Shown here piece by piece: positions 1 to 64,000 of a stretch of DNA of 64,000 nt; position 1 is the stretch's first letter; each line of letters begins with the position of its first letter. The notes below the pieces were generated by a model. That model searched no databases, had not been told where the DNA came from, and saw only the letters and a list, made by a program, of their open reading frames with translations. The stretch spans positions 434,001 to 498,000 of the forward strand of contig NW_026515690.1 in assembly GCF_025526975.1 (NCBI RefSeq), in the 5' to 3' direction. Position numbers and translations under genes: made by a program. This DNA is from Fimicolochytrium jonesii. Lineage: Eukaryota.

Positions 1-445
1 TTGGTAGCGCACTGTCCATCCAGACAAAAGCATACCGAGACGGATTGTGCTCGTTGGGCGACATTTGTCTCTCGCCTCGCGAATATCCAAAGGCCTCGAC
101 CATGGGTGCTCAGCTATGCAACGAATACCGATGGTGCAAAGGCGGAGCGGCAGTTGGGTCGGGTCGCAAATCACCGTTTTCCCATCTGACACCGATCGGT
201 CGTTTTGATTTGAATAGGCTTATTTTTAGCATACATATAAGCAACACAATGGGTACCCGACTAGTAAGGACCGCAGTCAGACAAAGATAGGCAATGACCG
301 CAGACCGTAAATAAGACACCCATACCAAAGCCGAACACTTGATAAACTAGACCCTTCCCTCCAAACTTACCGTCCTCTCTGCAAAAATCATATATACTTT
401 GACACCGGCAGAGTAGCACACATAACTAGTCACACCAACGTAAAG

Positions 446-1759
446 ATGATGAGCAGTTCGGTGTCTTGCGGCCTCGACGCAATCCGCTCGCTGGACGGCT
501 ACACAGCAGATCATTGGACGTTCCTGACTTCTATGTGCATCAGCAATCGACTAGTGTTAGCTCTTTCAATACCAAGCGCACTGTTGTCGTTATGCGTCGC
601 CTTGTCGATGCTGTTCTTACTGGCGAGGGATTACAAGCTCACAGGGCCAACGATGACTATGAGTAAGATATTTTTCGTAAGTCCGAACATTAATGTCTCC
701 AATCGACTGCACTAGTTACTGACCCGTGTAGCATTCAAATAGATCTGTTCGGCAATCACGTCAACGGGCTTAATGTTGGGAGCCATGGGCTTTTTGGCGT
801 CCGGATCGGGCATGGTAATCTTGAGCACATGCACATTCCTGGTGGGGTCTCAAGGTAGGGGTCCGAATGTGCGCGACGACGGATTGTTTTTTGTCCGGCT
901 TACTCATATTGAAGTCCCTCCGTCCATCTACCAGGCCTCATCGGTGGGGCGTATTCGACGTTATTTCAGTGGTAAGGGATATTCGGAAAGGTGCTGGCAT
1001 GCAGCAATGCTCATCCACCACTTGCTCATAGGATCACCGTGACAACTAAGATGCTCGACTTGCAGGATGAGGAATGGTTGACGCTTCGGGTTCATGCGCT
1101 GCGCAGGACACTGCTTGTCCCTACGTACATCGTGTTTTCAATCTGCATGCCCGTCTGCGCGATCCGAGCCGCCTCCAACAACCACACGACAATGTACAAT
1201 GTGGTTTCCTTCCTTTACTTTGGGTTAATGATGCCGTGGTTCGTGAATTGGTGCGCCTGCGCCAGCCAGTTCTCGGTGCACTTTGCGCGCCTGATCGAAG
1301 CGACCGTGGACGGGACTAAGGAATTCCATTTTTCGATACAAAGATCGGCCGGTGGAGCCAAGGCGATTACGCACATGGCGACACCAACCATCGGAACCGT
1401 TACGTTCAATCCGTCTGGCCTGAGCAACCCGGCAAAGGACCGAGCGGCGGAGATGCTAGCTGTGGCCAAGCGAGTGCGGCTTGTAGGGGCCTTGATTGCT
1501 GGCGACAAAGTGCTTTTCATCCTCTTGTACGTCGTTATTATGATCCACGGGCTCCTAGCATGGCAACGGCCAGACTTGAGCACTGTGCCCTTTGGGCTCT
1601 ACGCTGTCATGGTCTGTGGGATCCCGGGGTAAGTGTGAACGACTTGAGGAGAGACCCCGCTGTTCAACCAACTGACCTCTGTATTGTCGTAGTGCAAACT
1701 TTCTGGTCTGTGCCATGGCGTACTACCACGTCTCTACGGGGCCTAGCAGATCATCCTAA
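446..1759 (+). CDS. Multi-exon putative seven-transmembrane (GPCR-like) membrane protein
   Basis: ORFs 446, 773 and 991 join through GT-AG introns (~677-741, 853-933, 971-1031, 1629-1692). The joined protein has about 7 hydrophobic segments and a longer polar loop between segments 5 and 6. No family recognised. Confidence 0.5.
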
Positions 1760-2693
1760 TATCGAAAGAAGTTGGTAGTAGTAGGAGCTCCTGCTCTCGG
1801 AGCCGTTGGTACATACCCAATCTATACCTAGTAATCTCCCCTTCCTACCGCATGTTGTGCTGTTTGCTGTCTCCACAGGACTTTTCACATCACACCTATC
1901 TTCACAACTGACTGTGCCCGCATGTCCGTCGAAGGAAGGTTTCACCTTGACGCAGATGTCCATCTCCTTCAAAGCGGACTGCGGTCATCAATTACAACAC
2001 TGGAGAATAAGTATATACCATGCCACGTCCATTCGAGCGTTCCGATTGACAGTACCTTGAGCTGTCAAAAAAGCAAGGCAGTCTGAACCTTCATGGTGGC
2101 GACGTGTTCCACCGTTACGCGCACACAGAGGCGTCACAGGCTGTCACCATCCCCCTTGGCATGATGAGTTCATGAAATGATTGGAAGCGGCTTGGTCGCG
2201 AACTTGACGCCCAGAAGAATTTGGAAGCAGGGCTTGGCAAGCGGCAATCGGAAGAACATTCCGGCGTCCTGCGCTGATGCGATAGCAGCGAGGTGGCTTC
2301 CTTGGCGAGAAAATCGGGAGCCCCGCAGCTTTGGCCTTGGAGAGTCCCCCACATGCATTGCATAGTATGGGGCATACGGGTGACACATGATCTGGAAGGG
2401 CTCGGCATGGCTCGGAAAAGGCAATTCAGGTCAGAGGTCATAAAAAACAACAAAGGTGCAGGGCCGTGGCTGTCTGTACAGTAAGTCTCATTATTCGTGG
2501 CTCGGGATGACCTTTGAGGCTTTGCTCTGGCTCGCCTCGCACAGAGCACGTCATCACTCATATGTCGTGCACTTCTCGATTTCGGAATGCGGCCCTCTCC
2601 ACAGTGTTCCACACCCCGGATCCCCCCCGGAAACGTGGTCGCCTGCACTGCCGCTACGCTCTGCAGGTCTGAGCCCGAGGACCCCGGATCGGC

Positions 2694-2700
2694 TATAAAA
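2694..2700 (+). promoter_or_regulatory. TATA-like box upstream of C2-domain gene
   Basis: TATAAAA ~100 bp upstream of ATG 2793. Confidence 0.4.
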
Positions 2701-2792
2701 GGAGCTCGCAACATCCTCCCCGCTCCTTCAAAACGAACTTCCTCAAACGCACAATATATTCCACTTCTTCAAACCAAACACATATATCAAAC

Positions 2793-3537
2793 ATGCCTCT
2801 CCGTGTTCGCGTTGTTTCCGTTGCCGGAGTCCAGGACGAAGATGGTATGGTACCTTGGCAATCCCATCTGCATACCACTTCTGCTGCCCCTGACAGTCAC
2901 TTTCTCTTGTTCGATATAGACTTTGGTTCCAACGACCTTTACGTTACTCTCACCACCGGCGGTCAGACGGAGAAGGTAATGTAGCAATACCTACGGTTTC
3001 GCTGATCTCTGTTCTTTGGGCACACGATCTGATATCAATTTCGACGTTTCCGCGATGTAATAGACCACCGTGAAGAAGGTAAGCACTTGTTGTCATTTGC
3101 TCAAAAATCATAATCCCGGCTGACGGATCCGTCTGCATTCTAGGGAGCTGGTCGCCAAGCTATCTGGGATGAGGCCTTTGTGTTCCCCAATTGGACCCCT
3201 GGAAGCCCCATCGAGATTGAGGTGAAGGACAAGGACCCCTTGAAGGACGACAAGCTCGGCAAGGTCAAGGTATGTCATCGTCGATGCAGGTCTGGTAGAC
3301 TTCCAATATGTTCATCGTGCTCATGACTCTCGTGTGTGCAAACCCAGATCACCCCCGAGATCAGCGGTCCTGGTGAGAAGGAAGTCGTTGCGGAGCTCCA
3401 CCACGGCCTCCTCCACAAGAAGGTAAGCGGCACAAACAGCATCGAGCGTCGCAAACATTAGCAAATTCATTGACACCGGCCTCGCTTACCCTCCCATCTA
3501 GCGTGGTGTTATCAACTTGATTGTCTCTGCCCAGTAA
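2793..3537 (+). CDS. Small single C2-domain protein (about 6 exons)
   Basis: Spliced translation MPLRVRVVSVAGVQDEDG..FGSNDLYVTL..AIWDEAFVF..IEIEVKDKDPLKDDKLGKVK..RGVINLIVSAQ* matches C2 motifs (DxYV, WxExF, VxDxD..DD.LG). Confidence 0.8.
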
Positions 3538-4088
3538 ATGATACCCTGCACCCATTCGCAAACATGTCTGAGTCTTGTATATCCTGCATCATGATACCTT
3601 TTGGAAATAGTTTCGGGCAACTGCTTTTGAATCAAAAAATCTACACATCTTTCACACTTTCTCAATGCAAATGTGGCTGGCGCAACTGCACATTTATTCC
3701 CATTTGACGGTGGGCATAATGTGCTTTCCAGTATATCCGTTGGCGTAGCGCCCATAACCGAGCGGACGAGCCGAGCTCGTGCCCCTAACCTCCCTGAGCC
3801 CTATCTCGCTCCTCCGGCGAAAGCACGTCCGCAGAGTGTCACCGTGTCTTGCCCACGCGTTTCATCAGAATCCAACGATTCAGTGTGAGGTTCGATTTCA
3901 AGCCACGACTCGCTTTTTCGCCCTCCATATTCTCTCTTTTTCTTGGCACATTTTGAATACAGGAGCTGCTTTGACCATCCAAACAGTGGCTCTGGGTCCT
4001 GCTCGCATACTTGTCTGTTCGTCAGTCTGTCGGTTGTCTCTGGGAACAAAAGCAAGAAGACTCCGGCGAAGGCCTGGCCGAGTCAGCA

Positions 4089-7000
4089 ATGAACAGAATG
4101 AGACCCTCTTTGGAAAGCGATCACGTTCCGCTGCTCGACGAGCAAGGGCAGCCCCAACTCGGAGAAAGGGTGTATATCGTCTCTCCGCAGCATGGAAGAG
4201 AAAACAGTATCGCCCAGAGAGCATGGGCAGCCTTGAAGAGCATGTTCACGGAGTCCACAGTCAAAGCTACCGCTACCTACCTTCTTGCCACCAGTGCGAT
4301 GCTTCCCGAGTTCACGAACAGCAGGCTGCAGGGGTCCAGCTACCTACTGAGCACGGCAGTCATTTATTTTCATCCGGCTCGCACCGTTGGTGCTATGATA
4401 GAGGCGATGATATGTTGTATTGTTGGATTGGGCCTGGGGTTCGTCATCGCTTCTGGCTGCACGCAAGTTGCCATTCATTACCAGGTGGGAAGCGTTGATT
4501 GATGGAACACGGCAGAGGAACTCTCTGCGAAAGATAAGGCCGAAGATCACACCTTACGTACGACTGAACCAATTCCTCCATTTGGCAACCAGGAGGGAGA
4601 GCAAAACGAGGTCGAGGCGCACGCCATAGCGTTAGGGGTGCTTTTCTTGACTACTTTAGCGACGGCATTCACACGTGCTAAATACGCAGTGAGGCGACCT
4701 GCGATAGCTACAGGCATGTTCCAATGGGACTGGAATCGCTACCTATGCAACATCTTCAAGCTTCGGGCTAATGACCCATCTTCCAGGCTGTGCCATGACG
4801 CATATCTTGACATTCGTGACGATTACACAGATTTCTACCGAGGAATCTTTGAATCACTTGCAGGGCAACATCTATCGAACCGCGATTGCCTTGTCGGCCG
4901 GCACTCTAATCAGCTTCCTGGGATGTTGCTTAATCCGACCGCAGACTGCGGCATCTGTCCTCAGGTATGACAGCCTTGGACGTTGACAACATTCGTGCGG
5001 GTATCAAGCGGATTAAAAGCTTTTGGTAGATCGGACATTGCGAAAGGCTTCAACACGATGCGATCGTTTTTCGAAGCTCTGTCTCACACGTTCTCATTGG
5101 ATGCGGAGTCGAGACTGGAAGCCTTCGTGGATTCCCCTGCTCCTGGAACCCCGTCTGCTTCCCATGACGACGTTGCGATCGACCTTCAATCCCTCACATC
5201 AAAGCACGATCAACTGGAAAAGTCGCTGAAAGACAATCAGGAGATGCTACTGCGACTAAGCAAATCTCGATTCGAAGTGAACTTTGAGCCCACGACGAGC
5301 GTGTTCTTGCACAGGCATCAGTTTCGTTCCATCTTTGACTCCTCGGAGCGACTCTGCCAGCATTTGGGTGGTCTGCAGGCGAGCATCACCGAGGTTGACC
5401 GGATAATAGCGCAGCAGGAGGACAATGAGGCATTAGTCCAGTTCATGACGGCAATGGGGAAGTCTCTGCGTCAACTTGTGGTGACCTGCAAGCAGAGTCT
5501 TGCTTTTTTGGAGACGATATTCAGCAGCCCGTCGCGGAACGCCCGTGACGCTGACTATGTGCTGCCCGCACTGGAGAATCTGTTCGAGAAGCTTGGAGCT
5601 GCCCTTGACGAGTTCGACGAGAATCAGAGACGCGTACTGGTTCACATCTACCAAAATGTGCATGGTGAGGAAGTGCGAGCAGATTTCGCGCGCATTCACT
5701 ACGCACGGAGCGCTGACTTCTATCTCTTTCCGTAGAGGACGTCTTCCTCCTCTTTTTCTTCGTCTTTGAACTGATGGAGGTCGGCAAAGAGCTGGCGCGG
5801 CTAGTCGTAGCTGTCGAGGAGCTCAAGCGCGAAGTGCTCGACCGACGGCGGATGGGAAAAATGCGCTGGTTGTTTCGCTCGGTGTGGATTCATTGGAAGG
5901 ACAAAGAGGTCAAAAAGGCACCACGACAGCAGTGAGTGAAGCGTGTGCTTTCCTGCAGTATCGTGTTGATCCAACCCCCCTCTCCTCAGATTATACGACC
6001 GCCCAACAAAACGATCTGGCAAGGAGGGCAGAAGGATCTCTCGTGGGTTCTCCATGCCAGCCGCTCTCACCCTCGATGACGACGAAGATCAGTCCGAAAA
6101 GAAACCGTTGGCGCTACGAATTTGGACGCTCTTCTCTTCTTTCAAAGACTTCGAAGCAAAGTTTGCACTCAAGACCGCATTGGTCGTGTCTCTACTTTCC
6201 GTACCTGCCTTCATAGACAGCACACAGCCTACTTTCTACGAGTGAGTCGTCGATGCTTTCAGCGTATCGAATCACGACTTTCTCATCCCTGCTTCATTAG
6301 TTTCCGAATGCACTGGGCCCTGGTTTCATTCGTCACAGTCATGACACCATCCGTTGGCGGGACCAACGCCGCAGGATTATGGCGCCTAGCCGGGACGTTC
6401 GGTGGGATCGCAGCTGCGATAATATCAGGGATGCTGTTTCACGATAATGCGATAGGGATGCTGTTGATGAGCGCTTTTTTTGGATTCATCGGGATGTACG
6501 TCTTTCTGGAGACGGCGTATCCCAGAATCGGCCAGGTGCGTTCGATACTCAGCGTTGGTGTTGTTTTTATGCGACCTGGGATAACTGAATGACGCCGTCT
6601 CCTTCATCCAGATCTTTCTCTTTACTTTCAACATCATTCTGCTCAATGATTTCACGGGACAAGTAGACCCCGTTTCCGGAAAAGAGTGAGTGTCAATCGC
6701 AAAACCTGGCCATTTGAAGGGTGCTAACCTGTCCCGCACGTTTCATAGTTACACCATATATGAGATTGCACTACGTCGGGGCTTCTCAGTAACGATCGGC
6801 ATTCTGATCGGACTGTTTGTGTCTTACTACATCTGGCCGTTCACGTAAGGCGCCCTCGAGACTCCCCTTTCGGGCACGGGCAAACTAACTTCTGTCGTCA
6901 CAGGGCAAGGAAGGCCTTACGGATTGGGCTGTCAAATGTAAGACGGATGTTGTGCTCCAGATATCGTGACTGACTCATCACCCAACGTTTCTACTCAATC

Positions 7001-7764
7001 TTCAACACTAGACGATTTTCGACATTGGATCCTTATATTCTCGTCTGATTGGCTTATTCAACTCCTCGGCACTTCCATCACGGACAGATCTACACGAGTT
7101 CCTCGAAGAAGAATTTGCGCTTCGCGTGTCGCTTGCGGAGTTGCGTACCTTTCTGCAGGATGCGGTACATGAGCCAAGATTGAAAGGCGCCTTTCCCAAA
7201 GAGCAATATGGACAAATGATCGATTCCTGCACACGGGTCCTGGATCGACTTGTTTCCATGCGGTTTGGTTTGTAAGTGAGGCGGTTTTCCCAACGTCCCT
7301 AATGTGTGGTTATAATACCTGCTCGCTGATCTCACATTAACGCTTATGCGGAATGTCTAAATAGAACGAAAGCAGGATTCACTTCAATCCGTGCCAGCTT
7401 CATCGCACCCGTCCAGGAGAAGCGACAGCGCATGATCGGCACAATCCTTCTCTACTTCTACCTAATCTCCGGCGCCCTCCTCCTCCGCTTCCCGTTGCCA
7501 CCACAACTCCCCGACGCCCGCGGAGACCGCGAAGCTCTCATCAACGCGATTCGAACACTACCGGCCGTGCAGCCGCGCGTCGTGGCAGAGGTGGAAGATC
7601 CGGCGTACATTTATTATTATGCGTATGTGATGGGGATGGATGATGTGGTGAGGGAGCTGGAGAATCTGGGTCGGGTGTGTTGTCAGTTGTTTGGGGTTAT
7701 GGCGCTGGGAGGGCCGAATGCGGATTCCGAGGAGGCGGCGAAGGAGTGGGATACGGAGGATTGA
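4089..7764 (+). CDS. FUSC/ArAE (aromatic acid exporter-like, ALMT-related) fungal membrane transporter, multi-exon
   Basis: FHPARTVGAMIEA, KFALKTA, WALVSFVTVMTPSVGGT..RLAGTFGG, HEPRLKGAFP, LYFYLISGAL..PLPP.LP and YYYAY are typical of fungal ArAE_2/FUSC_2 proteins. Confidence 0.8.
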
Positions 7765-7944
7765 GTCAGCATTCACGTTTTTGCACAAGGGTGGGGTACC
7801 GCGTTAGGGAAGTGAAGAGCTTAGACATTGCGAGGGATGAGAGCAAGCAACCATACAAATAGCAACTGATAGCTTCTGATCATGATAATGTAGAAATACA
7901 TAGCTCGACGAGCAGAAAAAGAAGCAACGTCACTTGTAGTTGAT

Positions 7945-9692
7945 TTACGAGTGCGTCATGGAATCTTGAGAAGCGGCTCTCCGAGAAAGCCCCTGCCCAG
8001 CTTCCGTCTCAGACCCCACCGTCACCGATCCTTCGACCAAGCCGAACGCTCCGAAAGGGCTCATAGGGCTCATAGGGCTCGTGGGTGTTCCGTGCACAAA
8101 CTTTGAAATATCCTGGCGTAGCGGGGACGACTTCGGTAGCGCTGGGTCGGAATCGAAGGCTTCTGGCGTTGAGGATTGTGCCGGCGTGCCCAAATCGGCG
8201 CATAGGGTGCGACCACCGGGGGAGAGGTTGTCTTCGCCTGCCAATGTCATACGGTCGGACTCGGATATGCTGATAACGGATGTTCAGTGTTAAGTATCCA
8301 TCAGTGGGATGTCCCCACAAAGCGACATGGTATGCATACCTCGACAACGCAGAGAGCGTATAGTCACTCCCTGGCCCACTTAGCCTGTTTTCAGGCGGGT
8401 AAACGGGTGCGGGCAATGTGATGATGGGCGTCGGGGCTGGTTTCCTATCCACGATGTTGATCACAGGCGCTGGGGTCTCCGTTTTTACTGTTGCAGCAGC
8501 TGATGAGTTTTTGGAGGAGAACGTCAGTGGCGAAGCTCCGGTGGGACAGTGAAGACGGTGCATACATACCTGTGCCATCGCTTTCGGTGTCCTCTGCCCC
8601 TACGAATGCATCTACAGCCACAAGAGGTTTTTCAAACAACAGATGAGATTGGAACGTGAAAACAGTACATTTACAGAAGATGCATCCGTACGTATGACCG
8701 AAACGATGCTGCTCAGCTCGACCGATTCCGATTTTGCATCCGTCAATGGGTTTCCCGCGAAAGAGATTCCTGGACAGGATGTTGAGCTCCATGCCTTCGA
8801 GAACGCATGTCAACATCCTCGCCGTCTCTTACCTGAAAGCGACGGGAGCTGAGCGACGACCTTGTTTATGGTTTTCAACTGGTTGTTATTCATGCCGAGG
8901 AATTGCTTTTGGCACATCACCGGAAGATCTCCTTCTAAGCATAAAGCGTTTCTTACAGGCCCGTTGATTAAGCAAGGTTACTTACCAGCTGTTTCAGTTT
9001 GATAATCTCATCAGGAATACTCCCAATCGCATTCCCTCCAAGGGCCAAATGCACCAACGTATCGATCTCACATATCGATTTCGGAACCTCATCAAGCAAA
9101 TTGTTCGTCAGGTTCAGTCGCGCCAGTCCGCCCAGTTTGTCCAACGAAGCAGCTTCGATCGCTGATGTCGTCAGGCGATTTCCGCCGAGTGACAGAACCT
9201 CGAGGAGATAGAGCTGCGCGAAGGTGGGAGCGAGACTCGTGAGGTTGTTGAAGCTGACAGGGGTGGAGGTTTTGAATCGGTAAAGATTTGTGCTATGAAG
9301 CCGCAATGCGAGCGGAGATGCCCTCACCTTAAATGGAGAATACGCAACCCTTTCAGATATCCGATTTCCGAAGGGAGAGTGGTCAGGTTGTTGTTGCTGG
9401 ATCAGAACCCAGTCCAGAGGTTTCAGGGGGCATTCTGTCGGATAATTGCAAGCAACTTCTTTCTGCCTCGTTTACTCGATCTACCTCAAATTCAGAACTA
9501 CCAAGTTTCTGGCGCCAAGGATACTCTGCGGAATAGCCTGAAGCTCCTGATGCCGTATGGACACGATCTGCAAGCGATTGGGTTGGATCTCCGATGATGG
9601 AAACTTTTACTGAGAGCTCGTTGTATTCCACCTACGTCTCCGCCTGCGGCCTTTAGTTCATCCTCACGTTTCTTTGGCTTCATCAACACCAT
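7945..9692 (-). CDS. Leucine-rich-repeat protein with a low-complexity C-terminus, multi-exon
   Basis: LxxLxLxxNxL repeats (LEVLSLGGNRLT, LARLNLTNNLL, LVHLALGGNAI, LELNILSRNLF) in ORFs 8968 and 8445; boundaries approximate. Confidence 0.65.
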
Positions 9693-10382
9693 TTTGGAAT
9701 GTTTCACGGCTTGGAGTAACGGTATATAACTGTATGGTCCAATTAGTTTCGTGTAAACGCACTTCGGCACTGGCAAAATGTGCCTCAACTTCGAAATTCC
9801 GACAACAAACGCGGTGTCGAAATTCGCGGAAGGTGTGGCAATTGCACCCGTCCATGTCCACTCGTGGACATGCGATGTTTGAGGAAACGCTGAATGAAGC
9901 ACCTGAGGAAACCTATCGGCTAATGCCATTGCCAGCTGCAGTCTATTTCGCGAGGCATGTCACCAACATTGTTCATTCAAGATACAAAGTAGACTAAGCA
10001 CCCTATTTCCAGCCATCGCATTGAAGCTTGCAAACCGCTGGATAGTACGAATTGATGGGAAGGCTTTGGAGGAACCAACTCCGAGAGACGCCGGCAACGC
10101 GAAATAGGATGCTGCAGTACTTCGAACCATGCATTACGCAATCAGATGGTGATGACTTCCTATATCCGTCATGCGCATCAAGGGTTCAAAGTTCGCTCCG
10201 AGTTGAGGTAAGGCATTTGATCCAGTTGGAAGTCTTTCGGTACGCCGCATCCTGTTTCGGTCACCGCAAGGGCTTGCCCTCTGTGCCGGCCAAGGTAAGC
10301 ACACATGAGATGCAGAGCAGGTGCTCAGCGAAGAAGGTCGGTAGAAGGACGAGGTGGTATATCCGATGTTTATCTGCATCCC

Positions 10383-11738
10383 TCACTTAACGGTCAACGT
10401 AACAGTTAGCACCTTATCCCCGCGATGAAACTGCGCGCCGCCTTCCGCGACATCGATCGGGTGCGGAAGATCGATGTCCAGGGCGAAGTGGTTGGGGATG
10501 TGCAGGAGTAGGCGGGATTGTTCAATGTCGAGCGTTGTTGTTTTCATTGTTGGCTGTTATCAGAGATCGGGTGTCAGTGTATAGGAGGGATGACGAGAAG
10601 ATGAGTCGTAACGCTACTTACGACGCCAGGGAGCTGAATTTCCACGATCAAGAACTCAGGCGTGCTCGTTGGTGGTTCGCGGACAATGTCATACTTGGGA
10701 CGTGGTAGGTGCAGTGTCTTCATCGCCGTCGGTTTCAATTGTGTCGGGGCGGTTGATTTCGCTGCAGATTTCGATCCATTTGGTCTATCCACCTCGGCGA
10801 TAATCGGTCGTTTGGCTCGTCGGATGATGTGTTTCGATAAGCGACCTTTTGATGCCATCTTCGGAAGTGTGAATTCTGCATCATCCCGAGGAGAAGTCAG
10901 CAACAATTCTCCAGTGTCCCTCTCAGCCTACCAAAAAACCTGACCACGCACCTCGACTGAGCTGCAACTTATACTTCTCTTCCACCCACTCCAACGCCAG
11001 CTCAATCAAGAACAGCTTGAAGTCTCCGTCTTCAGCGGCCTTATCCAGTGGATCCGTGTTGACGCATGCATCGAACACCAAGCACGTTTTGCCCGCTGTG
11101 TCAGAAACCCTGAATTAGTTATTCTTCGATGTTCATCATCCGTGCCTCAAGTGACCACGTACATTTATCCCGATCAGGCCTAGGTGAGCTCAAACTCAAT
11201 GGGACCTTATACGCCGCATTATCTTCCGCATTCAGTGCTTTCACGATCTCCTCTTTTGTTGCTGGGGGCGGGGCAGGGATGTTTGGGCTGTGGCAGATGT
11301 TGATGAACACCTATTTTTGACACAATCAATACCAGTTCGTCTTCATCCATGGGCCCGCTGCTTCCCAGACGCCTGCCCAGGCTTTCTGACAAGTACCTTC
11401 AACCCTACTCCCCAGTCGTCCACCTTCACCGTATTGTGCGTCTTCACCACGAACCCCGGCTCAGGCATAACTTCATGCATCGGCGACGGTGCCGATCCGT
11501 CCCCCGTAAGTTTCAGTCCCTTCCCTCCAGCCCCAACACCGTCCTGATCTGTCGCAGCGCCGACCCGTTTCGATAGCTCGGACATGAGCTTGCTGAGCTC
11601 GGCGTCATTTTGGGAGAGCAGTTTGACGAGTTCAGGGTCATCGGAGTCGGTTCGGTTGGGGTGAGAGTCTGCCACGCTGCTGCCGGTTGAACCGCCTGAG
11701 GGCGACGTGATGCTCGCTAGGAGGGATTCGATTGTCAT
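10383..11738 (-). CDS. PIH1-domain co-chaperone (Pih1/PIH1D family) with C-terminal CS-like domain
   Basis: PEPGFVVKT..KVFINICHSPNIPAP..YKVPLSLSSPRPDRDK..CLVFDACVN..FLIELALEWVE is the PIH1-N signature. Exact paralogue (PIH1D1 vs ciliary PIH proteins) not determined. Confidence 0.85.
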
Positions 11739-12148
11739 TGTCGATTTTGTGTTACGAGGTTGAATTCGTATCAATGTCGTCTTCCAACCCCAGAAAGCCC
11801 CTTCATATGACGCGCAACTCGATGGACAAACTGGTCTTCGCGTTCTCGCTTAGCAGGAAGTCCAAAACATCCAGCTCATCCAGCTCGCAAACTGCCCCAT
11901 CTTCGAAAGATCAGGCCACTGCTCGCGAAGAGAAGCCTCGTCCGCAGTTCTTCAACTTCGCGCGCAGAGTCTTCATAACTCTGTTCCGTCGCCGTCGTGG
12001 GAGATTCCCTGAGAAGCCACCGGTAGAAGAGGTCGAAATCGTCCAGGATTTGGAAGCCCCACTTCTGACAGAACCCGAGGCCGAAGAAGAACCAGAAGTT
12101 GAAGTTGAAACCGAACCAACAGCGCAAACCGATTCACACGCAGAAGTC

Positions 12149-13752
12149 ATGGGTATCGAAGTAATGGACATCGACCGGGACGTCACGGCGTTCTTGTCTG
12201 CTGAGCAGCAGAAGGTGCCAGCGCAATTGCGGGACTATTACGTCCGGTTTATTGATCTTTACGACAAGAAGTAAGCTGGACTCGTTCAAACGATGCTGAA
12301 ACCCCCATAACTGACTTGGATTCCTACTCTAGGCTATGGCATCAGTTGACGTTAGCCCTGGAGGCGTTCATTGCCCAACCGGGGTCTGGGCCACACCTGA
12401 TTCCCTTGTACGAGCACTTCATTATCGATTGGGAGAAGAAGATGAACAAGCTGAGTCTGGTGAAATTCCTGACGAAAGCCAGCAGAGAATTGAAGGGTGT
12501 GTAGATGAGATACCGGACAGGAAGCCTATAGACGTTCGAAAATTGACGTTTCGGACATAGATTCGAAGGCCGCACTGGAGTTCCTCGACCGCCAAGTTGA
12601 AAAGCTGAAGGACAAACCAGAGAGCCGCGATGCGTACACTCTGGCGCGCATGGAGGCAGCGTGGTACAAGTTGGTTGCAGAAGATTTGGAAGGATGTAAA
12701 ACCGCCATCGATGAATGCGAGAAGATTTTGGACGACTTGCCTGGAACGGAGCCTGTCATAAATGCTAGCTTCTACCGCGTTGCTGCCGCTTACTACAAGG
12801 TAGTCAACCATGGATGGGACTAGGTTTGGCAGGTCATCGGCTTACTTCGTGATTTTGTTTCTAGGCGAAGGCGCAGTATCCCCAGTATTACCACAACGCG
12901 CTACTCTACTTGTCGTCCATCTCCTTGGACGAACTGAGCCCGATCGACAAGCAGGAGAGGGCGTATGAACTTGCTATCAGTGCGCTGCTTGGAGAGGGCC
13001 TGTACAACTTTGGAGAATTGGTGGGTACCAAGCATTAAGTGTTGAACGAGAGCAATCCGGATGCTGTTACAATCAGGCTGGGGCTAAATGTCTAGCGCAC
13101 ATGCAGCTGCAACATTCCATCCTGGACTCTCTCAAGGGCACCACCTACGGCTGGCTCCGAGACATGCTCTTCTGCTTCAACAGCGGCGACATGGACGCAT
13201 TCGACAAACTGAGCCGCAGCGGTGACTTCCTGAAACAGGTATCTACCCCACTCCCACAACCATCTCTACTAAACCCGCAAATACCGTATCTCACTTTACA
13301 TCCCCTTCTTAGCCCCTCCTAGTAAATTCCGTCCCGTTCCTCCGCCAAAAGCTGTGCCTCATGACCCTGATAGAAGCAGTCTTCAAGCGCAGCAAAGAGT
13401 CCAGGGGCCGCATGACCTTTGGCGAGATCTCGAAAGAGACGAGGGTGCTGAATGAGGAGGCTGAGCATTTGGTTATGAAGGCGTTGAGTTTGGGACTGAT
13501 CAAGGGGAAGATTGATGAGGTTGATCAGGTGGTTATGGTACGTTTACAGGCTTCAGATTTCGTGCCGGCTCACACAGGAAGGTTCAGCGGACTGAAGAAT
13601 GATGCTTTTGGCAGGTCACTTGGGTCCAACCCCGCGTCCTGGACAGGAATCAGATTGAGAGCATCCGTGACCGTCTTACGGACTGGTCTGCCAAAGTCCG
13701 GGAGCGGGTGCTGATTTCCGAGGAAGGCGCGGCGGACATGTTTGCTCAATAG
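12149..13752 (+). CDS. RPN9: 26S proteasome lid subunit Rpn9/PSMD13, multi-exon (start uncertain; frame open from 11774)
   Basis: LYDKK/LWHQLT, YYHNALLYL, ALLGEGLYNFGEL, LRQKLCLMTLIE, EHLVMKALSLGLIKGKIDEV, WVQPRVL (PCI domain). Confidence 0.93.
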
Positions 13753-13950
13753 ATAGCAACCTTGTTGTTTTCGTCACCTGCCGAGTACCCTTTCTGACCA
13801 ATGCGTAATGATGGATTGTACAAAATATAAATATCCAATCGATCCGCGCATCATTTCCGTCCGATGGCTGACGACCTGGCTCATCGAGCAATCATGCATT
13901 CACGGGAACGCCCACTCCAACTGAAATGCACATAAATACTGTACAATCCC

Positions 13951-15660
13951 CTATCGTCGCCGGTGATCCCTATCCCTATCCCAATCCCGCCGATCGGGGC
14001 TCCGTCTACCCCTGTCTCTCCGGTCTGGGCTCCTACTCCTGCTCCGTCTCCTATATCCACTCCTACTCCCCTCACCTCCACTCCGCCTCCTATCCTCTCT
14101 CTCCCTATCACTCTCCCTAGCCCTTCCCACCCTGTCCCTATACGTCACCTCCTCACGCCGTCTATCCATCTCAGGTTTCTGGTTCGCGCGCTCGTCAGGC
14201 CGACTTCGGGATCCCCCGTTTTTCTTTTGTTTCTCGCCTTCGAGATCGCCGGCATGCTCGAATACGAGGTCGTACGACTCGTCGCCGTGGCCGTCGCCGC
14301 CTCGGTAGCGGGTGCGGCGTTCGAGGGCGGGACCGCCAAAGTCTGTGTTGAATTTGGTGCGTTTCCCCACTGGAGATTGGTGAAGAGAAACGTGGTTAGA
14401 CGGAAGGGAGCTGGGTGGAAGGTAAAGTATCGGGGGGCGGAACTTACTCAAAAAGTCGGTGTGGAGTTTGGAAACGCTTTGTGAGAAATCAACGTGGATT
14501 CGGCGGTCGTCTATCAAGACGTTGTCCATTTTGACGTAGGCCTATGGGATTGCTGCATGTCAATACCGTTCCGCCATCTTGAGGCTCCACAGTCCATCGT
14601 TCGCCCGTACCTCTTCACAGGATTCCTTGTTATCAAACTCGATAAAGGAGTAGCACAAAGAGTCTCCCGTCTTCTTATCGCGCACCACTTCGCAACTGAA
14701 TATACGATGCAAATCAGCCTTTTCTACGAAATCCACGAAGCAAAACCGGTCTTTCAACAGCGTCAACACCCACCTCAAAATAGTCCCAAACCGCGAAAAA
14801 ATCAGCTCCAAATCCTCATCCCTCGTCACCGGATTCAGCTTACACACAAACAACACGTTCTCCGGCGGCTTAATCTCCGCAAACGGCAAATCCCCAACCA
14901 TCTCCAACGTCAACGCCCGCGCCGCCGCCTCCTCCTGCCGTTCCCGCCGCTCCAGCTCCTCGGGGGGTAAGTCGGGGACCAGTTCCTCGTCCTCGCCGAT
15001 CCGGCCGGATTTCAACATCTCTTCGGTGGGCACGGGGGAGCGGTCCGGGATGATTAGCCCCGGTGGGTCCGGGAAGGGATCGTCGAGGACGATGGTGTGT
15101 TTGATTCGGATGTCGCGGTAGGGTCGGCCGTCTTCGTCGGCTATTGCGGCGTTGATTTGGTCGAGGACATCGAGGCCTTCGACGACCCGCCCAAAGACTG
15201 CATGCTTGCCGTCGAGGTAGTCGAGGTGGTTTTCGGAGAGGGTGATGAAGAACTGGGACCCGGCGACGGCTGCCCCGCTTGCGTCGGATTCGGTTGTGGC
15301 GAACGAGACGGTGCCTTTTCGCTTGTGTTTGAGTTTTGGGTGGACTTCTGGTGTGAAGTATCTTCGAGACGGGCCCTGTATCACACTGGGAAAAAGGAGA
15401 GACCGTTCAACCTCCATTCAAAAACATGCAATTGCCCTTTGAAACGATCCTACTCACCCCCACACAGACTCACCGCCTTTCCCCGTGCCCAGTGGGTCCC
15501 CAGTCTGCGCCGTGAAGTTCTTTTGCACAGAGTGGAACAAGACAAAGTTGTAGTACTTGATTTTGCACAGTTTGAGGAAGTTCGTCGATGCTTTCGGGGC
15601 TTTGTCGACTTCGAGGTCAATGACGATCTCCCCTAGCGAAGTTTCCAGTAAGACCGACAT
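13951..15660 (-). CDS. PPIL4: Cyclophilin-RRM protein PPIL4 (Cyp59/Rct1-like) with RS/RD-rich tail
   Basis: [86 protein letters not shown]. Confidence 0.95.
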
Positions 15661-16202
15661 TTCTTCTTTCCGGCGACGGCGGAGGGTCGGAACAAGAGGA
15701 GGGGAGCTTCAGTGGGTATGTGTATTATGTACAGGCGTTTCTTGAATAGAATAGCGTAGGGGATGCCTTCCGGGGTTTAACCAAAAGTGTGTTTTCGAAC
15801 CCATTTCGAACCACGGTGGAGAGGGATGCAGGAGCACCTAGAGGAGCACGCGTTCCAGAGGCTCGCGTTTCCTGCCCGTCTTCCCCGCTGCTCACGATTT
15901 ACAACCTATCGCCGGCGGGCTCAAGCTTCCGCCCCGACCCCTCCTGGCTCCCGGCAAGCTTAGAACAACCGTTCCACTGAGGTAAAGCACAGCAATCAGA
16001 AGAAAACTTCTCCAGAAGATCGAAAAAAAAATCTGATTTTCAGGCAGATATGCCTTTCTATATACAAAGACGACCGGAGCAGGCAGTGAAACCCATGCAC
16101 GTCCTTTGACCACGAGCTCTAGCCACCCAGGCATCACCTTATGGGTTCCCTCACAACACAAGGCATCACTGCATCCCCGCAAAAAAGCCAGAAAAGCACG
16201 CC

Positions 16203-18066
16203 TCAATCCGACGCACCAAAAAGGTCAGGCTTGCCAACAGCGATCAGCATAACGACGTTGAGTCCAGTGATGATGAGCCCGCAGAGGGTAGCGATAGCGA
16301 TCGTGAAGTAGTTGTTTGCGTAGTTGTGCGTCGTGGGTTCGTTTCTGCTGTCCGCTTGGAATTTGACTGTCATGTAGGCTGTGAAATGTGAAGAGTTGCT
16401 TTCGTCAGTATGTCGTGTCAAGTCGAATGGAATAAATCCAGGATGACCCCTCACCTTTGCGAGACGTGAACCAGATCAACGGCCATATAGAAAACGGAAG
16501 CTGGACGCTCAAGATGACTTGACTAACGACCAGAAGCTCATCAAGGCCGTTCGACCCTTTAACGAGGACGACAACCAGAGCGGGGATAAGCGCCAAGCCC
16601 CGCGAGACAAGGCGGCGGACCCACGGCTTAACCCTGAACCGCGAGCCCAAGAACCCCGACATGACAACCTGTCCCGCGATCGTCCCCGTGATAGTGGAGC
16701 TTTGCCCCGATGCCAAAAGCGCGATTCCAAAAATGACGGCAAATGCCGGTGAAAGCAGCTTGCCAAGCAGATCGTAAGCGTCGTGGAGGGTGGCGATTTG
16801 CGTGTTGCCGGTGGTGTAGAAGGCTGCTCCGGCGACGATGAGGATGGCGGAGTTAATGAAGAGGGCGTAGGTCAGGGAGAGGATGCAGTCGATTGTGGTG
16901 TATTTGATTGTCTTTGGGAGGAGTTTCATGTGGTGTCGCGCTAAGGGGGCGTCGGCCTTCTCAAAGGCCTCGGGAACGATGGTTCCGGTGGGCAGTAGAG
17001 TGGCTGGTGCTGTTTGACTGTAGCGGTATTGGATCAAGTGAGTGTGCAGGAACAGGTTGTGCGGCATAATCTAGAATGACAGACGCGGTTAAGTCTCCTG
17101 GAGAAGGATTGCAAGATTTTGGATAACGGAACTAACCGTGGCGCCAACGATTCCCATGAAGATCCATAGCTGGTCACCGTTAGTGAACAGCTCCCTATGC
17201 GGGATGTAGCCCTCAAAGACGTCTCCCCAGTTGGGTCCGACCTTAATCAGCAATGCAACGAAGCACACACCGATAATCCCAACCAGCGCCATGATTCCGA
17301 ATTCGAACCACCGCAAGTATTTCGGCCCAAAGCCAAACAAGATGATCAACACGTCCAAACCGGTGATAGCCACAGCCCACGGTAGAGGGCATTTGAACAA
17401 GAGGTTCAGCGCTATCGCGGCGCCAATGACTTCGGCAAGATCGGTGGCGATAATCGCGGCCTCCGCGGTCAGGTAAAGAAAGAAGTTCGCCCAAGGATTG
17501 AAACTGTGCCTGCACAGCTCCGCGAGGTCTTTACCGGTCACGAGGCCAGCCTTCACCGCTAGGGACTGCAGGAGCATGGCTACGGTGCTTGCGAAGAGAA
17601 TCGCAAACAAGGGATTATAGTAGAACTGGGAACCACCGCTCAGGTCGGTGGCCCAGTTTCCGGGGTCCATGTAGCCGACGGCAATCATGGACCCCGGACC
17701 AATGAATCTTAGGAGAGTTCGGTACCAAGGGGTCTCGGGAGCGCCGCCAAGCGAAGCGACGAATGGCGAAGGAAGTCCCGGGCCATGAATCATGATTTCT
17801 TTGAGTCCAGGATCTTCCATGCTGCCTTCCTTGCATGTGCGTGTGCGAATATTCTCAAGATCCCCATCCTCCTCCACCACGACAAAGTCTTCAGCAGTAG
17901 TGGCGACTCCGGTGCCTCCGCCTACTTGGTTTGCGTCGCGTAGTGCCCTCGCGCCTAGCGCAGCTTCTGCGTGACGAGGACTTGTTACGTCTAGAGACGA
18001 CGGCTGAGAGGGCTGGGATTCCTCGCCGGAGGCGGATGGGGGCGGTACTATACTTGGTTTGTTCAT
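16203..18066 (-). CDS. NRAMP-family divalent metal (Mn/Fe) transporter, SMF-like
   Basis: YMDPGNW, DLAEVIG, GATV/MPHNLFLH, ASGQSSTITGTIAGQ. Confidence 0.95.
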
Positions 18067-18692
18067 GGCTTTTCAACCGCACTGGGGGGTTGGTGGGAAG
18101 TTCAGGTTTAGGGGTCGGTTGGATAGTGCTGCTGGGCGCTTGGAAGTGCTCGTTCCGCAGGCGGATAGGTTTCAGGTAACTCTTACGGCTTGTCTGTGGC
18201 GACGACCGAGATCGCTTCTTGGCATATACGGGTTCTCGTGGGAAACTGGGAAAAGTGCAGCACTGCCCGTGGGGAATGACGAGTTGGAGTTGGGGGGGGG
18301 GTTGCGCGTATTTATGGTTTCTGGCGCATCGGAGGAAACCGGAGCACGTCGGCGGAGAACAGGAGAACGAGGGACGTGTTTTGGAATTGAATCCATTCGA
18401 GAACGCGCGGAGAGGGCCCCATTACGCACCCGTTAGGAATGTGGTGGGTGGATAAGTAACACTGGCTGCATTGACGCCTTGGGTAATACTAGTACTAGAG
18501 AGAGAGGAAAGGGACGCGTTTGATTAGCGGCCTGCCCTCTTCGCACCGCGCAAGAAAGCCCCTCTCCGGAAAAAGTGGTCAGAGAACTCTCAGAGAACTC
18601 TCGCCAACCACCACTCCCACACCCCCCCCCCCCCCCCCCCCGCTCCCCTCAGTCTCACACCTACCTCTCAATCAACCTACCCAGAGAAAACT

Positions 18693-20919
18693 ATGGTCTC
18701 CCAGACGTTCGAGTGGAAAGAGGGCGGTCATAACGTACGTGTTCGTCCTCACTGGGAACGTGAAGGGCCAGTGGGACAGACAGCAATGGAGCGTGATCGT
18801 GGAAACAAAACCTGCCCACAGACGTGCTAACGGATCGTTCTCTTCTCCCATTCTGTGCGCATCAACCCATGACAGGTCGTGCTTACTGGCGACTTTATCG
18901 ACTGGTCCCAGGACCTCGTCGCTGAGAAGGTGGGTTGGGTGTTCAGTCACGGAAAGCCATTTGAAAGTCCGCGCCCGCGATCTGCTCTTTTGACGTGTTG
19001 CAACACAGGGCGAGGACGGTGTGTTTCGCGCTAAACTTGAGCGCGCTCCGGGAACAAAAATCGTCTTCAAGTTTGTCGTCGACGGTGACTGGAGGAACGC
19101 TACAAACTACCCCACTGAGGCGGATGAGTCGGTGAGTTGCGCGAGCGGAGCGAGCCGTGATATTGACTGCGAGCCGCGAGCTACAGCGAAGCGCAAGCGG
19201 AGCGAGCCACGTTGCGCCAAAGGCGCAATCCTCCCCTAACCACGGTTCCCAGCGGGCCTCAGCGAGCGTCAGATCTTGTGCGAGCGAAGCGAGCACCACA
19301 TTGCGTCAAAGGCGCAAGACTCCCCTAACCACGTAGCCCAACCTCCTCGTCGCGAGCGGAGCGAGCAGGGTATCGTTTCAACCACCCATACACTCAACCA
19401 CCCAACCAACCTTCACTTCGCTTCGGACATGCGACGTGAGACTTGGTGATGACGAGCAACTAATCCATACTGTCGGTTCATAGGGCAACCAAAACAACTT
19501 CTTTGTTTTCCCGGAAGACGTGATTGTCGATGACGTTCCCGCCCATGTCGTCTCTGCCGGTTCCATCCCTGACGTGATCTCCAACAGCGCCGGTATCGTT
19601 ATTCAGCCCCAGGAGGAACCCGTCGTCGTTCCAGAACCTACCAGCGTTGAGGCCCCCGGAGAACATCACGCTGAAGTCGCAAAGACCGAGGAACCTGTCG
19701 TGGCAGCACCCGAGGAGGTTGCCCACCCGCACCCCGTTGACGAGCCCAGCATCGCCACCGTCGATGAGGTCCAGGGCCACGTGGAAACTGTGGATTCTAC
19801 CCCCGAGAAGGTCGTAGAGCGTGAGGAGCCCGTGCAACCTACGCACATCGAAACGGAGGCCGTGCAGGACGCAGCCCCCGTCGTCGCCGCTCACGAGCCC
19901 AAAGTCATCGACCTCGCCACCGCAGAGGTCCTCGCTCCCGCGCCCCTCCCCGTCGCTGAAACTGTGCCCGAACCCAAACTGGAGCACGTCACGACCTCCG
20001 TCAACACCACCACCTCTGCTGCCCCCATGCTCGACACCCCCGAGATCGAACCGTTCACCGTCCCATTCACCACAACCTCTTCGGACGGCGCCATCGTTGA
20101 CGAGCCGGGAGATGTGCACGTGATCACGAAGGAGGTCAAGACGACCATCATTGAAGCGGAGACTATTGAAGAGGCTGTCAAGGCGTTCGACCAGGATGTA
20201 CCCGCGACCTCCACACTGGCGGTTGAGAACCCCGTGGTTGAGTCCACCCGCGAATCGTCCGTCGCGTCCCTGCCGGCTGTGGAACCTACCCTCGCCCTTC
20301 CCCCCGTTGATGCCGCTCCTGCCGCTGTTCTGCAAGCCCCGGTTGAGGAATACAAGCCGGTCGTTGAAGAACCTACCCCCGTCGTCGCGCCCACACCCGC
20401 TGCTGAAATCAAAACCCCCGAACTTGTCCCCGAAACCCCTGCTACCGAGTCCAAACCCGCCGCTGTTGAGCCCGCCGCTGTTGAGCCCATTGAACCCGCA
20501 CATACCACTACCGCCGCCGCCGCACCCGTCGAACCTGCAGTCCCAGCTCAGGAACCGGAAACGCCCGCCCCTGCGGCGCCTGAACGCACGACGTCGGTAG
20601 TGGAGGAGGCTAAGCTGGAAACACCCAAGCCTAGCATTGAGACAACTCACGTAAGAAACACCATAATGATTTTGAAGCCTGTGAAAGACTCCCTATCTGA
20701 CTAACGGTCTAATGTTCCTATGCCCGCCCACAGTCCAACACGTCCGCGTCGAAGGTAACCTCCCCATCGGCGGCGAGCCCCAGTAAGAAGCCCGGGTTCT
20801 GGAAAAAGGTACGTTCTCGGACCTATCCTCGTAGCTCTCGAGTTTACGCCTGGAAAGCCCCCAATCTAACATCCCCCTCGCTCCCACCCCCCTCTCAGTT
20901 CAAGACCATGTTCAAATAA
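18693..20919 (+). CDS. CBM48 (AMPK glycogen-binding-like) domain protein with long Glu/Pro/Ala/Val-rich tail (Mdg1/Crp1-like)
   Basis: Spliced N-terminus MVSQTFEW..GGHNVVLTGDFIDWS..FKFVVDGDW..DESGNQNN; ORF 19520-20704 is low complexity; ends KKPGFWKKFKTMFK*. Confidence 0.8.
19139..19366. repeat. Intronic repeat cluster: GCGAGCG(G/A)AGCGAGC motifs and a duplicated hairpin-containing unit
   Basis: Motif at ~19141, 19192, 19280 and 19352. Unit CCAC-TTGCGYCAAAGGCGCAA-..CTCCCCTAACCACG occurs at ~19206-19243 and ~19296-19333. Confidence 0.7.
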
Positions 20920-21567
20920 CGCATTCCCTCCGACCACCCAAACATGAATTCTCGCTCGCTTCTTCGGGACAAACCGACCACCAAATCCATATCCCCAACA
21001 CATTCCCCACCCCCGTCTCACACCCTTCGAAACAACACCCAACACCCCCCAAAAAACGACTCTGTGGACCGCTAATACCCGGCCACCCCCCTTAATCCTC
21101 ATGGAACTCTTTCCCACTACCCCTGCTTATTGTATCACAAAGTACTACTCTCTCTGGGATTCGGGTTTTGTCAAACTCGAATCCCATGTGGCAGTGTCCC
21201 TTTTCACCCCCCCCCCCCCCCCAAAACCTCTTTTTGTACTTTTCTTCTTGTGTGTCTCTTTTACCCTTATAGAAATTTGGAAATGATATGAAAATACGTT
21301 TGTTTGGATGAGATGGTTCCGTGGGACTTTTGGGTGTGGTTGGATATGTGTACAGGCGTCTAAGATGGCTTTTCAGAATGTCTCATGGTTGCCGATATCA
21401 TCAGGCAGCTTTCGTTCCCCGCTCGCGGCTCATACGGCCTGGCAAAGAGCAAATCGAGTTGGAGCGGGTGGGCAGGGCGGGTGAGAGATTGAGGCAGTTG
21501 GTGTATAATAAAAATCATGTCTATATATCGATCGACGACAACAGGCACTCAGTCAGGCCAAGAGGGA

Positions 21568-22712
21568 TCAGATCAGTTTCTGTTGGGCGCGTCGAGAAGA
21601 GATGTAGTCAGATTTCGAGTACACTGAAATGATGCAGCGCGGGATGCAGGAAGCCATCGTCTGATTGGCGTCTTACGAACCTTTGCCTGGAAGTAGCTCC
21701 TCAGATATGCAATCTGCCAGACTCCCGATGCGACAAGGGTGATGATTGTGAACGTGTTGAACCATTTCACTCGCGAGTTTGTCGATTCTGTAAGCAACAA
21801 TGGAGTCGGTACATATCAGCCCAGGCGCGCATCGCATTGAATGGAGATCATGAGCCCAAGACCCATAGGTGTCCCGCCACACACGCACGCACGCACACAC
21901 TCACCATTAACATCCCTCAAAGCGGACTCCCTCCCCTTATACTCCTCCATCTGATCAATAACATCATGCAACAGCGCCTCCAACCTCATCAGCTCAAGCT
22001 CCACCGGCTTCAGTTTCTTATTCTTCAACTCATCACTCATATCCAGCGCCTCAGCGCCCGTGTCGACGTGCAGGGCGATGGACCGTTTCAGCTCCTGCGT
22101 GACCTTGATCCCGGGGCTGACGGTGTTGGTGAAGCAGAATTGCACGTCGGCTTCGTCGTGCGTTGTGAAGGCGAATTTTTGGTCGTCGGTTATGTCGAGT
22201 TTGTGCCTGGGATGGGGGGATGGGGGGTGGTGAGGTGGAAAAAGGATGTGAGAGAGATGGGGGGGGGGGGGGGGGGGGGGGATCTTACCAGTATTTGTTT
22301 GCGTGGGGGCCTTCGTCGAAAACCTGTGGAAGATGGCGCAATGGTGAGTGCATGCCTCAAACATTTGTTCTTCCCACTCGCAGCTCTGGCAACACTCTCT
22401 AATAATCACACCTCTCCTCTCTGCCTTCACACCATCCCTCCCCTGCCCACTCTCTTTCCCACCCACACTGCCCAGCACACTCCTTTATCATACCTCCAAA
22501 TCAACCTTCTGGTGATCCCCGTGCGGCACCGACACAGTAACGACCACCAGCTGCTTCTCCCTGATATTCTGCGAGATACATCTCTGCGTCCCTGGCTGGT
22601 GTGATGCGGTTAGGTCGAACTTTAGCGCTTGGGATGGTGATGTGAGGAGGAGGAGGGCGGCAGCGAGGACGAGGAGGATTTGGGACGCGAGTGGCTGGGT
22701 GGGTCTTGACAT
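21568..22712 (-). CDS. ERV25: p24/emp24/gp25L family cargo receptor, delta type (Erv25/Tmp21-like)
   Basis: Signal peptide, GOLD domain (RCISQ..QFCFTN), KLKPVELELMRLE, ESTNSRVKWF, WQIAYLRSYFQAKKLI*. Confidence 0.88.
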
Positions 22713-23077
22713 TATAGCGGTTGTCGGGGGCGGTATGCGGGGAGGGCAAGTGGTGTGAAGCAAGGGTTATCTGGGTGGCCGGTCGCCGGAGTGCAGTCCT
22801 TTGCGTTACGACGAGACCGCTGGCAATCTTGCGCAAATGCAAAGGCAGCCGCACGAGAAAGCGAGACGCCCCACAGGAAGACAACGCGTCCACGGCCTTT
22901 CCCCTTTTTCCCTGCCTTTTTCCCAAACTGCCGTCGCATTCCTATGTCCCCCCTAGTCTTGAACAACTCCCTATATCGAAAACCCATACTCCTAGGAATT
23001 CCCTCCTCCTCAATTAACTTCGCAGTAGCAGTGTTTTTCCGTTGCTACCAGGCACCCGCTTCGAAAAAAGTCTCAGA

Positions 23078-23888
23078 ATGCCCACGCCTCTCACAAAAAC
23101 ACCGGCCTCCTCGGCAACACCTTCTTCTTCCACTGCCGCACAGGCACCACCACCACCAAAACGAAAAAGCACCAGCGAAATCGACGATATCTTTAGCGGC
23201 AAGAAACCGAAAACAGAAATAGACGCCGACGGGTTCGCTATCCCCGCCCTGCCAGTCCCATCGAAACTAAGCAGAAATCAGAAGAAAAGGCTAAAGGAGA
23301 AAGAGAAAGGGAAGGCGGCTGAAAGCGCGGATACGGTTTCAAGTGCTGGGAAAGCGGTAGCGCCATTGATAGCAGACTCAAAGAAAAAAGAAGGGGATCC
23401 ACAGGAGGAGGATGATGATGATAGTGGTGCGGAAAGCGAGGACGGGCCTGACGACGACGAGGTGTTTGAAAACATCACGGACGAGAAGGAGATCCGGGCG
23501 CGGGTCGCTGAAGCGCGAACGACGCGACCCAAACCTGTCGTTGAGACGATCGAGTTCAAAGACCCGACGTTTAGTAGTGGGAGTGGGAGTGGGGCCTTTG
23601 TGAAGCCGCCGAATGATGCGTTTGGTGATTCTCGGGGGTTGATTGCAACAAGTACGTGTCTCCTAACTTTTAAAATGGCTTGCTTGGAGCTTGATGCTGA
23701 CGCTGCTTACACTACAGGACGGACAGATGATGGGTTTGGAGTGTTCACCACCGATGAATTGGCCATTGGGAAAGGCGGAGGTGAGTGCCAGGTCATTTCC
23801 TCTTGAAGATAATCACAAACGTCTTGCTAATACCTCCGCCCCCTCAGATACTCCACAATGTCCCTTCGACTGCTGGTGCTGCTACTGA
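23078..23888 (+). CDS. DUF1764-family protein
   Basis: SEIDDIF near the N-terminus; F.DSRG, RTDDGFGVFTTDELAIGKGGDTPQCPFDCWCCY* at the C-terminus. Confidence 0.85.
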
Positions 23889-24318
23889 GCGCAAAGCCCT
23901 CGCATGCATGGGTGCTTCTCTTCCCGACTCCGAGGCCAATACGCTTTTGAACGTGCGACTATACCCGAATGGATCGGTTTGCGAAAACGATTGATTTTCC
24001 AGCTCGATGATATCGCTCGTGCATGAGGAGCTGTATATTCATTCGATTCATGCCATTCGAAAGCCACGAAACCTGCCGGAATGGTCGGGGACACTCGCTC
24101 AGGCGACGGAGAGGAGACGCACACGTGCAGGCCCGCAGCGGCCGTGGCTTTTGCGATAATTCAGGCTGTGGCTATTGCGATGATTCCAACTCTACGTAGA
24201 GTAATATAGACTCTAGACACAGCATCACAAAAAATCATGATGCCACCGATTTTGCACGTTTACGAAACGGGTCAATTCTTTCTGCTGCCGTCCATCCAAA
24301 GTGCATGTAGCGAGGGAG

Positions 24319-24468
24319 TTAGGGTTAAGGATTATTAGTTTGGGAGACTAGGGTTAGGGACAGGGTTTATGGTTGTGGGGAGGGTTAGGGTTATGACAAC
24401 TGACATTAGGGTTGAGAGTGAAAGGTTGGGTTAGGGTTACCTGCGGGTTGGAGTAAAAAGGGTTAAGG
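24319..24468 (+). repeat. Degenerate interstitial telomere-like (TTAGGG) tract
   Basis: Several TTAGGG/AGGGTT units (e.g. ~24319, 24349, 24381, 24406, 24431) interspersed with variant units. Confidence 0.65.
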
Positions 24469-25408
24469 ATTCCAGGCCGTTGCGTCATGATCGGCCAAGG
24501 TCCTCGTACTCCACAATTTTTTTCCCCAAAGTTTTCCTTTCTCTCTTCGACTTTCTGCACATGCAGCTGTCCAAGAGCTTTTGCTAGGTTCACGCCATGA
24601 TTGGTTGGCAAGCGGCGTCCCGTTCACTATGGGCGAAAGTATTAGAGGACGGATGATGTATTGCCGCACCGGCGCCGATACATCCCGAATGTATCAAAAC
24701 TTTCGAGCGAACGTCTTCTCAGGAATGCATCATGCGCTCCAAAAACAACAAACGCAGGGAGCTTGCAATGGACATTTTATTATCCCGAACAACATGGGCA
24801 TGATGAAAAAAGCGTCATGACAATTTTTATCGCCTGTCAGAAGGTGTTCGGGAGTGCCGTCATCTCAAGTTAGAAACCCCTGCGTATCGTCCCGCCAACT
24901 ACCAGCTCTTTCACGGCATGGCGCTGACCATGAACCGGAAGCATTCGCATCCGGTCAAGAAATACCAATCGTTTTCGAGCAGGAAAAGACAAACCTAATA
25001 CATATACAAATTTGCTTTTGGTGACATCTCAACGCGTGGCTCACGCGAAAACATCCCAAACATCCTGCTCTGCACGCGCTAGGCTACGTCAGCCAGTTGT
25101 CACGGACGGAGGACTTTGCCGAACTTTGCAAGTTGTTTTTCGCTGCATATAGGACATGGAGCGCGTGCGTAGGATCTGGAGAGTGGGCAAATCTGCGGGG
25201 CGATGGATATTTGGTTGCGGGACAGCCCGTCGGCTCGCTTTTTCTTTCCCGAGGGTGACGCAAGAAGGGTGTGGGATAAAGTGCGAGATGGTCGAGACGG
25301 GCAGCTTCCGAAGTATAAAAGACCGTAAGGTATGCCGCTCCTCCTCGAGATCCAGCACAGCTCTCGCACCCCTCCTCCCCCCTCATCGCAAGCGGCAACC
25401 AAGCAAAG

Positions 25409-26905
25409 ATGGTCTCCAACATCCTGCACACTGTCCTCCTAGCAGCGAGCCTCCTCCCCCTCGCGCACGCGGCGCCCGCCGACACCTGCAAGTACAAGGG
25501 CGCCCTCGTCAACTGGCAGCTCTTCAAGACCTGCAATCATGTCTGCAACCTCTACACGCCCACCACCGTCGCGGAGGCCCAGGCGATCGTGCGCAACTCC
25601 CTCGCCCTCGGCCGCGGAGTGAAAGCTGTCGGCGCAAGACACTCGTACACTGATAACCTGTGCAAGGAGAACGCTGATTTCATCGACATGACCAAGTTGC
25701 ATAACATCATTTCGATCAACAAGGACGAGGGGTGGGCATACTTCGAGGCTGGGACGACCTTTGGGGCGCTCGAGATTGCGTTGAAGAAGGAGGGTATGAC
25801 ATATGGGTTTGCGGCGCCCGCGTGGCCGCTCATCACCGTCGGCGGCGCGCTGGCGAACAGTGCGCACGGGAGTGGGTGGACGACCGGAGGCCCCATCACT
25901 GTGCCCGCCGCGACGTTGGCCGTGGACATCATCAACCCTCAGGGAGAACTGGAGACAATCACGGATGGCGACAAACTCGCTGCAATTAAGACCAACCTCG
26001 GCCTTCTCGGCGTTGTGGTCCGCATCAAGTACGCCGTGCACCCCTCCCGCAAGATGCGATACAGTCTCGAAGTCGTCTCCGACAAAGACGCCATCGCCGA
26101 CGGCCTCCTGTCAATCGTCGAGAAACAAGCCGGGACGATCGGGTGGTACATCCCCTCCTTCCAGACCATCGCGCTTGCCAAGATGTCCCACGCCGACGAC
26201 TACAGCGGTCCGCTGGCCTCCGGATCCGCTATCACCAACACCATGCAGACTTTCCGCCGCAATGTGCTCAGCAAGGCTATCGCGTGCAAGCTTGCCCTCT
26301 GCCCGTCACCCATCTCCAACAGCTCCGTCGTCCCCGTCGTCGGGTTGGAAGAGGACGTGATTGGCGGCGTTTCGGCCGTGTATGGCGATATTCTCAGCGT
26401 TATGGGCAAATTCGGGATCGTGCTCCCCATCGGTGTTGGCGACGACGAGTACGCGCTGCCCATTTCGCGTCACCAGGAGGCCATCGCGGCGGTAAAGGCC
26501 ACGTTCAAGGAATACCACGACATCGACATCAGCATCAAGGGCGTGTCGGCGGCCCTGCCCTTCGTGGAGATCCGCTTTGCGCCCGCGGAGGACACCGCGT
26601 ACCTCGCGCTCAACACCGACTCGGACCCGGCCGTGTGGGGACAGGGTACCGTGTGGATCGAGGTATGGTTCTTGACCTCCGAAGCAAACGAGAACCAGAT
26701 TGGGAAGTTCAGGAATGCGCTCCAGGCCCGTTTGTTGGCGCTTGGCGCTCGCCCGCATTGGGGAAAGACCAGGGAGGTTACCTTCCAGGGCGGGGTTAGG
26801 GACCGTTATAACGGCAACTTCGCCAAGTTTGAGGCGGTTCGTCATGCTATGGACTCCAAAAACACCTTCATGAACGAGTTCGCTACTCGTGCTGGTATTC
26901 AGTAG
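25409..26905 (+). CDS. Secreted FAD-linked aldonolactone oxidase-like protein (GULO/ALO, VAO family), intronless
   Basis: Signal peptide; VKAVGARHS (covalent FAD His), ITVGGALANSAHG, NLGLLGVV, EIRF, RPHWGK, DSKNTFMN; TATAAAA at ~25314. Confidence 0.9.
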   Translation: MVSNILHTVLLAASLLPLAHAAPADTCKYKGALVNWQLFKTCNHVCNLYTPTTVAEAQAIVRNSLALGRGVKAVGARHSYTDNLCKENADFIDMTKLHNIISINKDEGWAYFEAGTTFGALEIALKKEGMTYGFAAPAWPLITVGGALANSAHGSGWTTGGPITVPAATLAVDIINPQGELETITDGDKLAAIKTNLGLLGVVVRIKYAVHPSRKMRYSLEVVSDKDAIADGLLSIVEKQAGTIGWYIPSFQTIALAKMSHADDYSGPLASGSAITNTMQTFRRNVLSKAIACKLALCPSPISNSSVVPVVGLEEDVIGGVSAVYGDILSVMGKFGIVLPIGVGDDEYALPISRHQEAIAAVKATFKEYHDIDISIKGVSAALPFVEIRFAPAEDTAYLALNTDSDPAVWGQGTVWIEVWFLTSEANENQIGKFRNALQARLLALGARPHWGKTREVTFQGGVRDRYNGNFAKFEAVRHAMDSKNTFMNEFATRAGIQ

Positions 26906-27310
26906 ATTGGATCAAAAGCATATTTAGATTGTATCTCATCGTTGCGTACGTAGAGAACATAGAATGTTACAATAATGGACATAATACAGATACATTGTCC
27001 TCACGTCCTATCTCGCTGTCCCACTGTTTTCCATCCCAGTATGTAAAGCAAAACCAGATTTTTGGTGCCCAATGGAAAGTTCATATGAATCTCGCATAAA
27101 GAAACCAAGAACAACTATGTTTCGAAGTATGAGGGGTATGATCAAGCCCGAAAATGGTTTTCTCCGAGATAAATAGACGTACAAAATTTGGGGAAACGGA
27201 AGACTGACATTGAACAGCTTAACAAGAGGTTGGCAGCTCTACAGTGGCCCGTCCCACAGGGAAGGAAGGACAAACTCACACAGGATGGTGTGAACCCATC
27301 ACGGATTTTG

Positions 27311-28244
27311 TCAAGCCACCTGCCCGGCAGCGTCCATGCCCATTGCCCACCCAAGCGACGCTTTGAACTCTATGAAAGCCTCGTTGAACCCGTACTGCCC
27401 TTGAACCTCCGTAGAATGCTTGTGCAGATTCTTCGCCCACTCCGCAACCGGGGTGGCGCCAAAGATCTTCCCCTCCCTCGTCCTTCGGGCCACCTCCGAC
27501 ACAGCCATCCTCCAGCCCTGCCCCAATCTTCTGTACAGATGACCTCGTGCCACGTCGTCGTGAGCTGGGTCTTGCCAGACTGGAAGTCTGTGCACAAGCG
27601 TTGTCGCGATGTCCAGGTAGCCGAACGAGCTTGCGGGGTATTCGTGTTGAAACTCGATCGGATATGCGTTTGGCAGGACGAAGAAATCGAGGAAGTACAG
27701 CAGGACTTCCTTCAGCTCTTCCAATTGCGGTCGTACGCGGTGGAAAGAGTAACTCGTAGTTGATGGTCCGTCTTTGTGGTATGGGAAAGCGTCTGGTGGA
27801 AGAAAAGGATTAGGCAAGAGCGACATAGAGGAGAATTCCCAACAGGCATTCCACACGCCTCGAGACTCGTTGATTACCTATCAGAGCCTTTTGTGATCTT
27901 TCGAGCAAGGAGCTCGCAGTGGTCAAAGAGGGTCGGGGTATTAAACCAAGGACTTCGGAATGCTGCTGCGGGTGTCGTTCGACTAGGGAGCAAATAATTC
28001 CAGCCAGCTGGTCGTTCGGCAGCATGGAGAGGAGTTTCCTTATTGGCGGTTGCGAGAGGGAGGATGTATGGGCTTCCTGTAGGCGTTGCAGTAGCTCGGG
28101 GTTCACTCCACCGCTCCTCATTCGTTTTGGTGAAGCGAACGGGCTGGACGGGTCGATAAAGCCGGAGGGCTGAATGTCGTCGTTTGCTCTCCGTTTCCGG
28201 CTAAGCGGCCTTGCTGGCGAGTGCTGGAGCATCATGTCCGCCAT
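27311..28244 (-). CDS. STS1: Cut8/Sts1 nuclear proteasome tether (5' end may extend upstream)
   Basis: Bipartite NLS RKRR..KRMR, PIRKLLSML..L..IICSLVERHP, IPRPSL, DAFPY, YSFHRVRPQL, LVHRLPVW. Confidence 0.8.
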
Positions 28245-29241
28245 TATGCTTTTTGGCTGGGGGTGTTGCTGCTGTTGCTGCTGTCAGTGGAGGCCTGCTG
28301 AGAGCGTCCGCAATTTCGTCGTCGTGGGAAAGACGCCTGAACGTCTCGCGCAAGGAATGGTTTTATGTTGTTGCGTTGTAGTTAGACGTTCAGCAAGAGG
28401 TAAAGCCACCTAAGTATAGACAGGTTGCGCAGAGTAGTTGGTTAAGCGTCTACGAAGGGCTGTTGATAGCGCTTGTGATGCTGCTTCTTAGCCAGCGCCG
28501 AATCCGTCGTTCTTGCGTTTTGAGGGCCATTACTTAGCCAGCACTTGGTTTGCTTGGCTTTACGAGTGGGGCGGATGTGCTCTGTGTATGTAATCAATCA
28601 ATCAATGTGGACACGCCACTGGAGAACACGCAGAAATGCATACGCGTGAGTCAACCACCAAACGCGTGCTCTACGCCTTCCCATCACTCAAGTGTTCTTC
28701 GTATGTACCAACAAGTCAGGTGCAAAGGTATCTGAGAGATTCTGGCATGTCAGAAAAAGCCAAAATGCGGAATGAATATTGAAAGTCTGTACAGTTTCAT
28801 AGGGAAGGAAACCGCTCGCTGGTTCTGCCCATCTTTGGTCGCTCTAACTCCGAAAGTCCGCCTTGGATTGCCAATTACTGTTCGATCCACCATCATTGAA
28901 GATCCTGTGATTTTGCAAGCTAGCCAAATCCCAGGTCTTTGATCTTACTTGCCTGGACTCGCGTTAGCGCAGGGCTGCTGGGCTTTCTGGTTGGGATCGA
29001 AGTTGACTCAAGAGCTTTGAAGAACCACGGACACGACAGAAGTGAGCCATCCATCCCCAATGATGTCGGGTCAGGACGACGCCGAATCATATCAGCTCAA
29101 AAAGTGAGTGGTTGCCAAACTGGACAGAGTACCGCGGCAATGCAGCTGGAAGAAGGATCTGTGAGAAATGGAGAGATCAGGCATGGATGTTGCCGAACCC
29201 CAACGTACATGGGTCCGGTCCGAGGGCGTCGGTTGTGGTGG

Positions 29242-32200
29242 ATGGAATTAGATGCGCAATGAGCGGCGAAAGGAGATGAAAGGGATGGGATGAGAATCAC
29301 CGATAGAGGGCGAAGAAACTGAACGGTATTTCTGGACGTGTTCCTCGCACTAACAATCCATATCATCTCGGCATCACAGAAAAGTGATACCCGGACATAT
29401 CGACGTCCATCCAACCGACAACGCCATCATCGTCAACTACACCGTGCAAGCCAGCATCCTCGGAGAAAGCGGACAACCTGTGGCTGGCGATCGGAAGAAT
29501 CTCCAGAAGATGTAGGTGGGAAACGTGCCAAAGTACGGCTCTACGGCAAACGTGCTCTGGACCGACTCGCAAAACACACTGCTTATCAGTTTGACGCTTT
29601 CCATCACAAGAATACGGGTCAAGACCTTGACACCGAGCTCAAATCTGACAGCGATTGCGCATGAGGTTGTGGATAAATGCAAACTTATACATCCGTCGAA
29701 GGTGGTGGAGGTGGAGCAGGTGTTGTACTATTTGCTGCAACGGAAAGGAAGTCAGGACGATGGTATGCCTGAGAACTCACAATCGGCGCAAGCAAGCGGG
29801 GCTGTACGGTCGCATTGATGGCCAAGTATTGACAATCTCAATACATCTCTTGTTTCCAGATGGGATCTCGGATCGAGAATGGTTGCGAAAGCAACTTGAA
29901 GAGCAGAAAAGAGAGGAAGACCACCCCCAGCTGGCCCAGACCAAGGTGCGTTAGCGAGCGATGGAACCAGATGAGACCGGGCCAAGCGACTGTGAAGAGC
30001 CGAGGATACATGGCAGAGAACATTACATGCTCAAACATCATCCTGATCGAATCATAGCAAGAAGCCTCATCAATGTCCAACATCGACTCGTACATAGAAG
30101 GTCTCTACGAGGAGATACCCGAAAAAACCATCGCCACCCGCAACGTCATGGAGCTCTCGCGAGACCCGCAAAACTTGGAAGCACTAGCGAGCAATGGTCA
30201 GTCAATCCCTGTCATTCGCACTGTCGCAGGAATCTGCTGATGCTGAGCAATACCATCCCGACTATTCCAGATGCTCTAATCTCAGCCCTCTCCCGCGTCC
30301 TCCGCGAAGACGGACGAAAGTCCATCGCACTAAACACCAACATCATCAGCGTCTTCTACGCTTTCTCTCAGTACCCGCAATATCACCCGATCATCACGAC
30401 TCATAAAGTCGGGGATATGTGTCTGAGGGTCGTTGAGATGGAGATTCGGCGGTTTAGTATCTGGATTGAGGATGTTCGGGCTGTGGAGAAGAAAGGTACG
30501 GGGGGATGCTTTGCGGCGAAAGGGGAGTTCGTGTTCTGATTAGCGTGGCGTTGTCGATGGACGTTTTTGCAAACAGTGGCGGATAAGCCAGGCGATAAGA
30601 CTCTAGTAGCAGAGCTAGATCAGGAGAATCGCAAGTTTCAAGCAATGTTGCAGAAACAGGATCAGCTACTGCTAGGTATGCAGACGCACCGTTCATTGGA
30701 ATTATCCCCTGTGGTACCCAAACTCATACAGCCGAACACCAGTCTCATTCCATCTACTACTCAACCTCGCCAACGATCTCACTATTGAACCGAAGATGGT
30801 CAAACGCGGGATCATTAGGCATCTGGTGGAGATGCTAGGCAGGCAGACGCCTGAGCTGGTCACTGTGGTCATTACGTTCTTGAAGAAGCTGAGCATTGTC
30901 GCTGAAAACAAGGAGGAGATCATCGAGGTTTGTTATTTTGGCGATAATTTTGTCAGGAAGTTCATGATTGTGATGTACTGATGCTATGCACCGTTATGCT
31001 GCGACGCAGTTGGAAGATAGTTTTCTGCCGAGACTGGACCAGCTCATGCCCAGCGAGCATCATGTACGTCTCTCGTCCATCCTTCTAGTCTCATCCATCG
31101 CACTCATCCGCATCTTTACTTCTCCCACAGGCTCTACAACATTCCCTCCTCCGGTTTCTCCTCAACCTCTCCCACGATGTCCGCTTTCGCACGCAACTCC
31201 ACAGACATCACTTTGTGCCCAGGTTGTTCTCCGTCCTTCAGGCCACGTCGACTGGTACCAGCATGGCGCTAAAACGGCAGATGACACCGACGTTGCTGTT
31301 GCTGTATATGATGACGTTGGAGGATAAGGGGCGGGTGGCGTTTGCGGATAGTGAGAAGACACGGCTGGTGAGTGGAGATGTCTTTCGGTTTGTCAGCAGT
31401 GATATACTTTTGCATTCACCTTTCAGCTTGATATCTGGCTGATGAACGGAACCCTCCTGGATCGGATTATACGCAGATTCTCCAACTCCTGCTTTCCCAA
31501 CCAACGGGCCCAAACGCACCCGACCGACTCCCACTCATGGCGCTATCCATCAACCTCGCCTATCAACCACGCACTGCACCGTTCTTGATGGCCGACAAGA
31601 GCCTGAAGTTCCTGATGAAGCGATTAATGAAGACAAGGGATCCGTTGATGTGGAAGCTGTTGCGAGCAATGGCTTCGTCGTGTGGGAACGAGGGAAGGAT
31701 GGCATTCCTGGTAAGCCACTTAAGCCCCAGAATGCCCGACCTTTATCAATGATCGTGACTAATCTTCCCCACAACAAGGACTACATCGACGACATAATGC
31801 ACCTCCTCTTCAAATCCACAACGCAACCCGACTCCCTGGTCGAGATCCTCGGCCTCCTCGCTTCCCTCACCATCCCCGACTTCGACTTTACCAAACTCGC
31901 CGAAGCCTACAACCTGCTCGGGTTCATCCAGACGCGGCTGCAGAGCGCCATCAACGACGTCGCCAACGCCGCGAACGCTGAACCGAATGTCGACGCGGAA
32001 ATGCTGGGCGCGGGGCTGAGCGAGGATGATGATATTACGCTTGAGGTGGTCAATTTGCTGGGAACGATGGCGAGCGATGAGAATATTGGGCCGGTGGTGG
32101 CCAAGACGCATATTCCGCAGACTCTGATGGAGCTTATGATTGGTAGGGGGGTTTCATAGCATTGATTGGGAGGGACGGCAACGGCCGTTCTGATATTTTT

Positions 32201-32854
32201 ATTCTCTGAATTGCAGCAAAAGAAGACGATGACGAGATGATTCTGCAAATCATCTATTGTGCATACCAGTTCCTATTGATCGAAAGCACACGGATTGTGT
32301 TTCTGGATGAGACCCGTAAGTTGCTTTCTACTTAAGCCGCCTTATAATCCCGAACTCCCATCTGACGCTCTAAAATCTTTCTGGAATCGCGCGCGCGACG
32401 CAGAGATCGTCTCATACCTGATCGATTTGCTTTACGACCGTAACGTCGAGATCAGACGGATGTGCGATGTGTGTCTGGACATCATATCGGTAAGCCCATC
32501 CCTCAGCTCCCAATCCACAACGAATAGTACCGCAAATCTAACCCTCCATCACCTGCCATACAGGAAACCGACGAAGAATACCTCGTCAAAATCCGGCACC
32601 AAAAATTCCACTACCACAACTCCGAATGGATGCACCGCATGGCGCAAAGCACAGCCTCGGCATCGCAGCACGGGTTGTTCCTGGAGACCGCCGGGTTCGA
32701 GCACCAGGAGCAGCTGCGGAAATACGTTGGCGAGCGTCGTGGGGCGATCTTTGAGACGAATGAGGGCGGGTGGAGCGATTCGGATAGCGATGGGGACGAT
32801 CAGGATGATTTTGGGATGGTTGGCGGGAATAATGCTTTGTTGGATGGGTTTTGA
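29242..32854 (+). CDS. KIFAP3: Kinesin-II associated protein KAP3/KIFAP3 (intraflagellar transport), many exons; start uncertain
   Basis: GHIDVHPTDNAIIVNY, VVDKCKLIHPSK..VEQVLYYL, YIEGLYE, ALSRVLRED, FLKKLSI..ENK, YLIDLLYDRNVEIRRMCD, KF.YHNSEW. Confidence 0.93.
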
Positions 32855-33635
32855 GGGGTGGTTCATGAGGAGGGGTGGCATTGATATTATTACTACTTAT
32901 CATGTCATCTACGCCAAAATCCAAAGAATAAAAGGCGATATGAGAAGTTCACGAAGGCGTTTGAGGCCGCACATCCAGGCGTGATCGCGGATTTGATGAA
33001 GAAAGCTGACATGCGTGATGCACCGAAGTCATCCACGGATGAATACCTAAACCGTCGTCGCTTTGGAGTATCATGAATGAGCCGGAAGGCGAAAGCGCTA
33101 CGCTCTTTAGCTTTGGTGGTGATGATTGAGCTGTCGTTGGGATGGACCATCATGCAGTTCGTATCGTGGGGAAGAACCATATCTTTAAACTAGACTAGAT
33201 GGTAGAAGCCGTAGACTCTCTAGATACAATACGCCTTGCATAGTATTCAGTAGCAAGCTTTTTGCTCCAACTCTTCAGCCTTTCTTATGGTGCCAACTTC
33301 GAAGTGCGGACGATGCTGCATACACTGCATAAAGCCGCAGGAAGAGACGACACTCAAGGTAACATCTGCCAAATCCAACCAGCTTTCATTTGCAGAGTGC
33401 GACGATGGATATATCAATCTCCGATTCAACCCACAATCGCGCGTGAGAAGCACACTTCTCGACCGTCCTCAAAAAATCTGATCGACGATAGACAAGCACA
33501 CAGTTCAAGTCAGACAAAGAAATGACGATTGATGATGAAGCAAATACACTAAGAACAATGAGGTGGGCCAGCTAACGATGTAACAATATCAACTCTACAC
33601 TAATGTTCACGGTGGTCGGCGCAAAAACCAATCGC

Positions 33636-35436
33636 TTATTCCCTGAAAATGCAGAAAAAAAAGCAAGTCAGTAAACGAACGACGACGACGACGAGAACAA
33701 CGACAAACGCAGGATTTCGATTCGCACTTGAACTCTACACTCACGACCTTGCCAAGCATGACAGCGGAGTTACCTAGAAGGGGAGAAGGTAGAGTGAGAA
33801 GCTGAACGAAAACAAGGAAACGATCGCACAAAAAGATCTTTACCGTCGAGGAAAGCGATACGAGAGAGACCCTCGCAGTTCTTGAAGGAGTCGACAACGA
33901 GGGGCTGGATGGGCTCCATGACGACCTCAGCGGCTTCGTTGGCCTTGAGAGAGTGGGCACCCTCGAGCTTCTTCATACCGGTCTCCTTGCCCATCTTCCA
34001 GTTGATAGCCTTCAAACGGCAAGCGGAACGACCACATCGGACGAAACCGATGGGAGAGTATCCAGGCTTGACTTCACCAGGGATGTCAAGAGTCTGGATC
34101 TGGGCGACGAAGGACTTGACGGGCTTCAAGGACTTGTCCTCCTTGTAGATCATAATGTCACCGGCGCGGGGCATGTTGTTCTTGTCAAGACCCTTGATGT
34201 TCATACCGATGTTGTCTCCGGCCTGACCCTTCTCGACCTTCTTGTGGTGCATCTCGACGGTGAACACCTTTCCAGCGCAAGCGTTGGCGGTGGTGTGGGT
34301 AGGAACGAAAATGACATCCTTGTTGGGAAGGACGGCACCTTGCTCGACACGTCCGGCGAGGACATCACCGACACCCTTGATCTTGTAGATACCGGAGATG
34401 GGAACGCGCATGGGAGCATCGTTCTTGCGCTCGGGCATCTCGGCGAAGTCGTTGAGAGCGTCGAGGAGAGTGTGCACCTTGACCTTCTTGCCGGACTGAG
34501 TGGCAACTTCTTGGCCAGAGTACCAGCTCATGTTGGCAGACTTCTTCAACAAGTTGTCTCCTTGCCAGCCGGAAATGGGGATGACAGGGACGTTGCCCAT
34601 GACGAAGTCCTTCTTCCAGCCAGTGCGGATCAACATGTTGCGCATCTCGTTGGCGATTTCGTCGTAACGTTCCTTCTTGTAAGGACCAGCGGGGTCAGAG
34701 TCCATCTTGTTCACACCAATGACGAGCTGCTTGACTCCCAACAAGTTGAGGAGACGAGCGTGCTGGCGAGTCTGGCCTTGAATTTCACCAGCCTTGTGGT
34801 CACCCTTCTGGATGGCGGTGGTGAAGTTACCATCGGCCGGGACCATGAGGAGACCGACATCAGCCTGGGCCTGCAAGTTTGTGAGGAAGGCAGAAGAGAG
34901 AGAGGGGGGCGAGAGTGAGTATGAGAGGGCACAAGGGCTAATCGAACGTCAGGATGTCACCGCGATCAGTACTTACGGCACCAGAGATCATGTTCTTGAT
35001 GAAATCTCTGTGTCCGGGGGCATCGATGATGGTGTAGTGGTAGTTGGTGGTGAAGAACTCCTTGGTGGTGCAAGCAATGGTCACACCACGAGCACGCTCC
35101 TCCTTCTGACGGTCCATGTAGAAAGCGAAAGCGAACGAAGACTTCCCGAGGTGTTCGGCCTCCTGACGGAGCTTCTCCATCTCACGCTCGGGGATACCGC
35201 CGAGCTCGAAGAGAAGACGACCGGTAGTGGTCGACTTTCCAGAGTCGACGTGTCCACAGATGACTGTTGAAGGAAGGAGAGAAACGGAAAAGCGTTCAGT
35301 TCATCGACTCAAGACCACGAACCCATGTCAAGCGGGTGATCTGCCGTTCGAGCGACCATAGTGTGAATGGCCCGAAATCAACCCGGCACAGCGCACACTT
35401 ACCAATGGACAAGTGGGGAAGTTCCTTGGTGGCCAT
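33636..35436 (-). CDS. EFL: Elongation factor-like GTPase EFL (EF-1alpha paralogue)
   Basis: [85 protein letters not shown] and [11 protein letters not shown] are EFL-specific. Confidence 0.96.
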
Positions 35437-36099
35437 TTTGACGAAGGTTTGCGTAAGTCAAGTCCGAGAAATGGAGGTGAGATTTGACGCAAGAGTGCGA
35501 GGGGGGGGGGGGGGGGGGAAAGGAGGGAAGAAAAGCAACGGCGACGGGCGAGCTCCTCTTGTCTTCGCCGGATACTCGCACGCCCTCGTCCAAATTGCCT
35601 TTTTTTCCGTGGGACAAAGTAGCACAAGTTTACGTAAGCGCTTTATGAATTGATTTTCACCAACGTTGAAGATGAGAAGCGCAGACGAAGCCTTTGCACG
35701 ACCTGCGGAAACGGAGAAGTGGACAACTCGATTTACAGTGCAACTCCAAATCCACGACCGGACACTGGAATGGCGCTCAAAGACGTTGGCCAGATGATTT
35801 ATCCCACTTCTACAGTTATGAAGCGCCTTCATTCCCTTCTTTCGGGCGGAGGGTGTCGGCATTCCACACCGTCACGGTATGAGAGACGGGGCATTATAGC
35901 GCGCTCGCATCGCAGTTCAACATTGCTTCCGTCCTACTCCCGACCCTCCATCCCCATCGACGCCCAAGTCCCATCATCAAGCCAAAACTTCCATCTCCAA
36001 ATCATTTCCTCCAAATCATGTCCCAAAGCCATTTGGAAACAAAATTGTGCGACCATCATTGTTGAGAACAAAAAGGATATATTACATTGTACCCAGCAC

Positions 36100-36753
36100 C
36101 TATTCGTTCTCCTGTATGATGAGAAAAGAGGAAATATTATATGAGAATCAGAGTTCGAAGTCATCGTTCAGGTTTTCGTATGAAGAGACTTACAGCAGTG
36201 CGCAGGCGACCAGCGGCGTTGGTGACCTTAACGTTCAGCTGGGCAGCGCGCTCGACGATAGCAACACGCTTCCGGGAAGAAACGTTGTGGGCGATCTCGG
36301 CCGCAAAGACGCGGTTGTGCATCAACAGAAGCTCAAGGTCACGGACGTTGTTAACCAGGAACTTCTTGAAGCCGTTGGGCAAAAGGTGACGGGTCTTGGA
36401 GTTAGATCCGTATCCGATCTTGGGCATACTGAAATATCACGAAAGGGTTGTGATGAGCGCTTTAGTCTACTGAATCCTTCCCCATCCAAAACAGAGCCCA
36501 CTTTCATTACTTACGCAATCTGGCCCTTGAATCGCCTCCTGACACGGTTGTCGATACCCTTGGGCTTCCTCCATGATTCCTATTCCACCAAAAAGTATCG
36601 CACCCCGTTAGGCTTCAATCCTCCTCCCCCGAATATTCGCAAATCCACCAAAGTCATACGCACATCAACTTTCTTGTAACGGTCAGATTGATGGCGCTTG
36701 AACTTCTTCGTGCGCTTCTTGATGATGGTACGCTTAACCAAAGGGGCGACCAT
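36100..36753 (-). CDS. RPL32: 60S ribosomal protein L32 (eL32)
   Basis: [54 protein letters not shown]. Confidence 0.97.
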
Positions 36754-37711
36754 TTTGACTGAGAGAAATGGGTTGGGTGGAATCAGCATTCAACCTCCAC
36801 ATCTCCACGCCCAGCTCCGTGCTCGCCCAGTCCCAGAAAGCCAGTGAATGTCGAACCCCGCACTCCTTCTAGAGACTATCCCGGTAACGTCAAAAATCTT
36901 CAAGTGCCCGGTCGCTCATAACCCGAAAGTCGAGCAACGAAATGAAATGACTTCCTTATACTGATCTGCATTTCGACAGAGCTTCTCCCTTCGGACCGAC
37001 ACCCTTCGCCTCCTCCTCCACTCGGGTCTTCGCCAATCCTCGCCAATTCCACATTCGCCTCTTTCCCGACATGTTCGAAATGCCCTCGCCGATCCCAACT
37101 CCGCGATTTCCCCCTTCTGTCGCCGACGTCAATTCCTGGACGATAGATTCTCCCTGCACCCTGTCGTTCAATGGATTGATGGATGGAAGCTCTCACTCAC
37201 CTATATCCTCCCGCTGGGTTAACGAGAATAGATGGATGGATGGGTCAGAATTCACTATACTATCCCGTTCGCCGCTTTCGCTGTATGATCAGACATGAAT
37301 TCACACGCGTTTCGATTATCACGTGGGATGTTAAACCGGGTTTAAGGAAAAACGTTTTGATTTCAAGATCTACTCAACATCCCGGCCACCGTCTAATCGC
37401 CATAATGCCAAAAGTAAGCCCCGCATAACAAAATGGGTATACATGAATCCAAAAAAAAGCACTGATTATAGGATGGAGGAGCGAGGGAAGAACAACAGGG
37501 GAGCGGTGGCCCAGGGCGACGGGCGAAGCTGAGCAGGACTTGGCTCGAACCTTGTGAGAGGAGTTCCACAGTGTGGTCTAGAAACCACCAACCTGGCCCC
37601 CCTCGATTTGCCTGATGCGGTATGATCGTGCCATGCCAGACTCTCAAGGCGCCGATAACCCGAGGTATTCGAAACTGCCCGGTGGTCTGGTGTGCGAGGG
37701 TAGACGAGTTG

Positions 37712-39359
37712 CTACAGAATGCCTATTTCCACAGCCATCACATTAACCCTACGGCAAGGTGGACAGTTGTCTAGTTCGGGGAGTACTTGGCGTCCCTCAT
37801 CAGGAGTACACATACCTGTATCTGCAATGTTGCTACGCACTATGATACCCCGAACGACTTCCAATATGACCTTCATGTGTTTAGTGTCCGTTCCCGTCGT
37901 GTAGTGCGAATATATCCGCTTCTCTCCGTTCGACGTATCCAGTTTCATGAACTGTGTCCGAATAAACGCGGCTGCTGGTTTGAACTCGTTGACCCCTGAA
38001 GTAAATCCACCGATATAATATGAGTGCAAAGCTTCACTTGATGTGATGGGAAGCTTATGCGACAGGCAGGCTTAACGCACCTCGATAGTCCGGAAATGTG
38101 TTCGCCAGTGGCGTCCGCTTCAGCTTCTTCTCAAAAATATCCGCTTTGTTCAAGAACAACACCACACTGATCTTCCTCAGCAGCGGGTTATTAATCACTG
38201 AATCAAACACTATAAGCGAATCGGACATTCGATTGACGGTAGGGTCCTCGACAAGCTTTTGGTCGTAAGCTGCCAGTGATGCGACAAAGAGAATGGCGTG
38301 CACTTTGTCTTGGAAATAGGGCGCCCAAAATGCTCTTTGATTCCGTTGACCCCCGACGTCGTATATGAGGAATGGGATTTGATCGATCGTCAGCCGTGTT
38401 TCTGACACTCCCGTCGTTGGGAACCGCGTGTGCAATATATCTGCGTTTTCGTCGAAAGGTTCAGTGACAATGCTTTCCCTTTCGAGCTGCCCCGATGGTA
38501 CGCCTGTCACGTACCTTGGTCATTGGGCAAGTAATTTGGTTCACAGAACTTCTCCACTCGATCCATGAAGCTGCGAGTTCCCGGCAAAGTTACGACCGGG
38601 TCATCACGCAAATTCCCACAAGCTTGCTGGATTTCAGAAAATGACCACATACTAGCTGGCTGTGTCCTGTATCAGAAACTCGTTCGATCGCTTCCAACAT
38701 TCCCGAATCCCCCGGTCATTCCATAACGCTTTGATGGCGTTAAACACCTCCTTCTTCAATGGATCTGCTGCCGTTATGTGTTCTGCGTAATCGCGCACAG
38801 CCTTGGCGTTCAACTATAGACCCCCAACAAGAACTGTCAGCAGGCCATGCACTTGTTCCAGAGACATGAAGACAAACGCCATCGCACCTCATTCGCGGTG
38901 TCCGATAAAGAAATCGACAACGTTTCCAAAGCCCCCACAAGCGCTTTCCCCGACTCGAGGATATTGCGTTGGATAGTAGCTTTGAAGTCCACGCGTTCCT
39001 GGTCGTTAAAACCGGTCCCATGGATGATGCGCATTTGCTTTAGCACCGTTGTCTTCCCCGAATCCCCAGCACCCAGAAGCATAAGTTTCAGCGTCTTCCG
39101 GTCGAAATCCCGCATTTCACTTGCTTCGGATTTCAGCTGCGCGTCGATTTTGGCAGAGACTTGTCTCGCGAGTTTCCTGAGAGGCCGGGAAAGGATGAGC
39201 GAGGTTCGGCGGAAGCGACCGCTCAAGCGGTGGCAATGTATGAAATCGCCCCTGGGACCGCCGATAAAGGACTGCAAATACTTCCTTGGGACGCGCTCAA
39301 CAAAGGGCGTTCCTCTGAACCCTCACATACCTCTGCTCTGGTGTATCCTGGTCACTCAT
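37712..39359 (-). CDS. Divergent heterotrimeric G-protein alpha subunit
   Basis: KLMLLGAGDSGKTTVLKQMRIIHG, RFPTTGV, DVGGQR, FLNKADIF, YTTGTDT; 3' end approximate. Confidence 0.9.
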
Positions 39360-40057
39360 TTTCAGCGACCTTCGGAGAGAATAACGTGAGTGACTGTTCA
39401 CGGGAATGTGGAGACGATGAGCGAAGGTGTTCCACGCAGCACGGTGGTGGTGGGTGCGTTCTTGCCGTGAGCAGCAGTGAGCTTTTCCAAAGTCGATTCC
39501 GGAGCGCGAAACTGCGCGAAATCTCCTGGGAAGTTCTCGAGACCTGGCCTACGCGACAAAGCGCCTCCGCAGGAACTTCACCTTTACAAACCGATACGTG
39601 TGAAGGACTTTATTCCCTATTAGAGCGCCGTCCCTATTGCTCCAGCAACGGCAGATGACGTTGTGATGGGTTCATAGCATGTGCCTTCGATACTCTTCAT
39701 CGAAGGATAGCCTTTACACTTTATGGGAGCTGCGATACATTTCCAGTTTTGCAAAACGGATTGGTCCTTCTCCGTCCGTCTCCCTCCTCTCTCAACTCCC
39801 GCCGCCGCGCATCAAACATGCTGATCCATAGCTGCAATGGTATAGGGGCGCTGCTTCCGCCATGCCCGACGCTTCAACAGTTGTAAAAAGACTTCATCCT
39901 GCAATGCTTGTTTTGCCTAACTATATACAGTTGCTTATGGATATCTGCCAAAATGTACGCTCCCATGTGCTGCTATCGCACATGGGCGCAGGACCAACAA
40001 GCGGTTTAGCTTGTTCGTCCGATTGAATTGGGGGATGGCGTCCAGCCGAACAGAAAT

Positions 40058-40685
40058 CTACGCATCGGCAGCCCACTCATTTTCCCTGGAAATGGAAAGT
40101 TTGGTCCATTAGTCCCCGCAACTAGATCCTAATGTCTCACAGTCAAGCCCTACCTCCTAATTTGGTCCTCCTCTTCGGGTGTGAAATCATTCTCAATGTT
40201 GAACATTTCTCTAATCTGCTCCGGAGTCTATGATTGCGTGGACGTTAGTTGTCAGTTAACTCGCAAAAAACACTAAAATAAATGGCAAGACCCACCTTGC
40301 CCTTAAGCATATTCGCCACCGTTTTGCATCCCAGGTCCAACAGACTCTTGATATCCAGGTAGTTTGCGGCAAGGATGATGTCAAACAGCTCGTCATTTGT
40401 CCCCTTGATAAAGTTCGCATCCCACTCGTCAATATCCTCTGGCTTCTTCCGCGACGACTCGAAAGCGTCCTTATCGTCCTCTGTAGCTGCCACGGGGTCG
40501 TCCTTATGGTGCGTGCAGTAGTCTATGACTCTCTTGAGGATGGAGCTGGAGACATTGGGGAGTGGTATAGGCTCGCTGGCGTCTCCGACGTCTTCCAGCA
40601 TGTTCTTGAGTAGAACAGACCGTTCGGCTACGACCTTCTCGATCGTGAACTGCTGGTTGTCCGACGCTTCGAGTATGACGGACAT
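40058..40685 (-). CDS. SKP1: SCF ubiquitin ligase subunit Skp1
   Basis: [63 protein letters not shown]. Confidence 0.97.
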
Positions 40686-41047
40686 GTTGTATTGATATCT
40701 GCCGAAATTGAGACTCTGTTCTACCGGAACCTTCTTTAGGAGACCTACTGCTGCTCTATGTTTTTCAGGGACGCTTCTCTCGACCTCCTGTGTGCGGTAT
40801 TGGCGGCGGATCAGTCCAGTCTACCTGACCGGGTCTGAGCAATGAGGAACAAAGTCGTAGCGGCGAGCAGGGGGCATCCGCGCGTCACACTCGGACGACA
40901 TGAAATCAGTCCTGAAATCGAGGACTACAAATCTGACTACAAATTCGAATCAATTCTGAGACAAGACGTTGCCAACTCCGGTGCTTTAGCTTTCGACCAG
41001 ATCCGACTCCATCCCTCTGCCACGGAGGCGGTCAGAGCAAGGTAAAG

Positions 41048-43215
41048 ATGCTGGCAACGACGGGCAAAAAGGCGCTCTTGCCGGCATGGCGAAGTGCCCG
41101 CACATCTCCCTCCGTCCGTATTGCGACGCTTCCTTGCGACATACGGAGACTTGGGACTACTTCAACACCAAATTCGCTTGCGGCTCGGTCCCTTGCAGCT
41201 GCTTCCTTCGGTGCTTCGAAGGTGCGCTCCACTCTGACGACGGGCCGGTTCGAACTCTCGAAAAGACACGGATTCGCTTCAGCAGCGGTGGCCGAGGCCG
41301 TCGAAGAACCGACCTACGCTGCCCCGAAGACTCCAGGCAGTTCTCTGGAAGATCTGCGCTACTTCCTCAAGCTAGTGGCAGAGCAACAGATTGAGGTTGG
41401 GGAACGGGACGCGGCTTGGTTGACTAGAACGGCTGCTGCGTTGGGGGACGACACTTTACGGATTGCGTTCGTAGGAGAGCATAGTGCAGACGTTATCAAT
41501 CTTGTCGGAGCAGTTCTGGAAACGTCTCTTGGTGGAGTTGCACCAGTAGGCCAAATCCAGCGCATCTCTTTTGGTTCAGGCAACGCTCCCGCCTCGGGAT
41601 CTGACTTGACGAGTCCAACTCCCTGGCTGGCTAAAAACCGCGCCGAAGTCCTTGCAGTGCCGGGATTTGACAAGATCGATGCATCCCAGCTAGAGGATGT
41701 AATCCATCAAAGCGATCTTGTCGTCCTCGCGACTCGAGTTGCGAATCGGTTAACCAGTCCGCGCGAAACGGAGTTCCTGTCAAAGTACATCGCGAGTGGC
41801 AAGTCGAACGTCATCGTCACGGTTGACGGCTTGCAACAGGAAGGATCGGAGACCTTGAACGCGCTGGAGAGCGTCAGGGAGCGACTCAACTTCTTCGCAC
41901 CAAAGTCTTCTCCGGGTCAGCCACCTTTAGCGATAGTCCCTGTCGATACACACAAAGCATTGGAAGCACGCCGTTTATTGAAGAGTTTGAACCCTGCTGG
42001 ACCCACCCCATCAGTGTTCCTGAAGGATCTGGAGTCTTCCGGGGTCCGTGATGTTGAGCTATCGATTGTGTCGCATATCGATACGCCAGCTGATCGCGTC
42101 GAGTTGAAGCGAGAATCCGCCATCTTCACTGCCACACAAGCTTTGACACGCCTCCAGAACACCCTACAATCCGCAGATACCGCCCTGCAACAGGCGCTCG
42201 ACGACTTGGACTCGTCGATTGCACGCGTACTGAAAACGAAGGAACGGCTCGTTCGCGATTTCCGCGGCGAGGATTTGGCTGTAGTCAATGGCAGCACAAC
42301 GGCTTTGCGGGCAGCTGTCCGTGAGTACTTCACTAAAGTCCCCTTCTGGAAGCTAGTCTGGCGCAATGACTTTGTGGCGGATGACCTGAAGGTCAGGATG
42401 CGGGAGCACACGCTGCTACAAGCAGAATACCAGATGGTGTATGCGATGGGAAAGTTGAACGAAGGCGCACGATCGCTACGCGAAACAGTCCTGGAACAAG
42501 TGGACGCTGTATTGGACCCGAAGTCACATATCAGCGCTGCGTCCAACGTGAACGCCATCAAGGACCTCCTACTGGAATTAGAGCGCACCCGTATCCTCAT
42601 TATCCGGCAAGGTGCTGCTCGACCTCTTGGACCAAGCACATCCGAAGCCAAATCCACACCTGAGTCGGGATCACTTATCTTCACCCCCGCCGACCCTTTC
42701 CTTCTCCGGAACCGCATTGCGACATTCGATGCCACTCGCCACTGTGATGATCTTCAACGTGATGCACAGAAGCTAGTTGTGAGGCAGGCCCTTTTCCAAG
42801 GCGCTCTCTATACCACTTTGCTCCTTGTCACCCACTTTGGAGTGCCGTTGATCTCCGTCGGGCTGCCAGTTGCACTCATTTCCTCCGGCGCCGGACTGGC
42901 TTGGATGAGGCTGCGATGGCGGTTGCTGGAGCAGAGGTTCTGGGGTCGGGTGAGCAACGGTCACGACACGCTCAAGGAAGATATTTTGGTAAGTCACCAC
43001 TGTTATGGACGCATCCATTCCTATATTACGATATTCATGGCGAAAACATCCTATAGACTGCATTTGAGCAGACCACAGATCAGCATCTCGTCGAGCCGGT
43101 AGCAGGTATCGTGAAAGTCATCCGCGATGCGGTTGACGAGCGTAGACACAAGGTAGTGGACCTCCAAGCAGCCGTCGATGCGGGGTTGACCCGGGCTCGC
43201 GAGCTCCGAAAGTAA
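41048..43215 (+). CDS. Mitochondrial membrane protein, Mmc1-like (degenerate dynamin/GTPase-like N-half, two C-terminal TM segments)
   Basis: Arg/Ser-rich presequence; FWKLVWRNDFVADDL resembles the Mmc1 C-terminal WWKL.WR.DD motif; TM hairpin followed by LRWR..E.RFW. Confidence 0.6.
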
Positions 43216-43597
43216 CTCTAGATCTAAAGCATGCGTCGTTTGTCTCCTCATATTGGACAAGGATCCCCCTGCAAGCTTGCATTTCTCCCTCCCGTTTCCT
43301 TCACACATGTATCTATCTACCTCACTCGGAATATACCGCTGCTACTTCGGTCGCCTTAACTCAGACAACGACATATGCCACAGCTGCATGAGCGCATGGC
43401 GGGACGTACATGAGCCTGACTATAAATTTGTAGCGTCACGCCGTTTCGTAAATCTGCGGGTGCTTCGTCAAAGTCGGCCCCGGGTCAAGAGAGCGTGGGA
43501 GGTCGTAAATCCCGGGACCGTGGCGGAAACGGTTTCTTCCAGTTGAACCGTGGCGGAAGTCGGGCAAGAACCTTATCCGAACATGCAATCCCATTGC

Positions 43598-44025
43598 TTA
43601 AACCGCAGGCGTGGAATTTCGTGCCTTCCCCTCCCGCTCCAACTCCTCCAGCTGCTTCAGCGCCGATTCAAGCTCCATACGCTCTGTTGCCGTTTTCCGT
43701 GCTTCTGAGTAACGCATAATGTCGTCTGCAATCATCACCCGAGTCAGCACACGGAAACGAAATCGGCAGTCCAATGAAGGTCTGCACTCACAATAACCAC
43801 TCTTAATCATCCCAAACTCCAGTGATGCCCCGATGGTGAAACCCACAGCGCATGCGATGGCGTAGAAGGACCATGGCGCTTTTCGCGGCGGCTAGACAAG
43901 AATGCGGGAAAATTGAGTTGATAGGTGCGATATCAGCGGCAAGTGGAGCGTTTGCGTACCCTGAAGAAGTTCTCCGCTGGGTTACGGGTTGGTATAGGGG
44001 CTCTTACTGGTCGTTGAGCGCTCAT
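43598..44025 (-). CDS. Small single-pass membrane protein, SMIM4/UQCC5-like, 3 exons
   Basis: Spliced ..WSFYAIACAVGFTIGASLEFGMIKSGYYDIMRYSEAR..coiled coil. Confidence 0.5.
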
Positions 44026-44092
44026 TTATGTTCGTTTTGCCGACGGAAGTCTTGTCAGTTTCAACGCAATATCGGTGGTCGAAATCGAAATA

Positions 44093-44429
44093 CAGTAACT
44101 TCTCGTTTATTTCAATTCCGGTTACTTCAACTTTCGCTTATTTCAACGGTCAGAGGGTTAGGGTTAGGGTTCGGGTTCGGGTTACATTGACTTTGACAAC
44201 ACTGAGAGCACAAGGCTTGAGCACACTGAAGAGTTCATTGCTCGCCAGATTCTTAGTGAGGAAGGGTTGGAGGTTATGGGGTTAGCCTAGGGAGTGCCTG
44301 TTAACCGAGCTTAGCGTACGTTTTAGTTGCGCACCTGTTTGTATACCCTTAGTATGAGGAGGATTTTAGATATTTCAACTTTTGCTTATTTCAAGGGTCA
44401 ACGGTGTTGAAATAAACGAGAAGTTACTG
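44093..44429. mobile_element. Non-autonomous Tc1/mariner-pogo-type MITE (337 bp) with internal TTAGGG repeats
   Basis: Perfect 23-bp TIRs CAGTAACTTCTCGTTTATTTCAA (44093-44115 and 44407-44429), TA on both sides, 30-bp internal direct repeat (44123-44152 and 44371-44400). Confidence 0.85.
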
Positions 44430-44944
44430 TATTTGAACATAAACCCCTCTTCAAAACCGTCTGAGTGCATCGCGTTGATATAGATACTGAAATGTTCCTA
44501 CTTCTTACCCTAACCCTAAACCTAACACTAAGTCCTCCCGTAGTCGGGCATCTCGTGTACACATTTTTCTGTTACCGTTCCCAATGGATTCCGTTCGAAG
44601 GTTGTGCTTGCTAAGCTTCTTTTCTTTTGACTCGAGCGTGTACAGTATAAATACATCCACATCCCTACCCCATCCTCATCCCTATCTCCTTTTTGTTCGA
44701 GCAAATACACCTAAGGATCATCGGATGCACAATGTCCTACTCCAGACTAAGCATTTGCTCTCAATCCTTTTACAATTCGTCTCTACTCACAGAGAATTTC
44801 TCTGCCTTCAGAATCCCTTACAAATACATGGTACGGGCAACGCCGGAAGCAGCATTTGAAAGGGTTTTCACCCAGAGTGCACTAGTCACTTCGTGAGTGT
44901 TATGGACGACGCGCCCATACTATAATCTTACCTACTGACAGCCT

Positions 44945-45127
44945 CCAATGTCAAACGCCAATGTCAAACGCCAATGCCAATGTCAATGCCAATGTCAATG
45001 CCACTCCCCCTCTCTCCTCTCATTTCGCCAATCCTCCCGCAATATCGCCACTCCTCCTCTCCCCTCTCATTTCACCAATCCTCCCGCAATATCACCACTC
45101 CTCCTCTCCCCTCTCATTTCGCCAATC
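44945..45127 (+). repeat. CAATGY microsatellite followed by a 47-bp tandem repeat (~2.7 copies)
   Basis: (CAATGT/C)n at 44945-45001; 47-bp unit starting at 45001, 45048 and 45095. Confidence 0.8.
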
Positions 45128-46368
45128 CCCCATTCGCCGCTCCTCCTCTACCCCGCTCATCTGTGAGCCAATCTCCGGCCATTTGTCAACCCCCCCAGTA
45201 CTTCTCCACAGCCAGCAGCTGTAGCTTGCTCTCTACGCCTGCTACGCTTGCTCTAGGCTAGGGAGCAGAGCTGTCGCTCACTCAGTCCCCTCTTGTTGTT
45301 GTCTTTGGTCTGCCGGGTTGTTTATCTATAAATAGCCGCCCCCTCTTCATCCATTCCCTTCCTCCCCAGCAGATCAACACCAGTTCTTCTCATCTCTTGT
45401 TCTAGTCCTTGTCCCTGTCTCGCCAATACAATCTCTTGTCGCCCGTCGCTCTCGCCTTGTCTTCTCTACTTTGCTTCCGCCTCAGTTGTCGAGATCATAA
45501 CAGTGAGAAGCATTGAGCCTAACAACCTGATATCATTCTCAGTCCAATCCCCAACACAATGTTGGAAGCTCAAAGCTCGTCGGAACCGTCGACCAACCTC
45601 GACCAGTTCGTTCAGGAAATTGCCACAAAGCTGGCTGAAAACCTCGCCGCTGCAGAACAAGAGGGCATCTGCCTCGCCCGGGAAGAGGTGAATATCCTCG
45701 CCTTAGAGACAGAGCGCCTCAAAACAAGAATGCTCGCCGCCGCAATTTACTTGCATGTTGTCATGAGCAGCTTGCTCAAACCTTGCCTGCCTTGACGCCG
45801 GACGACAGCGCCCAAAACGGTATGCCCCTCGCCTCTCCCGTCGCGGGCAAAGACATGGTTTATGATCACTTGGCCCGTAAATGCACCAAGGTCATTCTCC
45901 AACCCGGTCAGGACATCCCCATGCGCAAGAAACGACGCGCCATCGCCAACCTCATCACTGACGACGGGGTTATCTTCAAGATAGCGCCCCCAAAGCCCCT
46001 TCCCTCGCTCCAGGAGCTAAAAGTCGCATGCCGCACCGAGCGCGCTGTAGTAGTGCGCTTCGAACTGCGCATGAAATCGATAATATTTCGATGCCGATTA
46101 TACGCCTAGAATCTTCGATGAGCAAATGAAATCACCTACATATGACAACGTCAAAAACCGTCAAAACTTTCAACAATAAATCGACACACTCGCGTTCCCG
46201 ACACTCCGACGATTACCAAATGCAACTACCTTTACCGAAACCTTGCTTCACAACGACGTTTTGTCCTCGGATACGACTGACATGCGAAAAATGTAGGCGT
46301 TGTAGGGACGGTCCTCCTCACATGCCCGCAAACATGCACGACGCACGAACATTTGGCCCCTTACGCTG

Positions 46369-46704
46369 GGTGGCCAAAAGTCTGAGTAAAACGCCCCAAG
46401 GACACATCATTCAGATCATATCCACCAGCAGAAGTCGCCGGCCTGCGTGCACACTAGGTGGCCAAAAGTCTACAACGTCCCAAGGACATATCATTCCGAT
46501 CATAGCCACCAGCAGAAGTCGCCGGCCTGCCTGCACACCTGAAGAAGTACAAAATTGACAGCAGCTGGTCGTCAACGCGTGGGTACCGCTTGGGCTTCTG
46601 CCTGGGTACTCAGACTTTTGGGTTGCACAAACAAGGTGCAGAACCCATCGCACCCAGACTTCGGGCCACCTACTGTAGAGTCTGCGGAACACGACTTTGG
46701 GCCT
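46369..46704. repeat. Direct and inverted repeat cluster, probable transposon remnant
   Basis: Imperfect ~85-bp direct repeat (46369-46453 and 46458-46538); perfect 15-bp inverted match (46374-46388 and 46607-46621). Confidence 0.65.
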
Positions 46705-48383
46705 CGGTGAACTATGTTGATATTTAGTGCAGTACGACAGCGGTGCCCTACCAACATCTCTTTTCACGAGATGTTTGCCCGGCGAATGGCGCCGCCGATA
46801 GAACGTACCTGGGCACGGCGCCGTCAGGTGCAGTCCGGGAAGGTGTAACATCAAAGGAAACATAGACGATATTGGGCCCTTCCGAGAGGGCTGAGAGCAG
46901 TGTATTGTAGTGAAAAAAAAGTGAGAAGCTCTTCGCAGCGGGCGCTTGACTGACAGCTTTATATATGGGCTGCCAGTGGGGCTTGCGTGGCTTCAGTGAG
47001 GCTTGGCGCCTTATGTGATGTATCACCGAGAGCTCGGGTGGCCAGCCCGGGTCTCGGATCAAGTAGAAGTAAAGAGATATAATATGAAATACAAGTGAAG
47101 ATGAGATATCCCCGACAGAAGGCCATAGGACACAGTGTCAATGCGGTCTCGTGCGTAGCTCGGGGCATTTGGGGCGTGGGTGTAAAACTTGCGGTCAGTG
47201 TGAATCGGGTCCCATCTTTCCTTTTGACACGAAGCTGAACACGTCTGGAAAATTGACTTACCCGAGTACCTGGGTTGGGAGGGCGGGACGCGTCGCGTAC
47301 CGCCGGTACTCGTACCCTAACTTCTCGCACCCCCCACTCTCTTTGTAATGAGGTGCTGCAGGTGTCACCTTAGTGCGGGGAAGCGCGTAGGGCATGAGAT
47401 CACGTGTAGCATAGATTATATTGGAGTCCTACGCTCTGGGTGACTCCCGAAGGGAAGAAAAGCCTTCGGGCGGCGCCCCGGGAGGTAGAAACTCTAGAAT
47501 TCTTTCAATACATCGAAGCGGAGACAGAGCCTCTGGCAACGGCCCCAGCAATATTACACTCTTCTTCTCTCATCCCGAGCCATTGCAACACACATATGTA
47601 CACTGCTTCCCTTCCCCAAGCCCATCGTTTCTCACCTCCTTATCCACATACTCGGTGCATTGCTTCGCTCCTATTGCCCATCATCCAGGGCATCAATCGC
47701 TGTGCTAATCCATCAAGCAACCGCTCATCGCGCTGACATCGCCTCGTTCGCGAAAGGAAGCTTTGAGTTGAAAGATACCCATGCATGCGATGACCACAAT
47801 CTGGCTTCGCTTTCGATATCTTCTGACTTCAAAACAAGGAAGGAGGTTCATTCCATTTGAGGCGTGCCCTTGTTTTCACCTGAAAAAGCGATAGCTTATG
47901 GGATCACTTACCTCCGCATGCCACCTTCCAAGATCCCACGGTCCTTACCATCTCTTGTACAGCATCATTTGCACTCCCTACCAGCCTCACAGTCACAAGT
48001 ATCGCGTATGTATCCGATTCTGACCCGCCGTCTGTCTGTCCGTTGATTGAAATGGCTGACCATTGAGCGCCGGATTGGAAAGCCATGCGACGCGACTGTC
48101 AGAAACGCCATCAACGCCGTACGGCCGACCGCACACCGCTAACCTTTCACATTCGACTTCACAACGACGTACGCACTGATGCCTTACCACACAAGCTTGC
48201 CTCCTTCTCTTCCTTTGCCTTCTCTTGCGATACAATGTGATGGCGGAGCCTGAATATAAAAAGGGGGTTTCCGCCTGAGTACCACCCATTCGCCTGCATC
48301 AAACATCCTCATTCCATAGCATCCGATCCGGGCATACCCACATTAGTCGAACATAATCAAATTTAGACCTCCCGCCCAACAAA

Positions 48384-49407
48384 ATGTCGATCCTCTCCCA
48401 GCGCAGGAAACCCTCAGCCTCATCACAGGAACAGTCGGCGCCTTAGCCTTCATTGCCCTCGTCCTCAGCCTCGGCTTCACCAACCTCCAAAAATCCGATT
48501 CCGCCGCTTCAGCTGTCCCGACCTGACGTCCAACGGCCTCGAGTACCCTGGCACCGTTGCCCCTGACGATGCGGCGCTCAACATCCTCTACACGGTGGGC
48601 AAGTTGGATCCAGTCACCGACGAGACTGCCAAAGTGTTTATAGGAATTTACCCCGTGGGGAGGTTGTCGCCGGTCAATACGACTGATCTCGAGCAATGGT
48701 TTTCCGAGATTTTGGAAGCGAGGATTACCGCTCCGTTCACTATTTCGACATCGTACAAGACGTTTAGTTTCAAAGCGGGCGACCGCGTGCAGCTGCAGGA
48801 GCAACTCATGCCCATCAACGACGCAGAACGCTACCCGCTCGACGACCACTCCCTCACCGATAGCATTACGGCCACCTGGATCGACCCCGCGACAAACACC
48901 TCCGCCGTCCTCCCCGTCACCGTCATCGACAATTCAATGCAACAAGGCTGGACCTTCCTCCTTGATCCGTCCGACTCAACCACCATCTCCTCAATCCTCG
49001 ACGAAAACAACAAAAACACCAACCTCCCCCTCGTCCCACAACCTGCGTGGAATTACGCCGTCACCGCCCACCGCAGCACAACCACAAAAGTTATCTCGTT
49101 CGGAATCATCGCCCTCATGTGGACACTCTCTCTCACCTACTTCATCGTCGGCGTCCTCGTCGTCTCCGCCGATCGCAAGGTAGCTCTCACCGTCGCGGCC
49201 CTCGGCGCAATCCTCATGTTTGGCATGAACGCGCTGAGAAGCGTGCAGCCAGGGGTGCCCTTGACCGGATGTATTGCAGACACGTTTGGGTATATGTGGA
49301 ATATGAGTATTCTGGCTGTGTGTTGTGTTCTGGCCGTTGGGCACTACTTGGTCAGAGTCAATCGCCTGCCGAGGGTGCCGGCAGCCGTGGAGGAACATAA
49401 GGTGTGA
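48384..49407 (+). CDS. DUF4436-like membrane protein; 5' part interrupted by two apparent 1-bp frameshifts
   Basis: YPLDDH, HRSTTTK..IIALMW, LFG/MFG..LRSVQPGVPLTGCIADTFGYMWNM resemble DUF4436 (YPFD.Y, R..LPGAPP.G..D..F.W). The N-terminal TM lies in another frame (48410-48520). Confidence 0.65.
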
Positions 49408-52400
49408 GGCAGGACCAAACCCGTGAGATGGAGAACTATCCTCTACTACAACAGTCGAATGTCATCTATTCAGTGTGGACGTGCTTCTTGCGTATACCCC
49501 AATATCTATGTAGATCCACATAATGTGTCTAACTGTCCAACGAAGGGCGGCGTAATAAGGATACCTTTGCTATACCCCCCTAAATCTGAGTCCTCGCTCA
49601 CAAGAGTTAAGCTCAGGGCTTGCATGGTGATCCCGTGGGATGTGGGAAAGGAAGAAGTGCCCGTACTGTACAGCGTTGAGCCAATAATGCAGAAAGAGAG
49701 TCGCTGGAGAACTCTTTCCAAAACCGGAGACATCTGTTGTGGAACTCGTTACTTTATTCCCCTTCACACACACCACTCGTTTTATAGACATTCGATCGGA
49801 CGGTCTGCACACACACACAACCAGCTCTCTATCTGCAGAGAAGAAAAAGGGGGGGTACGGTAACTATAAAAAGGAAGCTGTGGCTGAAACTGGTTGTTTA
49901 CAACAACATCAACGCGTTTGTTTCTTCGGCCCTCTTGTTTTCTGAATTGGAGGATTGATCAACACGCTCTTCCGCCTCGCACCGTCAGCCGTGCGCCATT
50001 GCACACTCTTCCGCCATTGCACCACCAACCCATAAACTGCATCGCGAAGATGAAGCTACCCATCGTCCCTACCCACGGAAGATCGTTGAGCAGAACAAAA
50101 CGTTCCCCGAGCTTGCCCAGGACGGTCAGTCTTGCGCCGCGGAGCTAGGAAAGACTGATCGCATCGCCCTTCGACCAAACCAACGACAGTTCGACGCGCG
50201 CACCAGGCATCTACAAAAGGAACTGTCTGTCGTATGTTCCATCGTCTGCGTTCGGAGACTTGCCTCGTAACTGTGGTGCTTTGTTGGGGTGGGAAGTAAG
50301 TAACCAACAATCTTTCTATGCAGGCCAAAAACACTTACGACGATGCCATGGGCACTTTGATAGAGGCCGCTGTGCGCGCCCGAGCGAAGATTTCGAGAAA
50401 ACGCGATGTCCAGCGTTTTGATGGTTACCAAAATATTGGCAAAGTACGCAAACAAGTCCTTGAGCAGTCTGCCAGCCGTGTCGCTCTGCAGCCCTGCCAG
50501 CTGCGTGGTCATCATGTCCTCGTCTTCACTTTCATCATTGCTAAAGCGGTCAGCCGCAGCATGCACAAAGGATACGTTCGCTCGTCCATGTGGGCCAAGG
50601 TGGAACTCATCTCGCGTTTCAGCGCGCGAGGCACCGTGTTCCATTACGACCTGAAGGTCACTGCTTGCATTGCTATCCATTTCGGGTTCGGCGGAGGTTA
50701 CAGAGGAGGTTACGGCGGAGATTACGGTGGTGGCGGTTACGGTGGCGGTTACGGAGGTGGCTGCTCGAAAACGCGAATATCTTGCGACGATCGAAACGTT
50801 GGCGAACATCACTTGTGCAGTCAAGAACGGGGAGGCGAGGCATCTCGCAATCCTTGCCGACCGATGGCACGTCTGGGACTCTGCGCTGATGGGGCTGCCT
50901 TCTCCGACAAGGTGCGTGAAGGGAATGGTTCTCGACCGGCGAATCATGACCGTACTGGGGGCATTGCCCGGTCTTGTGGAGCACAACCTGGCCTTCAAAA
51001 CCGTTATCGCCAGTGGCCGCATCAGGTCCACCCAGTCGGTATACTTGGCCATTCCAAAGCGCATGCAATGCGGTTCTCGGTTGTGACGGCGTTGTCTCGC
51101 TGATGATGGCGCTGGCGGTTGACGATACCACCGCTGCCATCCCTAGAGTCGAGGCGACATCAAACCCACTCATCGCCCAGATCATTGGAAACACGGTCGC
51201 GCAGACCTCACCTACGCTCCAGGTGCGCCACGAATCTTTGCACGAGTCTTCGGAAAGTGCCACGAGTGGAAACGGCCGGAGCGACATGGCGATTTGCGGT
51301 CCCTTCTCGCCGTGAAGCCGTGGGTATATTGATCTGCGAATATGCCTCCAATCGTGCATCCGTCGGCAAGGAGTTTTTGAGGTCGGGCCGGCAGAGGCAG
51401 TGCTTGAAAGCAGAAAGATTTTACGGTACTGTGAAGCGAAGGACGTCCGAGAGGGGACGGTACACGTTGCCTTTATTATGTGGGGAGTCAGAATCATTTC
51501 TATTGTGCATTTCTGGAGCCTACCCAGCTCAATATAGGATCCAGAAATGTGCATTAGCAATTATCATCTGCCTTACGATACGGAGTACACGGAGCAGCTT
51601 CTCGTATTCTAGATCAGAGTTGATTATTTAGTGAGGATCGCCCGATCATGTTCCTCCAACGGCATCATCTGGGTACTACAGGAGCTTCTCACCGTGGGTA
51701 CTACGGAGTGCAGGTTGCCCCCCGAGGAGTTGTGGTCAGTGGCCGACACTCATGTCATGGCCAGTCAACCTTCTATCAAATACACCATTAAAATACTGGA
51801 GCGAATGTAAGGCACAATTCACCTGTTTCGCAACGTTTTCTCACTCTGACATTTTCTTCGAAGTGCGTTCTTGGTTGACGCAAAGACAACCGACGCACCG
51901 AACTGATATTTTGCGACCAGTTTCTCGTTAGAGACGCCTTCGATGTGCTTTTGGATGGCATACCAGTTGTAAGGTTCTTCTTGAACTTCTACAACAAAAT
52001 TTCTCACAATAACAGCAAATTTCTTCACCCAGCGGAGAGGTAGAATCGCGCGCGTCGCGAGAGCGCAGAGTAGCCAGCGCCCAGATCTCAAACTACAATG
52101 CGAGCAGTCTCTCACGAGTGTCAGGCGCCCACTGTGACTTTATGCTTTGCGTAAGTGGAGGCTGAAGGGAACGACTTGCAGGAGATCGCATTCAATCTGA
52201 TCCCCTTTTACGTTTTAAAGGATACAAGTCTTTCCCCGTCAGTAGGCTGGGGTGTAGAGTTTGGGGCAGCGGCAAACGTGGGGCCCGCCAAGACGATACA
52301 GGATAAAAACGGACTGATCACCCTTCTCCGAGACACGGAAATCCTACGTAGTCGGAAAGGGTCGTCTACCAATATGCCGGACGCCCTGATTATTCTGAGG

Positions 52401-53068
52401 TTCTGCGACACCGTGCTTTCGTCACTGCCGCAGCTCAATCCCTCTCTCCGTCCACAAATCCCTTTGCATCCCGCTAACAGCTGCGTGCAAATAGTTTCAG
52501 CAGCCTGGAGCACGTTCCTGGGTTCGACGTTTCGTTCTCGACCGAAAAACTGGAGGAGGTCGAGCCGGTGACCGACGCGCGTTTGTTGTTGAGAAGCGAG
52601 CTGGATGCTGAAGACTTGGATTAGGTCTGGGTCCGCCGCTGTCCCCCACTATCCTCCTATTGGTGCTGTACGCAATGAAAGCATTTTTGGTCTTTGGCGG
52701 TTGATACATCGTGAATTCACCGGCGGTCCCACCCTCTGCGTCGTCTGGTAGATCGGTGGTCCTTCTCCCTCTCCCTGTTCGCCCTGCTAGTATTCTACAT
52801 GTAGCCAGTGTCCCCCGTAGCTATATCGTGAAGCTTTGATGATAGAAGCACGCATACATGTAGAGGCCGTGTCCCATGAAACTTAGTCTTGACCTTCCAT
52901 ACGGCAACATTCTTTCCCGCATTGTCGACAGAGGTCGTCCACTGCCCGAGTAACTTGTTCGAAGAAGGACTGGTTTTGCAAGCTCAAGGGCATGAACGGG
53001 CATCACGGACGCTGACATTGTGAAGGCAGTTACAATTAGTTCCGTCGTTAAGGACCAGCGAAGCCGCG

Positions 53069-54296
53069 TCAGGCAAGCGCGGGCGAGTCATAAATCGTGG
53101 ATGACGAGGTTCTCCTCACCCGACTAAGTTCCAACTTCCTCTCTATCTCCCGTTCATCCTCCCATCCTTCTAGTTCTAAACTCTCGCCAAAAGTCTCATA
53201 TCCTACACCGTCTTCGTCCGTGTCCTCAAACAAGTCTTTGCTCTCTCCAGCTGCTCTGACGTTGTGCAGCACTGCTTGTTTGAACTGCTCCATGACCACG
53301 TCCCGATGGGGGAATAAGTCCCTATAAAAAGAAGGCGGCTTATGGCGGTCGTTTAGCATGGGTACGATAATCTCGCTCCCATGGACAAGATCCGCCATGG
53401 GCCTGAAAGCGTGTACAAAAAACTGCTGAAGAATGACGCTCAGCGGAAGACAAGTGAAAGCCCGTGCAAACAACTCGGAAAATACCTTCTCTCCCTTGGC
53501 ATAAATGGAAAACCGAAATGCATCAAAGTTCTCATGGAGATCCGCACGAAGCATGATACCATTACGAACGTCCATCGATGGCGAATAGCGCGACGCAACC
53601 ACAGGGACACCTGCCTGCAAACTCCAGTCGGAACGTTCCGCAAACTGCCGTGAATTGAATTTCAGCACAAAAAATAAGGAAACATACAAAACACACAGCA
53701 AAACATACCCATTCTTCTCCGTACTCAGGAGTCAAAATATGGGCACATTTCAGCGAGTCATCCGTGGTCTCCCCCGATACCACGCATACTTGATCTCTAC
53801 GATGGCACCAGGACCTCATTGCGCCTTGTAGCCCCTGCCGCAATTGCGCGGAGGTCACTGTGTTTACGACCCTGTTGACTTCTTCGGCCGTCGGAGGGTT
53901 AGCCGCAGCAGCGGTTGGAGAATTGGTGGGCGAGCCCCTGGAAGAGGTTTTTCTGGCTTTCCGGAGTGGGGAGCTTTCACCCGATTGTGGCCGGGAGCGG
54001 GACCGCAACATCCGAGAGTCCCCTTTGCGAAGCTCCCCCCTTTCCACATCCAATTGGATTTCGCCAGGTGCGTGAAGTATTATGGTACTTCCTCGGGCCG
54101 GAAACAATTCTGGACCGTACGCAAGACACTGTCCATCGGTGCAGACAACAGACAACGCAAACGGAACATGCTCGAGGTTGGGCAAAACGATACTGGTTAT
54201 TTCCTTCAAAAGGTCAGCTGGTGGGGCAATGACGAAGGGAAAACTGAAAATGGGACGCTTGGCGACGTCCCGAATCGTTAAGAAGGAAGAAGCCAT
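53069..54296 (-). CDS. HNH_2-type endonuclease domain protein (fungal, CRN/CR-effector-like), 3 exons
   Basis: RDQVCVVSG..CAHI..DVRNGIMLRADLHENFDAFRFSI..P..EQFKQAVLHNVRAAGE. Confidence 0.85.
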
Positions 54297-54753
54297 TGGT
54301 GTCGCAAGCGGGGGCTGGTGGGTGGTGAACGGGGCGTCAGAAGAGGTCTGGGCTTGAATTTTGGAGAAGAACGAAAAGCTGGAGGGAGAAGAAAGCTGAA
54401 GAAAGACACGGTCACTTGAAACCCGACTTGAAACCGTATGAAGGCTATTGAGGCTTTTGCACTTTTTGCAGGGGCATTGCCAACGAATCGACCCCACCAT
54501 CTCAGTTTCACCCAGAGTTTCACCTCCGGGTTTCTGTGGACCTTGCAATCAGATTCGCAAACGTTCCAGCCGCCAACACATCATCAGTACAGTACGAAAC
54601 CATCATCAGTACAGTATGTATGTAGGTGTTTCAAAGCCCCAATTACAGTCCCACCCCGGTCCATCCGCTCGCCCCTCTCATCCAGTCCGCCTTCAAATGA
54701 CAGCCGGAAAACACTCCTAACCCCATCCAGATTCCCCCGTCGAAATCCCAAAC

Positions 54754-55131
54754 ATGATTCGGTCCTCCATAACCTCAGCGTTATTCCTAACAACCCTGGG
54801 TGTCTTGAACCTCTGGGACCCAACCATCTACATTTCAATGTACGATATCTACCTGGAAAGAGGAAATATCGCCGGCAAATCCGAAATCCGCGCCGCACTC
54901 GGCGGCCTCCTTATCGGTCTCGGGTTCGCACTGTACAAGGCGCAGACGTGGGATCGGGTTCGCGACGGGGTGGTGTATACTGTGATGTGTGTCGCGCTCG
55001 GGTCGGTGATGGGAAGGCTTTTGAATGTGGTGGTTGAGGGGGAGGTCGGCGGCTGGGTGAATGTTTTGGCGACGGTGTTTGAAGTTTACACTGCCCGGGG
55101 GTTGTATCTGGAGTTTATACGGACAGGGTGA
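54754..55131 (+). CDS. DUF4345-like small 4-TM protein, intronless
   Basis: SEIRAALGGLLIGLG and GRLLNVVVEG resemble the DUF4345 motifs (E.R..GG...G; GR.....DG). Confidence 0.65.
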   Translation: MIRSSITSALFLTTLGVLNLWDPTIYISMYDIYLERGNIAGKSEIRAALGGLLIGLGFALYKAQTWDRVRDGVVYTVMCVALGSVMGRLLNVVVEGEVGGWVNVLATVFEVYTARGLYLEFIRTG

Positions 55132-56035
55132 AAACAGGAATAACCTCAAGCACCAATCCCCCAATCGTTCGTAGACTATTCCTCAAAGGTTTTCACATCC
55201 CATCGGTCGAAAACGACTTCTGTCACCCTTCACATCAGATGGGCCTGACGAAACGCTCGATCAGCATTGAACTCCACCTGTAACTCTGATTGATATCAGA
55301 TTAAGGGTGATGGATGCGGACTTCGAAAGTCAATAGTAGCAGAAGCATGAGCAGTTTGGCACGGTCAATCTTAAGAGAATAACAATCGATCTCATCTCGT
55401 TCATTTAGGACTGTGGTGACGTCTATGCTGGCGCTTTAATCCTCCATGATGTCTTCCACTCCGGCATGTTTGGTTCAGCATTTCGGGACTCCCCCGCTCA
55501 TCGCATTCCAGATGGGCCATCTCTACTTGTTGAATGAAGCCGACTGATTTGAGAACGATGAGAGGAGTAATACACATCAGGGAGCTTCACCGTTGACAAG
55601 CATCACCTCTTTTTTCTCAACCACTGGCGCAACAGCTGCCACCCTGTTTGGATCATTTCCTTCGTGAAGATCCCTGCCTGGTATGTGTCCATAGCATGGG
55701 ATGGGGCAAATGCCACACGAAATTCTCAGCCATCTGAGGTGGGAGCAGCAAGGTCAATCATTCTGATCCCCCACGAGCAACTCTCGAGCGATCGTTTCCG
55801 AAATTCGTTGTTAGATGCGGTCCCTTCTCGTTGCGTGGAGGCCCGCCAGCCCGCACATCACGCTGACTGGCCCAAGATCCGCTCTACCTCTAATTGGGTA
55901 ATCCAAATCGATTCTCGGTCGTTGAGAGTAGACCTCAACTATAACAGCGCGCAGCTCGTAATCGTGGAGAAGGGCAATACCTCCCAGAACTGCCGTCTTT
56001 GGCGGACATTATGATGTGATGAAATTGACGCATTC

Positions 56036-56452
56036 TGTGAAAGTGATCAGGCTGACGGCGCACAAGGAGATGGGGAGATGCAAGGGAAGATTAGTACTTG
56101 TGCGCGCGTGACCAGGCGTGATCAGTAGTAGGATAGAGACACACCCCCTTCCCCCCCACTATAAAAAGGACGACACTGGCGTAGATTGCTTGGGGAGCAT
56201 CTTGCCGGCTACAGACTAGACCCTAAGTTTGTACCATAAGTGCCCAATTGACCCAACAGACTAGCGTACCTACGCCTAGCAGTCCAGGGTTGCCAATATA
56301 CGGAGTACGCCCAAGCGTGTCTACTTGTGTGGTGAGAATAGGGATTTAGTTGGTCTCTACCTTTTACCTTGCACTCTCCACGAGTAGATTACCTCCACCC
56401 GCGAACAACCCGATTTAGGACCTATCCCAGGGAATAATCGACCACTTTCACA
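56036..56452 (+). repeat. 5' long terminal repeat (417 bp, single copy in window)
   Basis: TG...CA ends with perfect 10-bp inverted termini TGTGAAAGTG / CACTTTCACA; internal TATAAAAA at 56160-56167; PBS-like sequence directly follows. Confidence 0.8.
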
Positions 56453-56455
56453 TTT

Positions 56456-56476
56456 TGCGGCAGCAAGAGGATTTGA
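56456..56476 (+). promoter_or_regulatory. Putative tRNA primer-binding site
   Basis: TGCGGCAGCAAGAGGATTTGA, 3 nt after the LTR; its reverse complement TCAAATCCTCTTGCTGCCGCA looks like a tRNA T-loop plus acceptor 3' end (one base short of CCA). Confidence 0.6.
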
Positions 56477-56492
56477 GCGAGCCCACTGGAAG

Positions 56493-57735
56493 TTGAAGAA
56501 TGACATCTCGGCGAGATTCAAAGGCAAGCCGGGCGTGGATGCATACGCATTCCTGGAGAGGCTGAGACAAGAAGCTCAAAGGGCCGTAGACCAAAGTACT
56601 TCGAAAATCTCGACGACATGGTGCCCAAGTTTGGTCCCCTCTTCAAGGATGGAGCGAAGAAATGGGGGAGCAGCCTGTCGTCGACCAAGATTCCATTTGA
56701 GCAATTCAAGGAACAATTCATGGCTCAATACGACGAGAACATACCCCCTATCTACCGCTCGGCGAAAGTAGCCAGTATGAAGAAGCTCAAGAAGGAAACG
56801 TCGCGCGACTTTGCTATTCGGATCAAGGAAGCCAATTCCCGTCTTGGCACCAACCCCCTAGACCTAGGCCAGCCCAAGTATGCCTTCTATCAAGATCACA
56901 AGCCTCGCGAGCAAGACAAGATTGAGGAAGTCAAGATCGGGGGCAAGGACTGGTACGACGGGGCGGTGACCTTCGACCAATTTGCGGAAGAAGCGTACCA
57001 AAGAATCGACAAGAAATGGTTACGAAGCCGGCGCCGCGCCTGTAGCTTCTCCTCATCCTCCTCGGACTCGGAGTCGAGCTCTAGTGGCTCCTCCTCTGCT
57101 TCTTCCTCAGAAGAATAACACAGCCGTCGTTGCCGGAACAAGAAAACAACATGAGGTTCCGGCCCCAGCGACGAGGATCCCCGTCGCCCATTCTGAAGAC
57201 GGCCGTCCAAATTGCCCCGCCAAGTCCCATGCCTACCACCGACATCGAGAAGCTAGCTAAACAGGCGGCGGAGAAGGAGATAACCAAGTTCAAAGAGGAA
57301 CTCCGCTTGACCGGTAGCTGACGCGGACAAATGGGACGGGCCGTACACTTGACGGAATTCGACGACGACCGGGGTGATTACTCCGGTTACAAGGCGTACA
57401 TGATGGACCAACGACAAGGTCCATACCCCCGTCAGCCGTACCCGCGCAAGGATTACGGCCAGCAGAGGCAGAACGACCTCAGTACGCAAGTACAGGAAGT
57501 TGTCAAGAAAGCGGTTGTCAAAATTGCCGCGCAAATGGCCAAAGTGCAGATTAACAATGGCCAGTCCTCGGGAGGACCACCAAGGATTGGAGACGGAAAG
57601 TGTTACGCCTGCGGAGGCGACCACTTCAAGGATGATGTGGACCGCGAGACGGGGAGACCAGTATGCCCCAAGAAACAAAGCCCTGAGGCAGGAAATGCCA
57701 ATGCTGAGAAGCGGCATTTTCCCCGCCAGGGCTAG
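56493..57735 (+). pseudogene. Retrotransposon gag (frameshifted, with stops)
   Basis: RFKGKPGVDAYAFLERL, AKKW..FEQFKEQFMAQY, KKETSRDFAIRI (retrotrans_gag-like), Ser-rich tract, Zn-knuckle-like CYACGGDH..C; lesions at ~56594, 57116 and 57319. Confidence 0.8.
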
Positions 57736-60113
57736 GAGCTGAGAGCCTCCTAGTCTTGGAACCAACGGCTCTTGAGCAGGAAGACCCCGGAGAATCGCTG
57801 CCTCAAGACCAGGATGAAAGCCTGACCTTTCCTGCTCGGTCACCATCAGAACCGAGAAGAGGCAGTGATTCCGACTCCAAAAGCGACTGGGGGACGCGCG
57901 GAGGAATAACGACAGCTGACGAATTGTTACAACCCCAACACCTGTCCAAGTCGGGAGAAGAAAAACCCGACTCGGAGGACCCTGACCAAACACGCTACCC
58001 GTCTCCGCCACCCGAAAAGGAACTCTACTTGATCAACCTGGTTGACAAGAACGATTGGCAATTGCACCCGGACATCTTCCAGCAACTCGATGACGGACCC
58101 TGGGGAGGCCCACACAGCCACACCGTGGACTTCTTCGCCACGATGCAGAACGCTCAAGTTCCAAGGTACTGCTCGGTCGACCAGAAGGACATCAATGCAA
58201 TTGCCCATGACGCCTTCAAGATTCGCTGGGACGCTGAGAATGGCTGGGCCAATCCCCCTTGGCTTGCCATTCAACAAGTGCTCGACAAGGTCGTCACGGA
58301 CGGAGCGACCATTACGCTGATTACCCCCGTATGGCGAGAAGCTCCGTGGTACCTTCAGCTCCTCACGCTCCTCATTGACTATCCAAAACTGCTGAACCAC
58401 GAACGAGACCTCTTCGCCAAGGGCGGCTTCAGTGAACAAGATGAAGGTGTTTACGGGCTCCCACCCTGGGAACACACCGCGGCATGGAGAATCTCCAGTG
58501 ACTCTGCTGCCATTCACCACTTCCGAGACCGGTTGCGCCAAGCTTGGACTTTCAAGACCGGCCCCCGCCATGTCAAGCGCCTGCCATTCCAAGACTGCTA
58601 CGCAGGGACTCTGTCCTTTCTACGCATTCCGTTCCGGACAATCCTCTCCATCCGTCGGCGCCCACCAGCGACAGCGGACAAAAAAGGGGAGGAGGACGCC
58701 AAGGCGGTGGCAATTGACACGGCCATATTGGAAGCACACGAGAAGGGTGCACTGGAAGAGATAATGCTTCTGGAGAAGACGGTCAAGCCACGGAAACGCA
58801 AGGCATTGAAGAGAGAATTCCTCGACAGCCTTGTCTGGAAACAAGTCGGAACGGACGAGTACGATCCCAAGGCGCAATTCTTCCTGAAAGACTTGACGAT
58901 AGTCACGGGAGAATTGCTGAGCAAGGCAAGACGGTACCTCGACGTCCGAGAAAAGTACAAGATCACCGCGCATCCTGGGGACGACCTACCCACCCAGGAC
59001 ACGTGGATTGCTCCGGTGGCTGGAAATGAAGAAAGATTCCACGCCTGGAAAGAAGCCCAAGAGCTGTACCTCACGCACGACCGCATGGTCATTCCTCCCG
59101 ATGAAGGAAAAGAGGACACCCTCCTTGATTCCCTTCATGCCCACGTTGAAAAGGACACGACAAGTAGTCCTGACCTACGCAAGATGTACACCATTGCGCA
59201 AATCTACGGGAAGATTGAGGACACGCCTCTCGATGAGCTCGTTGTCGACACTGCAGCGAGTCTCAACGGCATGGACGCTACGTTCTACATGATGCTGAAG
59301 ACCAAGCACGGCTCGAAGATCAAGGCCACCAAGTACGAGCGCAAGCTGTCGGGAATTGGCGAAGGCCGTTCAATAGGCCACCTTGAATTGAGAGTCAAGC
59401 CCGGCGTCAATGGAAGGCACAGTTACAAGTTGAAGTTCAACATCATACCCAACTTGTGACGACCAATGCTTATCGGCATCCCAGGGCTCGACGCAATGGG
59501 GGCAGTCATGGACATGGAGAAGAGATCATTCGCCTTCCGACTACCGACCGAAGAGCAAATGACCACGCCCATGAAGATAACGCTAGAAGACCATCCCCTT
59601 CACACCCACCTCCCGACGGTCGCTCCGCTAGGGCCATCACGCTACAACGTAGTCATCAAGCAAGACCGAGTGGTGTTGAAGCCAATGGCGGTGACGCACG
59701 TACGGGTCGGCGGAACGAACCAAGGAATCCCCGGAACGACATACCTCGTCGAAGGCAACAAGGCGTTAGGCGAGTCAGGCATATGGTGTGCGAACCAACT
59801 CGGAAAGGCCGACGAGAACGGAGAATGGCTGTACCCAGTCGCGAATCTCACGCCCAGGAAGCGCATCCTTCGGAAGAATCATGTTGTCGGAACGACCGTG
59901 CATCTCCCCATCGACGTCCTAGAGAATGTTGTTGAGTTCCTCCCGCCGCTGCAACGTATTCGGGTGGCGATCGGCCTTCGCTTGATATACCTACGTAACA
60001 AGACCCTTCCGCTACGCTTTCTGGAACGGCAACACAATGGCACAACCGACCCTCATCAATCCCTCAACTGCAACAAAAGCCATAGCGGTGCGTTATACCC
60101 TCAGCATCCCTGA
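57708..60113 (+). pseudogene. pol 5' part: N6-adenine DNA methyltransferase (58053-58497), retropepsin (~59190-59540) and dUTPase-like region; one in-frame TGA at 59457
   Basis: MT: DWQLHP..VDFFA..NAQVPRYCS..DAF..W..WANPPW..VLDKV..LITPVW..PWY. PR: VVDTAAS..LSGIG..LIGIPGLDAMGAVMD. dUTPase-like: VLKP..THV..VANLT..LRKNHVVG. Confidence 0.85.
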
Positions 60114-60169
60114 CGCAAGCTTCGTCAAAAGGGCAAATAGATCTTTTGGACGTTTGGAGAAACACACCG

Positions 60170-60397
60170 ACGCATCCGCGAACGATCATGTCGCCGTCCT
60201 CCAGTGGTGGGCAACCGAGGGCGTTGCAAACGGCTTGGAGTGCAAATACAACCTTCGCAGCCGAGCAAGGGCATGTCGCGGTCCTTCAGTGGTGGGCAAC
60301 GGAGGGCGTCGCGAACGGGTTAGAGTGTCGGTATGATCCGTCAGACATAATGCTGCTAGCTTCCAACTACGATCAAGTGGACATAGTTGGAAGCTAG
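60170..60397 (+). pseudogene. Ankyrin-like repeat fragment
   Basis: Two copies of HVAVLQWWATEGVANGLEC in different frames (~60188-60243 and ~60272-60329). Confidence 0.65.
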
Positions 60398-61256
60398 CGG
60401 CATCCGGCCCGGTCCTCCTACCCAGGCCGGTGGGAGGAATATACACTTGACCGGGGAGGGGCAAGGACAATCAAGAGGGGTGGCAATGATTTGTGCACAC
60501 TTCCAGGATATGAGTACGTGAATTGTTTTCTTATAGAGAGATGTACAACAGTAATACACTGACCAGTAATGGTTCTACTCTTCATCGGCTACTTCCAATT
60601 AAAGCACAAGAAAACCCGTGGCCGGGAAACCCTTCAGGGTCCACCACGACCACCTGCTCGTAAACGTCTTCCCAGGCTCCTCAGTTTTGAATTGTAAGCA
60701 GGGTGGGAGTGAGCGAGAGAAGCAAGTGAAGGATTATGGAAGTAGCCGTTCATCATATGCTCGGCCTAATCATGCCAGTTTGAAGGGGAGACTTAGGGGC
60801 CTCTTTCCTCGTGCGGAACTGAAAGCGGCGCCTAGTCATACCCTCTTAAAAAGGACCTCCAACTTTCGGCCATGTGGACTTCTACCTCATTATTAGTTAC
60901 TCATGTCAATTTTAAAAGCCCGCACCTCATAATAAGGTGAGAAGGTCGGACTTGGGTTACACGCGTAGGTGTTTATTTGTCGCGTCACGATATGAATTCG
61001 ACTGTGGAAAAGGATACTGTACGTACTACATATACAGTACGAGTTGGTATGGGAGCCGACTCTGCGGCTCTGCGGGCAAAGGTCTTTCGGCCGCAGCGCC
61101 CTATCACACAACTTGCCACTAAACATAAGTTCAGGTTCTGCCGCCGCGGGCGATGGCTCATAATCTCTTTGCAATGCCGCTAGGTGCATGGCCTAGATCT
61201 ACGTTACTCTCTCTCCCACCCCAGTGTGCGGGCACCTCCGCTCGGTGCAACAAACG

Positions 61257-64000
61257 ATGGGGTGCGCACCCAGCAGGCAAATGGGTGAGAACCCCCGAGA
61301 CAGCAACAAAGCGAAAGAGGACAGGGACACCTCACCGCTGTCCAATATCAAGATGGACGTGGACGTAGTCAGTTCACCTCTCCCCGTGCTTCCATCGACG
61401 ACGACGATCGCCAAAGCGGAGAAAGTCTTGGATAAAGTCGATCTCATCTCTGGAGTTGTCGAGGCTAACGCTGCCGTGACCATTTATAACAAAGCTCAGG
61501 CAGTCCTTGGAAAGTTCCCGGAAGGGCTCTTCAGTCTTCCCGAAGATTCAAGAGGGGTGCAGATCATCGACATGATCATGGGTGCAATGGATAATCTGAC
61601 GAAGGTTTGAGTGCACTCAGGACATGAATATCGCTGCGTCAACGATATCTCACTTTCGTCCATTCGGAACTTTAGGTTCATCCCGCCGCCCGGATAGCGT
61701 GGGGCTTCATATCCGCCGCATACGATGTAAACTGTTGAAACATTTGACTTTTGGCATTTTTTCGTTTGCTTACCTCTTATCGAAAACCTGCAGCTTTTCA
61801 AGGGCCAAGCCAAGCTGGAACGTAACATCATTGCCCTGTACGGGACCTTGGATCATCTTCTGAAGTCTCTACTCTTGATGTACAACGCCATGCATGCAAA
61901 TTCGGAAAGCCGTAGCCAATCCGATGTCCCCCAAGCTCTTGAAACTACACTCCAGGACCTGTTTGAGGAAATGCGGAGCTTTACGGAATGGTTCGAACGG
62001 TACATCGAGAATCTTTCTGCAACGGGATTCGTCGGTAAGGATTTTCTATTACTGTCCCAGACGCGAGCTGTCTTGGCGATCATTTGATTTCTCCGGTTGC
62101 GTTCATTCCAGGGCGAACATTAGAAGAAACATTCCAGGGCAAGGGCCAAAGCCGCTTGGAACAGTTTCAGGCAAAGTTCGAGGCATTGGACAAGCAGCTC
62201 AGCCGCGACACTCTTCTTCGACAGTTTGTTGATATTCAGCATATCAAGCGTACGGTCGATAACGTCAGCATGAAAGTGGAGAAAATGGAGAATACGTTGG
62301 AGATGGTTTCTGTCGCAAGCAGTGGCAATCACGATTTGCATTTTCAACTTTTCTTGACAACGGTTCAAGCCAATAATGTTGATTTACTTCTGCGCTGGTT
62401 GAAGGACAAACACCCTCCGCTGGTTAGTCGGTTGGCCCTTACTGCTAAAGGTACTGATAATGTGTTAACCCACAAATACATTCAATAGTCGACTCGTGAT
62501 CATAAAGGTTGCTCCTTTATATGGCACGCCACCAAATGTAATGCGGAACAGTGTCTTGAAATCTTATTGAAAGAAATTCCTGCGAACTCGAACACAATCG
62601 TCGACGCTGATGGGGAAGCAAGCCTTACGCCGTTGCATATCGCGGCATGGCATGGTTATGAGGGTTGCTTGCGATTGTTACTCAGCCATGTCAATGGCCG
62701 GGGTCTGTTACAGTTGACCGATGGCAACGGTCAAACACCGTTGCATATCGCGGCATTACATGGGCATGAGGGTTGCCTACGCTTGTTGCTCAACCACGTC
62801 GATGACGCGGATCTTTCGAAATTGAAAGATAATTCCAAGCGAACTCCTCCCGATTTGGCGGCAACGAATGGAAAAGTGGGCTGCCTTTCGTTGCTACTCG
62901 AGCACCAAGGGGAACGCCTTCGTCCCGTGCTACATGACTTGATTGATCAAGCCGGCGAGCATTCCGATTGCTCGCGATTGTTGATTCGCCACGGGAAGCC
63001 CGAAGATTTCAACTATGTTCCTGGAGTCCTTCCTTTCGAAGAATGCGCTACTCTTTTGCGTTTCAGCGTGGGTTGTCGTACGTGTCTCGATTTCTTCTTT
63101 GTCTCGGTGAAAGAGACTGGGTTAAATATTTCCTTATTCTTCCAGGATCGATACCGCCTTTGTTCTACAATTGGACACATTCTCGGCATAGGCCAAGGCT
63201 TCCTTTGACATTGGCTGGGGGGATATTGGATCAATTGAGGATACGCTGGACGGATCCCAAGGAATTGAATGATTCCCACCTCGGAAAGTTCAACGGTGTC
63301 GGGCTCGTGATTGATGTTGACTCATCCGAGGACGCAAGTGCCGAAATGAAATGTACTCGGATTGCCGAGTTCCTGAGTGGCCCGGTTAAGCAGATATGTG
63401 ACAGCGGCATGGTCATGCATTTTCATTGTGAGTACGATGGTTTCCTGTGATGCAGCTGCTCTGAGACATCGACGTAAAGTATCTCACTTTTCTATATGCC
63501 GTTTACTGTATATTGCAGTTGAAATCAAGAAAGATGATTATGAGCTCCACGGTCCTCTTAGCGTGTTCAGCGACTTGCAAGACGAAGACTATTGGGGGGA
63601 TATTGACAACCCCAACGCGCAACTTCTCCAGTGGATTCTTGAATTTCCGGAAATTGTCCTAGGCTACCACCAGCTCGATGGACGTCTGGCCAAAGTATGG
63701 ATCAACGGGTCTCAAACTTTCCTGCTTGCCGGTACGTAAGGCCGGCGTCCCCGCTTTCTATATCTTGCGCTTTTACTCAAATTTCATGAAACAAATGCGC
63801 CCCAGACTGGTTTGACGCGAAAAAAGTGTGCGATGATTACTGGGATCCTATTCGGAGTTCGCTACTTGGGGCACTTGTCGTCGATGGCAGTGTCAAACAT
63901 TTGACTCTCACGGTCTCTTATTTAGCCGGCAATCTCGCGAAATGGGCAGATGGATGGCTAAATGATCTGAGGGAGTTGCTGTCGTTTCCTAGAAGTCTGG
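61257..64000 (+). CDS. Multi-exon ankyrin-repeat protein with helical N-terminal domain; probably runs off the window end
   Basis: MGC N-terminus; coiled/helical exons 61.3-62.4 kb; TPLHIAAWHGYEGCLRLLL, GQTPLHIAALHGHEGCLRLLL, RTPPDLAATNGKVGCLSLLL. Confidence 0.75.

Follow-up and report, generated by a model that had tools for sequence, protein, structure and literature searches.

The 64-kb window, that is, the whole stretch of DNA analysed, contains what is likely a dead, broken 5' half-copy of a Ty3/Gypsy-type LTR retrotransposon, whose pol frame opens with a predicted N6-adenine methyltransferase (MT) domain followed by a retropepsin (Table 1). The MT very probably belongs to an LTR family as a built-in component. 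The sequence-only reading of this DNA had taken it for the first Pol domain of an LTR lineage, and this arrangement proves to be a family trait, marked by a shared MT-protease order, a common MT clade and the lack of RNase H. Its suggestion that the domain order might be new does not hold for the concept, which has already been published together with a model of N6-methyladenine (6mA) mimicry: the DAM-LTR retrotransposons, MT-bearing Ty3/Gypsy elements, were first described in 2026 (Fernandez-Moreno et al., bioRxiv 10.64898/2026.05.21.726589). If the domain is active, the transposon would label its own sequence with the mark that the host uses for active genes.

Table 1. Features of the element and of the sequence at its right-hand limit, in window positions.
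Feature	Position	Strand	Basis or remark
5' part of decayed LTR retrotransposon	56036-59891	+	LTR, PBS, broken gag, pol opening with MT then retropepsin
Single (5') LTR, 417 bp, TG...CA	56036..56452	+	Terminal inverted repeat
PBS-like word, 18 nt, complement of tRNA 3' end	56455..56472	+	Sequence anatomy
Decayed gag, three frames	56500..57735	+	Retrotrans_gag and sequence
Atypical zinc knuckle C-X2-C-X3-H-X13-C	57601..57666	+	Sequence
pol frame, 583 stop-free codons	57708..59459	+	-1 frame relative to gag end, 28-nt overlap
DIRS-type Dam/PCIF1-like N6-adenine methyltransferase domain (predicted)	58041..58511	+	Profile, relatives, fold
Family-specific linker	58512..59165	+	Partly conserved in P0002, P0107 (33-37% identity)
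Retropepsin-type aspartic protease, DTA 59247-59255	59166..59552	+	Broken by TGA 59457-59459
Conserved post-protease segment	59553..59891	+	38-42% to P0002/P0107
Host-like decayed F-box and ankyrin-like sequence, outside element	59898..60340	+	Pfam, both below cut-off

The LTR-like segment starts with TGTGAAAGTG, ends with CACTTTCACA, has a 10-bp perfect terminal inverted repeat (12 of 13) and contains TATAAA at 56160. Two nucleotides past it begins a primer-binding-site (PBS)-like word whose complement shows a T-loop, a 5-nt T-stem arm, a 7-nt acceptor arm, a discriminator G and CCA with one mismatch; by general tRNA rules the discriminator G presumably indicates a Ser-type tRNA, and no tRNA gene is found in the 64-kb window. 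Taken singly, both signals occur at chance level in the 64 kb (30 Markov shuffles gave 7.5 terminal-inverted-repeat pairs of the LTR kind against 9 observed, and 6.6 PBS-like words against 7). The chance of a PBS-like word lying 0-5 nt from a given site is about 3e-4, and the pair also stands upstream of gag. These features point to a TG...CA LTR followed by a tRNA-type PBS, the latter recognised by its anatomy only. The LTR, PBS and gag initially reported are all present, the LTR as a single copy with no second one in the window and gag in a decayed state.

More specifically, gag is disrupted by two or more frameshifts and by a stop within its frame, and includes a Ser-rich tract and a C-terminal zinc-knuckle-like motif without a Pfam match; Retrotrans_gag aligns to 56504-57115 at E=0.002, below the Pfam cut-off. 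Pol would be produced by a -1 frameshift at the gag/pol overlap. The MT shares its stop-free frame with the protease active-site word DTAAS (59247-59261). The frame that the sequence-only reading called uninterrupted from MT to protease does include this word, but a TGA then interrupts the protease, which is broken in this copy because the stop precedes the second conserved protease motif. The family protease profile matches the retroviral-like protease domain of DDI1 (3s8i) over the full domain length at E=0.005. No known domain was found in the linker between MT and protease, the ESM Atlas gave no usable match to pol 100-583, and a PHROGs search returned phrog_22740 alone (E=0.02). The gag and protease matches are weak and consistent in position, and a gag followed by a pol with an aspartic protease suggests an LTR retrotransposon.

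The element was first thought to extend to 59950; homology to relatives ceases at about 59891, a truncation point before the reverse transcriptase (RT). Here the truncated pol is fused in frame to sequence resembling F-box (E=0.0026) and Ank_4 (E=0.06). No target-site duplication was found near this break, and a search of the entire 64-kb window revealed no RT, RNase H, integrase or recombinase.

With no RT recovered, the Ty3/Gypsy label is indirect; judged by the order of the remaining parts, the carrier is likely of this type. Retrotrans_gag, the gag/pol overlap and, in the relative P0002, a gypsy-like pre-RT stretch placed after the protease fit the Ty3/Gypsy order, whereas in the copia order integrase comes next after the protease. 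With a profile of 11 gypsy pre-RT sequences, the part of P0002 past the protease scores above all 200 shuffles (9.6 vs 6.7 bits); two smaller pre-RT profiles score below shuffles (3.3 vs 10.8 bits and 6.8 vs 10.3 bits). That the MT is integral to some other protease-bearing LTR group is improbable, given this order. Such a carrier would be consistent with the weak gag match, the lack of both RT and integrase in the window and a family protease that finds no match in a gypsy-protein profile (best E 0.013).

The MT has 4657 relatives at E<=1e-3. When the best 150 of these were screened for the MT-protease order, three (P0002, P0107 and P0007) and no others were found to possess a protease matching that of the window (E 1e-16 to 1e-39) downstream of the MT, and P0002 keeps the order of the window throughout nt 58041-59891. 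In a tree of 68 rows the MTs of the window, P0002, P0003, P0004 and P0007 form a single clade (support 99/94). In none of six family proteins is the MT preceded by a trace of RNase H (best score 0.2 bits), in contrast to the six DIRS controls, all of which score 75-134 bits and two of which doubled as profile seeds. GC3 is 0.63-0.71 over MT, linker and protease, without a compositional seam, and the reading frame is open across both MT junctions. Were the domain a DIRS fragment nested by chance in an ordinary Gypsy copy, relatives would be expected to lack it. DIRS-type proteins do make up 108 of the 153 classified MT-bearing proteins, and the window copy is decayed, but three diverged proteins with the same domain order, the supported clade, the flat GC3, the open frame and the absence of RNase H and recombinase remnants make such nesting extremely improbable. 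DIRS1-like features are lacking at the window, where no RNase H precedes the MT, no recombinase is matched and a protease follows.

Protein, viral, prokaryote and metagenome searches recovered no relative with RT-RNase H-integrase or paired LTRs. A word-index search for the MT region among longer proteins yielded 0 of 148 candidates, and one for the MT alone yielded one of five (P0001); among 5891 proteins of 1559-4450 aa the family profile found only P0151, in the order protease-MT-RT. DNA scans were negative for viral contigs (0/6 and 0/13 candidates) and prokaryote genomes (0/26). The metagenome scan retained 54 of 122 candidates, all approximately 25-38% identical; the MT is followed by a recombinase in 50 of the 54 loci, and the family protease occurs in none. 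Across the matches the MT occupies at least four sites in Pol (before protease, protease-RT, RH-IN and after IN), and the MT origin tree tentatively places the family as sister to gypsy RH-MT-IN elements with a support of only 87/87.

The motifs DWQLHP (58053-58070), DFFATMQN (58128-58151), NPPW (58251-58262) and AWRIS (58482-58496) lie exactly where they had been placed, with the SAM-loop-like word DFFATxxN and NPPW both intact. The expected assignment as an N6-adenine methyltransferase is borne out by a confident methyltransferase fold (predicted model, pLDDT 90.9) and falls short in Pfam, where Dam reaches E=0.0035, below the cut-off; single-sequence prediction gave low confidence (pLDDT 37). 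The predicted structure resembles CAPAM/PCIF1, a methylase of RNA caps, as well as Dam-type enzymes of phages. Viral models rank phage N6-adenine DNA methyltransferases first (E from 3e-8). In two structure searches the top solved structure is CAPAM/PCIF1 (PDB 6irw, 6irx), with Foldseek E-values of 2.8e-4 and 4.7e-4 as the sole two matches at E<=1e-3 and, by VIA, Z 11.4 (rmsd 3.5, 155 aligned), compared with 7.7 for T4 Dam and 7.3 for E. coli Dam; rRNA adenine methylases follow CAPAM in the ranking. This ranking may reflect library gaps, because a solved phage structure of the PF05869 type is absent from the match lists. Sequence searches of the PDB with the MT or an MT-only profile found nothing relevant, and a mixed RH-MT profile reached PCIF1 at E=1.2 only.

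The ranking of CAPAM and rRNA adenine methylases, together with a Pfam PCIF1_WW match in P0007 (E=0.005), raises the question of an MT active on RNA, at cap-adjacent or internal adenosines of the element transcript. RNA as the substrate would also account for the lack of DNA 6mA in dam- E. coli expressing DAM (bioRxiv 10.64898/2026.05.21.726589). This reading is nevertheless quite unlikely, since within the viral set the better matches are DNA methylases of the phage Dam type, the WW and helical parts of CAPAM are missing from the 160-residue MT, and the ranking itself may be a matter of library gaps.

The favoured function, held tentatively and at slightly below even probability, is that the MT methylates the element's own DNA at N6-adenine. 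In active copies the domain would be packaged with Gag-Pol in the particle, possibly released by the protease, and would place N6-methyladenine on new cDNA or an RNA:DNA hybrid; following the model of Fernandez-Moreno et al. (bioRxiv 10.64898/2026.05.21.726589), the host AMT1 system could then take up the mark, such that new insertions would resemble active chromatin. A non-catalytic role is nearly as likely as DNA methylation. Somewhat unlikely in itself, an MT with weak or no catalytic activity that binds nucleic acid or SAM to assist packaging, priming or targeting would agree with the negative E. coli assay, with eukaryotic DAMs that miss part of the prokaryotic domain (both from the same preprint), with the description of DIRS MTs as "likely inactive" by Iyer et al. 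(in the available part of PMC4738411) and with the at least four placements of the domain. Against it, all five family rows keep both NPPW and the D-x-F-A-T-x-x-N word at just 42-53% identity, and DAM-LTR copies are richer in 6mA in three species (bioRxiv 10.64898/2026.05.21.726589). The same preprint reports higher expression of DAM-LTR copies, in line with the favoured function. NPPW is also kept in P0001. Identity within the family is higher in the MT core than in the protease (42-53% vs 30-45%), a contrast biased by the choice of relatives by MT similarity. NPP[WFY] is retained in 111 of the best 150 of the 4657 relatives, DIRS included, and is no pointer to 6mA mimicry because it also occurs in DIRS from hosts stated to be without 6mA (bioRxiv 10.64898/2026.05.21.726589).

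The host genes of the window resemble those of an early-diverging fungus. They include one with Mmc1_C (Pfam) and a factor distant from EF-1alpha, which scores 200-214 bits against eEF1A of yeast and animals and which by its motifs we take to be EFL. Fungi with EFL include Spizellomycetales (PMC9457484). According to the available part of PMC12695648, 6mA is high on expressed genes in Spizellomyces, and early-diverging fungi (Spizellomyces, Mucorales) combine abundant 6mA with genetic tractability. ApT sites flanked by TAT/ATA are rarer in pol (14/95) than in ten host ORFs (110/442; p=0.03); this depletion was rejected as evidence of 6mA, given p=0.06 for gag and pol together and a span of 0.12-0.48 among individual host ORFs.

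Five DAM-LTR lineages have been named (chlorophyte, chloro-ochrophyte, ichthyosporean, Pyropia and Euglena). The main text of that preprint contains no occurrence of 'fung', 'chytrid', 'protease' or 'gag' and no protease-adjacent MT, and the only DAM position it states is between RT and integrase; the architectures of its Fig. 2B could already include the MT-before-protease order (bioRxiv 10.64898/2026.05.21.726589). Beyond this work, the openly searchable literature yielded no paper that describes an LTR element with an adenine MT, nor is one mentioned in the available excerpts of PMC12477816 and PMC6338049. DAM-LTR detection used a Pfam cut-off of 1e-5; the Dam E-values of the present family (9e-5 to 0.06) miss it, and the family may therefore be an overlooked lineage, which suggests that published DAM-LTR counts are underestimates. 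A more speculative and, as a whole, unlikely proposal is that of a sixth, fungal DAM-LTR lineage, missed at that cut-off, with a catalytically intact MT at the front of Pol (Gag-MT-protease) that would place 6mA on the cDNA within the particle and thereby pass on to new copies the mark that active genes bear in early-diverging fungi rich in 6mA; the MT of this lineage might have been relocated from a DAM-LTR of the RNase H-integrase type, not taken afresh from DIRS. Because this layout puts the MT at one end of Pol, the domain could be removed or altered while RT and integrase stay untouched, making the role of DIRS and DAM-LTR MTs easier to test.

Among known systems, phage Dam-type enzymes (PF05869) give a weak Pfam match and a strong viral-model fold match at 12-19% identity, whereas the window MT is embedded in a retroelement polyprotein. 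CAPAM/PCIF1 is the best solved-structure match, yet at 14-15% identity, and is a large enzyme that acts on RNA caps and carries additional domains. DIRS1-type elements have in common with the window the motif series DWxL, DxFA, DAF, NPP[WF] and PxW; as described in the available parts of PMC3783388 and PMC4738411, their MT directly follows RNase H, without a protease or a TG...CA LTR with PBS, whereas the window family has no RNase H before the MT and a retropepsin downstream. With the DAM-LTR elements the window family has several features in common: a DIRS-related, apparently DIRS-derived DAM domain in the ORF of an LTR element that is Ty3/Gypsy-like in the published lineages and probably so here, a conserved Asn-Pro-Pro pocket (NPP[aromatic]), a small five-strand fold and the same proposed 6mA mimicry. 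The window family differs from these in placing its MT ahead of the protease and in its likely fungal host.

The order of methyltransferase (MT) before protease in the window element, a decayed 5' part of an LTR retrotransposon, is a trait of its family, here the window pol and database proteins P0001, P0002, P0003, P0004, P0007 and P0107. A full HMMER scan returned 4657 MT relatives at E<=1e-3, and among the best 150, which were retained for analysis, three match the window protease downstream of the MT (P0002, E 4e-25; P0107, 8e-40; P0007, 1e-16). In P0002 and P0107 the similarity extends to the linker and post-protease segment. An 11,016-bp contig is the source of P0001 and likewise of P0107; the two probably represent the parts of a single frameshifted copy and are therefore counted once. 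Classification of 152 proteins and the window pol (Pfam check on 28) gave 108 of DIRS type, 25 MT-only, 13 of gypsy RH-MT(-IN) type and 4 MT-protease, one of them the window; in 2 the order is protease-MT-RT, and in 1 the MT comes after integrase. Among individual relatives, P0141 is a gypsy Pol with the MT after integrase and P0151 one with the MT between protease and RT. P0073 (2382 aa; protease, EEP endonuclease, MT, RT, RH, integrase) is an LTR Pol bearing both an endonuclease-fold domain and an MT.

An IQ-TREE phylogeny of 68 of the 150 MT rows, from which 43 partial DIRS, 25 further DIRS and 14 MT-only rows were left out (P0001, P0107 and P0152 had been removed at an earlier stage), unites the window, P0002, P0003, P0004 and P0007 in one clade (99/94). 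Its sister group, ten gypsy-borne MTs, reaches only 87/87, with the bootstrap not fully settled; FastTree on 150 rows gives 0.99 and 0.75, respectively. This clade and the recurring order bear out the proposal of an earlier sequence-only reading that an LTR lineage carries an MT ahead of its protease. The contrary case which that reading had raised, a DIRS fragment nested by chance in one Gypsy copy, is very unlikely, because the order is shared by relatives, the MTs form a well-supported clade, all six family proteins lack an RNase H remnant upstream of the MT (six DIRS controls, two of them seeds of the profile, score 75-134 bits) and GC3 is flat over MT, linker and protease. A separate MT clade (P0009, P0006, P0014) is well supported (100/98); in P0009 a dUTPase immediately precedes the MT, and RT, RNase H and protease were not detected there.

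The Pfam Dam profile matches the MT weakly (E=0.0035, 17.5 bits; cut-off 28.1). Its structure model (pLDDT 90.9, alignment of 74 sequences) has human and zebrafish CAPAM/PCIF1 as the only Foldseek matches among solved structures at E<=1e-3. A wide structure search again placed CAPAM/PCIF1 first (Z 11.4, rmsd 3.5, 155 aligned), with T4 Dam at Z 7.7 and E. coli Dam at Z 7.3; among viral models the top named matches are phage N6-adenine DNA methyltransferases, followed by giant-virus PCIF1-like proteins. On these solved-structure and viral-model matches the predicted fold is that of an N6-adenine methyltransferase of the Dam(PF05869)/PCIF1 group, upholding at fold level the assignment first made from motifs. 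The substrate cannot be read from the fold by itself; RNA-cap methylation appears improbable. NPPW, present in 5/5 family rows (42-53% identity), is presumably the catalytic motif and DFFATxxN the SAM loop. An Asn-Pro-Pro pocket described for DAM domains in the accessible part of a preprint (bioRxiv 10.64898/2026.05.21.726589) is a basis for naming NPPW catalytic.

Features of the window copy (window coordinates)
Feature	Position	Strand	Remark
LTR-like segment, 417 bp	56036-56452	+	TG...CA ends, 10-bp perfect terminal inverted repeat
PBS-like 18-mer	2 nt past 56036-56452 segment	+	sequence
gag, in three frames	end at 57735	+	atypical zinc knuckle at its end
pol frame	57708-59459	+	583 codons without stop; MT motifs and DTAAS (59247) within
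DWQLHP	58053	+	MT motif, pol frame
DFFATMQN	58128	+	MT motif, pol frame
NPPW	58251-58262	+	MT motif, pol frame
AWRIS	58482-58496	+	MT motif, pol frame

All four MT motifs lie where first reported, and the TG...CA segment, PBS-like word and gag are indeed present upstream of pol. Inverted-repeat pairs (9 vs 7.5 by chance) and PBS-like words (7 vs 6.6) occur in the window at chance frequency; an inverted-repeat end adjoining a PBS-like word has a chance of ~3e-4 per site. The single frame claimed for MT and protease extends through DTAAS, but a TGA (59457-59459) splits the protease, and gag carries at least two frameshifts and one stop. Homology to relatives stops at ~59891, not at 59950 as first proposed, and F-box/ankyrin-like sequence starts there. 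A second LTR is absent from the window, and its six reading frames lack RT and RNase H as well as integrase and recombinase. The copy is incapable of activity, a dead copy of a real family. Decayed F-box/ankyrin-like sequence (59898-60340) continues the reading frame of the truncated pol; an ankyrin-repeat gene lies further right (61197-63208).

Elsewhere in the window, long unbroken ORFs at 25319-26905, 48367-49407 and 54721-55131 (all +) carry FAD/ALO oxidase, DUF4436 and DUF4345 domains; the two DUFs are found chiefly in bacteria and may have been acquired horizontally. A Mmc1_C domain gene lies at 40937-43102. An elongation factor gene (33770-34948, -), only distantly eEF1A-like (200-214 bits against chains from yeast and animals), is taken from its motifs to be EFL. 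Together with Mmc1_C, it points to an EFL-bearing early-diverging fungus as the host. Early-diverging fungi listed with EFL include Spizellomycetales, Blastocladiomycota, Basidiobolus, Olpidium and Rozella (PMC9457484, accessible part). The region 44088-44520, with a 38-bp inverted repeat pair (44088-44125/44397-44434), telomere-like TTAGGG repeats (~44153-44184) and CCCTAA (44508), may be a small non-autonomous element or else telomeric sequence in an interstitial position; more TTAGGG-like words occur at 24362-24439.

The retropepsin expected after the MT has no Pfam match in any family member, but a five-sequence family profile matches the DDI1 retroviral-like protease domain over its full length (E=0.005), with the D-S-G site and later LLG motif. 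No full-length relative emerged among 148 longer candidate proteins; the family profile on a larger set found one among 5891 candidates, of another domain order. Metagenomes gave 54 loci, all distant, none with the family protease and 50 with a recombinase; viral and prokaryote scans gave no relatives. Since no relative with RT was obtained, the Ty3/Gypsy label originally applied rests on the gag match, the overlap of gag with pol, and the end of P0002. That end is colinear with the stretch preceding gypsy RT; it scores 9.6 bits against at most 6.7 in 200 shuffles with an 11-sequence profile, but does not exceed shuffles with 8- or 3-sequence profiles.

A -1 frameshift may yield Gag-Pol, placing the MT in the particle beside genome and cDNA, where it would methylate adenines; after integration host AMT1 would keep the 6mA mark. 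The chances of this model are put slightly below even. It is weakened because no 6mA was seen when representative DAM domains were expressed in dam- E. coli (accessible part of bioRxiv 10.64898/2026.05.21.726589), DIRS MTs were judged likely inactive and PCIF1-derived (Iyer et al., PMC4738411, accessible part), and NPP[WFY] is retained equally in DIRS (111 of the best 150 of 4657 rows overall). The main rivals to the model are a non-catalytic binding role of the MT, rather unlikely, and cap methylation, less likely still. TAT/ATA contexts are somewhat rarer in pol (p=0.03), within the spread of host genes and not counted as evidence. In Spizellomyces, according to the accessible parts of two sources, 6mA lies on expressed genes and 5mC on transposons (PMC12695648), and DIRS were not detected in the genome (PMC3783388).

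The sequence-only reading knew of no description of this domain order; the concept of MT-bearing LTR elements is, however, already in the preprint, the only paper on adenine MTs in LTR elements that literature searches returned. Its main text describes DAM domains for the first time outside DIRS, in LTR elements of five lineages, none fungal (bioRxiv 10.64898/2026.05.21.726589). In that text 'fung', 'chytrid', 'protease' and 'gag' are all absent; the architectures of its Fig. 2B could include the MT-protease order. Its screen used E<=1e-5, and the six family proteins scanned score 9e-5 to 0.06, below detection. The new part may be a lineage, likely fungal, in which an intact MT opens Pol, with the reservation that the preprint's figures could make it just a new member. 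For its DAM-LTR elements the preprint, in its accessible part, advances the same 6mA model as that proposed here for the window element.
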